Positions 1 to 64,000 of a stretch of 64,000 nucleotides of DNA are shown in pieces. Below the pieces are notes generated by a model. It saw only the letters and a program-made list of their open reading frames with translations, was not told where the DNA came from and did no database searches. The DNA comes from Candidatus Thorarchaeota archaeon (GTDB taxonomy: Archaea > Asgardarchaeota > Thorarchaeia > Thorarchaeales > Thorarchaeaceae): positions 64,001-128,000 of the forward strand of contig JBHLRZ010000002.1 of the NCBI GenBank assembly GCA_048882045.1, read 5' to 3'. Numbering within the stretch: position 1 is the first letter of the stretch; every line of letters starts with the position of its first letter. The position numbers and the translations under genes were made by a program.

Positions 1-113
1 TCCAATATATGATACATTATGGAGAATATCGTAGATTGTTGGTAGGTGGATACACTTCTTCAAGAAAAGATGAATGTTATATTGCAGCATTCTATGAATT
101 TTGTCAAGTGAAT

Positions 114-152
114 GTTCGCAATCTGCGAACGTTTATATATACCAGCGAACAC
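114..152. repeat. 39-bp repeat copy 1 / promoter-operator of the TA pair (GTTCGCA-ATC-TGCGAAC palindrome, TTTATATA TATA box, extra GCGAAC half-site)
   Basis: 34/39 identical to 1653-1691; TATA-like 132-139 lies about 22 nt before ATG 161. Confidence 0.85.
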
Positions 153-160
153 TTTAAGAT

Positions 161-841
161 ATGCGTTTGGTAGACAATATTTTTTCCCCGACTGCATCGA
201 GAGTTATTAGATGTTTACTCGTAAATATCGGGAAAAATTGGACAATCCGAGAACTGGCAAAAGAAGCTAACACTTCTGTCGGGTATACACACGCGATTAT
301 AGCTACATTAGAGAGAATGGAATATGTAGTGAGAACTGAAGAACTCAAACTTGCTCTTATGAATCCCTTAACACTGATTAGAAGATGGGCTGCTCATCGT
401 GATTATAATTACGTCAATGATTTTCTTGATTATTATACATTTGACAATGAAATCGAAAGTGTCTTCCATACATTTGAGAGAAATCTCAAGAATGAGGATT
501 ATTCAGTCACTTCTCTTGCTGGTGCTTGGTTAGTTTCAGGTTATGTTAGACCTATCGATATTCACCTTTACATCAAGAATCGGAAAGACGCAGAGAGAAT
601 ATCTCAATTGCTGGACATCAAACCAACTGCTGGGAAAGGAAACATCAGAATGGTTATTCCAGATGATTCAGGAGTCTTCTATGGTTCTAGGATAATTCAA
701 GGAGTAAAGGTTGTGTCGAATATACAGCTTTTTGTTGATCTCCAAAGCTATCCTACAAGGGGTGAAGAGGCTGCACAGAATTTGTATAACTCTATAGAAA
801 AGAGATGGATTGAACATTCAACAGGTGAGCTACATGTATGA
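161..841 (+). CDS. AbiEi-like type IV antitoxin / winged-helix regulator
   Basis: N-terminal wHTH (TIRELAKEANTSVGYTHAIIATLE); C-terminal 'VVSNIQLFVDLQSYPTRGEEAA' typical of AbiEi_2-type proteins; paired with an NTase gene. Confidence 0.7.
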   Translation: MRLVDNIFSPTASRVIRCLLVNIGKNWTIRELAKEANTSVGYTHAIIATLERMEYVVRTEELKLALMNPLTLIRRWAAHRDYNYVNDFLDYYTFDNEIESVFHTFERNLKNEDYSVTSLAGAWLVSGYVRPIDIHLYIKNRKDAERISQLLDIKPTAGKGNIRMVIPDDSGVFYGSRIIQGVKVVSNIQLFVDLQSYPTRGEEAAQNLYNSIEKRWIEHSTGELHV

Positions 842-1652
842 TAGAGTTCTAACTGAAATCTCAAAAGGGTGTCTAGTTGAAATTCTACTTGAACTCGGTG
901 CATATCGACAAGACATTGTACTTGTAGGAGGATGGGCGCCTTATTTTCTAACCCAGAACTACTTCGACCATTGTGGTTCAATTGACATTGATTTCGTTCT
1001 AAATCCATCAATCATGATCAAATATCAAAGTATAGAAGGAATTATTCGAAATCTAGGTTATATTCAGACATCTAACATTTTTAGATGGAAACGAACTATA
1101 ACTAATTCTAATACTAAACGACAAACTACTATTCATCTAGATTTTCTCACTGAACCAGAAGCTGCCCACAAAACTATGGAGATGAAGCATCTAATAGAAG
1201 TTCAAAAAGATTTGAAGGCTTGCCTGATTAAAGGAGTAAGTATTGTATTGAGCTTCAACTATGAAGAAAATGTCGAAGCCACTATCCCGGATAATGGAAT
1301 AGCCAATGCTAAAGTCAGAGTTGCTGATAGCGTTGGTTCTCTAACAACAAAAGGACAAGCAATACTGGGTAGGAAAAAAGCAAAGGATTACTATGACATT
1401 TATGCCATAACAGGATTTCACAAAGGGGGCCCAGATAAAGCCGGAAAAGCTTTTGCACAATCGATTAACAACAAGGGATTCAATATTTCAAACCCATTAA
1501 TCTCATCCAGTATTTCAACAATTAGAAACTCTTTTTCTAGTATAAATAGAATTGGTCCCAATGAGGTTTCAAGATTCATTGGATCTGATACCAAAACCGA
1601 TGCTTATGAACGAGTTAATAGATTTCTTGAAATTGTGCATGGAGAGTTGTAA
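810..1652 (+). CDS. AbiEii-like nucleotidyltransferase toxin (start may be ATG 837)
   Basis: LVGGWA, SIDIDF (DxD) and KAKDYYDI motifs; overlaps the antitoxin stop; AT-rich. Confidence 0.7.
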   Translation: MNIQQVSYMYDRVLTEISKGCLVEILLELGAYRQDIVLVGGWAPYFLTQNYFDHCGSIDIDFVLNPSIMIKYQSIEGIIRNLGYIQTSNIFRWKRTITNSNTKRQTTIHLDFLTEPEAAHKTMEMKHLIEVQKDLKACLIKGVSIVLSFNYEENVEATIPDNGIANAKVRVADSVGSLTTKGQAILGRKKAKDYYDIYAITGFHKGGPDKAGKAFAQSINNKGFNISNPLISSSISTIRNSFSSINRIGPNEVSRFIGSDTKTDAYERVNRFLEIVHGEL

Positions 1653-1691
1653 GTTCGCTATCTGCGAACATATATGTATACAAGCGAACAC
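1653..1691. repeat. 39-bp repeat copy 2, beginning immediately after the toxin stop codon
   Basis: GTTCGCTATCTGCGAACATATATGTATACAAGCGAACAC, 5 mismatches to 114-152. Confidence 0.85.
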
Positions 1692-1773
1692 CTTCTTTTT
1701 CCAATGATTCTGCTTTGTAAATTGATTATCTTCAAAGTATGATTAATTTACAACTAGTGATTTCTTAGAATAA

Positions 1774-1882
1774 TGGTGGGCCGGGGGCGACTCGAACGCC
1801 CGATCTCTTGCATTCTGTGACTTGAGGCTTGACTTCCTCAGCCGCCCCAAGCAAGAATCATACCAAGCTAGACTACCGACCC
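1774..1882 (-). tRNA. tRNA-Pro(GGG) with a 32-nt intron at 37/38 (1813-1844); CCA encoded
   Basis: GGGTCGG/CCGGCCC acceptor stem, CTTGC-TTGGGG|T-GCAAG anticodon arm, GGGCG-TTCGAGT-CGCCC T arm. Confidence 0.93.
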
Positions 1883-2034
1883 GTGATTGTTTGCCGTAAC
1901 TCGAAGTGAAGATAAACATTACCACTCATCAAGATAAACGAATCTTAGAACATGTGTTCCAAAATCATGATTGCGAGGGAATCATTAGACTTCAGACTTA
2001 TCAGTATCTTTCTATTCATCATTCTAGATTGACC

Positions 2035-3084
2035 ATGACCGATTTGGTATATCATGAGAAATTTGTCCAACATGTGATGTCACCTGGACATCCAGAAAAC
2101 CCAGATCGGCTGAGTAGTGCAATGAACTCCTTCAAAAAAGCGAATTTGCTCGATAATCCAAAGGTAAATTTCCTCTCACCTCAGAAAGCTCCACTTGAGA
2201 AGATATACCCTGTCCATGAGGAAAGATATCTGGATGGGATTAAAGCCAAGTCGGAGAAAGGGGGTGGATTCTATACCATGGACACTTCTGTCAATCAGCA
2301 CACTTACGATGCTGCGTTGTTGGCAGCAGGTGGTGGAATCAACGCTGTTGACAGAATCATGCAGGGCGATTCTGAAAATGCGTTCTTGTTGTGCAGGCCT
2401 CCTGGCCATCATGCAGAATACAATCGAGCCTTTGGGTTCTGTTTCATCAACAATATTGCAGTAGCTGCTCAACATCTACTTAGTGAATACAACTTGCAAC
2501 GAATATTGATAGTCGATTATGATGCTCATCATGGTAATGGAACTCAGCATACATTCTACTCATCAGACAATGTGCTGTATGTTGGATTACACCAAGATGG
2601 TAGGACTCTATTCCCGGGCTCTGGATTTCCCAATGAAATTGGGGAAAATAGAGGAGTTGGGTATACTGTAAATCTCGCGATGTATCCAGGAGCAGGAGAT
2701 ACCTCATACAAGCTCTCGTTTGATCGTGTAATTGGTCCTCTTGTGAAATCGTACAAACCAGATTTCGTACTTGTGTCAGTTGGGTACGATGGCCACTTCA
2801 GAGACCCATTGACTTCTCTAGGTCTCACAACATCTGGCTTTGCTATGATGAACTCACGTTTGAACCAATTGGCCAAGTCCTACTCAGATGGTAGAATAGC
2901 TTGTTTCTTGGAGGGAGGATACAATCTGGATGTTATGGCCAAATGTCCACTCAATCTACTTCAGGAGTTAGCAGGATTGAAAGTGTCATCGTTCGATGAT
3001 ACCTATACTGAAAGCGAAACAAGTTTGAAGTATACAGAAGAACTCATTGAGGTAGTTGTTCAAAATTCTCCATTGCTAAAGTGA
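2035..3084 (+). CDS. Histone deacetylase family (class II-like / acetylpolyamine) deacetylase
   Basis: GHPENPDR, RPPGHHA, GFCFINN, DYDAHHGNGTQ, GYDGHFRDPL, LEGGY motifs; start moved to MTDLVYH. Confidence 0.92.
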   Translation: MTDLVYHEKFVQHVMSPGHPENPDRLSSAMNSFKKANLLDNPKVNFLSPQKAPLEKIYPVHEERYLDGIKAKSEKGGGFYTMDTSVNQHTYDAALLAAGGGINAVDRIMQGDSENAFLLCRPPGHHAEYNRAFGFCFINNIAVAAQHLLSEYNLQRILIVDYDAHHGNGTQHTFYSSDNVLYVGLHQDGRTLFPGSGFPNEIGENRGVGYTVNLAMYPGAGDTSYKLSFDRVIGPLVKSYKPDFVLVSVGYDGHFRDPLTSLGLTTSGFAMMNSRLNQLAKSYSDGRIACFLEGGYNLDVMAKCPLNLLQELAGLKVSSFDDTYTESETSLKYTEELIEVVVQNSPLLK

Positions 3085-3086
3085 AA

Positions 3087-5339
3087 CTAACTATCAAAAT
3101 CCTCTAGTAATGTCTGAATGGAATTACCTTCGTCGTCATCTATCAGAAGTTCGTCCACTATCACAGTTCCTGGCTTTACGTCAACACCCAACTGTTTCTT
3201 AATTGATTCTGCAATTGATGAACCGATAGTTGGAATCCTTGCCAGTTTTTCAATAGGAACATTGTAGAGGTCAGATAATGATGTTAGATCATGATTGTGA
3301 AGCATTCGACCTCGAACACGACCTATGCCTTTCAGATTCACAAGTTCAAGTATCTCTGGTTTTACTCCATAGCGGAGTCTTGATCGTAACTCATGAAGTG
3401 GAGGGATGTGGTCTGGGGCATCAACAATTCGAGCGATTTCTGATGCGGCATATGCCAACCATTCCGCTGATTGGACAAATCTGTGAACATCCCCCATTCC
3501 GACATTGTATTGCTCTGTTATGTTCTTGTCAGTCACTTCAGAGATCCAATCTTGAAGCAGCTTTGCTGTCTTTAATTCTGCCAGAAAGTCTGCATATCTT
3601 CGAACCCCCTCTTCCTCGATAGGAGGTTCTATCATGAGCTCTTCTGAAAAATCATAGAGCAGACTATCGTATTCTTCAGCCTCAGACTGAGTGACGTATG
3701 AAACCGGTTGATCGGGCGTATGACAGATAAGATGTAGCAGTCCAATTGTACTGTGTCTTTTCGTTTCTGTGAGAACATCTCGGAGAAGCATAGCAGTGTA
3801 GGGATTAATATAGAGTCGTGATGCTCTTTTCCCTAAGGGTGTAGCTTTAAGCTTGTTTGACGATGATTCAATGAGTCCTCCGGTTTCAAGGAATCCCAGA
3901 GCATCAGAGATGAGGGAATCAATTTCCATTTGCCCATTTTTATGAAAGAAGAAAGTACCCGAGATTAATGAGTCGATTTCTTTTCGGTTCAAGGTCATCT
4001 CAGTAGCTATGGAAGCCAAAAGGTGAAACCGAACAGCTTGAGGAGATGCAAGTTTCGAGTTAATCTCTTCTGGTTCTGAAAGAGTATAATTATCAATCAA
4101 AAAATCATGTTCAGGTTCAGTCCTTGCGAATAACACAGCCTCTCCATAATCATCATACTTGGGACGACCGGCACGACCAGCCATCTGTTTGTATTCTAAG
4201 ACCGGGATGGGATAGCTTCCTCGATCCTGTTCGAATCGACGATAATCACGAATGATTACACGCCTTGCAGGTAAATTGACACCTGCAGCAAGTGTTGGTG
4301 TGGCAACAATTACCTTCAGTAAGTTGTCTTTGAAGTAATCCTCGACAAGTGTTCGTTCCTTGTTATCAAGTCCTGCATGATGGAATGCTACACCATTTGA
4401 TATGAGCCGAGCAAGGGTTTTGGAGGCTTCTGGTGCTGAAGGAGTCGAAGCAATCTTCTTGGCACCATTTGCCAAGAGGTGCATTGCTTCCTCTGGTATA
4501 TAACGGCGTAGTGACGATGAAAGTTTCTTTGCTACAGTAACAGTAGAACGACGACTTGATACGAACACAAGGACCTGTCCATCTTCTTCTAGAGTGTCAC
4601 AGACTATGTCAGCTAGTTCTTCTCTTCTCTCTCTGGGTATAATCCTTGAACTGCTTCTTCCATCCTGATAGAAGCTAATCTTGCCATCAAGATAGACTCC
4701 CTCATTGAGGGGTACTGGCCTCCATGTACTTTTTACTAGCTCAGCATTGAGCCATTCAGCAATCTGGTCAGCATTAGAAATCGTGGCACTCAACGCAATA
4801 ACTTGGATGTTCTCAACAATCTGCATGAGCTTGGCTAAGACCATCTCTAGAGTTGGACCCCGATGAGAATCATTGATGAGATGAACTTCATCTGCAACAA
4901 CTATCCCAATATCTTCAATCCACTCTGTTTTGTTACGGACCAGAGAGTCTGCACGTTCTGTCGTTACTACAACTATATCAGCATCTTTCAAAGTCCTTCC
5001 AGGGGAATCATAATCTCCGACAGACATAGCAGTGGTAATCCCTAACTCTTCGTATTTCTTGAAATCAGCATACTTCTCGCGTGCAAGTGATCTCAGAGGA
5101 ACAAGATATAGTGCTTTTCCACGCCCATCAAGAATTGACTTCAACATACAAATCTCGGCGACTAAGGTTTTTCCAGAGCTCGTAGGAATTGCTAGGACTA
5201 GATTCTTTTCTTTGAGAACCCCTGTTTCAAACGCCTTCTGTTGCGGTTCAAAGAGCTCTGAAACACCATGCTTCTGAAGATGTGAGATTATCTTCTTGTT
5301 GATTTCCAGCTCTTCCAACCGAATAGTTTTCATCTCCAC
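3087..5339 (-). CDS. hel308: Hel308/Hjm Ski2-like DNA helicase
   Basis: PTSSGKT, DEVH, ATPTLAAGVNLPA, QMAGRAGRP, C-terminal HhH. Confidence 0.95.
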   Translation of the reverse strand: MEMKTIRLEELEINKKIISHLQKHGVSELFEPQQKAFETGVLKEKNLVLAIPTSSGKTLVAEICMLKSILDGRGKALYLVPLRSLAREKYADFKKYEELGITTAMSVGDYDSPGRTLKDADIVVVTTERADSLVRNKTEWIEDIGIVVADEVHLINDSHRGPTLEMVLAKLMQIVENIQVIALSATISNADQIAEWLNAELVKSTWRPVPLNEGVYLDGKISFYQDGRSSSRIIPRERREELADIVCDTLEEDGQVLVFVSSRRSTVTVAKKLSSSLRRYIPEEAMHLLANGAKKIASTPSAPEASKTLARLISNGVAFHHAGLDNKERTLVEDYFKDNLLKVIVATPTLAAGVNLPARRVIIRDYRRFEQDRGSYPIPVLEYKQMAGRAGRPKYDDYGEAVLFARTEPEHDFLIDNYTLSEPEEINSKLASPQAVRFHLLASIATEMTLNRKEIDSLISGTFFFHKNGQMEIDSLISDALGFLETGGLIESSSNKLKATPLGKRASRLYINPYTAMLLRDVLTETKRHSTIGLLHLICHTPDQPVSYVTQSEAEEYDSLLYDFSEELMIEPPIEEEGVRRYADFLAELKTAKLLQDWISEVTDKNITEQYNVGMGDVHRFVQSAEWLAYAASEIARIVDAPDHIPPLHELRSRLRYGVKPEILELVNLKGIGRVRGRMLHNHDLTSLSDLYNVPIEKLARIPTIGSSIAESIKKQLGVDVKPGTVIVDELLIDDDEGNSIQTLLEDFDS

Positions 5340-5360
5340 TGAGATTGTTGTAGGGTCTTT

Positions 5361-7445
5361 CTAGCTTTGAGAATGTCTAATCTTGCCCTCTCTTGGACTG
5401 TAGAGTATCCCGTCTTCACGTAATTTCTCGATGACCTTTTCAGCTCTTTCAGGAGATAGACCCATCGATACACATCTCTGAATTAGAGCATCGATGTTTA
5501 CTGTGGATGTACCCTCAGCCTCCATGTCACGAAGTGCCTTAATGATGATGTCAGATGAGCTTCTCTGTTCAGCACTCATTCTGGAAACCTGACGATCGAT
5601 GTCGATTCTGCCTGTTATTCTATCCAAGGCCACCATTCGTAGAGATTCTTCCATTAGGCGGACTGCAGCTCTGGCATCTTCCTTATTGACTTCGGATCTA
5701 AGTGCCATTCTTGCACGAGCTTCTGCTAGACGTACTAGAGATTCGAGCTGTCGAGCAGTGATTGGTATTGCGCCTCCACCCTCCGCACTCTTCCTGAGGT
5801 CGACATAGAAGTTCTCAATGACTTCTGCAGCCTCAGCAGTGAGTTGTGGAAACACGTTAAGATTAGCATATCCGATATACTTCTTCAGAAAGTCTGGCGA
5901 TATTGGTGGCAACGCACCTTGATCTTGTATTTTCTTCATTTGGTGCATGTCTAAGATAAACTTGGCCAGCTCACGATCTTGGTCCACATTCACAGTATCG
6001 ACCATAATCCAAATCAGATCAAATCTTGAAAGAATTGTGAATGGTAATCTGATATTTTCTTGGAGAGTAAGTGAGTCCTCATAGCGACCCAGAGTTGGGT
6101 TAGCAGCAGCAAGGATTGATGTTCTTGCGTTGAGTGTAGCCACAATTCCTGCCTTTGCAATACTGACAGTATGTTGTTCCATTGCCTCATGTATTGCTGT
6201 ACGATCATTAGGGTCCATTTTGTCGAACTCATCGATACAAGCTATTCCCTGATCTGCTAGTACAAGGGCTCCAGCCTCAAGAGTCATTGCGCTGGAATCT
6301 GTGTCATGAACAACAGCTGCAGTTAGACCAGCGGCAGTCGTACCCTTTCCAGAGGTGTACAATCCTCGAGCAGCCAGTCCAGCAACAAACTTGAGTATCT
6401 GGCTCTTGCCTGTTCCGGGGTCTCCAATCATCAATATGTTAGATTTTCCTCTCAAACGAGTTCCATCTGAGAGAAGCTTTGGCACGCCTCCGAACAACAG
6501 GAGGGCAATTGACTCTTTGATATCATCATGTCCCTGAATGGAGGGTGCGATAGATGCATGGATCCGCTCATGAACTTGCTGATGTTGGGAAAGTTCTTCT
6601 ATGCGTTTGATGTCCTCCTCGGAAATCTGAAGTTGTTCATACTCCTTCTCAGAGATTTCAACACCGTTTGCTTCTATGAAAACGTTGAACGTCGCCAGCT
6701 TTCCACCTCTTCTAGAAAAATCTGGAGTTGTCTGGAGAATTCCTGTTACCTTGACCAAATCTCCAGGTCGAGAAATGTCAACGATATCGCCCTCCAAGAT
6801 TACATCCACTGAACGAGGCATCTGCCCCGGAGGAAGCTCTTCTGGCGATTCCTGAATTCTAACTTTCTGCCAGTCTTTAAACTGTGACTTTTGAGGTACA
6901 AGCCGCATTGGCGTTTTCTTCGTACAAACGGGACATAATGCAGGTTCTGTGTATTTGCCTTCATCCTGATCTTGAGGAATTTCAGATTGACAGATTCGAC
7001 ATACAAAAACAGCTTTCACAAGTAAAGGTTTGACCTCACTGGCACGCATCATGATTCCACTGATGTGAATCAATTTTCCAATATGCCGAGACCGTATCGT
7101 ACGGAGTGGGACATGTTCTGGGTATCCTATGAACCGAGTCTTGATGACACTAGTATCGATTAGACTATTGACATAGTCGGGATCTTCAATCCGCAGCACA
7201 GAAACCAATGCATTATTGACCATATCCAAGAATCTCTTTGGGTCTTCGGCAGCAATTGCCATGAACACATTATCGAAACTTGTAAGATCCTGAAAGTTTA
7301 CGGTTAATGAAACCTCATCATTGATAGACATCTGTTGAACTTTAGTCCAATAGGCGGAGTTTCCTTGTTCATCCTTAAAGGTCCTCAGAAACTCCTCGAA
7401 CCTTTCTTGTTCGTCATACCCAGACATCTTTCTTTGCCTCGACAT
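5361..7445 (-). CDS. mcm: MCM replicative helicase
   Basis: C4 zinc finger, GDPGTGKS, IDEFDKM, SRFD, ITARQLE; no intein. Confidence 0.98.
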   Translation of the reverse strand: MSRQRKMSGYDEQERFEEFLRTFKDEQGNSAYWTKVQQMSINDEVSLTVNFQDLTSFDNVFMAIAAEDPKRFLDMVNNALVSVLRIEDPDYVNSLIDTSVIKTRFIGYPEHVPLRTIRSRHIGKLIHISGIMMRASEVKPLLVKAVFVCRICQSEIPQDQDEGKYTEPALCPVCTKKTPMRLVPQKSQFKDWQKVRIQESPEELPPGQMPRSVDVILEGDIVDISRPGDLVKVTGILQTTPDFSRRGGKLATFNVFIEANGVEISEKEYEQLQISEEDIKRIEELSQHQQVHERIHASIAPSIQGHDDIKESIALLLFGGVPKLLSDGTRLRGKSNILMIGDPGTGKSQILKFVAGLAARGLYTSGKGTTAAGLTAAVVHDTDSSAMTLEAGALVLADQGIACIDEFDKMDPNDRTAIHEAMEQHTVSIAKAGIVATLNARTSILAAANPTLGRYEDSLTLQENIRLPFTILSRFDLIWIMVDTVNVDQDRELAKFILDMHQMKKIQDQGALPPISPDFLKKYIGYANLNVFPQLTAEAAEVIENFYVDLRKSAEGGGAIPITARQLESLVRLAEARARMALRSEVNKEDARAAVRLMEESLRMVALDRITGRIDIDRQVSRMSAEQRSSSDIIIKALRDMEAEGTSTVNIDALIQRCVSMGLSPERAEKVIEKLREDGILYSPREGKIRHSQS

Positions 7446-7511
7446 CCTTTATTTTGTGTTCAGTTTTTTGTTCCTTAGAGTTCATATTTAATGGACACTA
7501 TTACGCTCACC

Positions 7512-8081
7512 CTATTCCAAAATGTTTTGGCGCCATCCAGAAAGAAGTTCTATTAGCTCCTCACAGAGCCATCGCTCTTCATATGCCATTTGTTTTCGTT
7601 TTTCTTGATAAGCACCTGATTTAGCTACACGCAAGATTTTGGAAAGTCTGGTTTCCACCAGAAAAGGAACCATTCGCTGTAGTTTTTCAATCTCTTCGTA
7701 TTTACGTGGATCCATAGATGTTCTGTCACTCTGAAGACGAAGTAGCTTTCTTCCGAAGGCAGTATACAGGAAGGGTTGAAATGTTTGTAGTTTGTGAGGT
7801 TGTTTTTCTTCCTCTCGATAAAGGTTCTGAAGACGTCTTACAGAATCATAGGCATCTTCTGGAGCAATATCCACCACGTCATGGATTAATAGTTTTTCAA
7901 TCACCCAATTCGGAAGGTTTGCTCTGTCACCCTTTTTGAATGGGCCTAATTTTTGTCCACTCACGTCGAGACCTGGAAGGGATTTCTGAAAGATACATTC
8001 CCGGACTTCATTGAGGAACAACATATCAAACCGTTTCATCACATCATTTGCTTCACTACACAGCTTCATGAGTTCCCACAT
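7512..8081 (-). CDS. gins23: GINS subunit, Gins23 (Psf2/Psf3-like)
   Basis: N-terminal B-domain 'LGPFKKGDRANLPNWV', helical C-terminus 'RLSKIL...EERWL'; directly upstream of mcm. Confidence 0.75.
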   Translation of the reverse strand: MWELMKLCSEANDVMKRFDMLFLNEVRECIFQKSLPGLDVSGQKLGPFKKGDRANLPNWVIEKLLIHDVVDIAPEDAYDSVRRLQNLYREEEKQPHKLQTFQPFLYTAFGRKLLRLQSDRTSMDPRKYEEIEKLQRMVPFLVETRLSKILRVAKSGAYQEKRKQMAYEERWLCEELIELLSGWRQNILE

Positions 8082-8237
8082 CTCAGTCAGTATTATCAGA
8101 GATAAAGGCCTTGCTCTTTAATAACGAGCCAATAGTGATTATGTGTGAAAAGCTTTCAAAGCATATCTAAACTGTCAGAGAATCTTTTAAGGCGTCGTGG
8201 ATGTGTCGTGCCAGATTCTGACATAGCTTGACTGAAA

Positions 8238-9212
8238 ATGGAAGGAGTATCAATGGATCTTGATTTGTGGACTGAAAAATACCGACCACCAACTTTGAGT
8301 GGAATAATTGGTCAGGAATCGGTGATTGATAGCCTGAAGAAATTCGTTGAGAACAGAGCTGTGCCACACTGTCTATTCTCGGGACCTCCAGGAACTAGTA
8401 AGACCACCGCAGCAATGGCAATGGCAAGAGACCTCTTTGGTGATACATTTAATCGAAATTTCATGGAACTCAATGCAAGTGATGAAAGAGGAATTGATGT
8501 CGTTAGAAACCAGATCAAGAATTTTGCAAGAACAATGCCTTCTGGAGATGCTCCATTTAAGATATTAGTTCTCGATGAAGCTGATCACCTTACTGCAGAT
8601 GCCCAGCATGCTCTTCGACGAACGATGGAGTCGTTTGCAGTCTCATGTAGAATGGTGTTGATTTGTAACTATTCAAGTAGAATTATACCCCCAATCCAGT
8701 CCAGATGTGCAATCTTCCGTTTTTCAAGACTGAGTGATGAAGATATCTCTGGTCGACTCAAGTTTGTCGCCAAGAAAGAAAGCGTAGACCTCACAGCAGC
8801 AGGCAACAAGGCAATTCTGTATCTCGCAGAAGGTGATATGAGAGCAGCTTTGAACCTTCTGCAGGCTGCATCATCTACTGGAGAAAAAGTGACAGACGAA
8901 ATTGTATACTCCATCTCAGGAAGAGCGAATCCTGAAACAATTAAACAAATGTTAGTTGATGCGCAGGAAGGAAGGTATGTCGACTCCCTAGAGAGTCTTA
9001 GAAATCTAATCTACCAACAAGGAGTTTCTCCTGTTGATCTTGTAAAGCAGATGCATCGGGAAGTTGATAGTCTTGGTCTTGAATCTCACAAAAGAATGGA
9101 TATCTTAGAGCACACTGCAGAGATAGAGTTTCGTGTAGGAGAGGGTGCAAACGGAGAGATTCAGCTGGCATCGCTTCTAGCGCGAATAGGAACTGGTAGT
9201 GAGTCCGAATGA
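8238..9212 (+). CDS. rfcS: Replication factor C small subunit
   Basis: WTEKYRP, ELNASDERGIDVVR, LDEAD, IQSRC. Confidence 0.97.
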   Translation: MEGVSMDLDLWTEKYRPPTLSGIIGQESVIDSLKKFVENRAVPHCLFSGPPGTSKTTAAMAMARDLFGDTFNRNFMELNASDERGIDVVRNQIKNFARTMPSGDAPFKILVLDEADHLTADAQHALRRTMESFAVSCRMVLICNYSSRIIPPIQSRCAIFRFSRLSDEDISGRLKFVAKKESVDLTAAGNKAILYLAEGDMRAALNLLQAASSTGEKVTDEIVYSISGRANPETIKQMLVDAQEGRYVDSLESLRNLIYQQGVSPVDLVKQMHREVDSLGLESHKRMDILEHTAEIEFRVGEGANGEIQLASLLARIGTGSESE

Positions 9213-10420
9213 AAGATAATTTGCCTTGGGTTGAAAAATATCGACCAAAACATCTCAGTGACGTGGTTGGAAATTCAGAATCAGTCAAGGCATTGAATAA
9301 TTGGATAGAATCTTGGGCATCAGGAATATCAAATAAGAGAGCTGCTCTTCTCATTGGTCCTCCAGGTACAGGAAAAACTGCATCGGTGGGTGCCATTTCA
9401 AATGATCTTGACATGGAATTGGTCGAATTCAATTCCAGTGACAAAAGGAACAAGGATAGTATTGAAACTCTTGTTTGGCGAGCTGCTTCACAGATGACTC
9501 TGGATGGCCGAAACAGACTCATACTCTTGGATGAGGTCGACGGTCTTTCAGGTACTAGTGATAGAGGAGGAGTTGGAGCAATCCTGAAGGTAATCAAGGA
9601 TGCCGTACACCCGATTGTCATGACTGCAAACGATCCAGAGAGCCCAAGAATCAAAGACCTATTCAAAGTGTGTCAGGTATTCAACTTTGGTTTCATTGAT
9701 AATGACGACATGATGTTAGTCCTGAAACGGGTTTTGTCAGAGAACAAGGAAACTCTGGATACCGACATTCTTGAGGACATCATTGAGAATGCGGGAGGAG
9801 ACCTCCGAGCTGCAATTTCGGACTTGGAGTCACAAGTTCGGGGTGGTTCAACATCTCTGGTCAATATGTCTTCTAGGGACATCAGACGGGGTACAGAAGA
9901 AACCCTGAGACATCTTTTCGCATCAAATGACCCAAAGATGGCTAGGAGGATATTATCGGAATCAGAGCTCACTCACGACTCCTTGATTCTTTGGCTGGAA
10001 GAGAATCTACATCTCCATTTACTTTCGTCTGAAGAGCTAAATGAGGGGTTGGAAGGTCTATCTCTTGCAGATGTATCACTTGGTAGAATAATGAGAAACC
10101 AGAATTGGAAGCTTCTAGCATACTTCTATGAATTTTTAGCTACTGGAGTTGCAATGAGTAGGAAAGTAACACCTTTCCGGAGGGTTGAATATTCACAGCC
10201 TACTTGGCCAATGCTTGTTTGGCAGGGCAATAGAAAACGAGACAAACAGGTTTCTATTGGAAACGCACTTGGACCTTATGCAGGGGTATCGAAAAGACGT
10301 ATTCGCCAAACCCATCTTGATACAATTCAACAGATAATTAGAATCAATCCTCAATCTCTGAATCAGTTTGTTTCTTGGTTGAAGGTTGAGAAGTCATTAT
10401 TGGTTCAGAGAAAAAAGTGA
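9209..10420 (+). CDS. rfcL: Replication factor C large subunit
   Basis: PWVEKYRP, GPPGTGKT, LDEVDG, GDLRAAI; coupled to rfcS. Confidence 0.95.
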   Translation: MKDNLPWVEKYRPKHLSDVVGNSESVKALNNWIESWASGISNKRAALLIGPPGTGKTASVGAISNDLDMELVEFNSSDKRNKDSIETLVWRAASQMTLDGRNRLILLDEVDGLSGTSDRGGVGAILKVIKDAVHPIVMTANDPESPRIKDLFKVCQVFNFGFIDNDDMMLVLKRVLSENKETLDTDILEDIIENAGGDLRAAISDLESQVRGGSTSLVNMSSRDIRRGTEETLRHLFASNDPKMARRILSESELTHDSLILWLEENLHLHLLSSEELNEGLEGLSLADVSLGRIMRNQNWKLLAYFYEFLATGVAMSRKVTPFRRVEYSQPTWPMLVWQGNRKRDKQVSIGNALGPYAGVSKRRIRQTHLDTIQQIIRINPQSLNQFVSWLKVEKSLLVQRKK

Positions 10421-11213
10421 TGACATTTTCCAGCGTCCTCATTGACCGATCATAGTAATCAAATCTTTCTTTTAGAATAACTATAATCTTACGAATTGCA
10501 TATCTACTCGTACGAAACTTCAGAGGAACTATCGATTCAACCAAGACCAGATTCTCAGGAGGAGCAGGTCTTATTCCGCTTGGTATCGTCGCTCTTCCTG
10601 TGAGAATGCTCTCAATCTCATCAGATCCGATTTCCCCAGATCCAACATCTAATAATAGAGTGATGATTTTACGAACTAATTTCCACAGAAATCGGGTTCC
10701 GAATATATCAAGCCAAAATCCATTCTCACTCTGTTGGAGGGACATGTTGAGAATTGTAGTTGTAGTGTTCCGACCGTCGTCTGGCTTGGAAAGATGATTG
10801 AAGTCATTTGAGCCAATCAATAAGTTGATAGCGTCCTTAACTGCACTGAGATTTAGTGCTTCCCAAGAATTTGGAAGATAGTATCGATAATGACGCATTA
10901 GCACACTGTAACGTGGTTTGAAATCAATAGGCGCCTCTACAGAGGCCCACAATTTGATATCTTCTGGGAGGTGTTTATTGATTTTGTCAACATCGATTTC
11001 TTCGCTCGTACGCACCATCACTAACTGACCTATACTATGAACACCTCTGTCGGTTCTTCCTGAAAGTCGAATTGTTTGAGGAGTATGTGTTTCTTTGCTC
11101 CAATTAGATATTGCATCAATCAGTTTTCCTTGGACAGTATCCATCCCAGGTTGGTACTGGGAACCGTGGTATCTGTCACCAAGATAGAACAGACGTGCTA
11201 GATACTCAGTCAT
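10344..11213 (-). CDS. truA: tRNA pseudouridine synthase TruA
   Basis: GRTDRGVHS catalytic motif, RHYRY, FLWKLVR. Confidence 0.93.
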   Translation of the reverse strand: MTEYLARLFYLGDRYHGSQYQPGMDTVQGKLIDAISNWSKETHTPQTIRLSGRTDRGVHSIGQLVMVRTSEEIDVDKINKHLPEDIKLWASVEAPIDFKPRYSVLMRHYRYYLPNSWEALNLSAVKDAINLLIGSNDFNHLSKPDDGRNTTTTILNMSLQQSENGFWLDIFGTRFLWKLVRKIITLLLDVGSGEIGSDEIESILTGRATIPSGIRPAPPENLVLVESIVPLKFRTSRYAIRKIIVILKERFDYYDRSMRTLENVITFFSEPIMTSQPSTKKQTDSEIED

Positions 11214-11214
11214 A

Positions 11215-11517
11215 TCATGACTCCCATAGATTGAACAGGCTTTTCAGCGACCGTGCTCTTAAGTCCTCAATCCTGTACCGATAAATCTTGATTCTCGCAC
11301 CTCTGTATGTCTTCTCTTCAACTAGACCCGATTTAATCAATACCCTAAGATGTGATTTCGTTGAACTGTGATTGAGATCCACCTCTCTACATAGCTCAGA
11401 GATTGGTAGCTCATTATGCTTGGCTTTGGCTAATGCCTTGAGTATTTTGATTCGTCCACGTGATGAGAATATATCCTCTATTGGAACAGTTTCAGGATTC
11501 ATTTTGTTTTCACACAA
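11215..11517 (-). CDS. ArsR-like winged-helix protein downstream of cdc6
   Basis: IFSSRGRIKIL...ISELCREVDLNHSSTKSHLRVLIKSGLV. Confidence 0.75.
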   Translation of the reverse strand: MCENKMNPETVPIEDIFSSRGRIKILKALAKAKHNELPISELCREVDLNHSSTKSHLRVLIKSGLVEEKTYRGARIKIYRYRIEDLRARSLKSLFNLWES

Positions 11518-12721
11518 CCTTCTTTGTTGAATCGAGCAGACCAGATAGGAACTGTTCTAACATTTCTGCGGGAACTTCTGAAAAACCAATGAGAGTTGTC
11601 TGACCTCTCTGACCCATACCAGATTTTTTAGCATCGATTATTCCGTGAGCATTGAGATCTTGCACCCACTCCCAAATCTGAGTATGAGCCCTTGGTTCTT
11701 CGGAGTATTCTTCACACACAGACCGATACATTTCCTCGACTTCACCTATTGTGATATAGGCACTACGAATTTCTCTGAGTTGTCTTGCTGCAGCTAAGAG
11801 AAACAGCTTGTGTTGGATGGGCAAAGTAGCAAAGATCTCTTTTCTCAATTCAGGATGAGTATCAGTCTTGGCACGTCTTGCATAATCTGGAATTATTATA
11901 TTCTTCTGGTCGCGATCTGCACTTTTTCCAGCTCTCCATAGGAGCTCGATAGCATATCTTGCATCTCCGTGTTCTGAGGCAATGTCACATATGACTTGAA
12001 TTGTTTCATCCATTACCGCATTTTTCACGAATGCCATCTCAACACGGTCTTGTAGAATATCATGAAGCGCTTCTCGATTGTATCTAGTGAATCGTAGAAT
12101 GTTTCGTTGAAGTGTACTGAGTGTGCTTGCGTCAAGAATTTCGTCATCCAGTGGGATCTTTCGACCGATTCCAATGATAGATAGCCGTTGGGTTGCATTC
12201 AGCCGGTCGTCCATGATTCGGGTCAAATCATAGAGAATATCTGCACCTCTCTGTCTGATGAAATAGTCTAGCTCATCTAGAATCAGAAGAAGATATCTGT
12301 CCTCCTCATCGAGAACTTCAATCAACATCTGAAGCAACTCGTCAGGAGAATGTCCACGTCTTGGAAACTTTGGTTTGAACTCCCTCAACGCTCGAAGAAA
12401 AACAAGATAGGCGGTCTTATTGACTCGACAATTGATATGTATACTGTGAAGTCTGATGTTACGTCGCTTGGCCGCTTGAATCATCTGTTCAGAGAAACGC
12501 TTTGCTACCGCGGTCTTCCCGGTACCCACTGGTCCTTCAATAATGAACTTATGACTTGTGCGACCTGGTGAACTAATTAGCGTCTTGAAGCTTTGAACTA
12601 GAGTTCGAATCTCAGTCTGTCTATGTGGAAGACTTTCTGGAACATAGTCTATAGATAGGAACTGTTCTGATTTGAAAACACTACTTTTACTGAGCTCATC
12701 CTCGATATAGTCGTGTGACAT
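11510..12721 (-). CDS. cdc6: Orc1/Cdc6 initiator
   Basis: DYVPESLPHR, GPVGTGKT, LDELD, GDARYAI, C-terminal wH. Confidence 0.96.
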   Translation of the reverse strand: MSHDYIEDELSKSSVFKSEQFLSIDYVPESLPHRQTEIRTLVQSFKTLISSPGRTSHKFIIEGPVGTGKTAVAKRFSEQMIQAAKRRNIRLHSIHINCRVNKTAYLVFLRALREFKPKFPRRGHSPDELLQMLIEVLDEEDRYLLLILDELDYFIRQRGADILYDLTRIMDDRLNATQRLSIIGIGRKIPLDDEILDASTLSTLQRNILRFTRYNREALHDILQDRVEMAFVKNAVMDETIQVICDIASEHGDARYAIELLWRAGKSADRDQKNIIIPDYARRAKTDTHPELRKEIFATLPIQHKLFLLAAARQLREIRSAYITIGEVEEMYRSVCEEYSEEPRAHTQIWEWVQDLNAHGIIDAKKSGMGQRGQTTLIGFSEVPAEMLEQFLSGLLDSTKKVV

Positions 12722-13028
12722 AACACTCAGAAATCAGCTCTGATTATGCACCTTAAAAGGATTTGCGGATTGTACGATTAAAAGAACAATCACAGTGGAG
12801 GTTACCGAAAGTATTGGCGAGCTCCTAACTCAAGATCCATATCATCGTCATTTCTGACTCATTGGGGTCATAGCAATCATCACTCGCCAACCCAATAGTT
12901 GTCTTTCCTCCCTTAAAGTTGACGACAAACAGTAGACAAACCATTTATACGACTAAAGGTGACTCCAACCGCAGTTCTGGAATGTTTGACATTCAATTGA
13001 TATAGGACAATATCTGAGGCTAGAGGTC

Positions 13029-14717
13029 TTGAGTTCAAATCAAAATAAGACAAAGTTCGTATTCATAACTGGTGGTGTCCTATCAGGCATAGGCAAGGGT
13101 GTAACAACAGCCTCAATTGCAAAGTTGTTCCAATTCCGTGGGTATGATATTCGAATAATCAAAATTGATCCCTACCTCAACATCGACCCAGGCACACTGA
13201 ATCCCATTGAACACGGAGAAGTCTTTGTGACAGATCAGACTTGGACATTCAGACCAGTCAGCGATTTCGAATTCAAAATCTCTGAAATTGACCTGGACTT
13301 CGGAACCTATGAGCGTTTTACAGGAATGGAAGTGCATCCATCTCAGAACATCACATCGGGACAAATCTACATATCTGTCATTCTAGAAGAGCGAAAGGGA
13401 GGTTTTCTTGGTCGGACTGTGCAGATAATTCCACATGTTACAGAACGCATTAAACAGAGGATATGGGAAGTTGTTGAAAAAGAACCAGTACCAGATGTCT
13501 TATTGGTCGAAATTGGCGGTACTGTTGGTGATATCGAAGCAAGTCCATTTCTTGAAGCTGTGAGGCAATTTGTCAGTGAACTAGGTCCTAAAAACACAGC
13601 AGTGGTTCATGTGACCCTCGTACCTTACATGAAGTCAGTAGGAGAGTTCAAAACCAAACCAACTCAGCATAGTGTTAGAACTCTTCAAAGTCTGGGGCTC
13701 CAACCTAATGTCATGATATGTAGAGCTGAGCAACCTCTTCCCGATTCAGCAAAAGAGAAGATTGCCCTGTTCTGTAATGTCCCCAGGGATCGGGTCATTT
13801 CGAATCCAGATATTCCTGTTATCTACCAGCTTCCACTGTCATTCGAAGATGAAGGATTAGGTACCACACTCATAGATCACTTTAGACTTGAACAGAGAGA
13901 GCCCAAGACCGAAACTTGGAAAAAGATGGTAAAATCGTTCGAGAACCTTTCTGAAAAAGTAGTTATTGCGATGCCAGGCAAATACACAACACTCGGTGAC
14001 TCTTACAAGAGTATCAACCAAGCACTGTCACATGCTTCTGCAGCGTGCGGTGCTCAGATCGAAATCAAATGGATTGAAACCGAGGAGAGGGCGACCGAAG
14101 AGTGTCTTACTGAGGACTTGTCTGGCGTGGATGGTGTTCTCCTCACACCAGGATTTGGAGAACGTGGTGTTGAAGGAATGATCTGTGCAGCCACTGTCAC
14201 ACTAGAATCCAAAATACCACTTCTGGGAATCTGCTATGGAGCTCAACTCTCCACAGTTGCATTTGCTCGTAACGTAATGGGCTGGAAAGGAGCACACACT
14301 ACCGAGGTGGATGTTGATAGTCTGTATCCTGTCGTGGATCTCATGGATGAACAGAAGCTCATGGAGGACAAGGGTGGTACTATGCGGCTCGGAGGTCATG
14401 ATGTAGTCATCGTCAAAGGCACTCGACTCCACGAAATATACAAGAAAGATATCGTTCATGAGAGGTTTCGCCATCGGTTCCATCTGATAGACCGATATCT
14501 AAACAAGATGGACGAGAAAGGTCTGAGAGTTTCAGCTCATGACTCAACTGGACACATCATCAATGCAATCGAACATGTAGATCATCCATTCTGGATAGGA
14601 GTTCAGTATCATCCTGAATTCAAATCAAGACCGGATGAGCCACATCCACTTTACTTGGGGCTAATAAGGGCAGCACTGGAATATAAGAAAGTGAGAGGGA
14701 AGACTAGTGGAACGTAA
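13029..14717 (+). CDS. pyrG: CTP synthase
   Basis: TGGVLSGIGKG, KTKPTQHSV, GICYG, QYHPEF. Confidence 0.98.
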   Translation: MSSNQNKTKFVFITGGVLSGIGKGVTTASIAKLFQFRGYDIRIIKIDPYLNIDPGTLNPIEHGEVFVTDQTWTFRPVSDFEFKISEIDLDFGTYERFTGMEVHPSQNITSGQIYISVILEERKGGFLGRTVQIIPHVTERIKQRIWEVVEKEPVPDVLLVEIGGTVGDIEASPFLEAVRQFVSELGPKNTAVVHVTLVPYMKSVGEFKTKPTQHSVRTLQSLGLQPNVMICRAEQPLPDSAKEKIALFCNVPRDRVISNPDIPVIYQLPLSFEDEGLGTTLIDHFRLEQREPKTETWKKMVKSFENLSEKVVIAMPGKYTTLGDSYKSINQALSHASAACGAQIEIKWIETEERATEECLTEDLSGVDGVLLTPGFGERGVEGMICAATVTLESKIPLLGICYGAQLSTVAFARNVMGWKGAHTTEVDVDSLYPVVDLMDEQKLMEDKGGTMRLGGHDVVIVKGTRLHEIYKKDIVHERFRHRFHLIDRYLNKMDEKGLRVSAHDSTGHIINAIEHVDHPFWIGVQYHPEFKSRPDEPHPLYLGLIRAALEYKKVRGKTSGT

Positions 14718-15873
14718 CCTCGATAAGATGTTGTCCAAGCTTGTTGAGGAAATCGAACATATTGAAGTCACAAGAAACCGATTTGGTGAGGTACTTCGAG
14801 AAGTCAAGAAGAAGATAGATCTTAGCAAATTCCCAGCTGTAGCATCCAACATACTTGACACTCAGCTTACTACGAAAATCGAACCTACAACTCTATCTGG
14901 ACTCAAAATTGTTGGTGTTGACGGGGGACTTGTCCGAAGACGTTTCAGATCCATGGACCTTGTATTGACGAGAGGGATTGCAGTCATATTCCATTTTGGT
15001 CCTGAAGAAGGTCCTGTTGTCGATTTCTTTCCTGATGCCTTTCCTGAGCCAAAAATCAGACCACTGATGCTTACATTATCAGGGAATGAGCTGGAACAAC
15101 TAGCATCGCTCGAGCGGATTGCAGCTGAACTTCGAGTAACACTATCAGTTCTGGATGAGTTCAGACCGTATCTCATTTTGATTGATGGGTCTCTAATTTA
15201 CCATCCACGAGACCGTCCACAAAGCGGATCTATAGTTTATGAGAAGTTTCAAGAGGTTCTCGCACTCTATAAGCAACTCTACAACAAAGCGAGGAAAAAA
15301 CAGACCATTCTTGTCGGGATAGTCAAGGATAGTAGGTCCACTAGAGTAGCCACAACCATGGGAGAGATACTGCCACACATCATTCGAAGACCTGAAATCT
15401 TCGAGCTGATGCAAGGCGTAGACTACAGATGGTTGTTGAAGATATCAAGAGACTGTGATCTTCTGGACACCTTTCTTGAAGAACAAGAGAGATCTTTTGT
15501 ATTTCGATATTCATCAGAACTGCCTTTCAGTACAAATAGCATTGCAGACGATCTCTCAGTCTGGGCATCATCTATCTGGGTGACCTATCTTAAAACTGCG
15601 CGTGACGACTTACCACTACGAATTGAGTATCTTTCAGATAATGATGAGGACATAAATGTATCAAAACTCAATGCTGCCTTGTCCGCGATTCTCCCTCTCT
15701 CTTCACAACACCCAGAATATGGTATCCCAACACCCATCCTAGAAGCTGATGCCAGAGCTAAGATTACTACCAATGAAACAAGCTTGATCATCGACAGACT
15801 CATGGCATTATCTGGACTGACCTATATGTCTCTTGAAAAGAGAAGATCACGCAATCCCTTTGGAGGTGGTTAG
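14707..15873 (+). CDS. nurA: NurA 5'-3' nuclease
   Basis: GVDGG, LIDGSL, GIVKDS, YGIPTPILEAD; adjacent to herA. Confidence 0.88.
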   Translation: MERNLDKMLSKLVEEIEHIEVTRNRFGEVLREVKKKIDLSKFPAVASNILDTQLTTKIEPTTLSGLKIVGVDGGLVRRRFRSMDLVLTRGIAVIFHFGPEEGPVVDFFPDAFPEPKIRPLMLTLSGNELEQLASLERIAAELRVTLSVLDEFRPYLILIDGSLIYHPRDRPQSGSIVYEKFQEVLALYKQLYNKARKKQTILVGIVKDSRSTRVATTMGEILPHIIRRPEIFELMQGVDYRWLLKISRDCDLLDTFLEEQERSFVFRYSSELPFSTNSIADDLSVWASSIWVTYLKTARDDLPLRIEYLSDNDEDINVSKLNAALSAILPLSSQHPEYGIPTPILEADARAKITTNETSLIIDRLMALSGLTYMSLEKRRSRNPFGGG

Positions 15874-15876
15874 AGA

Positions 15877-17391
15877 ATGACTGAATTCCCTGCCAACATG
15901 CGCCTTGGTACAGTTGTTTCCACAGAATCTGGTCCTAATGTTATGGAGTTTGCATTCGTATTGGAAGGTGGACCACGAGAAATTATTGCCCGGCGTGGTG
16001 AGTTCATTTCAGTGACTGCTGACGCAGGAACTGTGATTGCAAGAGTCCAAGATTTAATCCGGACTAATCGTTATTATCAACACGCTGAGGCTGTGCGTGA
16101 ATATCAGTCTAGAGGTGAACCATTACGATCTATATTTCCAACTGATAGGTGGCAATATACCATTGCAAAGGCAAGAGTTCTAGGACTATGGTCAAATGGA
16201 AAAACAGTCCGTCCATATTTCGCTGTCTCACCAGGAGCCATAGTACGACGAGCTGACGAAGAAACCCTTGCTGCGTTCTTGAACATGGACTTGAAAGAGG
16301 GACTCCATCTTGGACATCTTGCATATCAAAACTTGCAATTTGTGCCAACAGTTGATCGTCTTCTATCGAAGCATCTTGCTATTCTAGCCATGAGTGGTGC
16401 TGGAAAATCATACTTTGTGTCTGTGCTACTCGAAGAACTTCTTGCCCGGACCAAAGAACAAGGGCGACTCTCAGTTGTCGTGGTTGATGTTCATGGTGAG
16501 TACACATACCTAAAGGACCTCAAGCCCAAAGATTTGGGCCTGTCTTCGCAGCATTTTGAGATCGAACACATTCGAGGATCACATTTTCAGATTCCGGTTC
16601 AGATGCTTTCCGCTGAGGCACTAGGTTCTCTTGTAGCTGATATGAGCGCAATCCAAATTCGCGACTTGCGGCGAGTCATTTCTGATGTTAAGGAAACAAT
16701 GAAAGAGGGATATACTCTGGCAGATCTTGTAGAGCATATTCGTGATGATGAGTCTATCAGTAAAAACACCCGCGAAGCACTTGCGGGTTGGTTGATCAAT
16801 CTTGATCAAACACTTCTCTTTGGCAAGACTGCTGTTCCCAGTATCACAAACATAGTCAGACCTGGAAAAATCACTCTGATAGATCTGAGTGACTTCATCA
16901 GTCTCAAGAAGAAGCAAATTGTGGTTTCATTCTTGGCTAGTGAACTCCTCTATTTACGAAGGCGTGAACAAATACCACCATTTCTCTTAGTTCTTGAAGA
17001 GGCCCATCAATTCTGTCCAGAGAGCCGTCATGAGCTAGCGTTGCCCAAGAGTCGCATTGAAACAATAGCGCGTGAGGGAAGAAAGTTCCATGCTCTTCTC
17101 TGTCTTATTTCACAGAGACCTGTGAAACTCTCTACTACAGTACTGAGTCAGTGTAGTAACCAAGCGATTCTCAGGTGTACCAATCCATATGATTTGGAGC
17201 ATATTGGTAGGTCGAGTGAAGGAATCGATCGATCCTCCCTCGACGCAATTACTACCCTAGAAATAGGTGAGGCTCTCTTTGTTGGTGAAACAGTATCAGT
17301 GCCAACATTCGTCAAAATTCGTCAGAGAAAGTATGAACCAAAATCTATCACCAAAGATTTGACTGATGCCATAATCAAAGCCGATAGATGA
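15877..17391 (+). CDS. herA: HerA helicase/translocase
   Basis: HAS barrel N-terminus, HLAILAMSGAGKS, DVHGEY, EEAHQF, AREGRKF, SQRP. Confidence 0.93.
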   Translation: MTEFPANMRLGTVVSTESGPNVMEFAFVLEGGPREIIARRGEFISVTADAGTVIARVQDLIRTNRYYQHAEAVREYQSRGEPLRSIFPTDRWQYTIAKARVLGLWSNGKTVRPYFAVSPGAIVRRADEETLAAFLNMDLKEGLHLGHLAYQNLQFVPTVDRLLSKHLAILAMSGAGKSYFVSVLLEELLARTKEQGRLSVVVVDVHGEYTYLKDLKPKDLGLSSQHFEIEHIRGSHFQIPVQMLSAEALGSLVADMSAIQIRDLRRVISDVKETMKEGYTLADLVEHIRDDESISKNTREALAGWLINLDQTLLFGKTAVPSITNIVRPGKITLIDLSDFISLKKKQIVVSFLASELLYLRRREQIPPFLLVLEEAHQFCPESRHELALPKSRIETIAREGRKFHALLCLISQRPVKLSTTVLSQCSNQAILRCTNPYDLEHIGRSSEGIDRSSLDAITTLEIGEALFVGETVSVPTFVKIRQRKYEPKSITKDLTDAIIKADR

Positions 17392-17472
17392 TATTGCCAC
17401 GAGTAAGCCTGATAAGATGTGAAATGAAGTTCAATTCAGAACTGAAACGTCGATGAAAAGGGGATTTCCACC

Positions 17473-18048
17473 ATGTCTGATGATGAATTGAATGATATAA
17501 GACAACTCATAGACTCTATGCAATCGGGTCTTGTTGAGCTCTTTGACCAGCTTCGTGACCTGAGGACTCGACTGAATCTAGTATCAGAAAATGCTTCTGA
17601 AACCGTTTCAACACCTGCTATTCTCCCCCTTTTTTCAGAAGTCAAAAGTTCATCTTCAGATACAGTAGAAGATGAAGTCCTTGAGGGTTCCGAATTACCC
17701 ACTGAAAAGGAAGAACCTGCGCCACCTGTTATTATTGATGAACCACCAATAGAGGTCGAAGAGTCTGATGCTGAGCAGTCGGCCAGTAGTGCAAGAGTGA
17801 ATCGAGTCCTCGATCCTATCTCACACGAACTTCGTACCGGTGAAGCTCCAGCAGATATCATCTATGAATATCTCCAATCTGCACGAGAATACCTCATCGA
17901 TGAAGCATCAGAGAAAGGGAAAGTAGCCAGAGATATGGATATAGTCCTGAATTTTCTCAAGGCTCGAGGAAAGAAGGCAATCCGTCCAGATGAACGAGAT
18001 AATATTCTAAAAAGAATCCGTCGCTGGAAAGCTCATCTTGTTGTGTAG
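17473..18048 (+). CDS. Hypothetical protein (coiled-coil N-terminus, acidic/Pro linker, helical C-terminal domain)
   Basis: Long ORF collinear with herA; genome-like composition. Confidence 0.7.
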   Translation: MSDDELNDIRQLIDSMQSGLVELFDQLRDLRTRLNLVSENASETVSTPAILPLFSEVKSSSSDTVEDEVLEGSELPTEKEEPAPPVIIDEPPIEVEESDAEQSASSARVNRVLDPISHELRTGEAPADIIYEYLQSAREYLIDEASEKGKVARDMDIVLNFLKARGKKAIRPDERDNILKRIRRWKAHLVV

Positions 18049-18077
18049 TCTAGCTCTCCAGCTGACTGAATTATCTT

Positions 18078-18368
18078 CTATTCCAAATCGATAATGACTC
18101 GCTTCACTTTGGTTTTTGATATCTTTTTGAGACCGTGCTGGCCTGGTTCATAGCGACATTCAAGCAAGCCTGCATCAAAAAGAATCTTGATTTGGGCGCT
18201 GGCGTTGGCCTCAGTTCCACCGAGGTGTCGTGCTACTCGTGTTACATCTTTCTCTCCTTGAAGCAGAAGTTTTAGAATCTTTAGCCGAGTTCCTGAAGAA
18301 AGAGCGCGTCCAATGCGTAGTACTGCGTCGTCATTGTTAATCTCTAGTATTTCGGACAATTGTTGCAC
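18078..18368 (-). CDS. ArsR-family transcriptional regulator
   Basis: ALSSGTRLKILKLL...VTRVARHLG...ASAQIKILFDAGLL. Confidence 0.85.
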   Translation of the reverse strand: MQQLSEILEINNDDAVLRIGRALSSGTRLKILKLLLQGEKDVTRVARHLGGTEANASAQIKILFDAGLLECRYEPGQHGLKKISKTKVKRVIIDLE

Positions 18369-18456
18369 CTTGAAGGAGTGTTACATGATTCCTCAAGTAG
18401 GGGTTTATTATACTTGTTGTTTGGGGATATTAAAAACCAGTAACTGTACAGCCTTA

Positions 18457-18480
18457 GACCTATGAACAAGTTCATAGGTC
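18457..18480. promoter_or_regulatory. Perfect 11-bp inverted repeat, probable operator between the divergent arsR and DUF460 genes
   Basis: GACCTATGAAC-AA-GTTCATAGGTC. Confidence 0.6.
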
Positions 18481-18513
18481 ATCTAGATTAATTACAACTG
18501 AGAGTTAAGACAG

Positions 18514-20532
18514 ATGAGTTTTGAAGGTGTAATCATTGTAGGATTTGATATACTACCTTCTCATAGTGCAAGTTCAAAGAAAGCTCCCAAGTTTGCTTGT
18601 GTTGTTACACGAGATGAGGTTGTTCTGAACGAATATCATGAGATATCCAGAGGAGCTCTTCTAAAATTGGTAAGAGATATTGCACCGAAGTGGCTCTGTA
18701 CTGACAACATCTTTGAGATAGTTCCTGATACAAAGTCACTCTTTCACTTGGTAGATAGAATACCCTCAGAAACCAGAATTGTTCAGGTCACTGGAGTCCC
18801 ACCTCGACAGACACCTCTCAAAATTCTAGCAAAACGACATGGACTACCAGCACGTGGTAAGCCGACCCCCTTGGAATCAGCCCGTATTGCAGCCCAGTTG
18901 GCCGCAAGAGGTGTTGGATATACACTAGAATGTTTTAGCGAACAGACTGAGATCAAGGTGACCAGGGGTCGTAAACCCGGACGTGGTGGACAGAGCGCAA
19001 ATAGATTCAGACGAAGAGTCCACTCACAAATACAACAGATGACTCGATTCATTGAGTCCGAAATAAAGACAGCAGGAATCGACTATGATATCGATGTCCG
19101 AGAATCTGATTTTGGTTATGCAAGCGCAAGACTGGTCACCTACGCTCCACTTCCGACTATAAGCAAGATAATCAAGGCAAAACGTGGAGGCGACTTCAAT
19201 ATACTCGTTTCTCCAGTAAGAAAGAGAGTAGAATTTGTACCCCTCGAACCACGACAGGTAACTCATCTCAAACCAAAGTACTTCATTCTTGGTATCGACC
19301 CTGGAACCACAGCTGCTTATTGCTTACTATCTCTAGATGGTCATGTTCGCGCTGTTAGAAGTAGGAAAGGCCTGACCCGGGCAGATATGATTCGTGAAGT
19401 CTACGAAACTGGTATTCCAGCTATTGTCGCTTCGGATGTCCCACAGGTGCCTCATTTTGTAGAAAAGTTCGCTAGTACTGTGAACGCTCCTGTTTTCACA
19501 CCCAAGAAACCAATAGCCGTCGCAGATAAACAAGAGCTTGCAAGAGAATATGGTACTGAAAAGAGGATACGTAATGCCCATGAACGGGATGCATTGACTG
19601 CCGCTGTCTATGCCTACAGGTCCCTTCATCCAAAGCTCGAGCAGATTGACAGAATCATCCATGAGCAGCAGATTTCTGTGGACCGGAACTATCTCAAGGC
19701 ATTAGTGATTAAGGGCTCCTCAATCAACGAGGCAATAGCACAAATTGAACATGAGTCTGCTGAAGTCATAGAAACAGTTCCTGAACAACTCCCCATAAAG
19801 GAGGAACCGCTGACACAGGAGCGATTTGATGCGCTCCAGGCAAAGATTGACCATATAGAATCCGAAAACAGAATTCTTCTTGACAAGATAGAAGACCTGC
19901 AGAGGTATGTAGAATATCTGAAGTTCAGAGAGAGTGAACTATCTGACAACCTTGAGATTGTAAGTGATGAGAATTATTGGAAAATCAAGCGTGACCGTGA
20001 AATTTCAAGAGACCAATCTGCATTGGTGAACTCCAAACAAGAAGCCGCCTCACTGAGGAAAGATGTTAAGGAACTAGAGAAGCGTCTTGAACTTCTAAAA
20101 GGAGTAAAGCGGCTTGAGATTCGAGGCGACATGCTCGCAGTAAAGGTCATCCCCCAGTTTACTAGAGAGAGTATTGAAGAGTATGCTAAGAAGGTTGGTC
20201 TCAAGAGTCACGATATAGTCCTTTTTGAGGATGCATCCGGTGGAGGTCCACAAACAGCTGGTATTCTCATTGATCATGAGATTCGAGCAGTCGTTGTAGA
20301 TACACCTCTTTCACATCTTCCTCAAGATGAACTAATCAAAGCAATGATTCCTGTGATTGATGCAGAAGAGGTCGATCTTCAACGTGTTGATGAATTTGCG
20401 TTCATAAGCAGAGGAAAATTCGAACAACAGCTCCAGACCTTCATCAAGTCTGTACGTGAACAAGCGCGACAGAAAGGTGAAGCAAAACTGGTTGAACTCA
20501 TCGAACGTTATCGACGTGAAATCGAGCGATGA
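18514..20532 (+). CDS. DUF460 family protein (RNase H-like fold plus coiled coil)
   Basis: IVGFDI, RGRKPGRGGQSANRFRR, GIDPGTT, HERDALTAA, long coiled coil. Confidence 0.88.
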   Translation: MSFEGVIIVGFDILPSHSASSKKAPKFACVVTRDEVVLNEYHEISRGALLKLVRDIAPKWLCTDNIFEIVPDTKSLFHLVDRIPSETRIVQVTGVPPRQTPLKILAKRHGLPARGKPTPLESARIAAQLAARGVGYTLECFSEQTEIKVTRGRKPGRGGQSANRFRRRVHSQIQQMTRFIESEIKTAGIDYDIDVRESDFGYASARLVTYAPLPTISKIIKAKRGGDFNILVSPVRKRVEFVPLEPRQVTHLKPKYFILGIDPGTTAAYCLLSLDGHVRAVRSRKGLTRADMIREVYETGIPAIVASDVPQVPHFVEKFASTVNAPVFTPKKPIAVADKQELAREYGTEKRIRNAHERDALTAAVYAYRSLHPKLEQIDRIIHEQQISVDRNYLKALVIKGSSINEAIAQIEHESAEVIETVPEQLPIKEEPLTQERFDALQAKIDHIESENRILLDKIEDLQRYVEYLKFRESELSDNLEIVSDENYWKIKRDREISRDQSALVNSKQEAASLRKDVKELEKRLELLKGVKRLEIRGDMLAVKVIPQFTRESIEEYAKKVGLKSHDIVLFEDASGGGPQTAGILIDHEIRAVVVDTPLSHLPQDELIKAMIPVIDAEEVDLQRVDEFAFISRGKFEQQLQTFIKSVREQARQKGEAKLVELIERYRREIER

Positions 20533-20533
20533 C

Positions 20534-20764
20534 TCATTCAGGTATTTGAATCCAAAGAATATTGTTGCCTCTCACGAGAACCTGACCATACTTGGCTTTG
20601 GTGTTGTCTTCCTCAAGTTCCTCTGCATCGGCAAGCGTGAGGTTCATGTACATATCACACCGCGTCAGACGACCACGAAAGATTCTCTGATCCTTCAACT
20701 TGACTGACACAATATCATTGAGCTGTTGCTCGAGAGCTTTGATTGGCATCTTCTCTGGCACCAC
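20534..20764 (-). CDS. Sm/Lsm protein (SmAP)
   Basis: Sm1 'VKLKDQRIFRGRLTRCDMYMNLTL', Sm2 'GQVLVRGNNI'. Confidence 0.95.
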   Translation of the reverse strand: MVPEKMPIKALEQQLNDIVSVKLKDQRIFRGRLTRCDMYMNLTLADAEELEEDNTKAKYGQVLVRGNNILWIQIPE

Positions 20765-20902
20765 AGGATACCTCTCGACAGTGGCCCCTAGAGTCCATTA
20801 TAAAGCCTTTGCTCCATGATTATGTCTTTGGTCGAAGCGTAAGAGTCAACAGACAATGTGCCTCAAAAGGTAGTCAGTACAAAGCATTCAGGAAATTCAA
20901 TT

Positions 20903-21898
20903 ATGACAAAGATATGTCTTGGACTTGAAGGAACCGCTCACTCATTTGGAGCCGGTGTCGTGACTAGTGAGGGAAAAGTCCTTTCTAACGAATGGGACAT
21001 GCTCAAACCAGATCAGGGAGGTATCCATCCACGTGAGGCAAGCAGGCATCATTCGGAGCTTGGTCCAAAGATAATCAAAAAGGCTATCCATAAAGCCGGA
21101 ATAGGATTTCAAGACATTGATTTCATAGCCTTCTCGAGGGGGCCTGGACTGGGTCCATGTCTGAGAACTACTGCGACAATTGCCCGTACAATCTCTCTCA
21201 AACTTGGTATTCCTCTCGTTGACGTCAATCATTGTGTTGCACACATTGAGATAGGTTGTCTTGAATCAGGATTCAAGGATCCCGTAACTGTATATTTGTC
21301 AGGAGGAAACACTCAGATAATTGCTTTTGCAGGAGGGAGATTTAGGACCTTTGGAGAAACCCTTGATATTGCAATTGGCAATATGTTGGATGTCCTTGGT
21401 CGTGACCTAGGCATGGGATTTCCAGCTGGTCCTGTTATTGAAACTAAGGCGAAAGAAGGAGGAACCTACTACAATCTGCCTTATTCAGTCAAAGGAATGG
21501 ATCTCAGTTATTCTGGAATACTCACTGCTGCACGGCGACTTCATTCTGAGGGTGTTCCCACTCAAGATATCTGTTTCAGTGTTCAAGAAACCGCCTTCGG
21601 CATGATAGCAGAAATTGCAGAACGTGCTCTTGCGCATACAAAAAAGAGAGAAATTCTTCTGACTGGTGGGGTCGCTCGTAATAACCGGATGACTGAGATT
21701 CTTGCTGGAGTCGCTGAACGACACGAATCACAATTTCATCGAGTTTCCCCATCCCTCGCTGGTGATCAAGGAGCTATGATTGCTTGGAATGGTATCCTTC
21801 AGTTCAATGCAGGTTGTCAGATAAAAATTGAAGAATCCCATGTTCTGCCCAAGTGGAGAACTGATGATCAAGATGTCATCTGGAGGGAGTCTTCGTGA
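20903..21898 (+). CDS. kae1: KEOPS Kae1 (t6A synthase)
   Basis: LGLEGTAH, GGIHPREA, HCVAHIE, SGGNTQ, GETLDIA. Confidence 0.97.
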   Translation: MTKICLGLEGTAHSFGAGVVTSEGKVLSNEWDMLKPDQGGIHPREASRHHSELGPKIIKKAIHKAGIGFQDIDFIAFSRGPGLGPCLRTTATIARTISLKLGIPLVDVNHCVAHIEIGCLESGFKDPVTVYLSGGNTQIIAFAGGRFRTFGETLDIAIGNMLDVLGRDLGMGFPAGPVIETKAKEGGTYYNLPYSVKGMDLSYSGILTAARRLHSEGVPTQDICFSVQETAFGMIAEIAERALAHTKKREILLTGGVARNNRMTEILAGVAERHESQFHRVSPSLAGDQGAMIAWNGILQFNAGCQIKIEESHVLPKWRTDDQDVIWRESS

Positions 21899-22521
21899 AA
21901 CAGATGTTAGCCCGAGGAGCGGAGTCTATCATCTTCAAGATAGAACGATGGGGTCATACCTATGCGTTGAAGTGGAGACAAAGTAAACCCTATCTCTTGA
22001 GTGATATAGACACTCAACTCAGGAGAACTCGGATTAACAGAGAGTGCAAGATGTTGACAATATCCAGAACTCTTGGAGTACGTACTCCTGCAGTCTATTC
22101 GGTGGATTTACACAATTACACAATAATGATGGACTTCATTGAAGGAACACAGTTCAAAGAGATTGCCAATCAAGTACCAAAACAAAAGCTCGTTCATTTC
22201 AGTCGTGAATTTGGTCGTCTCATAGCATATCTCCATTATGGAAATGTTGTCCATGGGGACCCAACCACGAGTAATGTCATTATAGACCAAAGTAATAAGC
22301 TGTGGCTGGTTGACTTCGGACTTTCTGAGATGAATGCTACAACCGAAACAAAAGGAGTCGATCTACATCTCATCCAGAGGGCATTAGAAACGACACACTG
22401 GGATCTCCAAGAAACCATGCTCGAAGCGACACTTGAAGGCTATTCTGAGGTCTGTGGTAGTGAAGCTGAACCAGTACTTTCAAGAATGAAGGAAATAAGG
22501 GAACGAGGAAGATATCTCTGA
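21895..22521 (+). CDS. bud32: KEOPS Bud32 kinase
   Basis: RGAES, HGDPTTSN, VDFGLS, RGRY C-terminus. Confidence 0.96.
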   Translation: MKQMLARGAESIIFKIERWGHTYALKWRQSKPYLLSDIDTQLRRTRINRECKMLTISRTLGVRTPAVYSVDLHNYTIMMDFIEGTQFKEIANQVPKQKLVHFSREFGRLIAYLHYGNVVHGDPTTSNVIIDQSNKLWLVDFGLSEMNATTETKGVDLHLIQRALETTHWDLQETMLEATLEGYSEVCGSEAEPVLSRMKEIRERGRYL

Positions 22522-22619
22522 GAGTGGACTCGCCACAAGGCAATCTTTATATCCACAGCCTTAGGCCATGGGGCAGACCCGGTTTTTGAGGGTACAATTT
22601 GGACTTAGAGGTAGTCCCA

Positions 22620-23081
22620 ATGGCAAGAATGCATACTAGGCGCAAGGGCCAATCTGGAAGTAAACGTCCCTCCACACTTAGAATTCCTGATTGGATGGAG
22701 AAGGACAAAGACGCTCAGTGGGTAGAAGCCCAGGTTGTCGAACTTGCCAAAGCTGGAAACACTCCCTCTATGATTGGAAAGATACTCAGAGACCAATATG
22801 GCATTCCACTTGTCAGAGTGATTACCAATAAGCGAGTAATGGACATTCTACGTGAGAACGACCTTGAACGAAGAGTACCAGAGGACCTCCGAAATATGAT
22901 TGCAAAAGCTGTGACAATTCGGAAACATCTTGAAGAAAACAAGAAAGATTTTGTTTCAAAACGAGGACTCCAGCTTGTTGAGAGCAAGATTCATCGACTT
23001 TCCAAGTATTATCGTAAAAAGAAAGTACTCCCTGCTGATTGGAAGTACAGTCCCGATCAAGCAGCCGTCCTTTTGAGATAG
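22620..23081 (+). CDS. rps15: Ribosomal protein uS15 (S15P/S13e)
   Basis: MARMHTRRKGQSGS...PEDL...ESKIHRL. Confidence 0.98.
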   Translation: MARMHTRRKGQSGSKRPSTLRIPDWMEKDKDAQWVEAQVVELAKAGNTPSMIGKILRDQYGIPLVRVITNKRVMDILRENDLERRVPEDLRNMIAKAVTIRKHLEENKKDFVSKRGLQLVESKIHRLSKYYRKKKVLPADWKYSPDQAAVLLR

Positions 23082-23102
23082 TTTTATCATCAGCCTATTG
23101 AC

Positions 23103-24461
23103 TTGATTCACCAAATGAGCAAGAAATCAGGCAAGTCTCCATCCTTAAGAGCATTAAAGACTCAATGTGGCGAAATCTCGTTCAAGAGCGATGACCACCT
23201 ACTATTAGTATCATCACCTACACCCGAATCCACGCTAGCCACAGCCCTGATTTGTAGAGCGGCGATGAGGGTTGAAGGATCATTTCATGTTTCATTTGAA
23301 GAACCCATTATGAGTATAGAATCAGTAAACAACTACAGGGCACAGTATGAATCTTCAACCCTTGTCTTAGTTGGTCTTGAAATCGTAGGAAAAAAGAAAC
23401 TCAGAAAGGGAAAGGGCTATCCCATATTCGTGGGTGGTTCTTCTGAGTCTGAACAGGTCACATCTCTCACCATCGGAAATTCTCACACCGTTTCAGCCTC
23501 AGCATATGCCCTTTCAGATGAGCAATTCACAACAGGTGATTATGAACTCCAAATGGCGACAGCAGCTTCATTGATTTATGATACATCACCGATTTCCCCA
23601 AAAACAACGAGTTCGGCTAACAGGACAATCCTCAAACTGGCTGAGAAAAATAATCTAGTGGAGGAACGTGCTGGAATACGACTCTTTGGATTGAATTTTC
23701 TACCAATCGACGAAGTCTTAGTCTTCAGTACTCGACCATACATTGAAGGAATCAGTGGGAATCAGAAATCCTGTGACGCATTCCTTAGTGCGGCTGATGT
23801 CCCTATCACAAAATTACGGGACCCATTGACTTCACTCAACAGTCGTGAGATTCAACAATTCTCACAGCATCTGACGTCACGTCTATTGGAAAAAATGGCA
23901 CCCGACAAAATTCCATTTGGCACAGACTATATTCTCAATCTCGAGAATGAAAATAGTCCATTGCGATATCTATCAGGTCTAGAATCTATCGCTGATACGT
24001 TTTGGGCGCGTCAAGAGCTGGGTGCAGTGATGAGCATCTGGATTGGAGATCGTGGAAGATCATTACGTACTGTAATTGACAATCATCTGAGCCACAACAG
24101 AGATGTCATATCAGCTGTTCACAGACTTGCATCAAAGATGAAAGGCGCATCAAGTGAAGTTAGCACCTCGATTGAGCTTGCTGGAGTCCGAGCTGAACTT
24201 CTAACAGATATAGGTCGAGTGGCTCTTCAGAGTGAGATTGCGAATCCAGAAAGACCTTTGATTATTTACAATGAGGAATCTAGCATCATCATTTGGACCT
24301 ATACAAATGTCAACGTTAATCACATTCTTCCAGTTTTAATTGAACAAGATATGCAACCTCTCACAACCTCCAACCAATCAGTCATGTTGAGAGGTACGAG
24401 CCCTGAGTCTGTTACTGAAACCCTCAAACTTGTTAAGTCTCTAAGTGAGAAAAAGAGGTGA
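23103..24461 (+). CDS. GAN/Cdc45 orthologue with degenerate DHH nuclease motifs
   Basis: Conserved rps15-GAN-pcc1 position; 'RLFG...L...TRPYIEGISG' insertion-domain similarity; no DxD or DHH motif. Confidence 0.7.
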   Translation: MIHQMSKKSGKSPSLRALKTQCGEISFKSDDHLLLVSSPTPESTLATALICRAAMRVEGSFHVSFEEPIMSIESVNNYRAQYESSTLVLVGLEIVGKKKLRKGKGYPIFVGGSSESEQVTSLTIGNSHTVSASAYALSDEQFTTGDYELQMATAASLIYDTSPISPKTTSSANRTILKLAEKNNLVEERAGIRLFGLNFLPIDEVLVFSTRPYIEGISGNQKSCDAFLSAADVPITKLRDPLTSLNSREIQQFSQHLTSRLLEKMAPDKIPFGTDYILNLENENSPLRYLSGLESIADTFWARQELGAVMSIWIGDRGRSLRTVIDNHLSHNRDVISAVHRLASKMKGASSEVSTSIELAGVRAELLTDIGRVALQSEIANPERPLIIYNEESSIIIWTYTNVNVNHILPVLIEQDMQPLTTSNQSVMLRGTSPESVTETLKLVKSLSEKKR

Positions 24462-24465
24462 TTTG

Positions 24466-24711
24466 ATGTTTGCACAAATTGTACTAGATTTCGAGTCTGA
24501 AGCCATAGCAGAAAGAATGCTCTCCACCATAACTCCTGATAACACTCCACTACCATCTGGCCTAGAAATCGAATGTACAGTCCAAAACAAATCACTGTCC
24601 ATTGAAATCCACTCAAAACGTAGCTTAGAAAGCCTTGGTTCAACACTAGAAGACATAATGAGTGCAATCGATCTCTCAATGAGAACATCGGATACTTTGG
24701 AGATGCAATAA
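24466..24711 (+). CDS. pcc1: KEOPS Pcc1 subunit
   Basis: About 81 aa, 'TITPDN', 'SLGSTLEDIM'; GAGGTG SD; synteny. Confidence 0.85.
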   Translation: MFAQIVLDFESEAIAERMLSTITPDNTPLPSGLEIECTVQNKSLSIEIHSKRSLESLGSTLEDIMSAIDLSMRTSDTLEMQ

Positions 24712-24713
24712 TT

Positions 24714-26165
24714 CTACTCCATAGATGAAGCAAGTTCATCGCATATGGACTGAGCCTTGGACCGAGATTCTTCTGCCATTTCCTTCGTGATGAACCCTCT
24801 TTGGACTGCACGTTTCAGAAGATGTTGATCAATGATTCTAGGTTCCTCATTTATTGGTGCCTTGACCACATCAATTTCTAGATCTATGTATCGAATCTTG
24901 CCTGGACTGTTTCCATTGCTTGGATACACTTCTACACCAGTATTGATATTCACATATTTACCCTTGATTTCTCCATCACGTGTGTAGTAATTGGTTTCAA
25001 GCGTGAGCTCACCAGGAATGACCTGAGTCAAAGCATAGTCGCCCTCATCACCAATGACATCTACACTCTCATCAGGATCTTGGGTCAGTTTGAGCTTCCT
25101 GTTTGTATGTCTGAATTGTCTTCTGATGACGAATCCTTTTGCGTTAATCTCTGTTATGCGTCCTCTCGAAAGCACAATATTTCTACCATCAAGTTTGACA
25201 TGCTCAATGTTTATCGATTCATCAAGACGCGGTAGGTCTCGTGAAACTATCTTATCCAGTTTGGATGTGATATAGCTGCGTTCTTCTGGCCGTTCCTCGA
25301 TAATCATCTCAGCCAAGTCAACGAGTGAAGAATAACCTGCACTCTTGTAGAAATGATGTCGTCTTATTGTAGGTTTGATTTTTGCTCTAGTATTGTCAAG
25401 TGCATCTTTGACTTCTAGTGGGAACTCGATGTCTGCGTTGCTGGTCCCTTCGAACAGAATACCCGCGGTGTCCAATTCGTTGTATTTGTTATACACAGCC
25501 TGTGCAGTATCAAGAAGATCATCAACCTCATTACGAAGCTCCTCTTCCGTGAGTTTCTCAGCAGCTGTCCTCCACAGAATTCCCCAATTCTCCGTGTGCT
25601 CACGTATCTTTCGTCCAAGGACTAGCAATTCGCTTCTCGAGTCTGGATCCTTGATCTTCGTACTCAACCGAACAACAGGTTCTGGCAACAAGACTGCTGC
25701 TTGTCCAGGAATGGTTATACTTGAAGATAAAACAGGTGCCTTTCTCCCATAATCATGAGCCCTAATCTGGACCATTATCTGTTGGCCTTTTTGAAATCCT
25801 CTATCAGGAAGAAGTCCTGATATTGCACCCAAATCAACCTTGGTCTGACCCGTCCTCTCATCTCGTCCAAGAATTACACCCCGATAAACAGAACTTTTTG
25901 CAACCCTTGGTGTTCTTGTAATGACACCTCCCAGACGTCTTCTTAACACATCAGTGAGTCGGACTAGGACCGATTCATATGCAATCGCGACTATTCCTTG
26001 AAGATCGCTACGATCCCAAATATCCACATCAGGAATATCACTCCGATAAGGAAGACCAAACCTTCTTGCCACTTCTGGCGTAGGTTGAACCACGTCAAAA
26101 TGGTTCTGCAGCATTATCTGCGTCAACGATTGCGAATAGATTCCTCTTATCCTTGCCTTCATCAT
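24714..26165 (-). CDS. fau-1: FAU-1 AU-rich RNA-binding protein / RNase (RNase E/G-like plus DUF402)
   Basis: RIRGIYS, WGILWRTAA, HHFYK, YVNINT, YIDLEIDVV. Confidence 0.9.
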   Translation of the reverse strand: MMKARIRGIYSQSLTQIMLQNHFDVVQPTPEVARRFGLPYRSDIPDVDIWDRSDLQGIVAIAYESVLVRLTDVLRRRLGGVITRTPRVAKSSVYRGVILGRDERTGQTKVDLGAISGLLPDRGFQKGQQIMVQIRAHDYGRKAPVLSSSITIPGQAAVLLPEPVVRLSTKIKDPDSRSELLVLGRKIREHTENWGILWRTAAEKLTEEELRNEVDDLLDTAQAVYNKYNELDTAGILFEGTSNADIEFPLEVKDALDNTRAKIKPTIRRHHFYKSAGYSSLVDLAEMIIEERPEERSYITSKLDKIVSRDLPRLDESINIEHVKLDGRNIVLSRGRITEINAKGFVIRRQFRHTNRKLKLTQDPDESVDVIGDEGDYALTQVIPGELTLETNYYTRDGEIKGKYVNINTGVEVYPSNGNSPGKIRYIDLEIDVVKAPINEEPRIIDQHLLKRAVQRGFITKEMAEESRSKAQSICDELASSME

Positions 26166-26255
26166 GAGCAAACACTGGCCTGGGCCATAGGTGCTAGTCC
26201 TCCACTCTAGAGAGCGTTGGCTGGCTGTACGACAGGTAGTAATACCCAAACAGAG

Positions 26256-26519
26256 CTAGTCACGTATTGGTTCCAGCAAGCTGGACACGTGCCAAATCTT
26301 TGTCCGAGCATGATTCGGACAGTTTGGATCCTGACTAGGTTCATCCAACATCGAAATCGCGTTCTGAGCTCTCACAGCTGGAGAGTCTGCTTCGTTCTCA
26401 AGAACAGCAATTGCTTCATTGGCAGCACGCCTTATGTTCCTAGGAACTGAGGAATCCTCCGAAATCTGTTTTAGGAGGTGTTTAGACTGGTCTATGCTCT
26501 TCTGTGTTTCGGGGTCCAA
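26256..26519 (-). CDS. UPF0147 family protein
   Basis: EDSSVPRNIRRAA, QDPNCPNHARTKIW; TTG start after GAGGTG. Confidence 0.9.
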   Translation of the reverse strand: MDPETQKSIDQSKHLLKQISEDSSVPRNIRRAANEAIAVLENEADSPAVRAQNAISMLDEPSQDPNCPNHARTKIWHVSSLLEPIRD

Positions 26520-26598
26520 AGGACTCACCTCTGAATGGTCTTGACGCACAAACGGAGTGCGAACAACATCTACGCTCTCAGCGAGTTAGCCATATCAA

Positions 26599-26611
26599 CG
26601 TTTTCATCAGA
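26599..26611. repeat. 13-bp direct repeat copy 1 (CGTTTTCATCAGA)
   Basis: Identical to 27361-27373. Confidence 0.8.
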
Positions 26612-26669
26612 ACGATTTTTTATTAGACTGAAACAATAGGATATTGGATTTACTCGTGGAGGTTCATGG

Positions 26670-27317
26670 TTGCAAAGAAGATACAACAATAGGCTTGTGA
26701 TTGTTGGAATCATTTCTCTAATTGTTGGTCTGAACTTGATGATCTTTCATGAATCACTGAGATTCCAATACTTAGTACCTGAACAGGATACTATTCTCAT
26801 AGGTGAAGACAGATGGAATCAGGGACCATATTACCCAGTAACACTAAAGGTCAATTCGTCCTTTCCCAACGCTTCAATATTCATACCTCACAATCATGCT
26901 TTGGAGATTCCCCACTTCAATATCACACAGGGACCTGTGACGATAAGAGTTAATTCCATGTTCTGGGCGGGAGCTACGATTATCACAGGTACAGATCGAT
27001 ACATAGATGGAGCTTCAGGAGACTTGGTTCTAGGTATCCCTCCTCCAGAGAGATCACCAAGTGCGCAGCAATATAATCGCAATACAACCATAACTGTGTA
27101 TTTTGAAGGACAGAATTCGATAGTGCGGTTCACATATTCTGTCTGGAATGTATATTTGTACGAATACACAATGGTGACGAACTGGACTACTACTGTCACT
27201 GCTAATATCTTCGGTGTGGAGATAGCCAACCTAGTTGGAGGAGGGATGACTGCGTGCGGGATACTGGCAGTCGTACTAATACTAGAATCAAGGAGAATTA
27301 CAATTATAGATGAATGA
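26670..27317 (+). CDS. Hypothetical membrane protein (N- and C-terminal TM helices, extracellular beta-rich region with N-x-S/T sequons)
   Basis: Hydrophobic termini; NSS, NAS, NIT, NTT, NWT sequons; GGAGG SD. Confidence 0.7.
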   Translation: MQRRYNNRLVIVGIISLIVGLNLMIFHESLRFQYLVPEQDTILIGEDRWNQGPYYPVTLKVNSSFPNASIFIPHNHALEIPHFNITQGPVTIRVNSMFWAGATIITGTDRYIDGASGDLVLGIPPPERSPSAQQYNRNTTITVYFEGQNSIVRFTYSVWNVYLYEYTMVTNWTTTVTANIFGVEIANLVGGGMTACGILAVVLILESRRITIIDE

Positions 27318-27360
27318 AAATTGCTAAGAAAGCATGGTCTTATTAAAAACTGAGTTAAGT

Positions 27361-27373
27361 CGTTTTCATCAGA
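27361..27373. repeat. 13-bp direct repeat copy 2
   Basis: Identical to 26599-26611. Confidence 0.8.
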
Positions 27374-27472
27374 CCTATCGAGTTAACACGGTTTTTATTC
27401 TCATTCCAATTCCTCCCTAGTAATGCAGCTTATCTTATATCAGAATGCAACAAAATCACTCGAGTGCTAACT

Positions 27473-27826
27473 ATGGATGAGAAAGATGATTCCTCGGTCA
27501 GAAAGATGGCTGAACTCTTACGCCAAGGAGCAACCATGCTTGCTGATGCGTGTCCACAGTGTGGGTCTCCTCTTTTCAAGGTAAAAGATGACATCTATTG
27601 TGCAAAGTGTGATAGAAGGATAGTATATGCACAGTCAGATGAGGAGGCCGTGTCTCATGCAGTACAAAATCTGATTCCAGAACTACGGGAAACATTGATT
27701 ATTAAACTGAAGGCGCTTACTGAAATTGTAAGTGCTGAAACTGATACCGAAGCTCTTACAAAGCTAGCTAATTTAATGGTCCTTTTGCTACAAGCCTTAC
27801 ACAAGCTTGAGAACATGAACCAATAG
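27473..27826 (+). CDS. UPF0148 / SSSCA1-like zinc-ribbon protein
   Basis: MAELLRQGATMLADACPQCGSPLF...YCAKC. Confidence 0.9.
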   Translation: MDEKDDSSVRKMAELLRQGATMLADACPQCGSPLFKVKDDIYCAKCDRRIVYAQSDEEAVSHAVQNLIPELRETLIIKLKALTEIVSAETDTEALTKLANLMVLLLQALHKLENMNQ

Positions 27827-27827
27827 G

Positions 27828-28481
27828 CTAGTCTTCTTTTTCTGCAGATGTCCCTCTCCTGAGCCGAGACCTTCGAATCTTGACCTCTTCTGGTCCTTTG
27901 AGCACCTTACTCTTGCGAATTTCACAATCACGGATTGGCATGATCTGTTTCACTTCTTTGTGAACGTCACCAGCCAAATCACCAAGAATTACCTTGGTAA
28001 CCAACTCATCGAATGTATGCTTCTTTGCATGCTTCCTGATTATTTTCTCAATACCCTTTCTGACAGCATGCTCTTGACTGGACTTTGAACGAGTGTGAGT
28101 GAAAACGATGACTGAGATACGCATTAGATAGTCGTCCTTCGTGAGAATTGGTCCTATCCAGTCTATTCTAGAAGTTCCTCTCCTGACAAGCCCTCTGAGG
28201 TAGTCAGAACTCCATTCATGTCCGTAAAATACAGTCTTAGCTTGGTTTCCAGTCACTTCCAGTACCTTGAATTTTAGCTTGACGTGAATTTTGTCGAAGT
28301 CACCAGTCAAGTCATAAAGTGTGGGCTGCACAGTCCTGCCAATCAACGCCTCGGGACTGCCGGCCGGCGTAGTACCTATCTCTTTGTTATCGAAATAGTC
28401 TGGAGCAAGAATCTGATACCAAACCTTCTCTCGCCACTTGTCCTTGGTCCTTGCCGCTGCTTGTTTACTTTTTGATGACAT
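27828..28481 (-). CDS. rps3ae: Ribosomal protein eS1 (S3Ae)
   Basis: KDKWREKVWY, DYLRGLVRRGTSRID, EIRKSKVL; start trimmed to MSSKSK. Confidence 0.97.
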   Translation of the reverse strand: MSSKSKQAAARTKDKWREKVWYQILAPDYFDNKEIGTTPAGSPEALIGRTVQPTLYDLTGDFDKIHVKLKFKVLEVTGNQAKTVFYGHEWSSDYLRGLVRRGTSRIDWIGPILTKDDYLMRISVIVFTHTRSKSSQEHAVRKGIEKIIRKHAKKHTFDELVTKVILGDLAGDVHKEVKQIMPIRDCEIRKSKVLKGPEEVKIRRSRLRRGTSAEKED

Positions 28482-28652
28482 CTGAGTATCACACTCACGC
28501 TGGATACTGGAAATCCAGAGAATCATGAACTGCTCTATGGCTGTTGACCACAGAAACGCGCCGACATCTAATGAGTCGAATAAAAACATTGTGACGTAGC
28601 CCGATACAACCAACATAACTAGATATGACAATCGTTCTCCAAGGAGGCCGAG

Positions 28653-28799
28653 ATGGATACTATGGCCGAAGTGTTATGCACCCGATGTGGATTCAATGAG
28701 GTCGCCCTTGTCAAGAAAGAGATGTTTGGAGGCGGCAAATACAGGAAGATATGGCGCTGTCCACGTTGTAGCCACTCTTGGGAAACCATCGAGGACTAG
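28653..28799 (+). CDS. 48-aa zinc-ribbon microprotein (TFIIS C-terminal-like), not in ORF track
   Basis: MDTMAEVLCTRCGFNEVALVKKEMFGGGKYRKIWRCPRCSHSWETIED; AAGGAGG SD at 28641-28647. Confidence 0.75.
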   Translation: MDTMAEVLCTRCGFNEVALVKKEMFGGGKYRKIWRCPRCSHSWETIED

Positions 28800-28871
28800 T
28801 TATCAGAACTCCGAGTTTGTTAGAATCATTTAGTTTCGACTTCACACAGTCTAGATCTGAAACATACTATC

Positions 28872-29705
28872 TTACAATTTGTCTTCAGCCGAAGATATTG
28901 CACGTCTAGTATTAATCAGCATGTTGTACGTGCGTTTGAGAGCCTTTTCCGGATCAAAGAGCCACAATTTCTTTGCCAACATCCATTTGGTCTTCACTTC
29001 TCGATAACCACGTGACAATACTGTGTAATTCTTCTTCAGTTGTCTAATCTTCGTGTTAGAGCTCTTCAAGTGCTCACGAAGTGTCTGGATTCTCTCTTCT
29101 ATTGTTTTCAGGTCTCTTACAAAAGTACGTTGTACTGCATCTTCGATTTTGTCAGCTCCATTCAGGTTTGATATTCTAAGGCGCGACCAACGCAAGGCAT
29201 CTCCACCATTCATACGAACAAGTCTTGCGAATTCAGCCGAATCAATCAATACTTTTTCATCATCAGAACCAATTATTCGTCTACGTTCTTTTGATCTGAG
29301 AAGTGGGAATAGAATCACTCCTGGTCTGAGTCTTATTCCAGTGGATTTTCGAATGAGTCTTTCTACGTATTTCTTCTGCTGTGTTGTTGGATCTTTATAA
29401 CTAAACGAAACCAACGTGTAGACTCGATCGGAGTATGCATTTTTTGATTGCTCACGAATCGTAGGTATCTCTCGGGTTTTAGAAAAGGAAATGACTGAGT
29501 GAAACTGCAATAACATATCATGGGATTCCAAATACTCGTGAACGATGAATACTCCTCGCCGAATTCTTGTAACACCTTTCAGAGAGGTGAGTTTCTTTGA
29601 AATACCTTTCAAACCATCAGGTGAACCAAGTAAAACCACTATTCTAGAAGAACTCTTGAGTTCGGGAGCAATTGAAAATGCTTCATCCGCGCTGATTTCG
29701 GTCAT
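28872..29705 (-). CDS. Hypothetical basic protein, ChrB-N/PaaX-like ferredoxin fold plus coiled coil (tentative)
   Basis: 'YTLVSFSY...RLIRKSTGIRLRPGVILFP...LVRMNGGDA' pattern. Confidence 0.45.
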   Translation of the reverse strand: MTEISADEAFSIAPELKSSSRIVVLLGSPDGLKGISKKLTSLKGVTRIRRGVFIVHEYLESHDMLLQFHSVISFSKTREIPTIREQSKNAYSDRVYTLVSFSYKDPTTQQKKYVERLIRKSTGIRLRPGVILFPLLRSKERRRIIGSDDEKVLIDSAEFARLVRMNGGDALRWSRLRISNLNGADKIEDAVQRTFVRDLKTIEERIQTLREHLKSSNTKIRQLKKNYTVLSRGYREVKTKWMLAKKLWLFDPEKALKRTYNMLINTRRAISSAEDKL

Positions 29706-29960
29706 CTTGCACTATTTGAAAGAGTTTTGACTATCATCCAATTCCCTTGGTGACACAAATGGGCGACTACAATAAGCGTTAATATCTTTGTCTACTACAT
29801 CATAGAACCTATAGATTATAAAATAGTTTAGATATCATCCATTTGTCAATATAAGAGTTTTAGATGTCTATTTTTTCTTTTTAAAGGATTATGAACAATC
29901 AATAAATCCCTAGACGAATTTTACTAATGATATGCATGATATCACTCTGAGGTGTAAATC

Positions 29961-30059
29961 ATGCACTTCGAATACGAATATGTTGAACCAGAAGATGAAG
30001 AAGAAGATTGGGACGACAACGACGACTGGGAAGACGACGACGACGACGACGACTGGTAG
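29961..30059 (+). CDS. 32-aa acidic Trp-repeat micropeptide, not in ORF track
   Basis: MHFEYEYVEPEDEEEDWDDNDDWEDDDDDDDW; GAGGTG SD 6 nt before ATG. Confidence 0.7.
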   Translation: MHFEYEYVEPEDEEEDWDDNDDWEDDDDDDDW

Positions 30060-30123
30060 TCATGAATCATCAAGTCAGTTCCAATTTAACTTCTCAATAT
30101 AACTAAACCTAGATGTGAATACT

Positions 30124-30189
30124 ATGGCAAAGAAGAAACCAGCAAAGAAAACCAAAGCAGAACCAGCAACTAAGAAAAAGAAGAAGTAA
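30124..30189 (+). CDS. 21-aa Lys-rich micropeptide, not in ORF track
   Basis: MAKKKPAKKTKAEPATKKKKK; mixed AAG/AAA codons; followed by a terminator. Confidence 0.65.
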   Translation: MAKKKPAKKTKAEPATKKKKK

Positions 30190-30197
30190 CACAATGA

Positions 30198-30236
30198 AAC
30201 CAGGACTCAATTGGTAGTCCTGGTTCCTTCTTTTTT
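30198..30236 (+). terminator. Hairpin plus T-tract terminator of the micropeptide unit
   Basis: AACCAGGACT-8nt-AGTCCTGGTT followed by CCTTCTTTTTT. Confidence 0.75.
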
Positions 30237-30298
30237 CATTTTGCCATAATAATGGGCGCAACCGTTATATCCGGTCTGATTTTCAAACTCCTGCACAT

Positions 30299-30386
30299 GC
30301 GGAGGTTGCCAAGCCAGGTCAAAGGCGCGAGGTTTAGGTCCTCGTCTTGTAGGAGTTCGCGAGTTCGAATCTCGCCCTCCGCACCA
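30299..30386 (+). tRNA. tRNA-Leu(TAG), CCA encoded
   Basis: GCGGAGG/CCTCCGC acceptor stem, CGAGG-TTTAGGT-CCTCG anticodon arm, long variable arm, TTCGAAT T loop. Confidence 0.97.
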
Positions 30387-30983
30387 CTTCTTCTAGTTTA
30401 GTGATCTTAGGCATAGTATCGTTGTACAAGTATACTGAATTCTCTACCAAGTAATGATGTGGTTGCATTTTGCCCAATAAGTGCATTGAGAATGGTGAAC
30501 GGTTCGCTATCATGGGAATCAAAACAAATTCTTACCCAAAAACTAAGTAGATCCTCTTGAATATTGATAAGATAGAGGTGGTGCTCTTCATCGTCTGAAG
30601 GTTGTACTTTAAGGACAATTCCCAGTAATTTATCTACTTGCTCTTCTGCATTCTGTTGTGACCTGTAGAAATCCAGATACATAGAGAATTCTTCTTCCAG
30701 CGGTGATATCCACACTGTAAGAGAATGAGATAACTCGTACTCAGTATCAGTGTTATTACTAAAATTGTGTACAATAATAACAGCTGGTAACACAACGAAA
30801 ATGATGATAATCAATGCAACAGGTCTTCTATTCTGATGTAACCAATCACCTTTTACAGGTGGTTCCTCCATTGTTTCCCACCACTTAGGATAGGATAAGA
30901 TTCTTCTTACGTTTTTCCATAATTCTAGTTCTTTTCTGAATCAGGAATATCAGAAACGAGTTCGAATCTCGCCCTCCGCACCA
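30360..30983. mobile_element. Minimal tRNA-Leu-integrated island: 27-bp att duplication (30360-30386 / 30957-30983) around 570 bp
   Basis: Exact repeat CGAGTTCGAATCTCGCCCTCCGCACCA; no integrase inside. Confidence 0.85.
30407..30871 (-). CDS. Hypothetical protein with N-terminal membrane anchor (island cargo)
   Basis: RRPVALIIIIFVVLPAVIIV TM segment; AT-rich. Confidence 0.7.
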   Translation of the reverse strand: MEEPPVKGDWLHQNRRPVALIIIIFVVLPAVIIVHNFSNNTDTEYELSHSLTVWISPLEEEFSMYLDFYRSQQNAEEQVDKLLGIVLKVQPSDDEEHHLYLINIQEDLLSFWVRICFDSHDSEPFTILNALIGQNATTSLLGREFSILVQRYYA

Positions 30984-31036
30984 TATTTTCAGCAATCCTC
31001 ATTATCTGGTTAGTTCTCACCCACATTGGGATTGTC

Positions 31037-31378
31037 ATGAAATACATGTTTCTAGCAACCGACGATAACAAGATGCAGCTGTATCATCTTCTCCTTAATG
31101 CAGTCAATTTCCATGAGAATGGACACGAAGTCGTAACAGTTCTTGAATGCGCTTCTCCGAAACTTCTGATTGGAATTGCTGAAGGATCCATCAAGCTCCC
31201 AATTTTTGACCAAGCCATGGAGTTGGGAATCATCGACCACGCTTGCAGGGCCTGTACGGCCAATTTCTCAGCCACCGAGGCTGCAGAGAAACTCGGAGTC
31301 CCGCTCAAGGGCGAGCTAAAGGGACATAGTGATCTGTTGAAGTTCATGGAGTCAGGATACTCTATCCTCACATTCTGA
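31037..31378 (+). CDS. DsrE/F-like protein
   Basis: HLLLNA...GHEV..VLE, ACRAC, GHSDL..FMESGYSILTF. Confidence 0.8.
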   Translation: MKYMFLATDDNKMQLYHLLLNAVNFHENGHEVVTVLECASPKLLIGIAEGSIKLPIFDQAMELGIIDHACRACTANFSATEAAEKLGVPLKGELKGHSDLLKFMESGYSILTF

Positions 31379-31393
31379 TATAACACTCCACAC

Positions 31394-32023
31394 TCACAAG
31401 TTTTGCGCATGAATCTTTGCTGCTGCTGCTTCATCATGTTTTCCCTGGGCGCTCAATGCCATTCCTAGCAAATCCCAAGCTTCTGGCATATGGGGTGCCA
31501 CTTCAGTCAGTTTCCTAAATGCCTTTTCTGAATTCTCAGCCTGTCCACTTCTTAGAAAGATAATTCCCAGAACTATCCACCCCTCGAAGAAGTTGGGATT
31601 TAGTTCGATACTCTTCAGCGCGGCCTCCTCTGCCTCTTTATCCCTTCCCTGTCCCATTAGAATCGTACCCAAGCCACTCCATGATGTAAAATCCTTTGGA
31701 TTGAGCTCTAGCGCCTTCCGGAAATACGACTCTGCTTCAGTGAATGCTTCCTTAGCTTTCAAAACACACCCCATAAGATTCCAGTTATGTGAAAACTTGT
31801 CATTCAACTCGAGAGCTTTTCGTGCTGAAACTTCTGCATCAGCGAGTTTGTTCAGAGCTAGTTGACATCTCCCTAGTGACATCCAGTTTGTCCAATTATC
31901 AGGCTCGATTTCAACTAGTTTCTTGGTAACCGCCTCAGCCTCTGCCATTCTTCCCTCCTGTATCAACCTCAGACTCTCTTCAAATAGATCAAATCGCTCA
32001 TTAGAATCCATCTTGCATCTCAC
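31394..32023 (-). CDS. Tetratricopeptide-repeat protein
   Basis: About 5 34-aa repeats W..LG......A......ALELNP. Confidence 0.92.
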   Translation of the reverse strand: MRCKMDSNERFDLFEESLRLIQEGRMAEAEAVTKKLVEIEPDNWTNWMSLGRCQLALNKLADAEVSARKALELNDKFSHNWNLMGCVLKAKEAFTEAESYFRKALELNPKDFTSWSGLGTILMGQGRDKEAEEAALKSIELNPNFFEGWIVLGIIFLRSGQAENSEKAFRKLTEVAPHMPEAWDLLGMALSAQGKHDEAAAAKIHAQNL

Positions 32024-32078
32024 CTTTCCCGATTCTCAATAGGGGGATAATCAGCTCTATTTCAATGATTAGGCTTGA

Positions 32079-32696
32079 TTGACGGTAAGATTAAATCCCA
32101 AACATTCTGAAGGCCTAATAGGCCGGGGTCTCCTAGTGGCTATGGAGGCGGTCTCGAAAACCGCTGTCTTCGGACCCATGAGTTCAAAGATTTTCACATT
32201 TTGTGAAATCGAACAAGTCTCATCCCCGGCGCCATTTCTCTCATTCAGTAAATCGAACTTATCTCATCCGAAGCTCGGAAATTACGAGGTACAGGATTAT
32301 TTCATTCCAAGAGTACCATGTCTTAGGAAAATGTGTAGGGACAATGCCACGTCAACCCGACCTGATCCTGAGGGCCTACAGTTTCTTCTTGGGAAAACCC
32401 TGGTAGGCTGGGAGGAAATCAGGCAAGCTCTGGAGTTTGTTGAAGAGCATCGCAAGCTTGGAACACACAACCATCTAAGAATAGAGGTGTACGAATATAG
32501 TGAGAGTTCGAATCTAAGAGTAACATTCAGAACTGTTTCAGAACTTGACGAATATCTTCAGTCCCGTTTCAGAGAACTGCTTCTGAAGGGTATTGGGGAT
32601 TCACTCAAGTTGGAAGATCTTCAGAAGGCATCTGATGAGGTCTATGCAAGGTTCAACGAAATGAACGATGTTCATGGGCTTGTCCTCTTGAACTAA
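32079..32696 (+). CDS. Hypothetical protein (start uncertain, possibly 32142 or 32178)
   Basis: Only long ORF in the interval; no motif recognised. Confidence 0.5.
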   Translation: MTVRLNPKHSEGLIGRGLLVAMEAVSKTAVFGPMSSKIFTFCEIEQVSSPAPFLSFSKSNLSHPKLGNYEVQDYFIPRVPCLRKMCRDNATSTRPDPEGLQFLLGKTLVGWEEIRQALEFVEEHRKLGTHNHLRIEVYEYSESSNLRVTFRTVSELDEYLQSRFRELLLKGIGDSLKLEDLQKASDEVYARFNEMNDVHGLVLLN

Positions 32697-32706
32697 ATGA
32701 AACCTA

Positions 32707-32788
32707 GGCGAACACACGGGCTAGTTTTTCGTTGCATGCCCTCATTGTACGAAACTCCCCCCTCCTACCACGACCCTGTGTGTTCACC
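32707..32788 (-). ncRNA. Candidate structured RNA element just downstream of elp3
   Basis: 11-bp closing stem GGTGAACACAC/GTGTGTTCGCC with a G-U pair favouring the minus strand. Confidence 0.35.
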
Positions 32789-32797
32789 ACCTTCTTC

Positions 32798-34411
32798 TTA
32801 TTGCAAATCCTTGACAAGAAATGGACCAAGGTCTACAAAGCCAAGGTTACGATAGTATTCCTTCACACCGATTCCACTGTTTACCAATATCCGACTCACT
32901 CCCAGTTCATCACGACTAATTCGTTCAGCGTCAGAGATGAGTTTCTCTCCCAAACCCAAGTGTTGCCATGCTTGTGGGTCTCTCTCTCCAATCTCAACAA
33001 CAGGCCCATAGACCCTCAGTTCACGAATCAATGAACATGGTAGTTCAGAGATTTCAGGTCGATGAGCATCATCACTGGGGAATCTCAGGCGAAGGAATGC
33101 TAGAATCACATCTAGCTCAGGGATTTCATATGAGAGAAAAAATTCCTTACCGTCGGATGCGGCGTAATCTCTGCGGACGAGTTGAATATCATCGACATCC
33201 ACTCTCTGTTTTGACCGCATGGTGAAGTGACCTATTTCTCTGAATCTGATTGTCGGATTTCTCAATCCATCAGATTGCATTTTCCTATGAACAAGTTCAC
33301 GGAGGTTTCCAACGTCGAGACCAGCTTCAATCTGATGGAGAGGTATGTCGCGCTGCATTCGTTGTATGCGTACATACTCAGGCATCCTATTCACTGCCCT
33401 AGAAACCAAATCAACCACTTGATCTGATGTGTAGGGTTTGTATTCACCAGCCAACCACCAGTCGTATAGTTTCGTGTTCTTGACAACAATCGTTGGGTAT
33501 ATCTTCAGCATATCAGGTTGGAATCGAGGATCAGAGAACAGTAGGTCGAAGGTCTTCATATCACTCTCAAGGTCTGATCCAGGCAAGCCTGGCATTATGT
33601 GATAACAGACCTTGAGACCGCTGTCACGGAGCATCTTTGAAGCTACGGAAGTTTCGATGACTCCATGACCCCGCTCCACTCTCTGTAAAACGCTGTCGGA
33701 GAGAGTCTGGACACCAATCTCCACACGCGTAGCACCCATATCGAGCATGCTGTCAATGCTCACATGAGTCACCCAGTCTGGACGGGTTTCGAACGTGAGT
33801 CCGACATTACGCACCTCGGCTGTTTCATTCCTCTTTTTGGCCTGATTGAGGTCTGTACTAGTAGACCTGTTCATGGCATCTAAACAGCCTTTCACAAAGA
33901 ATCTTTGATACTCAGGGGGTTTGGAACACCAATCTCCTCCCATCACAATCAGTTCGACTTTGTTGATACTGTGTCCAATTGTAGCCAGCTGAGTGAGGCG
34001 ACCCTCGACCTGCCGATACGGGTCGAAGTTGTTCTGAATACCTCTCATGGTTGCTGGTTCGTGACCAGTGTAGCTCTGAGGAACACCAAGCTCTGGACCC
34101 CCGGGGCAGTATGCACACTTTCCATGAGGACATTCATGAGGAGTAGTCATGGTTGCGACAACTGCAACACCTGAAACTGTTCGTACTGGACGTTTCTGAA
34201 GGAACGGTCTGAGAATGTCAGCCTCTTCAGGAATTGTAGCCTGAAGAATGTCGGCGTTTGTAGGTGTCTGTGAACGTTTGTATTTCGCACAAACTCTGTT
34301 CTTTATCCGATTGACGACTTTGCGATTGAGAGGTTCATCTGAACTGAGTAGTGCATCTACTATCTCCCGATGAACTTTGTAGTCGTCATCTTGCATGAAT
34401 GTGTCTATCAA
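32798..34411 (-). CDS. elp3: Elp3 tRNA U34 acetyltransferase (radical SAM plus KAT)
   Basis: RTVSGVAVVA, CPHGKCAYCPGG, ETRPD, KIYPT, RELRVYG, QHLGLG. Confidence 0.97.
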   Translation of the reverse strand: MIDTFMQDDDYKVHREIVDALLSSDEPLNRKVVNRIKNRVCAKYKRSQTPTNADILQATIPEEADILRPFLQKRPVRTVSGVAVVATMTTPHECPHGKCAYCPGGPELGVPQSYTGHEPATMRGIQNNFDPYRQVEGRLTQLATIGHSINKVELIVMGGDWCSKPPEYQRFFVKGCLDAMNRSTSTDLNQAKKRNETAEVRNVGLTFETRPDWVTHVSIDSMLDMGATRVEIGVQTLSDSVLQRVERGHGVIETSVASKMLRDSGLKVCYHIMPGLPGSDLESDMKTFDLLFSDPRFQPDMLKIYPTIVVKNTKLYDWWLAGEYKPYTSDQVVDLVSRAVNRMPEYVRIQRMQRDIPLHQIEAGLDVGNLRELVHRKMQSDGLRNPTIRFREIGHFTMRSKQRVDVDDIQLVRRDYAASDGKEFFLSYEIPELDVILAFLRLRFPSDDAHRPEISELPCSLIRELRVYGPVVEIGERDPQAWQHLGLGEKLISDAERISRDELGVSRILVNSGIGVKEYYRNLGFVDLGPFLVKDLQ

Positions 34412-34441
34412 GCTTTTCAGATTAATAGACTGTGGTGTGGG

Positions 34442-35014
34442 TCACTTCTTGGGAATAGTACTCATTTCATCCAAGGTCGGTTTATTGAGAGTCGAAATCT
34501 CCTCTTCTGAGCCGACATAGACTCCGTGAACCTCAATTCCAAAGCGTTTGCAGACGTCCTGTAGTGTAGAAACAGCAGTCTTTGTCCAACCAGAAACATC
34601 GAGCTCTCCCGGAACTGCTACTTCTCTCACCATTATACTAAATGGCTTGACATGATCTGCAGTCAGTACTCTCGCAACCATTGATAGGACGAGTCTTCTC
34701 TCTTCATTGAGAGACTGTGCATATACTATTATCAGCCTGTCTACAGCCTCAGGAGTTCCTAGGGCAACAAGTGTACTGATAGCTGTTAACCACTCTTCAT
34801 AATCATCTGTACTCAACAACACTTCGCAGTAGTCCATCAGTTGAGGGTCTCGCCGTCGAGCAAGCTCTTGAAGGGCTGGTTTCCTTAGAACAAGATGTAC
34901 GGTTTCATCATTGACCAGATTCCACAGCCGCGCACTATCGACATCAACATAAAGAGGGGTGTAGTTTTCGATACGGGGAGGTGTCGACAAGAGCCGCAGC
35001 TGTGGTCGGGTCAT
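34442..35014 (-). CDS. Hypothetical HEAT-repeat-like protein
   Basis: 'AISTLVALGTPEAVDRLI' HEAT-like helices. Confidence 0.6.
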   Translation of the reverse strand: MTRPQLRLLSTPPRIENYTPLYVDVDSARLWNLVNDETVHLVLRKPALQELARRRDPQLMDYCEVLLSTDDYEEWLTAISTLVALGTPEAVDRLIIVYAQSLNEERRLVLSMVARVLTADHVKPFSIMVREVAVPGELDVSGWTKTAVSTLQDVCKRFGIEVHGVYVGSEEEISTLNKPTLDEMSTIPKK

Positions 35015-35124
35015 GTATACCGGTCTAGTTCGATGCTATTAAGGTCGTACAGGAGAGTCAATTGGATAGGTTTTTATGAGAACTTTTCAGACTCACGGTT
35101 AGAGCCCAACAAGGGGATAACAAG

Positions 35125-35286
35125 ATGCCTGGTTCACACGGTTCACTAACAAAGGCTGGAAAAGTTCGCGAGTCAACACCAAAAGTACGGGGTCGTGAAC
35201 GACACACACCAATTCCTCGCATTCGAAATAAGAGGAACTATGTCAAGAGATTTGTGCGTGGACAGACTATTGGTGTAAAGAAGTAG
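35125..35286 (+). CDS. rps30e: Ribosomal protein eS30, not in ORF track
   Basis: MPGSHGSLTKAGKVRESTPKV...RNYVKRF. Confidence 0.96.
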   Translation: MPGSHGSLTKAGKVRESTPKVRGRERHTPIPRIRNKRNYVKRFVRGQTIGVKK

Positions 35287-35318
35287 GCAGTTCTTCTTCG
35301 TTCGTAATTTTGCATTAA

Positions 35319-37025
35319 TCATGTCTGATTTAGTTGCTCTTCCACATTCCAAGGACGCCATGGTTTACGTTCTTTCTTGTTCGAATATCTCGACTCATAG
35401 CGATGGTAGGTTTCAGGTGTAATCTCTGATGCCACTGCTGGACAAAACTTCAGGATGATTGACACATCTCCAACTACCTGTCTTGCCAATGTTTCAAGAT
35501 GATTTCTTGTCAGAATTCCAGGATTAGGTTTCATGGTCTTGTAATCCTGTAGAAGATCTTCTATGACCTGCTGTTGCTCCGCAAGTTTTCTCATGTATCT
35601 CCAGATCCTAAACTCGGATCCTATCTGGCCAAACTGGTTTCGTATACTCCTACTCACTAGACCTGTCTTGAAATGGGGTGACAGAGTTGTTCGGAATACT
35701 CCCTTCGGATGTGAGATGACATCTACACTCAGTTTAGTGATAAAACGGTCTTCCAAAGGACCCACAGTAATGAGCTGTTCTGGGGCTTCTATCCCAAGAG
35801 CCTGAAGAGTCTGGTCAGAAATAGAAACATTGGACCAATCCATGTGTAATTGCTTTGCCCTCAGGACCATGGCCTGAGTGAGTGTCTTTAGACCTATGAA
35901 GGGACGTAGGAAGGACTCTGTGGTCTTCTTCTTTACAATATATTTGTCAATCTTGGATGCAGTTTCACGATAGGGTTCAATCTCAATCCATTCACTTCCT
36001 ACAGCTCCTCGTTTTACCAGCCAATAGATATGAATTCCACGAGACCCGCTGAATTTTATCGCAGGAGAAGGCCATTGCAGCTGAGTTCCAAGTTGTAGGA
36101 TTGCATCGACTAGCGTACATTGTAGGGACCAAGTAACCTCTGGACCAAGTAGAGACTGCAATAACCAACGAGAATCTAGGTCGATACAGACCTTACCAAC
36201 TTCGTTGTCTATAGTTTCACATGAACTATAGAATGCATAGAATCCATTCTCCTCAACAAGACTGATGACATCTGAGGGGGTGTTGATCGAAAGGTGCTCT
36301 TTGGAACCCTTGTTGTATAGGTATCGCCTAACTGTCTTCTCTCCCCTTTGAGCCTTGTCCGCCTTCATGTAGAATCCCCTGCACTCCTCCACAATTTGCT
36401 CTGCAACTCCAGGGGTATGAAAGTAGTCAATGGCTTCAGCACGGTTGTCCTCACGCAACCAGTGTTGCCAAGGAATCTTCCTTCCTTTTTCTTGGTGAAC
36501 TATCACATCATCAGGATTGGGAGGAATTGTAGCCCAAGTGGATAGATTTGCACTCTCAGCATACTGGAACCAGTCCGGCGTAATCATCTTGAGTAGAACT
36601 CTCAGCACCATCATCGTGGAGAGGAATGACTCACGGCAAGGTATAGACACCTCGATTGATCTGAGTAGTTGATACTGTCCCTTTCGCACTGCTGTAGTGA
36701 TTCTATGAGGCAGTGTACTGTAAGCAAAGTCCAACACATTGAACATACTAGATCTGAGGTTCGTGATAGCCCAGTCAACATCACTGAATCGTTTGTGTAT
36801 CTTTTCTGTCAGTTTCTCAACTCGGTGGTTCCATCCATAATTGGCGCTTTCCAACAACTCTTGATCAGGATAGACCAAATCAAGTGTACAACCTACATAT
36901 CCGTCAATATGATTCTGAGATGCAAAGTCAGTAAGAGCAGTTATCGCATTGTCAACTAGAGAGTCAAAGTCAATGATCCTATCGAGAAGTTTGATATCAT
37001 AAGTCCGGGTCGTTTTGTAGGTCAC
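35319..37025 (-). CDS. Archaeo-eukaryotic primase (AEP) superfamily primase-polymerase with an N-terminal extension
   Basis: Motif I CIDLD, motif II KFSGSRGIHIY, motif III SVD followed by RTTLSPHFKTGLVS (PriS-like). Confidence 0.8.
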   Translation of the reverse strand: MTYKTTRTYDIKLLDRIIDFDSLVDNAITALTDFASQNHIDGYVGCTLDLVYPDQELLESANYGWNHRVEKLTEKIHKRFSDVDWAITNLRSSMFNVLDFAYSTLPHRITTAVRKGQYQLLRSIEVSIPCRESFLSTMMVLRVLLKMITPDWFQYAESANLSTWATIPPNPDDVIVHQEKGRKIPWQHWLREDNRAEAIDYFHTPGVAEQIVEECRGFYMKADKAQRGEKTVRRYLYNKGSKEHLSINTPSDVISLVEENGFYAFYSSCETIDNEVGKVCIDLDSRWLLQSLLGPEVTWSLQCTLVDAILQLGTQLQWPSPAIKFSGSRGIHIYWLVKRGAVGSEWIEIEPYRETASKIDKYIVKKKTTESFLRPFIGLKTLTQAMVLRAKQLHMDWSNVSISDQTLQALGIEAPEQLITVGPLEDRFITKLSVDVISHPKGVFRTTLSPHFKTGLVSRSIRNQFGQIGSEFRIWRYMRKLAEQQQVIEDLLQDYKTMKPNPGILTRNHLETLARQVVGDVSIILKFCPAVASEITPETYHRYESRYSNKKERKPWRPWNVEEQLNQT

Positions 37026-37245
37026 TGAATCATCTCCAGTCTACATTTTCAGCAAATCGGAAATTCTAAGCAATTTTGGATACGGCGAGTGTCAATTTAC
37101 GCACCTGTAGTTGCAAAAACAATACTTTCGGACATGACCCTACATAGTGTAGTTGTTTGGGGTGCTTATTAGGTGTCGTTGAGCACAGTAATGGGTTTTG
37201 TAGGTCCTTTTCAATGTCAAACAATACTTGATTTTGGTGTATAAG

Positions 37246-37380
37246 ATGTGTAAAACAATAGTTCTCAAGAATGGTACACGATGGAAATCTGTCGGAGAAG
37301 CAGGAAATCATCACATCACCAATGGTGAGATGGTACTCATTTGCCCATCGTGTCACAAAGCGTATGTAGTACAAAGCTGA
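37246..37380 (+). CDS. Possible 44-aa Cys/His microprotein
   Basis: MCKTIV...LICPSCHKAYVVQS; GGTG upstream; weak. Confidence 0.3.
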   Translation: MCKTIVLKNGTRWKSVGEAGNHHITNGEMVLICPSCHKAYVVQS

Positions 37381-37425
37381 CCATCTGTCCGAATGGTAAT
37401 AAGTCGCGAAACCCCAAGATGAAAC

Positions 37426-38100
37426 ATGACTAGTGAGAACCGTCTCTACGGAACAGCAGGTGTGGATGAGGCTGGTCGAGGTCCAATGATTGGACCACTG
37501 GTCATTTGTGGAATATTAATAGATCCGGAAAAGATTCCTGAGCTAGAAAAAATAGGTGCAAGAGATTCAAAGACACTATCACCATCTCGACGTCTGACTC
37601 TGAACAAGAAGATTAGAAGCATTACCAGAAGAGTTCAGATCAGAGCCGTATCAGCAGCTGCCATCGATCAACTGAGAAAGCGGACAACGTTGAACGAGAT
37701 TGAAGTTACAGAGTTTGTTTCTGTAATCAAGTCTTTGAAACCACAGAAAGTATATCTCGACGCTGCAGATGTGAACGCAAAGCGTTTTGGAAACAAGATT
37801 GGTGATTTGAGTGGCATAACAGCCTTGGGTGCAGTAATCGTTTCAGAACACAAAGCTGACTCAAAGTTTCCTATTGTTTCAGCTGCATCTATCCTAGCAA
37901 AGGTTGAGCGTGACCGTATTATCGAAGAGCTGCATATGAAGTATGGAGATTTCGGTTCTGGATACCCCTCTGACCCAAAGACAATCAGCTTCGTAAGAAA
38001 CCTGTTCGAGAAGGGTCTTGTATTGCCACCAATTATACGACAGAGCTGGGATTCGGTTAGGAAAATTCGCGAGTCGGTAGAACAGTCGACACTTGACTAG
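37426..38100 (+). CDS. rnhB: Ribonuclease HII
   Basis: GVDEAGRGP, DSK, HKAD, AASILAK, GSGYPSDP. Confidence 0.98.
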   Translation: MTSENRLYGTAGVDEAGRGPMIGPLVICGILIDPEKIPELEKIGARDSKTLSPSRRLTLNKKIRSITRRVQIRAVSAAAIDQLRKRTTLNEIEVTEFVSVIKSLKPQKVYLDAADVNAKRFGNKIGDLSGITALGAVIVSEHKADSKFPIVSAASILAKVERDRIIEELHMKYGDFGSGYPSDPKTISFVRNLFEKGLVLPPIIRQSWDSVRKIRESVEQSTLD

Positions 38101-38106
38101 TCTTAG

Positions 38107-39081
38107 CTACTGATTCGACCGCTCCTCAATTATCTTCTTGAGCTCACGAGGTTTATCAATGTGGTCTAGCTCAAGCTGGCGAATTACAGGAAGATCTGAT
38201 ACACACTCTTCAGCCTGCCCCTCTTCAACAATGAGGACAGCATTTGATTCCGTTACCTTTGAAACGCTTTTCAGAATTTCAACACGTTTCTTCAGAGACT
38301 GACTCCTAATTGATCCAACTCCTGACATAAGTGGAAGGCCATCTTCCTTTGCTGCAATGTGAAATGGTGCTCTGTCAGTCCAGAGTACTCGCATCCCTAA
38401 TCTTTCAAAGAAATGGTTCACTCTTAGCTCCAAATCCGGAATGTCCTGTGGACTGACGGGTTGTTTCAGGGTCTTCTCATCAATACGTCCATGCAGCAAG
38501 TCTATAGGAATTATCAGATCTGTTTCGAGAACTTCTTCTAATCGCTCAGCGATGTCTGTACTTACCCCCATCTGATCGTTCTCATATGCAAGCACTGCTC
38601 TGGCTGAAACCTGAACACATTCCGCCAGTCTACCTGTGGATAAGTTCTGTTCCAGTCTTGCCTTGCGTAACTTCTCACCATCTATCGCTACAAATCGACC
38701 ACCTTTCTGACTGAACTCTCTGGGCATCTGCTCTTCCGCAATCATGCTTTGAAAACTGGGTGGTGCGATAGTAGATACTCCATACCGTTTATACACAACT
38801 CCAGGGTCAAGCTCCCCTTTTCTGGTCTTTTCTCCAACTACCAAGGGTGTTGCATTGAAGAAATGTGCAACGAGTTGCAACGCCATCGCATCATGGCTGG
38901 TGAGTACATCGATGTTAGCTAGTACTTTGACAAGAATCAGTTTGTTTCCCTTACGGGCAACCAGATCAAAGCAACTAGGTCTCACATCACACTGTGAAGA
39001 GAGACTGAACCCAGCATCTTCTAACTGTGAAATTACCTCATTTGTTAGCTGGGTACGTGCTTTTGTCAACTTAGACTCCAT
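38107..39081 (-). CDS. Archaeal Cro/C1-type HTH regulator (COG1395-like)
   Basis: SCFDLVAR...KVLANID, central HTH 'LRKARLEQNLSTGRLA'. Confidence 0.85.
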   Translation of the reverse strand: MESKLTKARTQLTNEVISQLEDAGFSLSSQCDVRPSCFDLVARKGNKLILVKVLANIDVLTSHDAMALQLVAHFFNATPLVVGEKTRKGELDPGVVYKRYGVSTIAPPSFQSMIAEEQMPREFSQKGGRFVAIDGEKLRKARLEQNLSTGRLAECVQVSARAVLAYENDQMGVSTDIAERLEEVLETDLIIPIDLLHGRIDEKTLKQPVSPQDIPDLELRVNHFFERLGMRVLWTDRAPFHIAAKEDGLPLMSGVGSIRSQSLKKRVEILKSVSKVTESNAVLIVEEGQAEECVSDLPVIRQLELDHIDKPRELKKIIEERSNQ

Positions 39082-39131
39082 GCTCTGTTCCGTGTTGAAC
39101 CTTTTTCAGCCTATCTAATGGTGAAAACAAC

Positions 39132-39596
39132 TCAATTTTCGGCAGTTCGTAACTCTTTTCCTTTGGTTGTCATGGTAATACCGATGGTTGTGGTAGACGG
39201 CAGTTTCCGTCTTAACAACTGAACCTGAGGACGTGCAAGTCGTTCTACTGGTTGCCAGCTCCCAAGCTCCTCCCAGCTTAGGTCAACATATCCTAGGACT
39301 CTATGAATCGTGAACAGCTCTACCTTGCTTCCTGCAACTGTATAGATTCCTTCCCCGTAATCCAATCTACGTAGAAGAACGATAGGAAGGAGAATATCAT
39401 CGTGGAAATTTGGAGGCACCTCTGTCGCTAATTTCACAAGCTCCTCCTTCCTGAATTCGGAGAACTGCCCATCCCGAGTTTTGAATTTTGGCGATTCTAA
39501 TCCAATCAACTCAGAAAGGGGATGTTTAGCTTCAGGCAGATGATCATTGAGAGTATCGATATCTCGTTCAATCATTTTCTCAATAAAGGGACTCAC
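39132..39596 (-). CDS. DUF61/UPF0216 protein
   Basis: LNDHLP, RDG, LPIVL, QLLRRKLPSTT. Confidence 0.8.
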   Translation of the reverse strand: MSPFIEKMIERDIDTLNDHLPEAKHPLSELIGLESPKFKTRDGQFSEFRKEELVKLATEVPPNFHDDILLPIVLLRRLDYGEGIYTVAGSKVELFTIHRVLGYVDLSWEELGSWQPVERLARPQVQLLRRKLPSTTTIGITMTTKGKELRTAEN

Positions 39597-40288
39597 TTTA
39601 GTTCCTCCGATACTCTACAAACAATGAACCTGTGGTCCTTCTCAAGGGGATTCAAATCCACATTTTCCACTATTTGTAATCCAAAGTTGTCCAGTGTTGC
39701 TATCTCTTTGCTATAGATCTCATCAAGACTTGATGCTGAGTCGATACTTCGAGCCTTGATTGCCAACATGCCCCATGCACCGAAAGAGCAGAAGGTCTTT
39801 AGATTCTCATAGAGAATGTTTGCTTGATCAGGCTGGGCTACATCCTGATACACCACCTCTATGGGTCCTGCAACGACAGATGCATATCTCGTGGGATGTC
39901 GCGCATCTTCGATGATTGGGAAAATATTGGTTCGATCTGCAGCCAGATGAACAAGGTTTCGAGCTGTTCTTTCAGAAAACTCGACAGCATAGATTGATCC
40001 ATTGTTGCCAACAATGTCAGAACAGTGACTCACTGTTGTTCCTGAAGCAGCTCCTAAGTAAAGAATCTTTGATCCAGGCTGAATTGGCATTTCTGAGAGA
40101 CCATTCCTCAATGCAGCAGCTAGTTTTGATCTTCTAGGCGACCAGACTCTGTATTCTTTGTTTTCGATGTTGATGAGTTTCTCCCCGTAGACACTTGATC
40201 CTGGTACAAGAGACTGAGTGCAGAATGATATACGATCATTATCCTTGATCGAAAAGACTCCCGGAAATTTCGATTGCGAAACATTCAT
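39593..40288 (-). CDS. flpA: Fibrillarin 2'-O-methyltransferase
   Basis: VYGEK, RSKLAAA, LYLGAASGTTVSH, DVAQPDQ. Confidence 0.98.
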   Translation of the reverse strand: MNVSQSKFPGVFSIKDNDRISFCTQSLVPGSSVYGEKLINIENKEYRVWSPRRSKLAAALRNGLSEMPIQPGSKILYLGAASGTTVSHCSDIVGNNGSIYAVEFSERTARNLVHLAADRTNIFPIIEDARHPTRYASVVAGPIEVVYQDVAQPDQANILYENLKTFCSFGAWGMLAIKARSIDSASSLDEIYSKEIATLDNFGLQIVENVDLNPLEKDHRFIVCRVSEELK

Positions 40289-41514
40289 TGTCCACGCCCT
40301 CCGTGTCTTCTTTTTGGTTTTCTTCCTTTTCTAATCTGTTTCTTCTTTTGAGGAGGTTTAGGTTTGGGTGGAGGTGCCTCAGGATTCTGTCGTTTAATCT
40401 CTTCAACTCTTGATAGGAACTCTTCTCTTAGTTTTTCACCTACATTTCTATCAGAATATGCATCAATCCGTGCTGCAATAGACAACTTTCCAGCCAAGGA
40501 TCTGGCGATTTTACCCCTCTGCCAGTATGGTGCAGAATTCACTTCAGCCACACGATAGATTATTCCATGTTTTGGAGGGTCCGTACCAGTCTTAAGACTC
40601 CTAAAGAGTGCCTTTTCTGCTCCAAATACCTGAACTGTACTAGATGGTTTCTGTGCCAGGTCTTTGAGAGAACCAGCCAGACTAATCAGACGCGCTCCAA
40701 TCAGAGGACCTGCTAATGCGCTCAAATTTGGTGCAACGGTTGACATCATTGAAGTGATGTATTCTTCAAGTTCAGTCCTCGTATTATACAAATCATCCAC
40801 AGTATTTGCAAGCCGACTAATAGCCTTGAGATCTGTTTCTGAGAATTCTGCTCCAATATCCCCTGTAATCGCTTTCATTATCTGTTCTGCAACAGTAGGA
40901 GTGACTCCTGCAGCCTTAATTTGATCTTTTGTGATTGAGGATTTCCCTGTACTCGCATTTAGAATGTGGGCAAATTGTTCTTGGTCCTCTACAAGTCTAC
41001 TAAGAGAGGGATGGTGCAGGGAGTACCACTCACGCAGGCGCATCACAAGCAAGTTGATCGACTTGTCAATCTCATCAACAGCATCTATCGCATTCTTCAC
41101 AAGGACATCTCTCTCCTCACTTGCTGCGCTTATCTTGCTCTTGGCCAATCTAATTGAAACATCACGCCTGAAAGCAGAGATATCATTGGATGATGAAACG
41201 ATGCCCTCACTGATCAAATAGTTGTCTTGGCCATCTCTAAACCACCGTGGTGCAGCACCTGCTTCGACTCGTACCTTGAAGTCTTTGACCTTCGAAAGAG
41301 CCCTTGCGAACATAGGGTCTTCAACCACAACATCTTCTGCTTTTAGACTGCTCAGTGCAGATTTCAGATAGTCAGTAAGTTCTTCATTATTTACTGCCAT
41401 CAGATTTGATGCTGCAACGTCTGAATCAGGGTAAAACAGGTGTTTCGAAGTAACTTCCCCTTGTTCATTAACAATAAAGACTCCGAAAGCTGTTAGTGTG
41501 AGATAAGTTGGCAC
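40285..41514 (-). CDS. nop5: Nop5 (Nop56/58) box C/D RNP protein
   Basis: RLREWY, APNLSALAG, QVFGAEKALF, PPKHGII, RGKIAR. Confidence 0.97.
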   Translation of the reverse strand: MPTYLTLTAFGVFIVNEQGEVTSKHLFYPDSDVAASNLMAVNNEELTDYLKSALSSLKAEDVVVEDPMFARALSKVKDFKVRVEAGAAPRWFRDGQDNYLISEGIVSSSNDISAFRRDVSIRLAKSKISAASEERDVLVKNAIDAVDEIDKSINLLVMRLREWYSLHHPSLSRLVEDQEQFAHILNASTGKSSITKDQIKAAGVTPTVAEQIMKAITGDIGAEFSETDLKAISRLANTVDDLYNTRTELEEYITSMMSTVAPNLSALAGPLIGARLISLAGSLKDLAQKPSSTVQVFGAEKALFRSLKTGTDPPKHGIIYRVAEVNSAPYWQRGKIARSLAGKLSIAARIDAYSDRNVGEKLREEFLSRVEEIKRQNPEAPPPKPKPPQKKKQIRKGRKPKRRHGGRGQ

Positions 41515-41621
41515 TACAAAACCTTCCTAGTGAGTTCTGGCTGCAAGGTCAGTTGATTTGCGGATAAGTGTGTCCATTGTGCTTATTACCGACTGGTAGT
41601 AAGGTCGGAGGAGGTGAACAC

Positions 41622-42497
41622 TTGAAGATACAGGGGTACTGGCTTGCGTCAGGTATCTTGGGAGTCACAGCATCAACAATGAATCGTGTGCTTGAATCAG
41701 GTGCGGATGCTGTTGTTACAAAGTCGATAGGTGCTAGTCCCAGAAAAGGACATCCAGGACCTGTCATAACATCATCGCATGGTGGTCTCCTTAATGCAGT
41801 TGGACTGACCAATCCAGGGATTGACGCTTTTAGTGACGAGATGACTATATTGAGGACGATGAAAGTACCAGTCGTGCTCAGCATCTTTGCTAATACTATA
41901 CAGGAAATCTGTGATGTAGCAAAAAAGGGGGAGTCCATGAAGCCACAAGCTATCGAGCTGAACCTTTCTTGTCCACATGCCGAGATAGGCCAGATTGCAC
42001 ACGACCCTGAGATGACCAGGAAATATGTGGAGGCCGTCAAAAATACAGTAGACTGTCCAGTCTTTGCAAAACTCACCCCAAATGCAGCTGACATCTTAGC
42101 AGTGGGTAGGGCAGCAGAAGAGGCAGGAGCAGATGCAATTGTTGCTGTAAACACTGTCCGAGCAATGAAGATTGATATCTACCAGATGCGCCCTGTGCTT
42201 GGAAACGAGGTTGGAGGGCTTTCAGGAGCGCCAATATTTCCAGTAGCTGTCAGATGTGTCTATGATTTGAGTCAGGTCCTAGACATCCCAGTGATTGGTG
42301 TCGGAGGTGTTTCGACCTGGCAGGATGCAGTAGAAATGCATCTAGCAGGTGCTAGTGCTATCCAGATTGGTACTGCATTAATTGATGGACTAGATGTCTT
42401 CTCAAGAATAAAGAATGGAGTCAAAACTTACCTGAAGGAGAAGGGACTCTCAAAAACTTCTGATATTGTGGGTGCAGCCTGGAGGTCTGAAACATGA
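41622..42497 (+). CDS. pyrD: Dihydroorotate dehydrogenase 1B catalytic subunit
   Basis: LASG, VVTKS, ELNLSCPH, KLTPN, GGLSG; TTG start after GGAGGTG. Confidence 0.96.
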   Translation: MKIQGYWLASGILGVTASTMNRVLESGADAVVTKSIGASPRKGHPGPVITSSHGGLLNAVGLTNPGIDAFSDEMTILRTMKVPVVLSIFANTIQEICDVAKKGESMKPQAIELNLSCPHAEIGQIAHDPEMTRKYVEAVKNTVDCPVFAKLTPNAADILAVGRAAEEAGADAIVAVNTVRAMKIDIYQMRPVLGNEVGGLSGAPIFPVAVRCVYDLSQVLDIPVIGVGGVSTWQDAVEMHLAGASAIQIGTALIDGLDVFSRIKNGVKTYLKEKGLSKTSDIVGAAWRSET

Positions 42498-43318
42498 ATA
42501 TTGAGAAACTGATGGGCAATCAGGTGTCCTTACAGGTTTTCAATGTACTCAAAGAAACAGAAAGATCTCGGACGATTAAAGTGAAGATATCAAACCCAGA
42601 GTTTGAAGTAGCACCTGGTCAGTTCTTTATGGTATGGATCGCTGGAGTCGACGAGATTCCAATGAGCATCTCTTTCTGGGACCGACCAAACCTGGGAATC
42701 ACAGTACTTCCAGTCGGTGAAGCCACATCAGCACTAGCATCACTCAAAGAAAGAGATTGGATTGGACTGAGAGGACCTTTTGGGTCGTCATTTGATCTGA
42801 ACTCGAAGAAAGCCCTGGTGGTAGGCGGAGGCATTGGAATGGCGCCTTTGAGACCGTTAGTCTACAATCTACTCGAGAGGAAATCCAGTGTCACACTTTT
42901 GATTGCATCTAAGACCAAACAAGAGTTAGTATTTTTTGATGAGTTCACCAGACTTTCTGATAAGAGATTCACGCTGAAGGTATCGACTGATGATGGGTCT
43001 CTAGGGTTCAAGGGATTTGCAACAGAAGCTGTTCGTGAAGAATTAAACATCCAAGACTTTGACACTGTGTATACTTGTGGCCCTGAACTAATGATGTTTG
43101 GACTCTTTGAACAGACCAAGAATCAAAAGGTTGGATTTCAAGCATCTCTCGAACGGTTCATGAAGTGTGGGTGCGGTATCTGTGGGACTTGTGCCATGGA
43201 CCCAACCGGTACACTGGTCTGTGTTGAAGGACCTGTGTATTCCAAGGAACAACTTTCTGAAATCACAGAGTTTGGTAAGTACCATCGAGATTCAATGGGA
43301 CTGAAGAAAGAGTTGTAG
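42494..43318 (+). CDS. pyrK: Dihydroorotate dehydrogenase electron-transfer subunit
   Basis: PGQF, GGGIGMAP, CGPE, MKCGCGICGTC. Confidence 0.96.
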   Translation: MNIEKLMGNQVSLQVFNVLKETERSRTIKVKISNPEFEVAPGQFFMVWIAGVDEIPMSISFWDRPNLGITVLPVGEATSALASLKERDWIGLRGPFGSSFDLNSKKALVVGGGIGMAPLRPLVYNLLERKSSVTLLIASKTKQELVFFDEFTRLSDKRFTLKVSTDDGSLGFKGFATEAVREELNIQDFDTVYTCGPELMMFGLFEQTKNQKVGFQASLERFMKCGCGICGTCAMDPTGTLVCVEGPVYSKEQLSEITEFGKYHRDSMGLKKEL

Positions 43319-43324
43319 GTTATG

Positions 43325-43461
43325 TGGTGGGGCGAGTGAGATTTGAACTCACGATCGACGAGTTTCGCCGACTGACGACGGTCATGTTGACCCGTTAGTT
43401 TTGGATGCGAAGTGCATCCAGATCTGGAGCCCGTCGCCATACCGGACTAGGCCACCGCCCC
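43325..43461 (-). tRNA. tRNA-Trp(CCA) with a 60-nt intron at 37/38 (43364-43423)
   Basis: GGGGCGG/TCGCCCC-ACCA acceptor, ACGGG-CTCCAG|A-CTCGT anticodon arm, GTGAG-TTCAAAT-CTCAC T arm. Confidence 0.95.
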
Positions 43462-43820
43462 GTGTTGAGAGTCACCACAGGTGAACGGGATAAGAACTTT
43501 TCGTCAAAAAACTGGAATCGGATAGGCGGAATATGGGCTAGGTATTTGAAAGGAGTTTGGGCTGACGCTAATAAGGAGCACTAAAGCACGGAACCAATAT
43601 CACCCATATTTGCAAAGATTTCTCATTTTCAAAAGGTCAAACTATCACTTTCACATCTTGTATCCAGATAATTCGTTTTCACTTACATAGAATCAAGTGA
43701 TTGAAAAATGAATAGACCAGAAAGCGCAGGAATACCAGAGCCGTGGTAGGTTCGATGGAATTTCAATAGGTAAATGACGTCGTCCCTCTTTGAGGACGAC
43801 ACTCAGTTATTTTTCATCAA

Positions 43821-43840
43821 TTCAAACTTGATAGTTTGAA
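43821..43840. promoter_or_regulatory. Palindrome upstream of the 662-aa gene
   Basis: TTCAAACT-TGAT-AGTTTGAA. Confidence 0.4.
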
Positions 43841-43896
43841 AGCAATTCTAAAATACACTTAGTCATGTTTCTTAGTGTGCTTCTTGGGAGTCACTG

Positions 43897-45885
43897 TTGA
43901 TGTCGAATATTGACATAGTCGTAGATACTTGGATTACTTCAGACGAGGTGAAAAAAGGCACTCTCAATGTCAAAGACGGTGAAGTAAAAGTAGTCTTAGA
44001 TTCAGGGAAAGTGATTTCTGGCAAGAATAAGCCCAACATCACATATTCATTATTGAATTACTCCGGTGGACCACTCAATAGAATATTTCTAAATCCAATT
44101 CTAGTAACCGAGTTGTCCTACTCGGCTGACATCGGACAAGTCGCAGAGGACATCTTCCCTCCATCTTCAGGAGGGTTCTATGGACGAATTCGATCGGGTA
44201 AGGAAAAGGCTGTTTTCATCATTCAGAAGATAGTCCATGACACAAGACTTTGGCTCATCATTGGAAACTCTCAAACGGGTAAGATATTCGAAACCCAGAT
44301 TATTCAGCCATATGAAGCGGAAGCACTTGGATTGACTGATGATCAAGAGATACTAGAATCGTGGGATAACGAGTTATGGTCCGACAAAAGAAACTTGTTG
44401 GAAAGAGAGATTCTCAACATTCTTGATGAACCTTCTCCCCATTGGGATATTATTTCAAAACTCTTTGTAGGAGCAGATGTTTCTGATGATCTAGTAAGGG
44501 AAAAAACTATACAAGAAACACTAACTCAACTGGTACCTGACTCCTTCCCTGAAAATGCACGTGTCCATCTAATGGCATTTCTAGCTTATGTCATGATGGA
44601 CAGAATAGAGATTGAAGATCTTCTTGATCCTTCTTCTCATCTTTATGCAGCTCCAATGTTTAGCGCACTAATCCAAGGGCACCTTAGATCCAAGGTTGAC
44701 AATATCAAATGGCCTCCCTATTTGGACCTTATTCAACAATCAGCAAGTGGACAGATTGGACAACCTAAGAGGACACTGCCAGAAACAGCAGACAGTTCCT
44801 TGAGGGTATTGTGGCAGAAGATGATTGAGTCATTTCCCAAGTGGTTTGGAACTGCAATTAGTAGTGCACAGGAATTGAATGAAGCAAACAAAGTAAGGCT
44901 TCGACTACCAATCACGAAATATCAGGCAATGAAATCAAAGCGATTGATGAAGAAACGAATAGCAGCAATGACCTATGGGTTGAGAGTTGGAGGTCACGTC
45001 AATCCAAAAACCATTGGACTGTCAGAACTTGTTTATGTTGGCGTGGCATATAGATGGCCTCACCGACATATGAGGTACATTACTCGCTTGGGAGAAGTGA
45101 GTGATAATCCACCGCATCTACAGGTTATTACCGCACCCCCTTCTGCTGTAGAGCGAATTATTAGAACACTCCCAACTTGTATCAAAATTGCGTGGTCAAA
45201 ACGTGCTGTTAATCTCACACTTTATGACATTGAATCGGATAGTTGGAACATACCCATTGAAAAGATATTGACTTCAGCTAATGAACCGTTATCACAGCGA
45301 AGAATTGTTAGACGGTTCGGTAGCGTTGTTAGCCCGAAAATTCATCAAGTGACTTCTGTTGAAACCAAAGTATTGGGGATCGCGTCTAGTTTGGTGAATC
45401 TTGAAGATTTCGAATTTCCAGGATATTTCAATTATTGGGATTTGACAAGAAAGAATGTTTCTTCAATCATCATGAAATTGCAAAAAGAAGGAGTTCTTGA
45501 CATATCCTATGAGGTTGCTGATCCACGTCTTGTATCACTGGCAACAATCATCCAAGGAAACAACGAGCAAGTCACATCAATAGTGAATGCTCTGCTAAGT
45601 TATGCACCTACCTCTGTAGCTATGTTGAACGAGCAGTTTGACACTGGGGTGGTAATGTCCAAGTTTCCTGAAGACATAGCCTATATTTTGGCTTCCAAAT
45701 TGACCCAATTAGGATTGGAGGCGAAATTAGGAATAAGATGTATGAGACCGCGGACATTCCGTAGTTACACTTCAACACTCTATCATCGTCTTCTTCAACC
45801 AGATAGTACATGGGACGACGATGTGAGTGCCTTTCTCTCACAGGCTAGATCAAAGAGAAGAGAGCTGTCAGAGAGTAATGCTTAA
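43897..45885 (+). CDS. Large hypothetical protein with a possible C-terminal wHTH/Lrp-like module
   Basis: 662-aa ORF; 'LTRKNVSSIIMKLQKEGVL' helix pattern. Confidence 0.6.
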   Translation: MMSNIDIVVDTWITSDEVKKGTLNVKDGEVKVVLDSGKVISGKNKPNITYSLLNYSGGPLNRIFLNPILVTELSYSADIGQVAEDIFPPSSGGFYGRIRSGKEKAVFIIQKIVHDTRLWLIIGNSQTGKIFETQIIQPYEAEALGLTDDQEILESWDNELWSDKRNLLEREILNILDEPSPHWDIISKLFVGADVSDDLVREKTIQETLTQLVPDSFPENARVHLMAFLAYVMMDRIEIEDLLDPSSHLYAAPMFSALIQGHLRSKVDNIKWPPYLDLIQQSASGQIGQPKRTLPETADSSLRVLWQKMIESFPKWFGTAISSAQELNEANKVRLRLPITKYQAMKSKRLMKKRIAAMTYGLRVGGHVNPKTIGLSELVYVGVAYRWPHRHMRYITRLGEVSDNPPHLQVITAPPSAVERIIRTLPTCIKIAWSKRAVNLTLYDIESDSWNIPIEKILTSANEPLSQRRIVRRFGSVVSPKIHQVTSVETKVLGIASSLVNLEDFEFPGYFNYWDLTRKNVSSIIMKLQKEGVLDISYEVADPRLVSLATIIQGNNEQVTSIVNALLSYAPTSVAMLNEQFDTGVVMSKFPEDIAYILASKLTQLGLEAKLGIRCMRPRTFRSYTSTLYHRLLQPDSTWDDDVSAFLSQARSKRRELSESNA

Positions 45886-45912
45886 AACCAAACGGGAAGA
45901 CCCAACGTCTTG

Positions 45913-46029
45913 ATGGCGGCCATAGGGAGCCGGGAAACACCTGAACTCGGCCGAACTCAGCAGTTAAGACGGCTCTCGTTCAAGGAAATGTGCGCTGCGC
46001 GAGCGCGTGACAAGCCTTGAAGCTGCCAC
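45913..46029 (+). rRNA. rrf: 5S rRNA, stand-alone
   Basis: TGGCGGCCATAG...AAACACCTG...CCGAAC.CAG.AGTTAAG...GCTGCCA; helix I closes. Confidence 0.92.
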
Positions 46030-46103
46030 ATTCTCCTTCTCTAATATCTTGTACAAAAATGTAGAGATGGAAGTCATTAAAAGAACAACGACAGAAACCG
46101 AGC

Positions 46104-47231
46104 TTGATATTGATGCAGCTAGGAGAAACAAGCGAATTAGGTGTACTGATCAACATCGGATTCTTTGCATTCATTATACTCTTCAGTCTCTATGGAGCAA
46201 AGTTCCAGATCTGGCAGTACCTGAAACAGATTGAAGCAGGACTGCACGAGTTCAAGAAGATGTTCATAGAATCTCGACAGATTGCTATTGACTCTTTCAA
46301 GGAGTATGGCAGGTCTGAAGAGGAGGTCGCAAAGGATCTAGACCGTTGGATGGACTATTTCACCATCATGCCTGTGGACCTGGATCCTGCTGGTATCCTC
46401 AAGAGACTAGACCACCTTCTAGACGAACGGAGGGACAGGTTCCAAGAGTTCGTTGCAGAGGTTGCACCTGAGTCCAGTGTAGGGATGAATCAGAATTTGG
46501 AGAACACTCTTGAAGTAACTCAGGTTCTAGGGCTCATCTATAGGGTCGTTAGGCACTTCTATCTCTTGGGTAAGAAGACTGGCAGTCAGCTCATGATAAT
46601 GCAGGTCCAAATGCAACTACCAGACTTATTGAGGCTAGCCAAGGCATACTTTGATGCTATCAGTGCTTTCGCTGATGGAAAGCCTATTGGAGATGGCATT
46701 GGCCCCCTCGTTGTTACCAAGTTTGCTAGAGAGTATGGAGCAACACCTGAGAGCTATAATCACGAGATATCTCGTGAAGTGGGGTACTACAAGGTCGAAG
46801 CCGAGGGTAGAACAGTCTACGCCATGAGGGCTACCGGTCCTGGAGGTACAGTAGGAAAGCCAGGAGCGGCGGTCAAGAAACTTGTTGACAAGTATGGCGA
46901 CAAGGTCACCCGAATTATCACAATCGATGCTGCATTGAAACTTGAGGGTGAAGAGCTCGGACGAGTATCTGAGGGGACTGGAGCGGCTATAGGTGACCTA
47001 GGTCCAGAGAAACACGCTATGGAGCAGTCTGCGACAGAGCGTGAAATTGGCATTGAAGCAATCGTCATCAAGGAAGATGAAGCTGCTGCAGTAGGTATAA
47101 TGGACAAACGCATCCTTGATTCTGTCCCTGAAGTGATAGAGCGAATCAAAGCATCAATCCTCAAACGTACAAAGCCTGGAGATAGTGTCATCCTCGCTGG
47201 GATTGGAAACACAATAGGCATTGGTCTGTGA
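46104..47231 (+). CDS. DUF1512 family protein
   Basis: PVDLDPAG, YRVVRHFY, PIGDGIGPLV, IDAALKLEGE, GIGNTIGI. Confidence 0.9.
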   Translation: MILMQLGETSELGVLINIGFFAFIILFSLYGAKFQIWQYLKQIEAGLHEFKKMFIESRQIAIDSFKEYGRSEEEVAKDLDRWMDYFTIMPVDLDPAGILKRLDHLLDERRDRFQEFVAEVAPESSVGMNQNLENTLEVTQVLGLIYRVVRHFYLLGKKTGSQLMIMQVQMQLPDLLRLAKAYFDAISAFADGKPIGDGIGPLVVTKFAREYGATPESYNHEISREVGYYKVEAEGRTVYAMRATGPGGTVGKPGAAVKKLVDKYGDKVTRIITIDAALKLEGEELGRVSEGTGAAIGDLGPEKHAMEQSATEREIGIEAIVIKEDEAAAVGIMDKRILDSVPEVIERIKASILKRTKPGDSVILAGIGNTIGIGL

Positions 47232-47241
47232 GGTGCACTAG

Positions 47242-47607
47242 ATGGGAATAGCAGGAAGAATTTTTGGACTAGCATTGGCTGCCAGTGGATTCTTTATTCT
47301 ATGGTTTGGAATGGGTTCTCCCGCAGATCCTCTCTCCTATGTCTACTCGTTTATCGGAATGATTGTCATGGCCATGGGATTTGCCTTTTTGACTTCAGGA
47401 AGCAAGAAAGACGAGAAGAAACCTCCACCACCGACTGTGACCGAGATCAGATGTAATAGCTGTGACTTCAAGGAGATTCGTGATTTTCAAAAGGGGGACT
47501 ATGTTCTAAAACCAGTTGAAACCACATGTCCGAAATGTCAGAGTCCTATGACAATTGAAGGCGTGTACATCGTACGAGAAGAGCCGGACGAAAAAGACAG
47601 AATCTAG
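47242..47607 (+). CDS. Membrane protein with a C-terminal zinc ribbon (DUF1512-associated)
   Basis: Two TM helices; CNSC...RDFQKGDYV...CPKC. Confidence 0.75.
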   Translation: MGIAGRIFGLALAASGFFILWFGMGSPADPLSYVYSFIGMIVMAMGFAFLTSGSKKDEKKPPPPTVTEIRCNSCDFKEIRDFQKGDYVLKPVETTCPKCQSPMTIEGVYIVREEPDEKDRI

Positions 47608-48503
47608 TCTGATTTGGTAAGAATGATAGGACCGTCCTCTGAGATATAGACTGTGTGTTCGGTCTGACTTACAGGGCGGTTTTTCTTCTCTATCTGAATT
47701 GGATATCCACGAATCACTTGTTCTTTAAGCAATTTTTTGATCTCTTCTACTACATCGATGTCTTTGCTTCCTGTACCAATCCAGCGTAATGCAAAGGGAT
47801 AGGGTCCATATTTCTCACGAAGATATTTTCTTAGTTTCTCAGTGGTACCTTCGAGTTGTTTGTCCAATCCAGTATTTGCAAATATGTAGACATACTCACT
47901 ATCAATCACTGTTCCTGTACCACTAGTTGCAAAGGGTTCGACTGCATAGTACTCTCCCACTTCGATGGTATCTTTGGTTTTCTTTCTAACATTCGGAACG
48001 ATTTTCCCAGCATGAAGTCGATCCCTCCTCAGTTCATGTCCAGATAGGTTTTTGATAGGTCTGAGACCGTATTCCTTAATCACCTGTTCAATTCTTTTAC
48101 CCACATCACCAAGATTGGTTTCTGGCCGCATTATTTCAATGGCTTCTGTTAGGGCGTCTTCCGTGGATGCTACAAAACCCTCAAGTGTTTCGTCAATATC
48201 AACCGTGGAGGCTGTATCTGCGATGTATCCATCTACGACAACTCCCACATCCAGCTTCACCAGTCCAAACTCCGGAATCTCACTTTTGTCACCGCGCGGA
48301 GATGTACTATGAGCAGCAATATGATTGATTGAAACATTGAGAGGAAAAGCTGGTTGTCCTCCATACTTCTTTATCTTACTCTCCGCAAGTGCACAGATCT
48401 TAATGATTCTCTTTCCAGGCTCAATTTCTTCACGTATCTCACTCAGTACTCGTGCTGCTATCTTTCCTGATTTAATGGCTGAAGGATTTGGCTGGTCAGA
48501 CAC
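47604..48503 (-). CDS. map: Methionine aminopeptidase type II, paralogue 2
   Basis: AFPLN, AAH, D/D/H/E/E metal ligands (KLDVG, ADTA, SGHE, VEPF, TEHT). Confidence 0.93.
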   Translation of the reverse strand: MSDQPNPSAIKSGKIAARVLSEIREEIEPGKRIIKICALAESKIKKYGGQPAFPLNVSINHIAAHSTSPRGDKSEIPEFGLVKLDVGVVVDGYIADTASTVDIDETLEGFVASTEDALTEAIEIMRPETNLGDVGKRIEQVIKEYGLRPIKNLSGHELRRDRLHAGKIVPNVRKKTKDTIEVGEYYAVEPFATSGTGTVIDSEYVYIFANTGLDKQLEGTTEKLRKYLREKYGPYPFALRWIGTGSKDIDVVEEIKKLLKEQVIRGYPIQIEKKNRPVSQTEHTVYISEDGPIILTKSD

Positions 48504-48556
48504 AGTACCACCTAGTACAAAAAATGGCTAGCCACTCTTAAGCGGTTCCATGCACG

Positions 48557-49474
48557 CTAAGAGAGTTCATCGTCACGTCTGGTGGACACAATCGCTCCAT
48601 TCTCTCCAACAAATATACTATGTTCGAATTGGGATACGATACCATTCTTTCCTTCGTATAGAACAGAGTATCCATGAATTGCTCCAGCCCGCTGAAGACT
48701 TTGGATTGCAGAGTCAACATCGATTTCACCACTCTTCGAGTGAATCCATCTTGATGCCCAAGGAAGACTTCCAAACTTACTTCGTGCGATATTTCTTACA
48801 CGAAGAGTATGATCATCAAGCTTCTTGTTGTTCCTCAGGTCGTTGGAGAAGATGTATGCTCTTGGTCCACTCCTAATCGTTCCATTCCCATTTGTAGCAA
48901 AGGGTTCAATCGCAAAGGTCTCTCCAAGACGCATCTTTCCAGTCAGTTTCATTCCGATGTTTGGCACGTTCTTTCCTGCATGGAGAGTCCAGGGTTTTAG
49001 TTGGTGTCCTGTGAGCTGATGGACAGGTTTCAGACCGTATCCCTTGATTGTTCGCTCAATCTCTCTTCCCACATCTCCCAGTGAGATATCTGGAACTATC
49101 ACATCAATTGCAGCATCCAAGGCATCTCTGGCGGCCCCGATGTAGTTCTCATAAGAACCATCAAGGTCTACGGTGATTGCTGTATCTGAAATATGACCAT
49201 TCACATGAGCACCAATGTCAATCTTTACAAGACCCTTGTCAGGGAATACTTTGGAATCATTATGGGGGCTTGTGTAATGTGCCGCTTCATTATCAATAGA
49301 GATGTTTGTAGGGAACGCAATCCCTGTTGCACCAAACTCGAGTATCTTCTTTTCTGTGAGCTTGCAGATTTTCAGCACTTTTACTCCAGATTTAACCTCG
49401 TCCTCAATATAGCTCAATACTTGAGCAGCAATATTGCCTGCCCTCATGAAGTCTGGATGAGGCTTTGTTTCCAT
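48557..49474 (-). CDS. map: Methionine aminopeptidase type II, paralogue 1
   Basis: AFPTN, AAHYT, DIGAHVNG, SDTA, TGHQ, IEPF, FEHS. Confidence 0.95.
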   Translation of the reverse strand: METKPHPDFMRAGNIAAQVLSYIEDEVKSGVKVLKICKLTEKKILEFGATGIAFPTNISIDNEAAHYTSPHNDSKVFPDKGLVKIDIGAHVNGHISDTAITVDLDGSYENYIGAARDALDAAIDVIVPDISLGDVGREIERTIKGYGLKPVHQLTGHQLKPWTLHAGKNVPNIGMKLTGKMRLGETFAIEPFATNGNGTIRSGPRAYIFSNDLRNNKKLDDHTLRVRNIARSKFGSLPWASRWIHSKSGEIDVDSAIQSLQRAGAIHGYSVLYEGKNGIVSQFEHSIFVGENGAIVSTRRDDELS

Positions 49475-49590
49475 GAATTGTCACTATCTAACTCGGTTCC
49501 TCTATGATGTATTAACTTTCAGATTGAGCATGATTTGAGGAAAAAAGATAGAAGTTGAAAAGACAGACAGAAAACCGGAGATACTGAATC

Positions 49591-50262
49591 ATGAAGGTCA
49601 CTTACTTAGGACATGCATCTTTCAAGATTGAAGAGGATGGAATAATCGTCTACGTGGACCCCTGGCTTCAGGGTCCTACTTCACCAATCACAATAGACGA
49701 TGTTGACAAAGCCGACATTGTATTGGTCACTCACGATCACGCTGACCATGGGTTTGTGGAAGGACGGGATATATGCAAGAAAACTGGAGCTATCTTCGTA
49801 GCCATGAATGAACTTGCAATCAAGGCCGGAGATCAAGGTGTAAAGAACATCCACACACTCAACATTGGTGGAAGTGTAGATATTGGAGGAGTGGTTGTGA
49901 CCCTCGTCCAAGCATTTCACTCATCGGGAGTAGGAGCACCCACAGGATTCATTGTGCGGTTTCCAAGTGGTTCATTCTATCATCCAGGAGATACTGGAGT
50001 CTTTGCCTCTATGAGTTTGTTCGCAGAATTATACTCTCCCCTCGACTTGTTTTTTGCTCCCATAGGATCATTTTACACCATGGATGCACATCAAGCAGCA
50101 CTTGCAGTAAAGTTGCTAAAACCTAGCAACGTCATCCCCATGCATTACAATACATTTCCTGTAATAGAAACGAATCCAGAGAAGTTCAAGGCCCTTGTAT
50201 CAGAAACAAGTCCACAAACAAACGTGATGATCATCAAACCTGGAGAATCAACAGAGATCTAG
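49591..50262 (+). CDS. UPF0173 metallo-beta-lactamase-fold hydrolase
   Basis: LGHAS, VDPW, THDHADH, HPGDT, PMHYNTF. Confidence 0.93.
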   Translation: MKVTYLGHASFKIEEDGIIVYVDPWLQGPTSPITIDDVDKADIVLVTHDHADHGFVEGRDICKKTGAIFVAMNELAIKAGDQGVKNIHTLNIGGSVDIGGVVVTLVQAFHSSGVGAPTGFIVRFPSGSFYHPGDTGVFASMSLFAELYSPLDLFFAPIGSFYTMDAHQAALAVKLLKPSNVIPMHYNTFPVIETNPEKFKALVSETSPQTNVMIIKPGESTEI

Positions 50263-50264
50263 AA

Positions 50265-50556
50265 GAAATGGTGGTTGGTGCCTGTCACCCTGCACACTAA
50301 CTCCCAGCATCACAGCATCAGAGATTACCTCTGGCTCCACTGAGCTGTCTCGTGTCGGGATTTCTGGCACCAACCGGCCCGCCAATGTACGAAACCGGGG
50401 TGACCCGCTCTTCATCTAAAGGACAAACATCCCTATCAAGCGAGTCCGTTATGGCTCATCCTATTGGTGTTTGGCAGGCAAACATTCAGGATGTGACCCG
50501 CCCTATGCGCAACACATCATTGGAAAGACCTCAGTGCGCCCTCGTGAACGGGACAA
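50265..50556 (-). ncRNA. Candidate ~290-nt structured RNA of unknown class (kink-turn hairpins plus ACCA-ended 3' domain)
   Basis: Five adjacent stems with G-U pairs on the minus strand only; CTGA/ATGATG motif; 10-bp terminal stem plus ACCA then TTTCTTCT. Confidence 0.6.
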
Positions 50557-50599
50557 ATTGTTCCTGAACAAGAGAATCTGAATTTCTATTGTTATTAGG

Positions 50600-51030
50600 A
50601 TTACCACTTGGCGCGAATCCGCATCTTTCAAGTGGTTCTTTAGTACATCAGAGGACAGACTATATGGTGATAGCGACATCTTCAAATACACTCGGGAAAC
50701 AGCCCCAATGTACAGCATGGAGGGTATAACCCATTCATGCTCTGCAAATCATCATATAATCACATCACAGCGCCACGTGGACCCCGGCTATGGACCAAAA
50801 GAATAGTCGGTGAAACACTGCGCAAAGTCTTAGGACGATTATCATTCACAGGATCATCATCACGATTATCATAGCATATGTTCGGGCATGGGTTAGAGTA
50901 GTATCAAATGAGGATTTATTCCAATCACAGTCAAGAGGCATAGGCCAGTCCGTGACAAGACGCAGAAGGACATCACCTCGGTCTATACACGAGGGTACGT
51001 GGTAGCATGAAATAGGAGACGTGTATAGAA
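50600..51030 (+). promoter_or_regulatory. Long structured leader of dnaG
   Basis: Several hairpins with G-U pairs on the plus strand; 50982-50991 is complementary to 51020-51029. Confidence 0.5.
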
Positions 51031-52308
51031 ATAGGAACAGACTTCGACCAGAGTACAGCCAAATACGTCATTCGTGCGAGAATAGAAATAGATGGCGTGG
51101 TTGACAAGCCTGATGTAGTAGGCGCAGTATTTGGTCAGACTGAAGGTTTACTCGGTGAAGACCTAGATTTACGAGAACTTCAGCGGACCGGTCGTATAGG
51201 AAGAATTCAGATTGCCATCAGATCAGCAAAGGGCAAGAGCACTGGTGAGATTGTGATACCCGTTTCACTCAACAAGACAGCCACTGCAATACTAGCCGCG
51301 GCACTCGAAACTGTTGACAGAGTTGGTCCTTGCACAGCGAAAGTAATTCTCGAAAAACTTGAGGACATTCGTGGTGCAAAGAGAAGGAAAGTCGTTAGCC
51401 GAGCAATTAGCATATTGAAAGGATGGGAAGAAGACATTTCCCCAGGTGCTGACGAGATAAAGACTGCTGTAACAAAAGGAAGCAAGGTTCCTGTGTCCAA
51501 GTTCGGACCAGACAACCTGCCTGCTGGCCCTGACCTTGAAAAGAGTAAGGAAATCATCATTGTCGAAGGTAGAGCTGACATCATCAACCTAATGAAGTGT
51601 GGAATCACAAACACGGTTGCTGTTGAGGGAACCCACATTCCAAAGAGCGTTGCAGACCTCACAAAGAAGAGAGGCAAGACGGTGACAGCCTTTCTCGATG
51701 GCGATAGAGGTGGCGACCTGATACTAAGGGAACTCATGCAAGTAGCGAAAGTTGATTATATCGCTAGAGCCCCTGAAGGAAAAGAAGTTGAGGACCTCAC
51801 AAGGCGAGAGGTCATAAAAGCACTTCAGACTCATATTCCCGCTGATCAAGCACTTGCACTAGTCAAGGAAAGAAAGACGACCCCTGCAAAACAAAAGAAA
51901 CCTGCAAAGAAACCTACTCGCACCACTCGGACTCAAAGAGAACCGAGAAGAAGGGACGAAAGGCCTGAACGCCGAGCACCTTCCAGCAGAAGACCTGCAC
52001 GCAGTGAACCAATACATGTTGACGAAGCCTACAGTGCAAAAATTGGAGACATCAAAGAGGCATTCAAAGCCATTCTGTTTGATGAGAACAAAAAAGTTCT
52101 TGTGGAATGTGGAGTCGCTGAACTTGCAAAGACCCTCGAAGCGCAAGAAACAGTTCCGGCAATAGTCTTTGATGGAGTTATAACACAACGTCTTGTAGAC
52201 ATTGCTAGTAAGAAAAACACCGAGTTCTTGATTGGAGCTGCTGTGGCTGACATCGAAAACAAACCCGCCAGCATGAAGATTGTAACATTTGACGATATAG
52301 GTCAATAA
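51025..52308 (+). CDS. dnaG: Archaeal DnaG (TOPRIM; exosome-associated RNA-binding subunit), probable ATA start (51025 or 51031)
   Basis: TAKYVIRARIEIDGVVDKPDVVGAVFGQTEGLLG, VEGRAD, DGDRGG; conserved N-terminus extends upstream of GTG 51097. Confidence 0.95.
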   Translation: MEIGTDFDQSTAKYVIRARIEIDGVVDKPDVVGAVFGQTEGLLGEDLDLRELQRTGRIGRIQIAIRSAKGKSTGEIVIPVSLNKTATAILAAALETVDRVGPCTAKVILEKLEDIRGAKRRKVVSRAISILKGWEEDISPGADEIKTAVTKGSKVPVSKFGPDNLPAGPDLEKSKEIIIVEGRADIINLMKCGITNTVAVEGTHIPKSVADLTKKRGKTVTAFLDGDRGGDLILRELMQVAKVDYIARAPEGKEVEDLTRREVIKALQTHIPADQALALVKERKTTPAKQKKPAKKPTRTTRTQREPRRRDERPERRAPSSRRPARSEPIHVDEAYSAKIGDIKEAFKAILFDENKKVLVECGVAELAKTLEAQETVPAIVFDGVITQRLVDIASKKNTEFLIGAAVADIENKPASMKIVTFDDIGQ

Positions 52309-52416
52309 TGAGGCTCAATGAGCCTCATTCCTCTCTTTTTGGCTTACAAGTAATACTCACAATTATCTCATCGCTCATAGATGTTCATCTACAGAGTAGA
52401 TTAGAGGATCTCCACA

Positions 52417-53856
52417 GTGACTTCGCTTCTGGATGGACTAGAAACAACCGCACAGGTAGAAACCCCCTCAGATCCTTTCCAGAGAATTATCGGACAGGAG
52501 CATGCAGTTTCAATTGTTCGTTCTGCAGTAAAACAGCACAGGCATGTATTACTCTGTGGGGTACCAGGAATTGGTAAATCCATGCTTGCCAAGGCTGCAT
52601 ATACGCTCCTTGAAGAACCGAAAGAGGAGATTCGTCTGCGATACAATCCGTCGCAACCAGACCGACCCGATGTAGTTGTCAGACGCCCTTCTCAGTTGGA
52701 TGCAACAACAGAACAATCCGGTGTCGTCAATGTACTTGACACAATTTACGCCACACCAGACAGAATACCTTTTGACATATCGATAAAGATGGGATTCAGA
52801 TGCCCCGCATGCGGTAGCATCTCAACTCCCGAAGAGAGCTCATGTGCAGAGTGTGGAGTTGAGAAACGTTTTGATTGGACTCACGGTGAGTCGTATCACG
52901 GACTATTCAGAATGCTGGATGTGGTGAGAGAGCCCGCATTGAAAACAGTGACAAACTTGGAAGACATTGGTGGGCGATCTTATCAGGTCACCTATGAACA
53001 TACAAACCAGGGTGAAATCACTATTACAAGAAAGGGCTCTGGTGCCCAGATGGATCATCCATCACATGATACAAACCATGAGGAGCGTATTCTTGTTCCG
53101 CATAATTCCACTCGTTTCATTCGCGTAAGTGGAGCTAGTCCAGTCGAATTGTTAGGAGATGTTAAGCACGATCCTTACGGGAGTGCCGAATCTCTTGGTC
53201 TAGCAGCTCATCATCGAGTAGTTCCTGGAGCAATTCATGAAGCACATGAAGGAATTCTGTATATTGATGAGATTGCAGCCTTAGGAAGTTATCAAAGTCA
53301 TCTTCTTACTGCGATGCAAGATCGTGTTTTCTCCATATCAGGACACAATCCACTCAGCTCTGGAGCTGCAGTTCGAGTGGATGACGTTCCTTGCGATTTT
53401 ATCCTATTTGCATCATCTAATGTTGAGAATCTTGTGAATATTCTCGCACCATTACGATCTCGGATACGCGGATATGGGTATGAAGTTATGTTAGACTCTT
53501 GGATTCTGAAAAGTGAGAAGACTTGCAATGACATTGTGAGATTTGTTTCTCAAACTGTGGAAGAGGATGGTCGAATTCCTCACATGACTGCAAATTCCTT
53601 AGAAATAGTCCTCGAAATTGCAGAGAAGATGGCGTATCAACTCGATGAGGTGAAAGATGCTTTCACTTTACGTTTACGTGAACTGGGGGGTCTCATAAGG
53701 ATAGCTGGTGACCTCGCAGTCCATGACGAGTGTGAGTTTGTCAAGCCAGAGCATGTCAATCGAGCAACTGTTCTAACCAGAGGAATAAGTGATGAAACTC
53801 AATATTACCAAGGACAGAAGACTGAGCCATCTATTAGCAAAGACTATTTCTTCTGA
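52417..53856 (+). CDS. LonB-type AAA+ ATPase without the protease domain
   Basis: IIGQEHAV, GVPGIGKS, GAIHEAHEGILYIDEI, LRSRIRGYG, LRLRELGGL; ends before any Ser-Lys protease domain. Confidence 0.85.
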   Translation: MTSLLDGLETTAQVETPSDPFQRIIGQEHAVSIVRSAVKQHRHVLLCGVPGIGKSMLAKAAYTLLEEPKEEIRLRYNPSQPDRPDVVVRRPSQLDATTEQSGVVNVLDTIYATPDRIPFDISIKMGFRCPACGSISTPEESSCAECGVEKRFDWTHGESYHGLFRMLDVVREPALKTVTNLEDIGGRSYQVTYEHTNQGEITITRKGSGAQMDHPSHDTNHEERILVPHNSTRFIRVSGASPVELLGDVKHDPYGSAESLGLAAHHRVVPGAIHEAHEGILYIDEIAALGSYQSHLLTAMQDRVFSISGHNPLSSGAAVRVDDVPCDFILFASSNVENLVNILAPLRSRIRGYGYEVMLDSWILKSEKTCNDIVRFVSQTVEEDGRIPHMTANSLEIVLEIAEKMAYQLDEVKDAFTLRLRELGGLIRIAGDLAVHDECEFVKPEHVNRATVLTRGISDETQYYQGQKTEPSISKDYFF

Positions 53857-53886
53857 CAGACACAGCAGACCGATGATGGTGGCATC

Positions 53887-54975
53887 TTGAAAATCGTTAA
53901 ACGGGTCCTCAAAGAAGGCAAGATTGTGCTGAAGATAGAAACCTTGGATGATCTTTGGCATCTTTACAATGTAGTAGGCCCTAGTGACGTCATAATTTCA
54001 AAAACATCCCGTCGCATACGAATAGGGGATGAGGATAGCAGGAAACAGGACAGCGTAAGAAAGACCATCGTGCTGAAGTTGGAAGTCGAGGAGGTTTCGT
54101 TTCATACATTCTCAAACAGAGTGCGAATCAAGGGGACGATACTCGAGGGTCCTAGGGACCTAGTCAATTTAGGTTCGTATCACACGATAAATATCGAAAC
54201 TGGAGACACACTGACCATAATCAAGGAGCACTGGCCAGGTTTCATTCTTGACAGACTGAAAGAAGCAGAAAAAGCACAACTTCGGCCCATGTGCCTTATT
54301 GTTACTATAGAGGATGGAACAGCCGAGCTGTTCCTAGCCGCAGACTTTGGCATTCGCGAGGCTGTACGCGTCCGTACAACCATTTCCAGAAAGAGAGGGG
54401 ACCAAAAGTCATATGATGCGACAATGAAGGACTTCTTTTCAGACACCATTCTCGCCATCCGTTCACAACTTGAGCAGCACGAGTTTGGCCTGATTGTCAT
54501 TTCTGGTCCCGGATTTGTCAAGGATCACTTTCGCGATCAGCTAATCGCAGCAAAGATCAAGGGACTCCCTCCAGTAGTCGTCGAAAGTACAAATTCTATT
54601 GGTATCCCAGGTGCCAAGGAGATTCTCTTCCGCGGTGTTATCTCAAAAGCCGTGACCGAACTTAAGGTTGAAACCGAAACTCGCCTTGTGGAGAGCCTAA
54701 TTGAACACATCTCGAAAGATGATGGCCTTGGAGCATATGGTAATGATGAGGTTTCTAAAGCTGTCCAATATGGAGCAGTCGAAGATCTTCTAATTACTGA
54801 CAAGAAACTCAGAGAGGGAGATGACAAGACACGTAGATGGATGGACGGATTGATTAGAGCTACTGAGGAGAGCAGGGGAAATTTTCACATCGTGTCCACA
54901 GAACATCCTGCTGGTGATCAGCTACAACGTCTTGGAGGAATGGGAGCAATCCTTCGGTTCAAGATAACCCAGTAG
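53887..54975 (+). CDS. pelA: Pelota ribosome-rescue factor
   Basis: ETLDDLWHL, GSYHT, GPGFVK, LGGMGAILRF. Confidence 0.97.
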   Translation: MKIVKRVLKEGKIVLKIETLDDLWHLYNVVGPSDVIISKTSRRIRIGDEDSRKQDSVRKTIVLKLEVEEVSFHTFSNRVRIKGTILEGPRDLVNLGSYHTINIETGDTLTIIKEHWPGFILDRLKEAEKAQLRPMCLIVTIEDGTAELFLAADFGIREAVRVRTTISRKRGDQKSYDATMKDFFSDTILAIRSQLEQHEFGLIVISGPGFVKDHFRDQLIAAKIKGLPPVVVESTNSIGIPGAKEILFRGVISKAVTELKVETETRLVESLIEHISKDDGLGAYGNDEVSKAVQYGAVEDLLITDKKLREGDDKTRRWMDGLIRATEESRGNFHIVSTEHPAGDQLQRLGGMGAILRFKITQ

Positions 54976-56121
54976 TCATAATGGGTCAAACATTGTTTGA
55001 AGGCGATCCCAAGTTGGATACTCAAATGCGATGCCAATCTCAATGTCTCCAATATCAGTTATCATATCTTTGAGAGAGTCAGCAATCTCCTCTAGTACCC
55101 ATGGTGCAATCTCAATCCGATGTCGCTTTTCATCCAGATTAAGCAGGCTTCCAGGAACACCGAACTGATTCAATAATAGTTGATGAATTGATTCCAGATC
55201 CGATATTGACAGTTCACTTCCATGAGGAGCTCTTACAACACCCAGTATAACCAGTGGGTCAGATTCATCACGCTCTTCAAACTCACGTATAGTCTTCTCA
55301 AGCCTCCGTTCGAGTCTGTTTCTCATCTGCACAGAGTCTTTGAACCGAGCAGAGCAGAAATGTACCGAGAGGTCTTGGAGGTTCTCCTTGGCCCACTCCA
55401 AGATACTCAAAGCAGTTGACGCACTACCCTCTATGCTTGCACTCTCCATACTCGTCAGTTTCATTCCAAGAGAAACCAGTCTTTCAAAATTGGTTTCACT
55501 GGCCTCTAGTTCATTGATGTTCAGAAAGGAAACTCCAATTTCCTCGGCACGTTTGGCTACTTTGATGAGATTTTCTTCCTTGCCTGGTATAGCTGGAACT
55601 TCAATACCGACTAGAAATCCTCTCTCTATTGCACGTTCAATTCCTGACCAATCATCTGTCTGTGGATGGAATCGAATCTCATCAAGTCCGGCGTTCATTA
55701 GTTGTTCAAGATCAACATCACTGACATCAGTGAGACTTGTGTAGAGGTGTATGTGAAACTCAGGACCAAACTTATTCTTCAGCAACTGAATATACTCCAG
55801 AGTGCGGTCCATTTTACAGAGTGGATCACCTCCACTGATCCCTGCACCCCTGCTCATGATTGCTCTTGCCTCAAAGAGGATGTCGTTTCTGTCAGAAATT
55901 GGCACCTCATCAGCAAATACTACATCCTGTCCAGTCTTACTCTGCGAAAGGGGACAATAGTAACACGAACTTTCACAAAGACCAGTTACAAAAAGTACCA
56001 TCTTCGCACCCTCAGCGCACAACCGACAGCCTGGTGGCACCTCACCAACAACGCGTGAGCCACCTTGAAGTTGGTCAATCTTCCGACTCAAGCTGTCATC
56101 TCCTTCTCTTGCGACGTTCAA
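54976..56121 (-). CDS. Radical SAM protein (COG2108-like)
   Basis: GCRLC..GAKMVLFVTGLCESSCYYCP, ISGGDP, DEIRFHP, NINELE. Confidence 0.9.
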   Translation of the reverse strand: MNVAREGDDSLSRKIDQLQGGSRVVGEVPPGCRLCAEGAKMVLFVTGLCESSCYYCPLSQSKTGQDVVFADEVPISDRNDILFEARAIMSRGAGISGGDPLCKMDRTLEYIQLLKNKFGPEFHIHLYTSLTDVSDVDLEQLMNAGLDEIRFHPQTDDWSGIERAIERGFLVGIEVPAIPGKEENLIKVAKRAEEIGVSFLNINELEASETNFERLVSLGMKLTSMESASIEGSASTALSILEWAKENLQDLSVHFCSARFKDSVQMRNRLERRLEKTIREFEERDESDPLVILGVVRAPHGSELSISDLESIHQLLLNQFGVPGSLLNLDEKRHRIEIAPWVLEEIADSLKDMITDIGDIEIGIAFEYPTWDRLQTMFDPL

Positions 56122-56803
56122 TAGTACGCCTTAGTGCTGGATCACTGTCCTGTAATTGTTTTGCTACCTCTTCAAAACTCTCATCTTCGTCGAGGTTTCT
56201 TGTGAGATAGACTCCTGTTCTCCCTACATTGTCACGTCGAGAGAGAACTCTCACACGTTCTCGTGCTATTCCAGTACTGACTTCAAGTCTCTTTGCAATC
56301 TTGACCTCATGTCCAATGACCCCTTGTTCTATGTGCCCATAATCAGTCGGTTCTATGAGAATCAGACGTTTGTCAACGCCTAGAACTCTTAGGTTGCTCT
56401 CCAAACCAGTTGCATCCATGATGCCTCCCCAGCGATAGAATTCCTCCTCTCTCGGTCTCATTTTGAACAATGGAAATGAAACTACGATATTTCTTGGAAG
56501 GTGAATGTGACCCTTGAGGACCATTGATGGTGTGGCTTGGACAAGCTCTCGTTTAACAGACTGCCCAAGAACGAGTTCCAACCTGTAGCTTGACACTTGG
56601 TGGAGAATGATGATGTCTATATCAGACGACTTGCTGATATCGCCTCTTGCCACAGAACCGTACACATAGGGGGTTACTGACATTGATTCAATTGATCGCA
56701 TCGTCTTTATTGCATTCTCTCTTAAATCACTCAGATGGTCCCAGTGATCCTGATCATAATAGACCTGTCTGAGTTCATGCAGTATTTCGGGCTTCTTAGC
56801 CAC
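56096..56803 (-). CDS. Nucleotidyltransferase (COG2413-like)
   Basis: YGSVARGD...SDID, EFYRWGG, GVDKRL, GRTGVY. Confidence 0.9.
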   Translation of the reverse strand: MAKKPEILHELRQVYYDQDHWDHLSDLRENAIKTMRSIESMSVTPYVYGSVARGDISKSSDIDIIILHQVSSYRLELVLGQSVKRELVQATPSMVLKGHIHLPRNIVVSFPLFKMRPREEEFYRWGGIMDATGLESNLRVLGVDKRLILIEPTDYGHIEQGVIGHEVKIAKRLEVSTGIARERVRVLSRRDNVGRTGVYLTRNLDEDESFEEVAKQLQDSDPALRRTIERRKRRR

Positions 56804-56808
56804 TGGGA

Positions 56809-57756
56809 TTAACCCCCTATCTCTTCCAACATCTTACAGGCCTTACAGATTGGAGATGGAGACGGCATACCACATCTCTCACATACCACTGGTTTCCAAG
56901 AGGAAGAGCTTTCAAGAAAGATGTCAGTCATTGTTTCAGCTGATCTCAGAACAGCCAAGAGCGTACCCGGCCTTTTGTGTTCCATTTCGTTCATGAACAA
57001 TCTCAGGTCGTTTCGATAGGCTTCTCCTGCATATGGACATGGAACATCATGGTATGGTAGTTCGAGATGATGTGCATAAGCTACAATATCTCTCTCTGAG
57101 AGTTCGGCAATCGGCTTAACTCGTGGGACCAGTCCTTCAATCGATCTATTACGGGGAACGTTTGTTCTTACGATTCTGCGACTATCTCCTCTCATTATGT
57201 TCATAAGGACAGTCTGAGCCTCGTCATCAAGGTTGTGACCCACAGCAATTACATCTGCTCCAATTCGTTTTGCAGCCTCGTTCAATGTTCGTCTTCGAAA
57301 AACCCCACAGTAAGAACATGCGCCTAGAGAGTTCTCATTTCTTTTTTCTACAATCTCATCTAAGGAATGGCCAATCAGTTCTTGGAACGAGAGGACCTCA
57401 AGTTTGAGATCAAGAGCATTGGTCAACTCTCGAGCGGCTTTTAGTGCCTCATTCCTATATCCTTGGATGCCCTCGTCTACGGTCACAGGTACAATCTCTG
57501 AGTTTGGAAAGTTGCTCTCGATTCTATGAAGGACATCAAGAAGTACTGCACTATCTTTTCCACCAGAGATTGCGACAGCTATTCTATCATCTTCTCGAAA
57601 CATCTTCTGACGATTGATTGTTCTCCGGACTCTATCCAATGTGGTCTGGACTAAGCATGAAATACAAAGCCTCTCTGCAGTATACCTACGCAGATATACC
57701 GCTGGTTCTCCACATTTCGAACATCCGGATTGCATCTTGTCGGCTCCAAGACGCAA
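56809..57756 (-). CDS. TtuA/Ncs6-family tRNA 2-thiolation protein (TIGR00269-like)
   Basis: SGGKDS PP-loop, ACSYCGVFRR, GHNLDDEAQ, CPYA, terminal zinc fingers. Confidence 0.93.
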   Translation of the reverse strand: MRLGADKMQSGCSKCGEPAVYLRRYTAERLCISCLVQTTLDRVRRTINRQKMFREDDRIAVAISGGKDSAVLLDVLHRIESNFPNSEIVPVTVDEGIQGYRNEALKAARELTNALDLKLEVLSFQELIGHSLDEIVEKRNENSLGACSYCGVFRRRTLNEAAKRIGADVIAVGHNLDDEAQTVLMNIMRGDSRRIVRTNVPRNRSIEGLVPRVKPIAELSERDIVAYAHHLELPYHDVPCPYAGEAYRNDLRLFMNEMEHKRPGTLLAVLRSAETMTDIFLESSSSWKPVVCERCGMPSPSPICKACKMLEEIGG

Positions 57757-57794
57757 ATCACTTGGATTCTAGTTAAAGATGTTCACATGAACGT

Positions 57795-58217
57795 TCAAGG
57801 CTTGGTCTTTTCGTCTTTCTTCTCTTTCATCTTGATCTCGTCAACAATCTGGACACGTTTGACATGTAGGGCTGCCTTATTGGCTCTGAAACTGGCTGCA
57901 TGAATGATATCATCAACTGTCCTGTGCCATTCAGCAGGGGATAGAATACTATGAATCTCCTTAAACGACTCGCTCAGACGCTCCACACGAGCTAGACACT
58001 CTACTCTGTCCTCAGACAGTCGTTGCTCGTCGAAAATCATCAGAGCATAGCCTTTGAGTGCTTCCCAGTCTACATCGCCATTTGTTTGGAGAAGTATCTT
58101 CAGCTTGGCGAGTGGTTCTTTCCAGGAACCCGGAATAAACATCGTAAGGTAGTCAGCCAATGCTTTTCTGGCTCTTTCTCGAACTTCTTGCTTTGTACCA
58201 ATCTGGTGGGTCATCAT
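57795..58217 (-). CDS. Hypothetical helical protein
   Basis: Collinear ORF; no motif recognised. Confidence 0.65.
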   Translation of the reverse strand: MMTHQIGTKQEVRERARKALADYLTMFIPGSWKEPLAKLKILLQTNGDVDWEALKGYALMIFDEQRLSEDRVECLARVERLSESFKEIHSILSPAEWHRTVDDIIHAASFRANKAALHVKRVQIVDEIKMKEKKDEKTKP

Positions 58218-58279
58218 CTTTCATCGGACTAACATGCATTTTCATGCTATATTAGGCCCACAGGAACCGAAGAATTCCT

Positions 58280-59446
58280 CTAGAACAATCCTTTACCCAT
58301 TATCAGACTCAGAACTATGCTAAGGACTACAATTAGCAATGCCGCAATCCGCACAGGCCACATGATGTATTTGATTTTCTTCTCATCTTTGATGTACAGA
58401 CTGAGACCATTCGACAGAAGCTTATCTCCATCAAGCGGAGGAATTGGTAGCAGGTTGAACAAAGCCACTGACATAAGAATCAGGTAACACCAGAAGATGA
58501 CCTGATTCAGATGGAAGACGAACATGGGTGTAAGTATTAAATCCCAGCCTGGCTTTGGTTCCCAGTAGTCTGCTCCATATACTCCCATGTATCCTTTAGA
58601 TGCATTGAGCTCGCTCGCCGCAAGTATGATCGTCACATCACCATCGAGAGTATGAATTATCAGTCGATCACCTGCACCAGCGTCTTGCATGAATACACTG
58701 ACAGCAGACCAGTTGGCGATTGTCGTATCATTGAGCCCAATGATGACGTCTCCCACGTCAAGAGCCTGCGCTGCAGGACTCCCATCCTGAAGACTATAGA
58801 TATATGCACCACTGGGTGGGTTGTAGGCAATCGAAACCAATGGATTGAAGTTCAATAGAATTATGAGAAACACAAAACCCCACGCTAGGTTTGAAAAAGA
58901 CCCAGCAGCAAGCATCCGCATTCGGGCTTGAGGAGTCACCTTGTTCTCGAACTCCTCCTCGTCAGGTTCTACAAAAGCTCCAAACAGAACTAGAAAGGCA
59001 AGAAGTCCTGAACTCTTGATAGTGATATCATCTCTCGATGAAGCAAGACCGTGGGCAAACTCATGAGTCAAGAGTGTGATAGCCAATGCAACTAGCATAT
59101 ACAACAATGGAAGTCCTGTAATTGTTATGCCTGGGATTATTGGCACAACCCCTCCCGCGGCTGCTGGTTGGATGAAGAACTTGAGAAGGTTGTCTCCAAA
59201 CATCCAAAATGCGAATATCATCCCACCGAAACCTACAACAATACCAGCATTGAAGAATGCCAGTGGAAACTTCTTCCCCATTCTTGTAAGGAATGCATTC
59301 AAACGCTCCGTACGCCACATAAAGAAGAATGGCATACCCGCATCAATCCCCTTCTCTTGAAGTTTCTCAATGCCGATTGTCTGTGCGATAAAATAGACAA
59401 CAAGCCATGCTATTCCTATAATTGCAAAAATTGTCAATGGATCCAT
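58280..59446 (-). CDS. Site-2 protease (M50) with PDZ domain
   Basis: HEFAH, GAFVEPD, AAGSFSN, PDZ 'GSPAAQALDVGDVI', NLLPIPPLDG. Confidence 0.95.
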   Translation of the reverse strand: MDPLTIFAIIGIAWLVVYFIAQTIGIEKLQEKGIDAGMPFFFMWRTERLNAFLTRMGKKFPLAFFNAGIVVGFGGMIFAFWMFGDNLLKFFIQPAAAGGVVPIIPGITITGLPLLYMLVALAITLLTHEFAHGLASSRDDITIKSSGLLAFLVLFGAFVEPDEEEFENKVTPQARMRMLAAGSFSNLAWGFVFLIILLNFNPLVSIAYNPPSGAYIYSLQDGSPAAQALDVGDVIIGLNDTTIANWSAVSVFMQDAGAGDRLIIHTLDGDVTIILAASELNASKGYMGVYGADYWEPKPGWDLILTPMFVFHLNQVIFWCYLILMSVALFNLLPIPPLDGDKLLSNGLSLYIKDEKKIKYIMWPVRIAALLIVVLSIVLSLIMGKGLF

Positions 59447-59636
59447 GAACTGTCAATCCGAAGGGTCTGTGGCGCGTCGATGTCGCACACGAATATAATG
59501 CTTATGTACGAGGTATAAGCCCTCTGACATTGTTTTGTACGAGGCCCAACCACAATCCTCATAAAGTGAGTCAATTTGGCTACCGCTGGTGTCCATCGGG
59601 ACCCATTACCACTACTCTAGGTAGGCGAAGCGATAA

Positions 59637-60020
59637 TTGCCATACAAACTTGTGATTTCCGATCCAGAAACTGGAAAGTCCATCCAGTACGAGCTAGACG
59701 ACGCCAAAACAAATGCTCTTGTTGGAAAAGCAGTTGGCGAAATTGTAGAAGGAGATGTCCTCGGACTTCCCGGATACAAATTGAAGATCACTGGAGGAAG
59801 TGACACATCTGGCTTTCCAATCCGACCTGATGTTCATGGTAGCGGTAAGAAACGCGTTTTGATACGGGGGACTCCTGGCTTCAGACCAAAGAGAAAGGGA
59901 ATCGCTAGGAGAAAGACTGTTCGAGGCAGAGAGCTCAGCCCTGACATCTCTCAGGTCAATATGAGAGTTGAAGAAAAGGGTAGCGCACCACTCGAAGAAC
60001 TAGTCATGCAGCCTTCATGA
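59637..60020 (+). CDS. rps6e: Ribosomal protein eS6
   Basis: ISDPETGKS, ITGGSDTSGFP, RRKTVRG. Confidence 0.97.
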   Translation: MPYKLVISDPETGKSIQYELDDAKTNALVGKAVGEIVEGDVLGLPGYKLKITGGSDTSGFPIRPDVHGSGKKRVLIRGTPGFRPKRKGIARRKTVRGRELSPDISQVNMRVEEKGSAPLEELVMQPS

Positions 60021-60127
60021 GGTCGCCTTGACCATTTCACAGGTCAAATGCTCGAACAAACCATAGACTTCTTATGGGCAACGTGAAGAAGGTGACTAAC
60101 GCCCTACAAGCCGGAAGTGAAGATTAG

Positions 60128-61369
60128 GTGACCAGAAAGTACGAGGGACAATCAGAAATCAGCATTGGCGCATTGGGTCATGTCGACCATGGCAAGACCA
60201 CACTTGTTTCATACCTCACAGGAGAGTGGACTGACCGTCACTCTGATGAGATACGAAGAGGTATCTCGATTCGACTTGGTTATGCTGCAACCACTCTGAT
60301 GAAATGCACTAATTGTCCCGAACCCGAAGCTTTCACTACATCTCACTTGACAAAGGAAGGTAAATGTAACAAGTGTGGCGGAGATCTAGAAGTTCTCAGG
60401 GAAATCTCATTTGTTGACAGTCCTGGACACGAGTCACTGATGGCAACATGTCTCAGCGGAGCCAGTCTCATGGATGGTGCAATCCTCGTCATTGCGGCCA
60501 ATGAGCCCTGTCCAATGCCTCAGACTTCTGAACATCTGCATGCACTCGAAATCGTAGGTGTGAAGAACATAATCATTGTTCAGAACAAGATTGAGCTTGT
60601 AACAAAAGAACAAGCAAAGGAACACTATCAGCAGATAAAGGACTTCATTCAAGGAACCGCAGCTGAAAATGCACCTGTCGTTCCAGTTTCAGCAATATTC
60701 GGAGCCAATACAGACTTGCTCATCCAGATGATTGAGGAGGTCATCCCCACTCCAAACCGTGATGATGAAGCTCCACCTAAGATGTTCGTAGCTCGTTCGT
60801 TTGATATCAATAGACCTGGAACATTACCTGACAAGATACAAGGTGGAGTGGTTGGCGGATCAATAGTCCAAGGAAAACTCGCAGTCGGAGATGAAATTGA
60901 GATATCTCCTGGTGCAAAGGGTGAGAAGGGATTCAAACCCATAAAGGCTAAGGTCACAAGTCTATTATCCGGTAGTGGAAACCAATTACAAGAGGCCTAT
61001 CCTGGAGGTCTTATTGGAGTGGGAACTGCATTGGATCCTGCGTCCACTAGAGCGGACAGGCTTGTTGGGAATGTAGTGGGTAAAGTTGGCAAGATGCCTA
61101 AGATAATCGATAAGCTCATGATCAAACCAATCTTGATGCAGCGAGTCGTTGGAACTGAATCTAAGAAACAAGTTGAGAATCTCAGACTCAATGAATCAAT
61201 GATGCTTGTCTTAGGGACAGCTCCTACTGTTGGTGTGATCACAAGACTTCATGGTGACGAGATCGAACTCACACTCAAACGACCTGTGGTTGCTGAAAAG
61301 GGTCAGCGAATGGCTATAGGCCGTAGAGTTGAAAACAAGTGGCGACTAATCGGGTATGCCGAGGTCTAA
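60128..61369 (+). CDS. eif2g: Translation initiation factor aIF2 gamma
   Basis: GHVDHGKTT, RRGISIRLGY, DSPGHE, QNKIE, WRLIG. Confidence 0.98.
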   Translation: MTRKYEGQSEISIGALGHVDHGKTTLVSYLTGEWTDRHSDEIRRGISIRLGYAATTLMKCTNCPEPEAFTTSHLTKEGKCNKCGGDLEVLREISFVDSPGHESLMATCLSGASLMDGAILVIAANEPCPMPQTSEHLHALEIVGVKNIIIVQNKIELVTKEQAKEHYQQIKDFIQGTAAENAPVVPVSAIFGANTDLLIQMIEEVIPTPNRDDEAPPKMFVARSFDINRPGTLPDKIQGGVVGGSIVQGKLAVGDEIEISPGAKGEKGFKPIKAKVTSLLSGSGNQLQEAYPGGLIGVGTALDPASTRADRLVGNVVGKVGKMPKIIDKLMIKPILMQRVVGTESKKQVENLRLNESMMLVLGTAPTVGVITRLHGDEIELTLKRPVVAEKGQRMAIGRRVENKWRLIGYAEV

Positions 61370-61391
61370 GTTGCCACTTTTGGTGAATAAT

Positions 61392-61796
61392 ATGCCACTT
61401 CTAGTGATAATGGACACTAACTTTCTCATAGTGCCTGCACAGTTTGGAGTGGATGTTTTTTCTGAGGCTGAGAGAGTCCTCGAGAGGAGTCTGGATTTTG
61501 TACTACTAGATTCAGTCGTAGAGGAAATAAAATCCAATCTTGAAACTGCTAGTAGGACTGAGGCTCGCATGTTTAGAGTTGCATTAGATTTGGTTGAGAG
61601 ATGCACTTTGGTGAGTGTTGCAGAGATGTCAAAATCTGCTCCAGTAGATGACCAGCTCCTAGAATATACAAAATCCGTAAAGGGAGTTCTAGCTACAAAT
61701 GACCGTGAACTAAGGGAGAGAGCCAGTTCACAAGGAATCCCAGTATTGTTTCTCAGAGGAAAGAAATACCTCGAACTCGAAGGCTCGATAATTTGA
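61392..61796 (+). CDS. PIN-domain protein (Fcf1/Utp24-like)
   Basis: MDTNFL, VDD, ATNDRELR; conserved position after eif2g. Confidence 0.9.
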   Translation: MPLLVIMDTNFLIVPAQFGVDVFSEAERVLERSLDFVLLDSVVEEIKSNLETASRTEARMFRVALDLVERCTLVSVAEMSKSAPVDDQLLEYTKSVKGVLATNDRELRERASSQGIPVLFLRGKKYLELEGSII

Positions 61797-61925
61797 GACC
61801 GTGTCACAACGTTTTTATGTTTTATAAAGCGAATCTGCGCTGAGCCGTCGGGTCAAGGCCTTGGGTTGTTCCCAAGTCTGATTGTTCTGATAATAATCGT
61901 CCTGCTAGGCAAGGAGCGACAATAG

Positions 61926-62516
61926 TTGTACAGCATAGTGACAGTAAAAGATGTGGTGCGAATTCCGCCGTCCCAGTTTGGGTCCCCAATGGAAGAGGCA
62001 GCCATGTTGCATCTACGAAAACAACACGAGAATGTACTTGATCGCGACGTAGGTCTGATGATTGCAGTCATTGGAATCGACGAAATCGGTCAGGGACGTC
62101 TAATGCCCGGCGATGGTGCAACCTATCATTCAGTCACCTATAGAGTGCTCGTGTTCAAACCTCTGCGACATGAACTTGTTGAAGGCAATGTTGTCGAGCT
62201 CATGGACTTCGGGGCTTTCATTAGGATGGGTCCACTGGATGGTCTATGTCATGTAAGCCAGATATGTGATGACTTCATCACTCAAGACTCTAAAGGAAAT
62301 GCCCTGTTGGGCAAGGAAACTGGAAGGACCCTAGCAGAGGGAGACATGGTCAGAGCCAGGGTGACCTCGATAAGCTTTGAATCTGGTAACAAGTCTGGAA
62401 AATTGGGTCTCACAATGAGGCAGCCATTCCTAGGTAAGATCGGTCCCGACAGGTCATGGATTGAAGATGATGTGAAGGCTGCACGAGGAGAATCCAAGAA
62501 GGACAAGAAGAAGTAA
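61926..62516 (+). CDS. rpoE1: RNA polymerase subunit Rpo7 (E')
   Basis: VRIPP, GDGATY, FGAFIRMGPLDGLCHVSQI, LTMRQPFLG. Confidence 0.98.
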   Translation: MYSIVTVKDVVRIPPSQFGSPMEEAAMLHLRKQHENVLDRDVGLMIAVIGIDEIGQGRLMPGDGATYHSVTYRVLVFKPLRHELVEGNVVELMDFGAFIRMGPLDGLCHVSQICDDFITQDSKGNALLGKETGRTLAEGDMVRARVTSISFESGNKSGKLGLTMRQPFLGKIGPDRSWIEDDVKAARGESKKDKKK

Positions 62517-62539
62517 AGGAGTGGATAGGGATAGCGAAA

Positions 62540-62743
62540 ATGAAAGCATGCAGGGCATGTCACTTCCTCACTTCAGAGAACGTTTGTCCAAATTGTAAAG
62601 CGACAAACCTCACCACTTCATACACTGGAATTGTTGTGATTCTGCCAGGTCAGAAGAAGCGCGAGGATCCTAGAAAGTCATCCTATATCGCTTCACGACT
62701 CAATATCGACAAACCTGGAAAGTATGCACTGAAAGTCCGCTAG
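62540..62743 (+). CDS. spt4: Spt4 (RpoE'')
   Basis: KACRAC...CPNC...PGKYALKVR. Confidence 0.96.
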   Translation: MKACRACHFLTSENVCPNCKATNLTTSYTGIVVILPGQKKREDPRKSSYIASRLNIDKPGKYALKVR

Positions 62744-62839
62744 ACAATGCATTGTCTGTGGTGAAAGCTTTATTAGACAACCTCAGGTCGAACGGTTGGC
62801 CCACCCCGGTTGTGGTCTGACTTTCGGTAAGTGATTTCA

Positions 62840-63136
62840 ATGAAAATCGAAATTCTAAATGAACGGGAAAACAAGCCTCTAGCTAGGAGAGAGATTGACT
62901 TCAGAGTCAACCATGCTGGAGCCAGCACTCCTAGTCGTGCAGACGTTCGTGCGAAGATTGTTGCACAGTTTAATGCTGACAAAGAGAGTGTGATAATTAA
63001 GAGTCTTGACACAAAGTTCGGAGCCGGGATGACCGAGGGCCATGCCAGAATCTATTCTGATCCTGAACAGATGAAGAGAATTGAACTTGACCATATCGTC
63101 AAGAGACATGAAGAGAAAGGGGCTGAGTCCGAATGA
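62840..63136 (+). CDS. rps24e: Ribosomal protein eS24
   Basis: [20 protein letters not shown]. Confidence 0.96.
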
Positions 63137-63297
63137 CAAAATCACATGAAATGTACAAAGTAGACAAGTCGGGAACTATTACTAGGACCAAAAGGACATG
63201 TCCCCGTTGTGAAAAAGGCACCTTTATGGCCGAACACTTCGACCGTTTTGCGTGTGGTCGTTGTGGATACACCGAGTTCAAACGTAAGGGCAACTAG
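63133..63297 (+). CDS. rps27ae: Ribosomal protein eS31 (S27ae), no ubiquitin fusion; not in ORF track
   Basis: [10 protein letters not shown]...[27 protein letters not shown]. Confidence 0.96.
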
Positions 63298-63298
63298 A

Positions 63299-63556
63299 TT
63301 ATTCACCGACAATAGCCATTACCCATCTTACAAACAGTAGAACTCCAATTATCATTGTAAGCACTACATCGACAAGGAACACTCCTGAGATGTAGACCTC
63401 TGTCCATGCAGCTAGAATGAGCGCAACTGGAAAAGTGACAATGAATGGTAGTGTGGCTACAGTCAATGATATCTCCTCACTGGATACCATTGCATTCACG
63501 AGCAAGACTATCCAGATCGCATAGATTCCAACGAGAAGTGCCACCTGTACCAGCAA
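63299..63556 (-). CDS. Small hypothetical membrane protein (about 3 TM helices)
   Basis: Hydrophobic throughout. Confidence 0.65.
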   Translation of the reverse strand: MLVQVALLVGIYAIWIVLLVNAMVSSEEISLTVATLPFIVTFPVALILAAWTEVYISGVFLVDVVLTMIIGVLLFVRWVMAIVGE

Positions 63557-63719
63557 TTTACTCCAACTCTAGTCTTCAGGTCATCCAAACTGCACAACAA
63601 TGTGTGTATCACATGAATGTGGCTGATGCTCTCCTTTTCAAGTCATATTCAGATTCTACTTATTGCTTAGATACAAATCCAAATTCCTATCTAAAACATG
63701 TTGAAACGGAGAGATCTTC

Positions 63720-64000
63720 ATGAAGTTATCAAGACTGAAGATTACAGTAGAGAGAATATTCAGCCCTGAGGAAGTGTTTGGACACGAAATGAAACAAGCG
63801 TCGAATGGGGCTTTCATTAAACCATGTCAATTCTTTGAAGTGGGTCAAGAGTTCATCGCAGAGAACAGTTTTTCACGTCCAGAAGGATTCTGTGGGTGGG
63901 CATGGCGAGATCTTACTGTTCGACTTACTAAGTTCGATCTAATTGATGATATGGACTGGCCTGAAAAGGACATTACCTACGTAGCCTGTGGAGATGGAGT
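63720..64000 (+). CDS. TIGR04076-like protein, truncated by the window end
   Basis: LKITV...PC..FEVGQEF...PEGFCGWAWRDL...ACGDG; GGAG SD. Confidence 0.8.
   Translation, partial: MKLSRLKITVERIFSPEEVFGHEMKQASNGAFIKPCQFFEVGQEFIAENSFSRPEGFCGWAWRDLTVRLTKFDLIDDMDWPEKDITYVACGDG

Follow-up and report, generated by a model that had tools for sequence, protein, structure and literature searches.

What is encoded between a metallo-beta-lactamase-fold hydrolase gene (49591-50262) and dnaG, both on the plus strand, in the 64,000-nucleotide stretch of Thorarchaeota DNA that we analyzed (hereafter, the window)? The preliminary description of this locus left two options: an L7Ae-bound, multi-hairpin guide RNA of the H/ACA type, or a new class of RNA with a 3' end mimicking tRNA. 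Here we argue for the first. With a probability that we put at roughly 0.9, the locus encodes a three-motif box H/ACA guide sRNA that is the Asgard ortholog of Pab40, Pf7 and Afu4 (HgcG) and of sR-h45. The evidence at hand consists of the sequence, its conservation, covariation, boxes, complementarity and the genes of partner proteins; from it we infer transcription, protein binding, catalysis, the exact uridines and a role for the helices that enclose the units, which we call clamps.

The RNA gene and its position

The RNA gene occupies positions 50570-50266 of the minus strand (~300 nt), both ends being presumed, and its extent follows BLAST and the order of the units in distant Asgard genomes. 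No long open reading frame covers it on either strand, two 71-codon frames overlapping parts of it, and a paralog search with models of units 3 and 1 found it to be single-copy. The transcript presumably starts ~14 nt further 5' than had been proposed, since the first enclosing helix has its 5' strand at 50570-50562, which had been missed. BLAST detected the stretch in 33/36 genomes of the family, at 67-91% identity, and it is therefore a conserved element. The model of unit 3 retrieved homologs from 49 of 150 Asgard genomes, including 26/26 of the other family members, so that many Asgard families are represented, and in most of the distant Asgard loci examined units 1 and 2 lie upstream of unit 3 in unchanged order.

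A GC-rich BRE-like box (50617-50610) and a TATA-like box (50599-50591) upstream of the gene are conserved in the family alignment and together form a putative promoter (50591-50617, minus strand). The spacing from this promoter-like box to the first helix is constant, even in genomes that lack unit 1, and the box is similar to the one upstream of tRNA-Arg(tcg) on C22. The opposite end of the gene carries a 3' tail (50262-50272, minus strand) in which an ACCA (50272-50269), which is not conserved, is followed by a pyrimidine run that may act as a terminator; most family members have a pyrimidine-rich tail after the last helix.

The RNA gene is situated between the hydrolase gene and dnaG in most family members, as would be expected of a cis-acting structure, that is, a terminator or leader of one of these neighbours. 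We give this explanation almost no credence, because the RNA is encoded on the other strand from both genes, behind a promoter-like box of its own, because neither gene was found within the fetched flanks of many distant Asgard loci, and because its invariant bases pair with rRNA.

Three H/ACA units

The minus strand folds better than shuffled sequences (z -2.14; 3/100 shuffles), and the plus strand does not (z -0.97). The fold that covaries consists of three successive H/ACA units, each with a lower stem, a pocket, a K-turn stem and an ACA box. In units 1, 2 and 3, respectively, 96.4%, 93.9% and 96.8% of the alignment cells are paired, values that 0/500 shuffles reach in any of the three, and sliding the fold as a control lowered pairing to 28-45%. 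Two-sided changes occur at 12, 14 and 13 pairs, counts that are inflated by kinship, although two hairpins of the preliminary description that were scored on largely the same genomes (hairpins 2 and 4, see below) stayed at shuffle level.

The three units are arranged as follows, all on the minus strand. Unit 1 (50483-50570) has its clamp helix at 50570-50562 with 50491-50483, its lower stem at 50552-50546 with 50503-50497, its pocket strands at 50545-50540 and 50508-50504, its K-turn at 50534-50531 with 50521-50515, and its ACA box at 50494-50492. Unit 2 (50377-50479), which includes a small side hairpin, has its clamp at 50479-50471 with 50385-50377, its lower stem at 50459-50453 with 50396-50389, its pocket strands at 50452-50446 and 50402-50397, its K-turn at 50439-50436 with 50416-50411, and its ACA box at 50388-50386. 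Unit 3 (50273-50375) has its clamp at 50375-50366 with 50282-50273, its lower stem at 50359-50352 with 50295-50288, its pocket strands at 50351-50345 and 50302-50296, its K-turn at 50339-50336 with 50314-50308, and its ACA box at 50285-50283. A D-arm-like tetraloop hairpin considered inside unit 3 was dropped, as a G-to-A change in several members breaks the hairpin and spares the long-range pairing (judged by eye).

In all three units the pocket strands are invariant alignment columns, and the tandem G-A pairs of the K-turn are invariant or nearly so. The K-turn lies 9 nt (unit 1), 10-11 nt (unit 2) and 9 nt (unit 3) from the pocket, and the ACA or AUA box lies 14, 14 (13 if U2585 is the target of unit 2) and 16 nt from the pocket top, respectively; for archaeal box H/ACA sRNAs, 9-10 nt and 14-16 nt are expected of these two distances. 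Across Asgard genomes this box spacing is 14 nt in 15/16 copies of unit 2, and 14-17 nt in 19 copies of unit 3.

These results bear out a good part of the preliminary description and redraw the rest. All the motifs that it listed are present in the sequence; covariation supports its first hairpin, with K-turn and ACA, and its third, with a K-turn, which is the upper stem of unit 2. The helix closing its 107-nt branched domain, which is unit 3, also covaries, with two-sided changes at 7/10 pairs. The ACA boxes of units 2 and 3 and the third K-turn were absent from it. Its hairpins 2 and 4, in contrast to the three-unit fold, fail against the homologs: jointly they are 74.8% paired (77.6% and 55.2% for the two helices of hairpin 2, 90.8% for hairpin 4), and 182/500 shuffles do as well. 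The strands of both are used instead by the outer helices and by the lower stem of unit 2, an arrangement kept across homologs. The 9-mer that it found repeated 93 nt apart is there, but it occurs twice in only 5/29 members, and its copies sit at different structural positions. It saw no SRP or RNase P signature, and Rfam gave no match to SRP RNA or RNase P RNA at E values up to 10.

The 3' end is where the proposal of a new class with a tRNA mimic, on which RNase P, the CCA-adding enzyme or a synthetase would act, has to be weighed. On the one hand, the succession of helix, ACCA and pyrimidine run resembles the 3' ends of the organism's own tRNA genes, most of which encode the CCA end followed by pyrimidines, and CC is found at tail positions 2-3 in 17/32 related members. 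On the other hand, the ACCA, although present here, follows the last helix in only 9/32 members and is not kept in the distant Asgard copies, so that it cannot be called conserved. Moreover, the 10-bp helix leads into an internal loop that carries an ACA box, and both a T arm and an anticodon arm are missing. Helices of the same kind also close units 1 and 2, which are internal and have no free 3' end, and ARAGORN called no tRNA at the feature. The domain is instead the third H/ACA unit, and we regard a tRNA mimic as highly improbable. mascRNA and the tmRNA acceptor arm are tRNA-like 3' modules. Like these, the RNA has, in this one genome, a terminal helix with ACCA behind it; unlike them it has no T arm, its ACCA is not conserved, and an ACA box and a guide pocket lie inside. 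As a separate observation, many of the organism's own tRNA genes (genome G000) were called only with introns at unusual positions, and several such calls look misassigned.

Predicted targets in 23S rRNA

The 16S and 23S rRNAs of the organism itself are unassembled in its genome, and targets were searched in 20 23S and 15 16S sequences from the family. A strict scan, allowing two unpaired target bases, found the target of unit 1 and no conserved site for units 2 and 3. The sites of the latter two were found after relaxing the scan to five unpaired bases, and both rest on this relaxed rule. In E. coli numbering we take the predicted sites to be U2496, U2585/2586 and U1915/1917, and the spacings that we measured, 90 and 581 nt, agree with these numbers.

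Unit 1 is complementary to UGC and CCUCG, which flank a U at position 2624 of the 23S rRNA of G017; this is its best match in 20/20 family 23S sequences. Its geometry is canonical, with UN unpaired, 3+5 bp (4+5 where members have GCAA) and a distance of 14 nt to the ACA box, and U2496 is its predicted site; taken alone, the match is weak against chance, since 26/200 shuffles reach it. Unit 3 pairs over 6+5 bp around the helix-69 loop, with five target bases unpaired. This is its best match in 20/20 family 23S sequences, one that 1/200 shuffled rRNAs equals, and in this atypical geometry the predicted site is U1915, perhaps together with U1917. For comparison, four unpaired target bases are functional in sR-h45 (PMC7075261), one fewer than units 2 and 3 leave here.

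The prediction for unit 2, U2586 or U2585, is the weakest of the three. In 17/20 family 23S sequences it pairs over 4+6 bp at helix 93, 90 nt from the target of unit 1, again with five target bases unpaired. Could unit 2 have been re-targeted or be inactive in the family, leaving only units 1 and 3 to guide modification? In the 3' pocket strand, the first A of other Asgard copies, which pairs with U2585, is missing from the family, a near-canonical site at G017 position 2818 scores higher in one genome, and motif 2 of Pab40 is known to have changed its target through a single substitution (PMC2377435). Yet the pocket strands of unit 2 are invariant, its 5' pocket strand tracks the sequence of helix 93, including the change in G031 described below, and the site at 2818, intact in just 2/20 23S sequences, was rejected as its main target. 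We therefore see loss or change of the helix-93 target as a possibility, though not the one that we favour. As to the exact uridines, the choice for unit 2, and whether unit 3 would modify both loop uridines, are the least certain points of the prediction.

Changes on the guide side accompany some of those on the rRNA side. At the 1920 position of helix 69, an rRNA G meets a guide C in 13 family genomes, and an rRNA C meets a guide G in 7 genomes outside the family, which may reflect a single lineage event. In helix 93, G031, alone among the family members paired, reads CCGUC rather than CCGUU, and its guide has G for A there. Guide-target compensation is incomplete, however, because rRNA position 1910 differs between lineages while the guide is unchanged.

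Most likely, then, the three units would be made as one transcript from their own promoter. L7Ae would bind the K-turn of each unit, while the ACA box and lower stem would be bound by Cbf5 together with Nop10 and Gar1. By pairing with 23S rRNA the pocket strands would flank a uridine, and the uridine so presented would be isomerised to pseudouridine by Cbf5. These roles of L7Ae and Cbf5, and the isomerisation, are assigned because they are the established H/ACA mechanism, which is itself textbook knowledge. The genome encodes Cbf5 (TIGR00425, 427 bits), as well as Nop10, L7Ae and Gar1 (Pfam Nop10p, Ribosomal_L7Ae and Gar1, all above cut-off). The RNA is thus a candidate guide, listed neither in Rfam nor in the papers searched, for Asgard pseudouridines at three places of the large rRNA that are central to its function; among these, the helix-69 sites are modified in every domain of life. 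With this guide, rRNA modification in Asgard archaea can be predicted and put to the test, and the Pab40/sR-h45 lineage would extend to relatives of eukaryotes.

Kinship with HgcG and sR-h45, and the clamp helices

An Rfam scan of this region of the window gave chance-level matches only, and a search of the organism's own genome with the HgcG model RF00064 gave no match, this copy included. Six of the 18 distant Asgard loci, in contrast, match RF00064 over the full model at E < 0.01 (best 4.7e-8), although the best homolog scores 40.7 bits against a gathering cut-off of 77 and all homologs fall below that cut-off. The proposal that the RNA is novel, which was to fall with a strong match to a known family, is thus partly contradicted, by the distant homologs but not by the RNA's own copy. 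It also follows that the link to HgcG runs via the homologs and the shared targets. A pattern search of the genome contigs with the HgcG consensus returned one chance bacterial match only, and our literature searches found no Asgard H/ACA guides.

HgcG (RF00064), which comprises Pab40, Pf7, Pho40 and Afu4, likewise has three K-turn hairpins with an ACA after each (PMC2377435, PMC4652768). Motif 1 of Pab40 modifies Pyrococcus 23S position 2588 and motif 3 the helix-69 site 2016, and the equivalent of 2678 is the predicted target of motif 2 of Pf7 and Afu4 (PMC2377435). The order of targets is therefore identical to the one predicted here: positions 2588 and 2678 of Pyrococcus are 90 nt apart, as are the targets of units 1 and 2, and the third is the helix-69 loop. 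The Asgard homologs agree with the HgcG consensus in the pocket strands of motifs 1 and 3. There are differences as well. In the HgcG consensus the motifs stand head to tail with no enclosing helices, each ACA leading almost directly into the next motif, whereas here an outer helix surrounds every unit; this copy is too diverged to match the model, and the pairing of its unit 3 is atypical, with five unpaired target bases.

sR-h45 of Haloferax volcanii has two stem-loops homologous to motifs 2 and 3, and its targets are the last two of the three (PMC7075261, PMC2584109); the Haloferax hairpins are homologous to stems II and III of Pf7 (PMC2584109). Its 3' stem-loop modifies both helix-69 uridines with UAUG unpaired, the geometry predicted for unit 3. 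sR-h45 differs in having a 56-base spacer between its hairpins and no motif 1, and clamps are not described for it; members of our family without unit 1 have the same two-unit content. U19 and snR191 of eukaryotes are two-hairpin hinge-and-tail snoRNAs without K-turns. They guide the same two helix-69 pseudouridines (PMC2584109), a likeness of target. We conclude that the RNA is an Asgard relative of the Pab40/sR-h45 H/ACA guides that has diverged from them and carries clamps in addition, and not a new class.

The clamps are covarying outer helices of 9-10 bp, one around each unit, whose 3' strand starts right after the ACA box, with 1-3 nt between adjacent clamps. They are also seen without an alignment: in 18 distant copies and our own, the clamp of unit 3 has a mean energy of -12.6 kcal/mol vs -5.1 when strands are swapped, and ranks first in 11/19. 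Outside the family the clamp of unit 2 is weaker by the same measure (-10.6 vs -6.0 swapped; first in 6/16). The clamp of unit 1 is a plain helix in the family and a C/D-type K-turn in 13 distant Asgard copies (among L099-L117). A box C/D methylation guide or C/D-H/ACA hybrid, which would have C and D boxes and single-stranded antisense elements ahead of D, was rejected: clamp 1 is a plain helix in the family, and in the other Asgard copies D is preceded by no more than the ACA box and a short strand of a helix. Our literature search, whose coverage was incomplete, found no description of such clamps.

Since every unit has its own closing helix, the clamps might be processing stems and the RNA a polycistronic precursor, the units being cut apart or circularised into separate small RNAs. 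In keeping with this, unit 1 is cleanly missing from several genomes (L021 and L023-L027), where its clamp is left as a bare hairpin behind the promoter-like box, and Pab21 is known in two processed forms (PMC2377435). Nevertheless, we consider separate small RNAs unlikely: only 1-3 nt separate the clamps, no bulge-helix-bulge was seen in them when the family alignments were inspected by eye, and each of Pab40 and sR-h45 has been described as one RNA with several hairpins. A single three-unit guide is the reading that we retain, and its outer helices probably fix the fold of each unit and protect its ends. A more far-reaching idea, which we find rather improbable, is that the clamps amount to an H/ACA architecture shared across Asgard archaea and have a function in their own right, their closing stems directing end formation through excision, circularisation or trimming by tRNA-processing enzymes. 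The ACA box would then be located where helices join, rather than in a free hinge or tail, with unit 1 capped in most other lineages by the second, C/D-type K-turn. If true, the clamps would represent an unrecognised maturation route of guide RNAs in the closest relatives of eukaryotes. In any case, the enclosing helices pose a small structural question, namely how Cbf5 would read an ACA box directly abutted by a helix.

The make-up of the RNA varies in some other Asgard genomes. G043 (L097:1330-1500) has no unit 1 beside units 2 and 3, a base change in its 23S rRNA adjoins the unit 1 target, and the upper stem of its unit 3 matches Rfam Pyrobac-1 (E 0.0036). In genus g10 (L032:920-1000 and L086; genomes G036 and G074) a long unrelated hairpin replaces unit 1, L089 (G070) is also without unit 1, and in L095 (G037) unit 1 adjoins unit 3, with no match to unit 2.

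Around the RNA gene, a second conserved non-coding block lies just upstream (window 50663-50890) and was recovered in 31 family loci. Repeats resembling UGAUGA occur several times on its minus strand, along with two hairpins whose sequence varies and a 14-mer, at about 50674-50689, that is near-invariant. Rfam gave a chance-level match only (ACEA_U3, E 1.4), no antisense element to rRNA was convincing, and the consensus fold was limited to one helix; an 8-nt plus-strand stretch near 50849 is complementary to the 5' end of 16S rRNA and is not kept in all members. The block is possibly another small RNA or a leader of dnaG. The dnaG frame appears to begin upstream of the listed GTG at 51097 (window 51029-51096), and a purine-rich site, conserved at about 51012-51040, leads into in-frame dnaG sequence that contains no ATG, which suggests that the start codon of dnaG is non-standard. 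On the other side of the hydrolase gene, two methionine-aminopeptidase-like genes lie in tandem on the minus strand (window 47604-48503 and 48557-49474), one of them confirmed as Peptidase_M24.
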